From the NCBI GenBank assembly GCA_037381445.1, contig JARRQT010000077.1:16060-35835 (forward strand): 19,776 nucleotides of DNA, read 5' to 3'. The translations under genes were made by a program, and so were the position numbers. Source of the stretch: Calditrichia bacterium. Lineage in GTDB: Bacteria; Calditrichota; Calditrichia; RBG-13-44-9. Numbering within the stretch: position 1 is the first letter of the stretch; every line of letters begins with the position of its first letter. The notes beneath the pieces were generated by a model. The model did no database searches. It was not told the DNA's origin and was given only the letters and a program-made list of their open reading frames with translations. Shown here one piece after another: positions 1 through 19,776 of this stretch.

Positions 1-1
1 G

Positions 2-241
2 ATCGCAAAAAGGAAAAATGTGACGCCGGCTCAACTGGCGCTGGCCTGGGTAATGGCCCGGGGCGAGTATATCGTTCCCATTCCCGGGACAAAACACCGC
101 AAATATGTGGAAGAGAACGCTGCGGCCGCAGAAGTGAAACTGAGCCAGGATGAACTCGCGGAAATCAGCAGGGCACTGCCCCAGGGCGCCGCGGCAGGAT
201 TGCGCTATCCGAAAGAAGTGATGAATCTGGTGAATGGTTGA
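2..241 (+). CDS. Aldo/keto reductase, C-terminal part (gene starts upstream of the window)
   Basis: The frame is open from base 2 (IAKRKNVTPAQLALAWV...). It has the AKR C-terminal motifs TPAQLALAW, IVPIPGTK and EENAAA, and ends at TGA 239-241. Confidence 0.9.
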   Translation: MAKRKNVTPAQLALAWVMARGEYIVPIPGTKHRKYVEENAAAAEVKLSQDELAEISRALPQGAAAGLRYPKEVMNLVNG

Positions 242-318
242 TTCGTTTATTTCCGCCGGGTGTTTCTTGAATTATAGGTGCCGGCAAAATTTTTCAAAAC
301 TTGAAGGGAGGGAACCTC

Positions 319-561
319 ATGGGTGATCAGAAAATAGTCGTTTATACGCAGCCGGGCTGAATGTTTTGCGGAAAGCTGAAAGAGTTTCTTTCAGCACACC
401 ACATCAAGTACACGGAACGGGACATTACCAGCGATGAAAAAGCATTAACTGAACTGGAAGATTTGGGGATAATGTCAACGCCGGTCACGCAAATAGGCGA
501 TGAGGTTATTGTCGGGTTTAACCGGGCCCGGCTGGAAGAACTGCTCCATGTCAAGCATTGA
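319..561 (+). CDS. Glutaredoxin/NrdH-like redoxin, predicted selenoprotein (UxxC), 80 aa
   Basis: A strong SD (GAAGGGAGGG, 303-312) precedes ATG 319. Translation is MGDQKIVVYTQPG-[TGA 358-360]-MFCGKLKEFL..., so the TGA occupies the first Cys of the VYTxPGCxxC motif. The downstream cis-Pro motif STPV and IVGFN are typical of NrdH/Grx. A hairpin lies at 375-395. Confidence 0.9.
375..395 (+). promoter_or_regulatory. Candidate bacterial SECIS element of the Grx-like gene
   Basis: GCTGAAAGA-GTT-TCTTTCAGC is a perfect 9-bp stem with a G-containing apical loop. It starts 15 nt after the in-frame UGA. Confidence 0.7.
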
Positions 562-621
562 CAAAGAAGATGCCGCCGACTTATCGCTCAGCGACACTGT
601 CTTTTGTGAATCAGTGAGTCT

Positions 622-801
622 ATGATAGAATATTTCTTTATCTGTCCGTACTGTCTGCAGCGCATATCGATGCTGCTTGACCTGTCAGTGCCGGAACAGT
701 CCTATATTGAGGATTGCGAGATTTGCTGCAATCCGATTAAAATTTCTTACCGGGTCCGTGATTCTGAAATTGCGGAATTTGACGCCCGTATTCTTGAATA
801 A
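622..801 (+). CDS. Small cysteine-rich protein of the CPXCG-motif family (zinc-ribbon-like), 59 aa
   Basis: Hand translation gives MIEYFFICPYCLQRISMLLDLSVPEQSYIEDCEICCNPIKISYRVRDSEIAEFDARILE*. The CPYC and QSYIEDCEICCNPI motifs match this family. It is just under the 60-aa size of the smallest ORFs in the supplied track. Confidence 0.88.
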   Translation: MIEYFFICPYCLQRISMLLDLSVPEQSYIEDCEICCNPIKISYRVRDSEIAEFDARILE

Positions 802-858
802 TATTGTAATTGCGCCTCGCCTTCGGGAAATAGCAGATGAGTGCCAGGGGATGTTCCA

Positions 859-2448
859 ATGACAAATGAAGCGATTTTCATTGTTCTTTTTATGATTGCC
901 ACCGCAGTCGCCATCGGAGTGAGGCGCCTGCGCATTCCCTATACCGTAGCCCTGGTTCTGGCGGGCCTGATTCTGGGGCTGGTCCATGCTTTCCGCCCGC
1001 CCCATTTGACCAAAGAGCTTCTCTTTACTGTTTTCCTGCCCGGACTGCTTTTTGAGGCTGCTTTTCATATCGATTTTCAGGAATTCTGGCGGAATAAAAT
1101 GGCCATCATTTCGCTGGCCGTTCCGGGTGTGATTGCGGCCATGTCGCTTACTACTCTTATTCTGACACCGGTAGCCAATTCCCTCGATTTCATCTCGATT
1201 TTTAGCTGGCATTACGCGCTGGTTTTTGGCGCCCTGATCGCCGCCACCGATCCCATTGCGGTGGTGGCCATGTTCAAGTCGCTGGGAGCGCCGCGAAGAC
1301 TCCGGATTCTGGTGGATGGAGAAAGCCTTCTCAACGACGGCACCGGCATCGTATTTTTTACGCTCAGTCTCTCTCTGGTAAGCGGGGGAAAAGTATCCGC
1401 GCCGGGGCTGTTTCTCGATTTTATTCTGATCGTCGGGATAGGAATTCTGGTGGGGGCCGGCATCGGACTGGCCGTTTCCCAGATCATCCGGCATGTGGAT
1501 GACCCCATGATTGAAATAACCCTGACCACTATTGCGGCCTATGGCGCTTTTATGGTGGCCGAACAACTGCACTACTCGGGCGTTATCGCCACTGTTACCG
1601 CAGGGCTTTTCGCGGGTAATTATGCCGCCCGGACAGGCATGTCGCCTTCTACCCGTATTGCGGTTGAAACCTTCTGGGAATACATGGCGTTCGCGCTGAA
1701 TTCCATTGTTTTTTTGCTCATTGGGTTTGAAGCAAAAATTCCCCATTTGCTGGCTTCCTGGAAAATCGTGATTGTTGCCTTTCTGGCCGTTACAATTGGA
1801 CGGGGAATTGTCATCCTCGGCATGTCCGGCATCCTAAGACGCACCCGCGAGCACATCCCCTGGCCGTGGAGTGCGGTGATGACCTGGGGCGGGCTGCGCG
1901 GCGCCCTTCCCATGGTCCTGGTGCTGAGCCTGCCGGATAATTTTGCCCACCGCGATCTGCTGGTTTCCATGACCTTTGGGGTGGTCATCATATCCATTCT
2001 GCTCAACGGCCTCACTATTTCCCCCTTGCTCCGAAAACTGGGCATTGTAAAGAGCCAGAGAACACGGGAAGAATATGAGATGATCCGGGGGAAACTGCAG
2101 GCGCAGAATGCCGCGCTAGAATTTCTGGACAACATGTCCGCCGCGCGTTTAAAAAATACGGATATCATTAATACCCTGCGCCAGGATTATGAGGAAAAAA
2201 TTGAAAAAAACGAGAGCCGAATCAGTGAAATGCATATTAACCAGGAACAGCTCCATGATGAGGAGTTGGAGTGGGCAAGGCGCCAGCTTCTGCTGGCAGA
2301 AAAAAATGAAGTGCTGGAAGCTTTCCACAGGGGTGTTTTGAGCCAGGAGATTTATGACCGCCTGCTTGCCGATATCGATGCCCGTCTGCTGGAGCTCGAT
2401 ACCAGCAGGGACACGGAGAGAAATTCTGATGAAGAGGACAAAAAATAA
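859..2448 (+). CDS. Na+/H+ antiporter, CPA1 (NhaP/NhaG-like) family, with a soluble C-terminal tail
   Basis: Many hydrophobic helices plus the CPA1 motifs FLPGLLFEAA, ATDPIAV, GESLLNDG and WGGLRGAL. ATG 859 is preferred over GTG 841. Confidence 0.93.
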   Translation: MTNEAIFIVLFMIATAVAIGVRRLRIPYTVALVLAGLILGLVHAFRPPHLTKELLFTVFLPGLLFEAAFHIDFQEFWRNKMAIISLAVPGVIAAMSLTTLILTPVANSLDFISIFSWHYALVFGALIAATDPIAVVAMFKSLGAPRRLRILVDGESLLNDGTGIVFFTLSLSLVSGGKVSAPGLFLDFILIVGIGILVGAGIGLAVSQIIRHVDDPMIEITLTTIAAYGAFMVAEQLHYSGVIATVTAGLFAGNYAARTGMSPSTRIAVETFWEYMAFALNSIVFLLIGFEAKIPHLLASWKIVIVAFLAVTIGRGIVILGMSGILRRTREHIPWPWSAVMTWGGLRGALPMVLVLSLPDNFAHRDLLVSMTFGVVIISILLNGLTISPLLRKLGIVKSQRTREEYEMIRGKLQAQNAALEFLDNMSAARLKNTDIINTLRQDYEEKIEKNESRISEMHINQEQLHDEELEWARRQLLLAEKNEVLEAFHRGVLSQEIYDRLLADIDARLLELDTSRDTERNSDEEDKK

Positions 2449-2496
2449 TGATGCAAGCCGGGTAACCGGCCTTAATCCAAAAAGCGGGGAGGTGTG

Positions 2497-3498
2497 ATGA
2501 ACAGAAGAATGAATCATGAGGTCCGTTTGAAATACAGGCCGATTGGTATGCCAAAAGAGAGCGACTTTGAAATTGCGGAGACTGCGGTGCCGGAGCCCGG
2601 AGAGGGAGAAGTTCTGGTGCGGAATATTTTTTTATCCGTCGATCCCTATATGCTGGGAAGAATGTACGAGCGTAAAAGTTATGTTCCGCCTTTTGCGCTT
2701 GGGAAACCGCTGGACGGAGGATGTGTGGGCGAAGTGGTGCAGTCCGGGCATGAAAAATACAGAACAGGAGATTACGTGCTGGGATCCAAAGGCTGGCGCG
2801 AGTATTATGTTTCCGAGGGTTCTGAGATCACGAAGATTGATACCAGCGCTGTGCCGGCAGAAACATACCTGGGCGTGATGGGTATGCCGGGAATGACCGC
2901 TTATTATGGTTTGCTCCATATCGGGCAGCCCCGGGAAGGACAAACGGTCTTCGTCTCGGCGGCTTCGGGAGCGGTTGGTTCGGTGGTCTGCCAGATCGCT
3001 AAAATAAAGGGATGCCGCATCCTTGGCAGCGCCGGGTCCGATGAGAAAATCAGGTGGTTGACGGAAGAGGCCGGCATCGATGCGGCTATCAATTATAAAA
3101 AAACCGATGACCTTACAGCCGAAGTCGGCAGCCATTGTCCCGACGGCATTGATATCTATTTCGACAATGTGGGTGGCACACATCTGGAGGCCGCCATTGA
3201 GCATATGAATAACAATGGCCGGCTGGTCCTGTGCGGCATGATATCACAGTACGCCGGTCAGCGGTCGGGGCCCCGGAATATCTTTCTGGCTGTATCCAAA
3301 CGTCTGCTGCTGCAGGGATTTATTATCCGGGACCATCAGGACATTCGGGGACAGTTTTATAAGGATATGGGAAGATGGATCACGGAAGGCAGGATCAGGT
3401 GGAAAGATACGGTAGTGGAAGGCATTGAAAATGCTCCGGCTGCTTTTCTGGGGCTTTTCAGCGGAGACAATGTCGGAAAGATGCTGGTGAAGGTTTGA
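2497..3498 (+). CDS. NADP-dependent oxidoreductase (MDR superfamily, prostaglandin/alkenal reductase, CurA-like)
   Basis: Motifs LSVDPYM, GMPGMTAYYGL, VSAASGAVGS, DIYFDNVGG, CGMISQY and GDNVGKMLV. SD GGAGG lies just upstream. The start could be 2494, 2497 or 2509. Confidence 0.93.
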   Translation: MNRRMNHEVRLKYRPIGMPKESDFEIAETAVPEPGEGEVLVRNIFLSVDPYMLGRMYERKSYVPPFALGKPLDGGCVGEVVQSGHEKYRTGDYVLGSKGWREYYVSEGSEITKIDTSAVPAETYLGVMGMPGMTAYYGLLHIGQPREGQTVFVSAASGAVGSVVCQIAKIKGCRILGSAGSDEKIRWLTEEAGIDAAINYKKTDDLTAEVGSHCPDGIDIYFDNVGGTHLEAAIEHMNNNGRLVLCGMISQYAGQRSGPRNIFLAVSKRLLLQGFIIRDHQDIRGQFYKDMGRWITEGRIRWKDTVVEGIENAPAAFLGLFSGDNVGKMLVKV

Positions 3499-3657
3499 CG
3501 ATTGATCCGCCGTCGTGCATGAAGCCGTTGATCCAAATTCGACGGCAAAAGTAAAACATGGGAAGCGGGAGAGATGGCCGGATACTGGTCGCCAGAATGT
3601 TACGGATTATAAGAAAATACATGGAATTAAGGAATTTAAGAGAGGGGAGTATCGGGC

Positions 3658-4128
3658 ATGTCTGAGGTGGTATATGTATCCAAAATAAAGATTGAGTGTT
3701 TCAGTAACGGACTGCGTGATGCGCATTTGCCGGCGGAGGAAAAGCCGGTGATTTTTGGTGTTCATGATGCGATTGCCGAACATTATCATGCCAACCCGGA
3801 TCGTGAACACCAGCATGCGGCAACCCTGGATTATGTGGTGGCTGCGACCGGCGGGTGACTGCTGGGAACGTTTGGCGGCGCGCTGGCAGCGCGTAAGATA
3901 AAGTTGGCAGATAGAGCCCTTACCGCAGACGTGCGGGGAGAAATTGAGCTGGAAGGAGATGTGCTGGTTATCAAGCGGATAAAGGTGAAATATAGTGTCA
4001 CCGCCCCGGCGGATGCCCGAAATATCATTGCCCGGGTTCATGACATGCATGCCCGGCATTGTCCGGTATATCGCTCAATTTATAAAGCCATAAAAATCAC
4101 CACTGATTATGAGCTGAACGAAATCTGA
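3658..4128 (+). CDS. OsmC/Ohr-family protein, predicted selenoprotein, 156 aa
   Basis: Track ORFs 3658-3858 and 3904-4128 are in the same frame and separated by a single TGA (3856-3858). The read-through is TLDYVVAATGG-U-LLGTFGGALAARKI...HARHCPVYRSI. The TGA sits at the first conserved Cys of OsmC proteins, and the second Cys (CPV) is intact. SD GGGGAG is at 3644-3649. Confidence 0.88.
3878..3894 (+). promoter_or_regulatory. Candidate bacterial SECIS element of the OsmC-like gene
   Basis: GCGCGCT-GGC-AGCGCGT is a 7-bp stem (one G-U pair) with a G-containing loop. It starts 20 nt after the in-frame UGA. Confidence 0.6.
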
Positions 4129-4144
4129 AAACGGGGACGGGAAA

Positions 4145-5194
4145 ATGGAAAAAGCTGTGAACGTCGGTCTTGTCGGATTTGGCCTTTCCGGGAGAGTCTT
4201 TCATGCACCTTTTATCAATGCGAACGCCGGACTGAACCTTTGCAAAGTGGTTGAACGGCATTCCGCGAAATCCAGGGAAATTTACCCTCAGGTTGAAGTT
4301 GTTAAAGATATCTCCGAATTGCTAGAAGATGAGAAGATCGATCTGGTGGTCGTTACCACACCCAACCGCCTTCACTACGAAATGGCGGAGCAGGCATTAA
4401 AGACCGGGAAACATGTGGTTCTGGAAAAGCCGTTCACCCTCACTTCCCGGGAAGGGAAGGACTTGATTGAACTGGCCCGCCGTGAAAAAAGAATCCTGAC
4501 TGTTTATCAAAACCGGCGCTGGGACGGAGATTATTTAACGGTCCGGAAAATAATCAAGAATAAATGGGTGGGAGATCCCGTAGAATATGAGGCCCATTTT
4601 GACCGGTTCAAAGATCATGTAAAACCGGATGCCTGGAAAGAGTCGGCCGAACCGGGTGCCGGAATCCTCTATGATCTGGGTCCCCATTTGATTGATCAGG
4701 CGCTGCAGCTTTTTGGCAGGCCCAAAACCGTGACCGCTGACATTCGGATACAGCGGTCGGCCAGCAAGGCGGATGATTACTTTGAGATCGTTTTGGAATA
4801 TGGCTATTTGAAAGCGACCCTGAAAGCGGGAATGCTGGTGCGGGAAAATGGTCCCCATTTTATACTTCACGGCACCCGCGGATCATTTATCAAATATGGA
4901 ATGGATCCGCAGGAGGCGGCCCTCAGAAAAGATATTCCGGTTCAAAATGAAAACTGGGGCGCCGAATCTGAAGAAATGTGGGGCATACTGAATACCCGGA
5001 TTGACGGGCTGCATCTTCGGGGGAAGATCGAGACATTACCCGGATCATACCAGTCCTTCTATCAGAATCTGGCAGAAGCGATTGCCGAAGGCGAGGAAGC
5101 GGCCGTTAAGCCGGAAGAGGCGCTGGATGTTATTCGAGTCATCGAACTGGCCAGACAAAGCAGCACCGAACAGCGGGCCGTTTTATTTAAATAA
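4145..5194 (+). CDS. Gfo/Idh/MocA-family oxidoreductase (YdgJ/IolW-like)
   Basis: Rossmann motif VGLVGFGLSGRVFHAP, plus GKHVVLEKP, VYQNRRWDGD and GILYDLGPHLIDQ. Confidence 0.93.
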   Translation: MEKAVNVGLVGFGLSGRVFHAPFINANAGLNLCKVVERHSAKSREIYPQVEVVKDISELLEDEKIDLVVVTTPNRLHYEMAEQALKTGKHVVLEKPFTLTSREGKDLIELARREKRILTVYQNRRWDGDYLTVRKIIKNKWVGDPVEYEAHFDRFKDHVKPDAWKESAEPGAGILYDLGPHLIDQALQLFGRPKTVTADIRIQRSASKADDYFEIVLEYGYLKATLKAGMLVRENGPHFILHGTRGSFIKYGMDPQEAALRKDIPVQNENWGAESEEMWGILNTRIDGLHLRGKIETLPGSYQSFYQNLAEAIAEGEEAAVKPEEALDVIRVIELARQSSTEQRAVLFK

Positions 5195-5314
5195 TTATAC
5201 GGGATGGTATTTCGGAAAAATCAGGATGCCGGGGCGGTAAACAGATTCAGCAATCTGCGGCCGGAATTTTATTTGCTTCGGAAGAATTAAATGAGAGACG
5301 GGAGATAAAATCCG

Positions 5315-6085
5315 ATGAGCGAGCACATCATTTTAAATAGAGCCGATAATATTTTGCGGATCCGCTTTAACCGGCCGGAAAAGAAAAATGCTCTCACGCT
5401 TGACATGTACAGCGCCATCACCGATGCCCTGAAAGGAGCGGATAAGGATGAAAATATTCGGGTCATCATGCTGGAAGGGAGTGAAGGGAATTTTACCAGC
5501 GGAAATGATTTAAAGGATTTTCTGACTTCACCGCCGTTGGAGGATTCCAGCCCCGTGGTCAGATTCTTGAAGACCATTTCCATGGCCTCCAAACCGATTG
5601 TCGCAAAGGTGGAGGGTGTTGCGGTGGGCGTGGGCACCACCATGCTTTTCCACTGCGATCTGGTTTATGCCTCACCGGATGCCCGGTTTCAGTTTCCTTT
5701 TGTGAATCTGGCGGTGGTTCCGGAAGCCGGCTCCACCTATCTTCTGCCGCGGATGATCGGGCATCAGCGGGCCGCTGAATTATTCATGCTGGCCGATATT
5801 TTCGGTGCTGATTTTGCTTTGGAGGTCGGTCTGGTGAATTTCATTTATTCGCCGGAGTCTCTGGAGGAGCGTGTCACGGTGAAGCTGCAGGAGCTGGCCG
5901 CGAAGCCGGCGGAAGCTATCCGGCTTACGAAATACCTGATGAAGCGGCCCCTTCAGTCCGCGATTCAGGAAGCCATTCAGGAAGAAGGCCGTCATTTCCT
6001 GGCGCAGCTCAAATCGGCGGAGGCCAGGGAAGCCATGGAAGCCTTTTTGGAGCATAGAAAACCGGATTTTTCAAAATTTAAATAA
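5315..6085 (+). CDS. Enoyl-CoA hydratase/isomerase (crotonase superfamily)
   Basis: Motifs NRPEKKNAL, FTSGNDL, KPIVAKVEGVAVGVG, CDLVYA and PFVNLAVVPEAGS, with C-terminal AFLEHRKPDF. Confidence 0.94.
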   Translation: MSEHIILNRADNILRIRFNRPEKKNALTLDMYSAITDALKGADKDENIRVIMLEGSEGNFTSGNDLKDFLTSPPLEDSSPVVRFLKTISMASKPIVAKVEGVAVGVGTTMLFHCDLVYASPDARFQFPFVNLAVVPEAGSTYLLPRMIGHQRAAELFMLADIFGADFALEVGLVNFIYSPESLEERVTVKLQELAAKPAEAIRLTKYLMKRPLQSAIQEAIQEEGRHFLAQLKSAEAREAMEAFLEHRKPDFSKFK

Positions 6086-6163
6086 GATCTCATTTTGAGA
6101 TCTGTCGAAAATTATCGATTCCGGTAAAACTTTATGTTTGATAAAATTTAGGGATACGGGTTA

Positions 6164-7444
6164 ATGTACAGGGGAACCCGCACTGCTGTTCTTGTTTTTA
6201 TCATTTTAGTGTTTCTCAATGTCTTATATGCGCAAGGTTTTTGGAATAGTCTTGCCCGCAGAAATACTCTGACGGGTGACTGGTGGGGAATTCGAAGCGC
6301 TCTCGCCCGGCAGGGCCTGGAATTTTCGGCATTCTATACCGGCCAGGTTTTTGCGGATGTTTCCGGCGGCCTGCGCCGGGGATCGGTTTACCTGGATGAT
6401 ATTGATATTATGCTGGAGGTGGATACCGATAAATTGCTCAACTGGAAGGGCGGTGAAATATTTCTGTATTTCATGGGATTGAACGGGAAAAGTCCTGAAA
6501 AATATATTGGGGATGTGCAGGTCGTCAGCAACATTGCCGCCTATAGTACCTGGAAACTCTATGAATTTTACGTTCAGCAAAAATTTTTTCATCAAAAGTT
6601 GTCCCTGCTGACCGGTTTGTATGATCTCAATTCGGAGTTTGATGTCCTGCGTTCCGCGCTGGTTTATATCAATGCATCACATGGTATTGATCCTACTTTT
6701 TCACAAAGCGGAAGGAATGGTCCTTCCATTTTTCCATATACTACCCTGGGGATCAGGGCCAGACTGCAGCCCCGGCGCTATTTTGGGCCCGGAGCCCGTT
6801 TGATTCTGGTGGAATACAATATCTCGAAAGGCAGTTTCTGGGTCCCCTACCCGATTCCGTTTCCTGAATGGAAAACACTGGCTGGAATTGCCGGGTTCCC
6901 TCCGAAGGAAGAAAAAACCGAGTATTCCGGCAAGTTTGCCCTGGGGTACTGGTTTTACACTGCCCGATTCCGGGCCATTTTCAGGAGACCTTTCGCTCCC
7001 GATCCGGGTGCTTCCAATCCTCTGGTACGGGGCAGCGGCGGTGGCTATCTGTTGTTCGAGAAGGTGCTTTTTCGTGAAAATCAGAATCCCGATCGGAGAC
7101 TGATGTTTTTTACCCGCCTGGGCATCGCAAATGATGAAATGAATCGTTTCGCTGCCTACTATGGCTGGGGTTTAACCTTTTATGGTCTGATTCCGGGACG
7201 GAAGCACGATATTGCAGGTGTGGCAATTGCAATTGCGGATAACGGCGACGATTACAAAAATGAACAGCTTGCGAACGGCCTCCCGGTATATGATGCGGAA
7301 TGGAATTTTGAATTTACCTACCTCAGCCAGATTACGCCCTGGCTGGCGCTGCAGCCCGATATTCAGTATGTCATTCATCCCAACACAAGTCCTGCAATAA
7401 AAAATGCACTGGCGCTTGCTTTCAGTCTCAATATTGCATTCTGA
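6164..7444 (+). CDS. Carbohydrate-selective porin (OprB family); residues 204-245 derive from the methyltransferase gene
   Basis: Signal peptide, LTGDWWGIRSAL, GDVQVVSNI, GLYDLNSEFD, GPSIFP, LQPDIQYVIHP and a terminal Phe, as in outer-membrane beta-barrels. An internal 42-aa block is copied from the methyltransferase. Confidence 0.88.
   Translation: MYRGTRTAVLVFIILVFLNVLYAQGFWNSLARRNTLTGDWWGIRSALARQGLEFSAFYTGQVFADVSGGLRRGSVYLDDIDIMLEVDTDKLLNWKGGEIFLYFMGLNGKSPEKYIGDVQVVSNIAAYSTWKLYEFYVQQKFFHQKLSLLTGLYDLNSEFDVLRSALVYINASHGIDPTFSQSGRNGPSIFPYTTLGIRARLQPRRYFGPGARLILVEYNISKGSFWVPYPIPFPEWKTLAGIAGFPPKEEKTEYSGKFALGYWFYTARFRAIFRRPFAPDPGASNPLVRGSGGGYLLFEKVLFRENQNPDRRLMFFTRLGIANDEMNRFAAYYGWGLTFYGLIPGRKHDIAGVAIAIADNGDDYKNEQLANGLPVYDAEWNFEFTYLSQITPWLALQPDIQYVIHPNTSPAIKNALALAFSLNIAF
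6772..6898 (+). repeat. 127-bp inverted repeat, left copy (inside the porin gene)
   Basis: Compared base by base with the reverse complement of 9076-9202: 126/127 identical, with one mismatch at 6784 (T) opposite 9190 (C). Confidence 0.97.
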
Positions 7445-7639
7445 AGCGCTTTGATTCAGCGAAAACCATGACATGATCTGCAGGCATTTTCTGCAAATGG
7501 GCAATTCCATTTCACGATGCCGAAGGAACCGGAACAGGAGCGTCTCTTTTATTATCCGATTGGTTTTGCAAAAAATATTTATAAATTTCAGATCTGAAAA
7601 TATTTTGATTATATCGGTAAAAATAATCGGGACCTGCAT

Positions 7640-8953
7640 ATGAAATACTTTCTCATCACGATTTTTTGTTTTTCATTCCTGCTGACCGCCTGTTCAAAGC
7701 AGGAGAGTCCGGCCGGAAACGGCATGGACGGTATCGCCGAATCCTATGTGAAACTGGTGCTGAAAATCGGCCTGTATGATGCGGATTACGTGGATGCCTA
7801 TTACGGCCCAAAGGAGTGGAAACCCTCCGAAAAAGAAAAAGCCGCTCAGTTTCCTTACTCCGCCCTGAGCGGGGAATGCGACGGTCTGCTTACCCGACTG
7901 AAAAATGTTAACCAGGCAGGATTCGATAAGACGGACGAATTAAGATTTGCCTTTCTGAAAAAACAGCTGCTGGCGGTAAAAACCAGAATTGATATGCTGG
8001 GCGGCAAAAAACTGTCCTTCAATGCGGAATCGAAAGGGTTGTACGATGCGGTGGCGCCACAGCACTCTTCCGAATATTTCGATGATTTTCTGCTGGCCCT
8101 GGACAGGGAACTTCCCGGGAAAGGAAGCATCTCGGAACGTTTTGAGCAGTACCGCAATCATTTTATCATCCCGCAGGAAAAACTGCCCGCGGTGTTCGAT
8201 GCCGCTATCAAAGAGGCGCGCCGCAGAACGCTGAATTATATTGATCTTCCTCCCAATGAAAACTTCAAAGTGGAATATGTGACCGGCAAAAGCTGGGGAG
8301 CCTACAACTGGTATAAGGGGAATAATTACAGCGTGATTCAGGTGAATACCGATCTGCCGGTTTACGTTGACCGTCCGGTTGAGCTGGCCTGTCATGAGGG
8401 ATATCCCGGCCATCATGTGTATAACGTTTTGCTGGAAAGCCATCTGGTGCGTGATAAAAAATGGGCGGAATTTACCGTCTATCCCTTGTTCAGCCCCCAA
8501 TCGCTGATAGCGGAAGGAACTGCAAATTACGGAATTGAACTCGCCTTTCCGAGGGAAGAACGGATCGCATTCGAAAAGAAAGTGATTTTCCCGCTTGCTG
8601 GCCTCGATCCTGCCCGGGCGGAAAAATATTACAGGATTATTTTCCTGACCCGGAAGCTGGATTATGCGGAAAATGAAGCCGCCCGCGGCTACCTGGACGG
8701 AAACATGAGCCGGGAAGAGGCGATTGCCTGGCTGATGAAGTACAGTCTTTCAACCCGCGAGCGGGCGGAGAAAAGCCTGAGTTTTTTTGAACAGTACCGC
8801 AGTTATATCATTAACTACAATCTGGGGCAGGATATCATTCAAAATTATATGGATAACCATGTGGACGCGGAAGGGAATCCCTCAAAAAGCTGGCAGCTGT
8901 TCTATAATATTTTGTCCACACCGCAGACACCCTCGGGTTTGCAGGGATTTTAG
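7640..8953 (+). CDS. Lipoprotein with a DUF885-like putative metallopeptidase motif
   Basis: Lipobox LLTAC after a short signal peptide. The motif ACHEGYPGHHV is followed by SLIAEGTANYG and YIINYNLG, a pattern seen in DUF885-like proteins. Confidence 0.8.
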   Translation: MKYFLITIFCFSFLLTACSKQESPAGNGMDGIAESYVKLVLKIGLYDADYVDAYYGPKEWKPSEKEKAAQFPYSALSGECDGLLTRLKNVNQAGFDKTDELRFAFLKKQLLAVKTRIDMLGGKKLSFNAESKGLYDAVAPQHSSEYFDDFLLALDRELPGKGSISERFEQYRNHFIIPQEKLPAVFDAAIKEARRRTLNYIDLPPNENFKVEYVTGKSWGAYNWYKGNNYSVIQVNTDLPVYVDRPVELACHEGYPGHHVYNVLLESHLVRDKKWAEFTVYPLFSPQSLIAEGTANYGIELAFPREERIAFEKKVIFPLAGLDPARAEKYYRIIFLTRKLDYAENEAARGYLDGNMSREEAIAWLMKYSLSTRERAEKSLSFFEQYRSYIINYNLGQDIIQNYMDNHVDAEGNPSKSWQLFYNILSTPQTPSGLQGF

Positions 8954-9003
8954 GGTAGAAAAAATCCGATTCGGATAATTCGCCCGGAAATCTATCCACC
9001 TGA

Positions 9004-9528
9004 TTACCAACTGACTGCGGAATAGATTTCGTGATGGTAGCGGCTCGGCGCGGTGCCAATCAATCGGGTGTCGCTGAACCCGGCAATTCCAGCCAGTGTT
9101 TTCCATTCAGGAAACGGAATCGGGTAGGGGACCCAGAAACTGCCTTTCGAGATATTGTATTCCACCAGAATCAAACGGGCTCCGGGCCCCAAATAGCGCC
9201 GGATTTCGCGGATGACCGCTTCCTTCTGCTTCACATAATGGAGCGCGTTGGCCATGACAATACCATTCAGTTTTGGCAGGTCCAGCGGCCGGGTGAAATC
9301 GGCGGCCAGGAAATGAACCTTTCTTCCCGGAAACATCTTATGAAAAGCCTTCTTTTGCTGCTGGAGCGACCGGGTATCGGCATCAACGGAATATATCTCT
9401 CCTGCCTCTCCGATCAGCTCGGCCAGCGCCAGGGTAAAAGCGCCCCCGCCAGAGCCCAGGTCGGCCCAAATTCCGCCTGGATCGGGGATAGCGTCTCTTA
9501 TCAGTTTTACCCGCTCAGAATGATTCAT
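9004..9528 (-). CDS. Class I SAM-dependent methyltransferase
   Basis: Motif I WADLGSGGG, acidic YSVDAD, AADF, GIVMANALHYV and YLGPGARLILVEY (the LKPGGxL equivalent). Confidence 0.9.
   Translation of the reverse strand: MNHSERVKLIRDAIPDPGGIWADLGSGGGAFTLALAELIGEAGEIYSVDADTRSLQQQKKAFHKMFPGRKVHFLAADFTRPLDLPKLNGIVMANALHYVKQKEAVIREIRRYLGPGARLILVEYNISKGSFWVPYPIPFPEWKTLAGIAGFSDTRLIGTAPSRYHHEIYSAVSW
9076..9202 (-). repeat. 127-bp inverted repeat, right copy (methyltransferase codons 110-151)
   Basis: Reverse complement of 6772-6898 with a single mismatch. Confidence 0.97.
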
Positions 9529-9633
9529 TTCAACTCCGGCCGAAGGAATATTCTGTTTTTAAAAGAATAAAATTCATGATGACTGCATGGAACGATAAAA
9601 ATGTGAAAGAGGTCCCTGAAGCAGAGCAGACGG

Positions 9634-9653
9634 CGTCAGAAAATAATCTGACG
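9634..9653 (-). terminator. Hairpin downstream of the TPR gene, possible terminator
   Basis: CGTCAGA-AAATAA-TCTGACG is a 7-bp stem about 17 nt past the stop at 9671. It has no clear U-tract. Confidence 0.35.
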
Positions 9654-9670
9654 GAAGAAGCATGGAAGTT

Positions 9671-10822
9671 TTAGTCCGTGCCCTGCGGATTGTAGTATCT
9701 CTTAAAAAGGTCGGAATAAAAATCTCGCAACTGACTTTTTATCTCGTCAAAATTTTCCAGCGGACCGTCGAGTTCCAGTTCCGGGTTTCTTGCCCGGTTC
9801 TGATTGTAAGCTTCCCTTGCCATTTCCAGCGCTTCGGCATGTTTGCCCCGGGCATCCAGGGCTCTGGCAATCCAGTACTTGCATTCCACCTGAAAACCAA
9901 TGGAGGGATATTTATAACCGGATATTCTTTCCAGAATTTCGCGGAAATCAGACTCCACTGCTGCCCAGTTTTTGAAATGAACCATCAGCCGCCCGTGGAA
10001 ATAGATATCGATCATATTGGCATAATTTCTTTCCCTGATGGATTCCTCCACCACCCTGAGCGCCTCTTTATAATCATTCGAATCGAAATACACGGCGGTC
10101 AGAACCGAGATGGCCTCCTCCCGGGCATAGCGGCCGTGATTGATGCAGAACTCCAGCTGACGGATTCCCAAATCCCGCTTGTCCGGCATCCAGAATGTAA
10201 GCAGTCTCAGGAATTTCGATTTCGCGGTCCGCCAGTAAAAATAGCTGCCGAATCCCAGGTAGACATCATAGAGCGTGGTATCTTTCTCGATGGCTGCTCT
10301 AAAATTGTTGATTCCTTTCATGCCGTCTTTGTAAGCGCCGATCCAGTTATTTCTGCGAAAGCGGTTAAATCCCCGATGCCCGTATGCGCCGCCGATATAG
10401 AAATTGAGCCATGGATCGTCGCGTTTTTCCAGCAGGGCGTTGCCTTTTTCGATTGCCAGGTCCACATTGGTATCAACCTCTTGCTGGAAGGCTTTGATGC
10501 GGTAAACGCTCATCCAGCTTTGATAAACGGCGGCCTCGTAGAAATAGGGAGCGGGATGATCGGGATGTGCCTCTTTCAGGCTGTCCAAAACCGCCACCGC
10601 ATCATCATACCGGTCATGATCAACCAGTTTGATGATTCTCCGCAGCGGCTTGTCAAATACCGGATCAACTGCAGAATAGACGTCCGGGTCTATTTGGGGC
10701 ACTCTTTCATAAATAGGCGTAGAATCGGCAAAAGCCCGCCAGGGCGTTGCCCATAACAAGATGAAAATACACAAGTACAGAACCTGCAGTTTTGTTTTGC
10801 GATTCATCATGACATGAACCAT
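9671..10822 (-). CDS. Exported tetratricopeptide-repeat (TPR) protein
   Basis: Signal peptide ending RAFA. Helical TPR-like units include HPDHPAPYFYEA, NFYIGGAYG, YDVYLGFGSYFYW and YWIARALDARGKHAEALE. The start may be 10810 or 10807. Confidence 0.8.
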   Translation of the reverse strand: MVHVMMNRKTKLQVLYLCIFILLWATPWRAFADSTPIYERVPQIDPDVYSAVDPVFDKPLRRIIKLVDHDRYDDAVAVLDSLKEAHPDHPAPYFYEAAVYQSWMSVYRIKAFQQEVDTNVDLAIEKGNALLEKRDDPWLNFYIGGAYGHRGFNRFRRNNWIGAYKDGMKGINNFRAAIEKDTTLYDVYLGFGSYFYWRTAKSKFLRLLTFWMPDKRDLGIRQLEFCINHGRYAREEAISVLTAVYFDSNDYKEALRVVEESIRERNYANMIDIYFHGRLMVHFKNWAAVESDFREILERISGYKYPSIGFQVECKYWIARALDARGKHAEALEMAREAYNQNRARNPELELDGPLENFDEIKSQLRDFYSDLFKRYYNPQGTD

Positions 10823-11210
10823 GGAATGATATTCGAAATAATAAACTGTAACCGGAATGTTTTATAGTCTGCCATATTTGATTCCCCGGCATTCTATTAT
10901 TTTATCTATGCTTCTTTAATATAAACAGAAATCGTTCTGATGCTAATTCTTTATAATTATTTTAAAGTCGGCACCGCTTTTTGATACCGCTGCTATGGCC
11001 TGCATTTCTGCCTTATCTCTTCCCCAATCGAAAATCAAATGCGCTATTTTATTGTTTTATGTTTTTAGTATTGAATTGGATTCACGAAAAACTTTATTTG
11101 TTTTCAATAGTAATAATGTTTTCGTATGATTAAAGGAAAGGGAAACTGAACCGGTTTTGGGCAGCCTCCTTTAAATTTGGGCGATTGAAAGCAAAGGAAT
11201 CTGAAACGTA

Positions 11211-12479
11211 ATGAATGTTTACGCGATTATTATTCTGGCCACTCTTATTCTGGATTTTGCTCTGAATATTATCTCGGATGTCCTCAATCTGCGATTTTTA
11301 AGCGGGGAGCTCCCTGGCGAATTTGAGGGCGTATACGATGCCGAGGCGTACCGGAAGTCCCAGGAATATACCCGGGTAAAAACCCGTTTCGGATTTCTGA
11401 CTTCCGCTTTTGGTCTGGCGGTGATATTGATTTTCTGGTTTACAGGCGGATTCAATTATCTGGATGAAATTGTGCGGGGATGGCGTCTGAATCCAATCCT
11501 GAGCGGGTTGGTTTACATCGGGATTCTCGTCTTTTTCCGGGGACTCATTTCTCTTCCCTTCAGCATCTACAGCACCTTTGTGATTGAAGAACGGTTCGGA
11601 TTCAACAAGACGACACCGCTCACTTTTATTACCGATCTTCTGAAAGGCATTGCCCTGGGCGTGGTCCTGGGAGGTGCATTGCTTGCCGGTATACTGGCCT
11701 TTTTTAATTTTGCGGGTCAATTCGCCTGGCTTTATGCCTGGATTGCGGTCGCCATATTTACCCTTATCATTCAATTCATTGCCCCTACCTGGATTATGCC
11801 GCTGTTCAACAAATTCAAGCCGCTGGAAGAGGGCGAATTGAGGAACCGCATCATGGAATATGCCCGTTCCGTTAATTTTGCCCTTTCCGGTGTGTTTGTG
11901 ATGGACGGATCGAAGCGCTCCACCAAATCCAATGCATTCTTTACCGGCTTCGGAAAAAATAAACGGATTGCGCTGTTCGATACCCTGATGGAAAAGCACT
12001 CCACCGGCGAAATGGTTGCCATCCTGGCCCATGAAATCGGACATTATAAAAAGAAACATATTATTTGGGGAATGATCATCAGCATCGCCCATATGGGAAT
12101 CATGTTTTTTCTGCTCTCCATTTTTATTACCAGCGGCGGCCTTTTTAACGCTTTTTACATGCAGCACCAGTCGGTCTACGCGGGACTGATCTTCTTCGGC
12201 ATGCTTTATTCGCCCATCGAGCTCGTTCTGTCCATCTTCCTGAATATGTTTTCGCGCCGGAATGAATATCAGGCGGACCGCTTCGCCGCCGAAACCATCG
12301 CTGATCCTGAAAATATGGTGATGGCCCTGAAAAATTTATCGGTGCATAATCTTTCCAACCTGCGGCCGCATCCTTTCTACGTGTTCCTGAATTATTCCCA
12401 TCCGCCGGTGCTGGCCCGTATACGGGCTATCCGCCATTCGGAGAAGACCGCCGTCTTGCCGGCGAAGAATACCGCATGA
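11211..12479 (+). CDS. M48A metallopeptidase (Ste24/CAAX prenyl protease homologue)
   Basis: Motifs IEERFGFNKTT, MDGSKRSTKSNAFFTG, RIALFDTL, zinc motif AHEIGH, SRRNEYQAD and YSHPP, with multiple TM helices. Confidence 0.95.
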   Translation: MNVYAIIILATLILDFALNIISDVLNLRFLSGELPGEFEGVYDAEAYRKSQEYTRVKTRFGFLTSAFGLAVILIFWFTGGFNYLDEIVRGWRLNPILSGLVYIGILVFFRGLISLPFSIYSTFVIEERFGFNKTTPLTFITDLLKGIALGVVLGGALLAGILAFFNFAGQFAWLYAWIAVAIFTLIIQFIAPTWIMPLFNKFKPLEEGELRNRIMEYARSVNFALSGVFVMDGSKRSTKSNAFFTGFGKNKRIALFDTLMEKHSTGEMVAILAHEIGHYKKKHIIWGMIISIAHMGIMFFLLSIFITSGGLFNAFYMQHQSVYAGLIFFGMLYSPIELVLSIFLNMFSRRNEYQADRFAAETIADPENMVMALKNLSVHNLSNLRPHPFYVFLNYSHPPVLARIRAIRHSEKTAVLPAKNTA

Positions 12480-12641
12480 TTTTTGGGGCAAGTAATTTCC
12501 CATGATTTGTGACGGGCCAATTCCGCTATTCCGGCAGGAAATTGTTGAAAAAAATTGAATATTTACCTATCTTTCACTTCAATCAGATTATTAATGATAA
12601 TACCGGAGGATTCGTTTTTTTATATGTGTGGTTATGGGAAG

Positions 12642-14699
12642 ATGGTTCAATTTTTTTCCGGCTGGAGGAGAATACGGCATCGATCGCTCGTCTCAAAAGC
12701 GGTACTGTTGCTGCTGCTTGCTACCGGGATGGCCTTTTTTTCCTGCAGCGGAAGCGGAGACTGGGCCAGCCGTATTAACTGGGAATTGCCCGATTATTCC
12801 CAACTGCCCGGGAGCGAAGAATATCCCGATGCGGATGCCATTGTGCTTCTGAATGACGGGAAAATGGAGGTCTACGGGAATCGTGATCTCGGGTTCAGCA
12901 TTTTCGAGCAGCATACCATTGTAAAAATCCTGGATGTGCGCGGACAGCGATTCGCCAATATTATGATTCCCTATACCCCGGAGAGCCAGGTGGAAAATAT
13001 CCGGGCGCGCACCATTACGCCGGAAGGCAAGATTATTGCACTGGACAAAATTAAAATTTTTGACGTCACCCTCTATCCCAATTTTGTTTTTTATTCCGAT
13101 CAGCGGGCCAAAATTTTCACCATGCCTGCCGCAGGGAAGGGTTCCATCATTGAATACCGTTATGAAATCAATATCCGCAGCCGGACATTCAAGCATTACT
13201 GGAATTTTCAGCGGGATATTCCCACGCTGCTGTCCCGCTTCACGCTGGTCAAGCCCTCCGAATGGGATTTGAACTACCGTCTCTACGGTCTGGATCTGAA
13301 ACCGGACATTAAAAATGGACCGAAAGGATTCAAATCCACCTACACCTGGCAAGCCACTGATGTACCTGCCCTGAAATCCGAGTTTGGAATGCCGCCTGCG
13401 AATGAGCTGACAGCTCACCTGATGCTGGCGCCGGCGGGAATTAAAACCTGGGACGATGTCTCCGGGTGGTACGATAAGCTCTCTGAGCCGCAAATGAAAA
13501 CCGGTCCGCGGCTCAGGGCCGCAGTAGAGGAGCTTACCAGGGGTGCGGATTCCGACGAGGAAAAACTGCGGAATATTTTTGACTGGGTGCGGGACCAGGT
13601 CCGATATATTGCTGTGGAGGTCGGCATCGGCGGTTACCAGCCGCATGCCGCGGATGAGGTGTTCGCCAATCAGTACGGGGACTGCAAAGACATGACTACC
13701 CTGCTGTGCGCCATGGCGAGGGAAGCTGGAATCGAAGCGCATCAGGTGCTGGTGAGCACCTGGCAGAACGGCGCGCCGGATACTACGCTGCCTTCCCCGC
13801 TGCATTTCAATCATGCCATTGCCTATTGTCCGACGGTGGGCGAAATGGGCACCTGGATGGATGCCACGGAAAAAGGTATTCCTTTCGGCAAGGTGCCCTG
13901 GTACGATCAGGGGCTGCCCGTGCTGGTCATCGGCAAGGAAGGCAAAGCGCAAATCATCACCACGCCAAAGGACAAATCAGAAAACAACGGATCGGCCATG
14001 CGCTGGGATGTCACACTGGATTCCTCCGGCAATGCGATTGTGGAGGGCCAGAATAAATATTACGGGGCGCTCGCTTCGGAAATACGGGAGAGCCTTTTTT
14101 ATCTTTCCAGAGACCGGCAGCGGGAATGGCTTCAGAATGACCTGGCCCAGCGCTGTTCGGGTATCCGGCTGGATTCCATGCAAATTGAGGGTCTTTCCCC
14201 GGTGAAGGATCCGCTTCGTATCGCCTATGTCTTCAATACGTCCCAGTTTGGTCTGCTCCGCAGCAGCAAGCTGATCATCAACCCCGGTTCCATTTCCCGC
14301 TTCGAACTGCCGGATTATTTCAGAAGCGTTCACCGGGCGCACCGCATCCGTTTCAAATTCGGTACCCAAACGGAATTTACCCTGAATGTAACTCTGCCGC
14401 AAAAGGAGGGAAATGGACTGCAGGCTTTTTCCGATTCCGTATCCTCGGCCTTTGGTTCTGCTGCCTGGTCCTGGAATCCGAAAAAAGACGGCAGCGGTCT
14501 GGAAGCGAAAACAAGGTATGTCTTGAAAGGGGAGGACATTCCTCCGGCCCGTTATCCCGATTTTCAAAATTTTCTGGATAGAGTGAGAGCCGGGGACTTG
14601 CAGGAGGTGGTCCTGACGCTTCCCGATGCGCCCGCGCTTACAAAAGGTGATTTGAAGAAAGTGCCGCTGATTATTCGAAAAAGAATTGATCGAAGATAA
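12642..14699 (+). CDS. DUF3857 plus transglutaminase-like domain lipoprotein
   Basis: N-terminal EEYPDADAIVL...GSIIEYRY (DUF3857-type). The transglutaminase core has VRDQVRY, YGDCKD (Cys), HFNHAI (His) and WMDAT (Asp). A hydrophobic stretch ends in FFSC. ATG 12642 was chosen over the track's ATT at 12555; the exact start is uncertain. Confidence 0.88.
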   Translation: MVQFFSGWRRIRHRSLVSKAVLLLLLATGMAFFSCSGSGDWASRINWELPDYSQLPGSEEYPDADAIVLLNDGKMEVYGNRDLGFSIFEQHTIVKILDVRGQRFANIMIPYTPESQVENIRARTITPEGKIIALDKIKIFDVTLYPNFVFYSDQRAKIFTMPAAGKGSIIEYRYEINIRSRTFKHYWNFQRDIPTLLSRFTLVKPSEWDLNYRLYGLDLKPDIKNGPKGFKSTYTWQATDVPALKSEFGMPPANELTAHLMLAPAGIKTWDDVSGWYDKLSEPQMKTGPRLRAAVEELTRGADSDEEKLRNIFDWVRDQVRYIAVEVGIGGYQPHAADEVFANQYGDCKDMTTLLCAMAREAGIEAHQVLVSTWQNGAPDTTLPSPLHFNHAIAYCPTVGEMGTWMDATEKGIPFGKVPWYDQGLPVLVIGKEGKAQIITTPKDKSENNGSAMRWDVTLDSSGNAIVEGQNKYYGALASEIRESLFYLSRDRQREWLQNDLAQRCSGIRLDSMQIEGLSPVKDPLRIAYVFNTSQFGLLRSSKLIINPGSISRFELPDYFRSVHRAHRIRFKFGTQTEFTLNVTLPQKEGNGLQAFSDSVSSAFGSAAWSWNPKKDGSGLEAKTRYVLKGEDIPPARYPDFQNFLDRVRAGDLQEVVLTLPDAPALTKGDLKKVPLIIRKRIDRR

Positions 14700-14726
14700 A
14701 ACAGCCTTGTATTTTCCGCGGTATTA

Positions 14727-14776
14727 AAAAGCCTGGTATTTCGCGAAAGCCTTTCGATTTGAAATACCAGGCTTTT
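14727..14776. terminator. Bidirectional rho-independent terminator between convergent genes
   Basis: AAAAGCCTGGTATTTC (14727-14742) and GAAATACCAGGCTTTT (14761-14776) form a perfect 16-bp inverted repeat with A and T tracts at the ends. It lies between the stops at 14699 and 14781. Confidence 0.85.
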
Positions 14777-14780
14777 CTTG

Positions 14781-15569
14781 CTATTGCAGTGCCTCCAACT
14801 GGCTTTTGGCGAGCTTGGATTCTTCGGAATTCGGGAATTGCTGAACCACCTGATTAAAATAATTGCGGGCTTTCACTTTTTCACCCATTTTCAGGCTGCA
14901 ATATCCCATCTTAAGAAGGGCTGCCGGGACCTTGGTCCCGCCGGGATAATTGGTGGTGACCAGTTTAAATTCATCAAAAGCCACATGATAAATGCCCTGG
15001 GCATAAAACGTCTCCGCGATCCAATACTGGGCATTGTCCGCCAGTTCGCTGTCCGGAAATTTTTTGAGATATTCCCGGAATCCGAGCAGCGACAGCTCAT
15101 ACTTCCCCTTGGTGAGGTCGATGTAGGCGTTGTTATACAGTTCCCGCGCATCGATCTCCATGGTGGGAGCGTTCAGACGCAAGGAATCGCCGGCTGGATT
15201 GGCGGTAAGGGAATCTCCTGCCAGCATGGCCGGAGTGGGGCGCTCGGATTTCTGCATGATCTTTGATAACTGCTGCATATTGTCCTGGAGCTTGTTGTCG
15301 ATGAACTGGGACTGCTGCTTCAGGCTCGATATCTCGGTCAGCAGATCCGCTTTTGTCCGGTTGTTTTCTTCTTCCAGTGCGGAAATGGAGCCGTTGATTT
15401 CCAGCAGCATCTTTCTGAGCTGCTCATTTTCGCTGCGGATTGCTTCCACCTGGTTTTTCAGATACATCATATCGGTCTGAAACTGCACTACCTCTTTGCG
15501 GGTAGCGCAGCCGGTAAAGAATGCGATCAGCAGTATGATGCAGCCCGCTTTAATCCATTTTGTTCTCAT
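14781..15569 (-). CDS. cpoB: Tol-Pal system protein CpoB/YbgF
   Basis: N-terminal coiled coil, then a TPR domain (FPDSELADNAQYWIAE, YPGGTKVPAALLKMG, FPNSEESKLA). Immediately downstream of pal. Confidence 0.92.
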   Translation of the reverse strand: MRTKWIKAGCIILLIAFFTGCATRKEVVQFQTDMMYLKNQVEAIRSENEQLRKMLLEINGSISALEEENNRTKADLLTEISSLKQQSQFIDNKLQDNMQQLSKIMQKSERPTPAMLAGDSLTANPAGDSLRLNAPTMEIDARELYNNAYIDLTKGKYELSLLGFREYLKKFPDSELADNAQYWIAETFYAQGIYHVAFDEFKLVTTNYPGGTKVPAALLKMGYCSLKMGEKVKARNYFNQVVQQFPNSEESKLAKSQLEALQ

Positions 15570-15630
15570 GTTCGTACCTTATCTGATTTTTTCGGGAACC
15601 GGATTATCAATTTAAAAAAAGATGTTCATT

Positions 15631-16173
15631 TTACCGGCCGACAATCTTAAAATCAGCCCGCCGGTTCTTTGACCAGGCTTCCGGTGTATGGCCTGTGTCC
15701 ACCGGCCTTTCCTCGCCGTAACTGATGGTGGAGATGCGGCCTTCGTCAATTCCGTAATTCACCAGATAATTTTTCACGGCGTAGGCCCGTTTTTCACCCA
15801 GTGCCAGGTTGTATTCAATGGTGCCGCGTTCATCGCAATTTCCTTCGATTAAAACCCTGGTATTGGGATAAGCCTTCATGACTTTGGCATTCTGCGCCAG
15901 CGCGTCCCGGGCATCGGAGCGGATATCTGATTTGTCATAATCGAAGTAAACGGTTTTAAATGCCAGTTCAATTTTCGGCGCGGTGGATTCTTTTTTGCTG
16001 GTTTCGGCGGATTCCTGTTCCTTGGCGCCTTCATTTATCTGGGATTCCTGCGGCTGCTCTACTGCCGGCGCCGCAGTTGCATCGGGAATTTTCGTTGCTT
16101 TCTTTTGACAACCGCCAAACACAAGTGCAATCAGCAGACCTGAAATGAGTGTGAGAAACATAGATTTCTTCAT
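15631..16173 (-). CDS. pal: Peptidoglycan-associated lipoprotein Pal
   Basis: Lipobox FGGC and an OmpA-like domain (VYFDYDKS, IEGNCDERGTIEYNLALGEKRA, ISYGEERP, NRRA). Confidence 0.97.
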   Translation of the reverse strand: MKKSMFLTLISGLLIALVFGGCQKKATKIPDATAAPAVEQPQESQINEGAKEQESAETSKKESTAPKIELAFKTVYFDYDKSDIRSDARDALAQNAKVMKAYPNTRVLIEGNCDERGTIEYNLALGEKRAYAVKNYLVNYGIDEGRISTISYGEERPVDTGHTPEAWSKNRRADFKIVGR

Positions 16174-16250
16174 GTGAACATACCTCCTGGTTTATTGTTT
16201 TGTTCTCATCTCTCGAATAAATAATTAAAAGTATCCGATGGAAAATAATT

Positions 16251-17558
16251 CTATTTAATACTGAGCCGGGGCGACCATTTTGGCGAAAAATGATTACCCG
16301 AGTCAGTTAACTGCCGGAGATGGGAGCCGTCCCAGTTCATTACGTAGATATCCCATTTTCCGGTGCGGTTCGATGCGAAGACAACTTTCAATCCGTCGGG
16401 GGACCATGACGGGTTCTCATTGCTTCCCTCCCCGTTGGTCAGCGCAGTTGTATTTTCGCCGGTCACTTCCACGGTATATATTTGAAATCCGCCCTCTTCG
16501 CGGGAGACATAGGCGATGCGGTCGCCCCGCGGGGACCAGGCAGGGGAGTCATTATAATTTCCCAAATAGGTAAGCCTGCGCACATTGCCGCCTTCCGCGT
16601 CCATGAGGTAGACCTGCGGATTACCGCTGCGGTCCGATGTGAAGGCGATTTCATTGCCGGTGGGAGACCATGAAGGTGATGAATCGATAGATGGGCCGGA
16701 AGTCAGCCGGCGGAGATGCCCACCTCCGGAATCCATGATGTAGATATCCGCGTTGCCGTCCCTGGTCAGCGTAAAAGCGATTTTTTTGCCGTCAGGCGAC
16801 CAGCAGGGAGCAGTGGGAAGCCCCCCCTGTTTCCACAGGGATGTCATGGCCCCGCTGGAGATATCCATCGAAACCAGCTCCGGGGTCCCTGACTTGTAGC
16901 TGGTGAAGGCGATCCGCTTTCCGTCCGGTGACCAGGCCGGAGAAAGGTTCAGGGAATTCATATTTGTTAATTTTTCCAGATCGTTGGCATCGTAATCCAT
17001 CACAGAAATTTCTTTGACACCGCTTTTGCCGCTAGTGAAGGCGATCCGGCTGGAAGCGACACCCCTTTCGCCAATCAGATAGTAGACAACCTCGTCGGCG
17101 GCCTGATGCGCCAGCCAGCGGAAAGAACCGAAGGCGGACTGAAATTTTTTCCGGAAAATGGCCTGCTGGCCCGGCAGTTCCTCCAGGTCTGCGGAAAGCT
17201 GCAATTCATTGCCATTGATTCCCAGCGTGCCCAGCAGCCGCACAGCCGCAGCGGATGATGCCGGAAGGGCGCCTCCCAATCCGGCGGTCTGGCCTGAGGC
17301 CTGGACGCCCGGCACTTCATCGACAACGCGGAAGAAGCCGGACAATTTCAGATCATTGATGATAACCGCTCTGATTTTCTGCGTCAGATCAGTTGGCTGC
17401 TGCGAGATAAAAGGCGGGATTGAAATCGCGATGGGCTGGAATCCCCCGGACTGTATTTTCATGTAGACATCTTCCTGTGCGGAAGCCCGGAAAATTAAAA
17501 AACCAAATACCATCAAAATCGCCAGGAGGAATGTTCGCTTTATAGTCATAACTACCAT
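16251..17558 (-). CDS. tolB: Tol-Pal beta-propeller protein TolB
   Basis: Signal peptide, TolB N-domain (DLKLSGFF, AHQAADEV) and repeated PxWSPDGxxIAF PD40 units. Sits between tolA and pal. The start may be 17549. Confidence 0.95.
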   Translation of the reverse strand: MVVMTIKRTFLLAILMVFGFLIFRASAQEDVYMKIQSGGFQPIAISIPPFISQQPTDLTQKIRAVIINDLKLSGFFRVVDEVPGVQASGQTAGLGGALPASSAAAVRLLGTLGINGNELQLSADLEELPGQQAIFRKKFQSAFGSFRWLAHQAADEVVYYLIGERGVASSRIAFTSGKSGVKEISVMDYDANDLEKLTNMNSLNLSPAWSPDGKRIAFTSYKSGTPELVSMDISSGAMTSLWKQGGLPTAPCWSPDGKKIAFTLTRDGNADIYIMDSGGGHLRRLTSGPSIDSSPSWSPTGNEIAFTSDRSGNPQVYLMDAEGGNVRRLTYLGNYNDSPAWSPRGDRIAYVSREEGGFQIYTVEVTGENTTALTNGEGSNENPSWSPDGLKVVFASNRTGKWDIYVMNWDGSHLRQLTDSGNHFSPKWSPRLSIK

Positions 17559-18187
17559 GTCGCCTCAAATTCTATGTGAACGGTTAATTGTTCGCCCGAA
17601 AACTCTTCCGGCAGAGGAGGAAGCGGACCCGCAGCATAAACGGCCCGTTGTGCCGCCTGGTCAAACAGGTATTTATTCGATGATGTTTCCACTGCTACTT
17701 CGGCAATCTTGCCGTTTCTCAGCACCCGGAAGCCCACAATGGCGCTGATTTTCTCCGCCTGTCCGGATGACTGATAGGGCGGTTTCCAGTTCTCCTGAAC
17801 GCGGTATCGCAGCAGGTTCAGATAATAGGAAAAGGGAAAATCTTTCGTGTCTACTTTCACCTGTTTACCCGATTGCCGGGCCGGGGCGGCCGTTTCTTCT
17901 TTCACCGGAGGCGCCTTGGGCGTTTCTTTTTTTACCTTTTTGGTGGTTGTTTTCACAGCCGCACTCTTCTCCTTTGCCGGTTTGGGCTTTGGCGCCGGCG
18001 GTTTGATCTCCGGTTTCGGACTCTCTTTCTTCATGGTCACTTTTTTGACCGGCGGCGGCATGCTGACCAGTTCAACCTGGTAAACATCCATCTTGCGGGG
18101 GAAGAGTCGGGAGGTAGTGCTCCAGAAAATCAAAAAAACAATGACCGATATATGTAATGCTATCGATATAAGAACGGGAATTCTCAT
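17552..18187 (-). CDS. tolA: TolA/TonB-family energy transducer (TolA by operon position)
   Basis: N-terminal anchor with SxxxH (SIALH), a Pro/Lys-rich linker and a C-terminal domain (YYLNLLRYRVQENW, SSNKYLFDQAAQRAV, PLPPLP). Confidence 0.85.
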   Translation of the reverse strand: MRIPVLISIALHISVIVFLIFWSTTSRLFPRKMDVYQVELVSMPPPVKKVTMKKESPKPEIKPPAPKPKPAKEKSAAVKTTTKKVKKETPKAPPVKEETAAPARQSGKQVKVDTKDFPFSYYLNLLRYRVQENWKPPYQSSGQAEKISAIVGFRVLRNGKIAEVAVETSSNKYLFDQAAQRAVYAAGPLPPLPEEFSGEQLTVHIEFEATW

Positions 18188-18588
18188 TTCTTGCTGTCGT
18201 CGGGTTCTACGATTAAGCCCAGGTTATTAATCCCTACACTTTTGATTTTGTCCATTAATTCGATGACTTTTCCGTAAGGCACGGCTTTATCGGCCTGCAG
18301 CATGACCTGCTGCTGATTGCGGGCCGAATATTTTTTCAGCAGAACAGTTGCGAAATTATCAGGGCTTACTCTCTCATCGTCGATGGAAATGATGCCATCG
18401 CGATTGAGGCTGACCAGGGTACCCTGTTTTGCATGGATGTCCGCCGCATTTGATTTTGGCAGCTGAACCTCCATGCCTTTGCGCAGCAGGGGGGCGGTGA
18501 TCATGAAAATGATAAGCAGCACCATGGTGACATCCACCAGATTCGTTACATTTATCTCGGAAAGGGAAGTATAGCGGCTGCGTTTCAT
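18184..18588 (-). CDS. tolR: TolR/ExbD biopolymer transport protein
   Basis: SEINVTNLVDVTMVLLIIFMITAP and ADKAVPYGKVI. Its start overlaps the tolQ stop (ATGA). Confidence 0.93.
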   Translation of the reverse strand: MKRSRYTSLSEINVTNLVDVTMVLLIIFMITAPLLRKGMEVQLPKSNAADIHAKQGTLVSLNRDGIISIDDERVSPDNFATVLLKKYSARNQQQVMLQADKAVPYGKVIELMDKIKSVGINNLGLIVEPDDSKK

Positions 18589-19277
18589 TCCGTTTTCTCC
18601 CGGTCCATGAGGCGGATCAGTTCGGTGGCGAAATTCTCCAGTTTTCCGTCCAGCCGGCGGATGTTATCCACAAAATAGTTATAGGCAATCAGGGCCGGGA
18701 TGGCCACCGCCAGACCGGCTACGGTGGTGATCAGCGCCTCGGCGATTCCCGGACCTACCGAAGAGATGTCAGCGGAACCGGTGGCGCCGATGCTCAGAAA
18801 AGCGCTCATGATTCCCCACACCGTGCCCAGCAGGCCCAGAAATGGACTCACGCTCACGGTGGTGGAGAGGATAATCATCCGTTTTTCCAGATCTGATATC
18901 TCATCTGAGTGATAGGTTCCCAGGATCGCCGCCGGAGAGACGGATTCTTTTTTCACCGCCACCGGATTTGATGCGTTTTGATAAAGCAGCTCGCGCTCTC
19001 CATTTTGGTTCCACGACTGCATCTCGCTGTAAAATCTTTTTACAACCCGCGGATAGGGACTGACCCGAAAATCGCGGCTGTAGGCGTAAAGCTCATTCCA
19101 GCCCGGATGCATCCTGAAAATCTGCAAAAACTTCCTGGATTCTCTTTTTATCTTTAAGAAGAGCCGGGTTTTTTCAAGAATGATTGCCCAGGAGACAACG
19201 GATAAGATAAGCAAAATCGTTAGAACTGCTTTGGTTACAATTCCTGCGTGGATGATAAATTGGAAAATCTCACTCAT
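18585..19277 (-). CDS. tolQ: TolQ/ExbB/MotA proton channel
   Basis: SVVSWAII, SPFLGLLGTVWGIM and GPGIAEALITTVAGLAVAIPA. First gene of the tol-pal operon. Confidence 0.94.
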   Translation of the reverse strand: MSEIFQFIIHAGIVTKAVLTILLILSVVSWAIILEKTRLFLKIKRESRKFLQIFRMHPGWNELYAYSRDFRVSPYPRVVKRFYSEMQSWNQNGERELLYQNASNPVAVKKESVSPAAILGTYHSDEISDLEKRMIILSTTVSVSPFLGLLGTVWGIMSAFLSIGATGSADISSVGPGIAEALITTVAGLAVAIPALIAYNYFVDNIRRLDGKLENFATELIRLMDREKTE

Positions 19278-19715
19278 TTTTCAACGGACCTCGCACCAAT
19301 AATTTTTACTTTTACGGTATTTCAACTTCTATGTTCAGCTCTTTTTTAGCATCGAGCAATTAATCTAATTAAGCAACATTCGTTCCTAATGCTCCCTGGG
19401 TCATTGGCAGAACTACAAAATTTGTTCGCGCTAAATTTCATTGCACAGGATATACAATATTTTGCCGGTAAAGGCAAACGGAATTTCAATTCCGGGAAGA
19501 ATTTTAGAATGAAGAAGCGTACCGGAGTGAAGGAAAAAAACAGCATTGCCAATGCAAAACGTGAAATTATTGTTAACATTCGTGGCCGATGATACTATTG
19601 TAATGATAGCATAGAATAGGGTGGCTGCGGATGTGCTGCATGCAAATAAACAGAAATATTAATAATAACCTTTGATTTTGGAATCTATGAAGTCCCTTCG
19701 GAATTAATCCTGCAT

Positions 19716-19775
19716 TCACTTTACTACTGGCCTCCGGTCACTGAAAAAATATTTGACGAATTCGGCGTCTTTGGG
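19716..19775 (-). CDS. Possible 3' end of an upstream gene running off the window
   Basis: A frame open from the window edge reads PKDAEFVKYFFSDRRPVVK*. It is too short to identify. Confidence 0.3.
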   Translation of the reverse strand, partial: PKDAEFVKYFFSDRRPVVK

Positions 19776-19776
19776 G

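Follow-up and report, generated by a model that had tools for sequence, protein, structure and literature searches.

Selenocysteine-containing glutaredoxins are an established class: Table 1 of PMC13188914 lists the selenoprotein glutaredoxin (Grx, PF00462, UxxC) as experimentally verified. According to PMC7642778 and PMC4479559, cGrx1 of Clostridium (Alkaliphilus) oremlandii carries selenocysteine in its native form (U13/C16); its client MsrA, which it reduces, is itself a selenoprotein, and its reductant is named as glutathione. PMC3720550 describes a related route, in which Cp9 receives electrons from thioredoxin reductase and passes them to peroxiredoxin, and it defines the NrdH-redoxins by a C-[VMI]-Q-C motif and an nrdHIEF operon. 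For the RNA element, the bSECIS model (PMC13188914, Fig. 2 legend) gives a loop of 3-9 nt with a G in its first two positions and a stem of 4-16 bp, at 16-37 nt from the UGA and with a minimum free energy of at most -7.5.

The window analyzed here is a stretch of 19,776 nucleotides from a Calditrichia bacterium, close to the start of which an initial annotation, made from the letters alone, had placed a hidden selenoprotein. The gene (319-561, + strand) almost certainly begins at ATG 319, with an in-frame UGA that is very likely read as selenocysteine at a glutaredoxin-like active site. The strong ribosome-binding site claimed for ATG 319, and its absence at ATG 361, are both apparent: a GGAGG Shine-Dalgarno (SD) sequence (307-311, +) lies 7 nt upstream of ATG 319, and the duplex energies, computed against an anti-SD sequence, are -12.4 kcal/mol for ATG 319 and -4.1 kcal/mol for ATG 361. 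The TGA at 358-360 (+) is in frame with ATG 319, as described, and reading it as selenocysteine gives MGDQKIVVYTQPG-U-MFC...LLHVKH, an 80-residue product with active site U14-M-F-C17 and Pro55 in an STP motif, which ends at TGA 559-561. The expectation that standard gene callers would report a 66-residue protein is borne out, as the plain ORF list contains solely the form at 361-561 and the same form is entered in the protein collection (P0003). The read-through form matches the Pfam Glutaredoxin profile (PF00462) with an E value of 1.5e-13, against 3.1e-8 for the truncated form, and at 51.2 bits it exceeds the gathering cut-off of 22.9. A second selenocysteine at the terminal TGA was considered and ruled out: among 76 distinct family genes (the window gene included, among the matches listed) the terminal stop is TGA in 40, TAG in 20 and TAA in 15, with one gene cut off, and this variation identifies the terminal TGA as a true stop.

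In the structure model of the protein (pLDDT 85), strand E6-10 precedes helix H15-26, and the active-site motif sits at the start of helix 1. The closest solved structure is dithiol cGrx1 (7c10; TM 0.89, rmsd 0.7, 46% identity; sequence E value 1.8e-18), followed by B. cereus BC3987 and then by NrdH proteins, and the UGA aligns with a cysteine in these solved homologs, as had been anticipated. Like cGrx1 (PDB 7c10, 7c12, 7c13), the window protein has selenocysteine first in a UxxC motif, is of equal size, and carries KEFLS after the motif and a VVGFD-type C-terminus, but the U-P-x-C motif of cGrx1 is preceded by YTSNT, whereas U-M-F-C in the window protein is preceded by YTQPG. The partners also differ, in that cGrx1 is described as working with MsrA and glutathione, whereas a profile search of the host assembly for MsrA, GshA (PF04262) and GshB (TIGR01380) found none of these families. 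With BC3987 and the clostridial Cp9-type proteins (PDB 3zij, 3zit) the window protein shares the YTQP stretch ahead of the catalytic motif, STP/TTP preceding the Pro, and the fold (TM 0.84-0.89 and 39-42% identity between the BC3987-type structures and the model); those proteins, however, are Cys-only (CPPC), lack a UGA or SECIS and have another gene neighborhood, whereas the window gene has both a UGA and a hairpin.

The curated families are less accommodating. Matches to the YruB, NrdH and UXX-star profiles are significant (E 7e-20, 1.9e-14, 5e-14), reflecting a shared fold, but the protein falls below the curated cut-off of NrdH TIGR02194 (53.6 vs 85.75 bits), YruB TIGR02196 (71.3 vs 88.55 bits) and UXX-star NF041212, with its subfamilies NF041211 and NF047338 (52.3 vs 66 bits); no curated NCBIfam family therefore covers it. 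Two relatives, L064 (54.5 bits) and L033 (49.9 bits), are likewise below the UXX-star cut-off, and both are also below those of YruB and NrdH. The window protein further differs from UXX-star in that its terminal stop is an ordinary one that varies in the family, and from the NrdH-redoxins, as defined in PMC3720550, in its UMFC motif and in its neighbors, which include no nrd genes and no nrdHIEF context in the window. Of the original label of a glutaredoxin/NrdH-like protein, the glutaredoxin fold is thus upheld by the likeness to cGrx1, while NrdH proper is more distant. The description of Sec-containing glutaredoxin-like proteins as a known class agrees with the verified Grx class in Table 1 of PMC13188914, and the window gene resembles that class in its PF00462 score, its UxxC motif and its bSECIS-fitting hairpin, although inclusion of the QPG-U-MFC form is not evident from the table. 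A literature search found no paper naming a QPG-U-MFC subfamily; supplements to selenoproteome surveys may list members. The window gene is, then, a PF00462 UxxC member of a known and experimentally verified class, and its chemistry is not new. What changes is the annotation: the protein on record is missing both its nucleophile and its first strand, an error repeated throughout the subfamily.

The hairpin reported downstream of the UGA is also confirmed, and it forms a predicted bacterial SECIS element (375-395, +) within the codons for (K)LKEFLS(A). Nine Watson-Crick pairs join 375-383 to 387-395 around a GUU loop (384-386); the hairpin starts 14 nt downstream of the UGA and the UGA-to-loop distance is 23 nt. 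Checked by hand against the model in the Fig. 2 legend of PMC13188914, the element (loop 3, stem 9, GUU, 23 nt, -12.0 to -14.5 kcal/mol) lies inside all four of the published bacterial criteria. Folds of 40-53 nt give z scores of -2.3 to -2.5, with 5 of 200 shuffles as good, and the signal declines in longer folds, to a z of -1.45 over 63 nt and of -0.49 over 300-400. When the 15 codons after the UGA were recoded synonymously 3000 times, 0.8% of the recodings folded as well and 0.27% had a stem of at least 9 bp.

Codons inside the hairpin are frozen across the 76 distinct genes: V20 is GTG in 64/65, E22 is GAG in 76/76 and L24 is CTT in 75/76, while in the same genes CTT accounts for 29/215 codons over three further Leu positions, and GAG for 128/291 over five further Glu positions. 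For covariation, 43 of the 76 sequences were selected to thin near-duplicates. The 7-bp core is 94.4% paired across these, with nine double changes (both sides); none of 500 shuffles reached either the core pairing or the double-change figure, slid controls gave 34-66%, and these figures are not probabilities since the family sequences are related to each other. Two further covariation measures do not stand out from the shuffles, at 56/500 for pairs showing a double change and 490/500 for additional pair types. The window hairpin itself carries its own compensatory swap from G-C to C-G. As judged from these comparisons of sequence, the hairpin is under selection across the family, which illustrates cleanly how a SECIS can be embedded in a coding region, with three degenerate codons frozen. 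The apparently invariant KEFLS motif may partly reflect this RNA constraint.

Whether the host can decode the UGA was examined in its assembly (91.85% complete, 401 contigs). Of the four genes named in the initial annotation, selA, selB and selD are present, all over cut-off, and selC was not found. The search for tRNA-Sec in the host assembly (Rfam over cut-off, ARAGORN, a motif scan, nhmmer, and blastn with the tRNA-Sec of 12 relatives as query) returned nothing; two relaxed ARAGORN 'SeC' candidates (C7, C100) were rejected for broken stems. The assembly holds 39 tRNAs, and tRNA-Asn and tRNA-Ile are absent from it as well. The SelD protein has Cys in place of Sec and follows a NifS-like cysteine desulfurase in a single fusion gene (G000:C191:4899-7078, -; L019), and the NifS part, upstream of SelD, carries a small deletion and a frameshift, likely another assembly error.

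This record bears on the best-surviving alternative, namely that, although the family consists of selenoproteins, this organism no longer has a functional Sec system and its copy of the gene is a dead or truncated relic. We consider it very unlikely. Besides the missing tRNA-Sec, it can draw on the state of selA, which is split over two contig ends with its middle absent from the assembly, and of selB, which is frameshifted and lacks about 30-35 codons relative to relatives, as well as on a query with the window gene that found no close ortholog in 85 other genomes of the phylum (E <= 1e-13), leaving room for a recent arrival. The selB break, however, is bridged in an independent contig: sequencing run X1 supplies 101 bases exactly at the joint, bringing both selB parts into one frame, although X1 may be the source sample and is in that case an independent assembly and not an independent organism. 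Runs X2 and X3 (one sample, from another study) show loose ends at the same joint. When selB looks broken in a metagenome-assembled genome, the cause can thus be an assembly error. Most relatives also keep the system (selB in 34/40, tRNA-Sec over cut-off in 33/40), and the compensatory change in the window hairpin speaks against a remnant. The genome of the homolog L033 contains selB and tRNA-Sec. The break itself lies at G000:C140 near 16291 (L016:2135-2136), where the gene looks like a pseudogene with the 101 bases absent.

Three other UGA genes in the host are intact and have hairpins, which further argues against loss of the system. These are a PrxU peroxiredoxin (TFVU; L145:287-889, +) with 393 bits against an NCBIfam cut-off of 270, a SelW-like protein (CNEU; L146:368-598, -) with 95 bits against a cut-off of 88, and an OsmC-like candidate selenoprotein in the window (3658-4128, +; TGA 3856-3858; AATGG-U-LLGT; 156 residues). 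The last has a strong SD and is over the Pfam OsmC cut-off but below that of NF041052; its GGC-loop hairpin, 26 nt after the UGA, is no stabler than shuffles (z -0.55). Each of the three has a G-first-loop hairpin inside the bSECIS range of the published legend, and together they support a predicted active selenoproteome in the host. The genome-wide UGA screen was home-made and noisy, and gives at least four UGA selenoprotein genes; four is a lower bound, because the first filter of the screen missed the window gene. The SelW-like gene stands tail to tail with trxB on contig C9. The host also has a Cys paralog of the window protein (L032, G000:C154:9764-9991; CSFC), which reaches the YruB cut-off at 88.6 bits and may back up the selenoprotein under selenium scarcity.

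The family at large shows how regularly the UGA recurs. Metagenome loci were searched with a query carrying Cys at the UGA position, so any bias runs against TGA, and the best 80 of 552 confirmed loci were compared. TGA is found in 79 of these best 80 (78 at position 14; in L124 after one extra Gly) and TGC in L140 alone, though the loci are related to each other and the counts are not independent events. Genome contigs contributed one homolog with TGA at this position (L033, from an Armatimonadota genome) and two distant Cys forms, eight unrelated or weak matches having been dropped. Cys17 is retained in 75/76 distinct genes.

It is extremely unlikely, given this recurrence, that a TGC/TGT Cys codon was turned into TGA by faulty sequencing or assembly, or by a nonsense mutation in this allele. 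The assembly does contain errors elsewhere (101 bases deleted from selB and, within the window, an inverted copy of 127 bp), and Cys forms do occur in the wider family (P0004, P0033, L140), but against this, besides the loci with an identical TGA, the 66-residue product is found in Logan assemblies as well, including a one-residue variant (P0168) on another contig, as expected if the UGA is present there too.

Upstream of the UGA, codons 5-13 keep their amino acids while synonymous positions change freely (V6 1.9 bits, V8 1.9, P12 1.8; G13 in 76/76 with 1.65 bits), and this stretch is therefore coding. A product of 66 residues from Met 361, a one-cysteine variant into which the upstream codons are not translated, is vanishingly improbable: this form is recorded in databases and an ATG follows the UGA in 60/76 genes, but the other 16/76 have another codon there (one GTG, no TTG), an SD match of at least 4 nt precedes that codon in 0/76 against 58/76 at the upstream start, the upstream codons evolve as protein, and the truncated form would, going by the model, lack the first beta-strand (residues 6-10). 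At the protein level, where the initial annotation had been wary of homologs that all start at Met 361, 13 of the 14 homologs found besides the gene's own truncated product are indeed 58-66 residues long and begin at that position or just downstream, P0004 (CMPC form) being the sole full-length one. The same UGA and conserved upstream coding are nevertheless present in homologous DNA, so the truncation in databases points to the same miscall.

The reading of the UGA as selenocysteine, which was the central proposal of the initial annotation, is thus supported by the family-wide UGA, the selection on a conserved hairpin, the likeness of fold, and the presence of most of the Sec machinery (selA, selB and selD) in the organism. 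By the known pathway, SelB with Sec-tRNA would bind the GUU-loop hairpin and insert Sec14. The 80-residue protein most likely acts, by analogy, as a predicted UxxC thiol-disulfide reductase: following thioredoxin-fold chemistry, the Sec14 selenolate would attack a substrate disulfide, Cys17 would resolve the intermediate to a selenenylsulfide, and the protein would then be re-reduced. The reductant is probably NADPH thioredoxin reductase, which we favor because trxB is present in the host assembly, the glutathione synthesis genes searched for were not found there, and PMC3720550 connects the BC3987/Cp9 group with thioredoxin reductase and peroxiredoxins; cGrx1, by contrast, is described as dependent on glutathione. 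By the same kind of analogy, the likeliest clients are repair and peroxide enzymes of the organism, and we put at about even the chance that the true partners include at least one of MsrB, encoded 2.1 kb upstream, the OsmC-like selenoprotein, encoded 3.1 kb downstream, and the Sec-peroxiredoxin.

The gene neighborhood suits a role in stress and repair: a same-strand run comprises MsrB, aldo-keto reductases, the window gene, a CPXCG protein, a Na+/H+ antiporter, an NADPH oxidoreductase and the OsmC-like selenoprotein. After the MsrB gene (L144:7826-8293, +) come a short ORF resembling aldo-keto reductases and then a full-length one. The CPXCG cysteine-rich protein (59 residues, PF14255; window 622-801, +) has no clear SD, and it is not among the neighbor clusters listed for the homolog loci.

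The window gene itself may have been acquired by transfer, as suggested by the lack of a close ortholog in the other genomes of the phylum and by the nearest homologs (up to 66-69% identical), the named ones of which come from other phyla; among 40 relatives, 8 have just a C-x-F-C YruB-type protein at 31-33% identity. The tree, made by a quick method on 77 columns with 81/120 inner branches unresolved and with cGrx1 absent, gives the window gene no firm position and does not prove transfer.

Elsewhere in the family, metal-handling neighbors recur. With Pfam or NCBIfam support they are found at 33/76 loci, or 37 with looser labels, on flanks that are often short: MerB at 9, CopZ/BFD-like at 19, MerR at 15, a MerA-like flavoprotein at 3 and a P1B ATPase at 6. 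The labels 'MerC-like' (no match) and 'MerT-like' (one weak match) are guesses and were counted apart. The MerB matches have no internal stop within their aligned parts. Of the 31 mer-type loci, 30 lie in one 44-row branch, to which the window gene does not belong, and one event may account for them. It is conceivable, if rather unlikely, that QPG-U-MFC is an uncatalogued, widespread, truncation-hidden selenoprotein subfamily, one branch of which was recruited into mercury and heavy-metal resistance clusters. There, in a protein encoded immediately after genes for MerB-like lyases or CopZ-like chaperones and near MerR, the selenolate would keep metal-handling thiols reduced or would trap Hg itself. 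If true, the mer pathway would gain a selenoprotein, with the window copy as a stress-cluster member outside the branch; the heavy-metal gene context of this one branch is the sole lead beyond known chemistry.

Some arrangements at these loci deserve separate mention. In L082, L088, L089, L105, L114, L115, L119, L125 and L128 the selenoprotein gene follows a MerB-like lyase gene by about 15-19 nt, and several of these MerB-adjacent loci have CopZ/BFD-like, MerR and MerA-like genes at a greater distance upstream. In L113, L118, L122 and L124 the selenoprotein gene is preceded by tandem rubrerythrin-like genes and by a fusion of a Cys glutaredoxin with a PDZ domain. Within the window, the 127-bp inverted copy (99.2%) repeats part of a methyltransferase gene (6772-6898 and 9076-9202) in frame inside an OprB porin gene, and is probably an assembly chimera. 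Further along, 14781-19277 (-) holds an ordinary tolQ-tolR-tolA/tonB-tolB-pal-cpoB operon.
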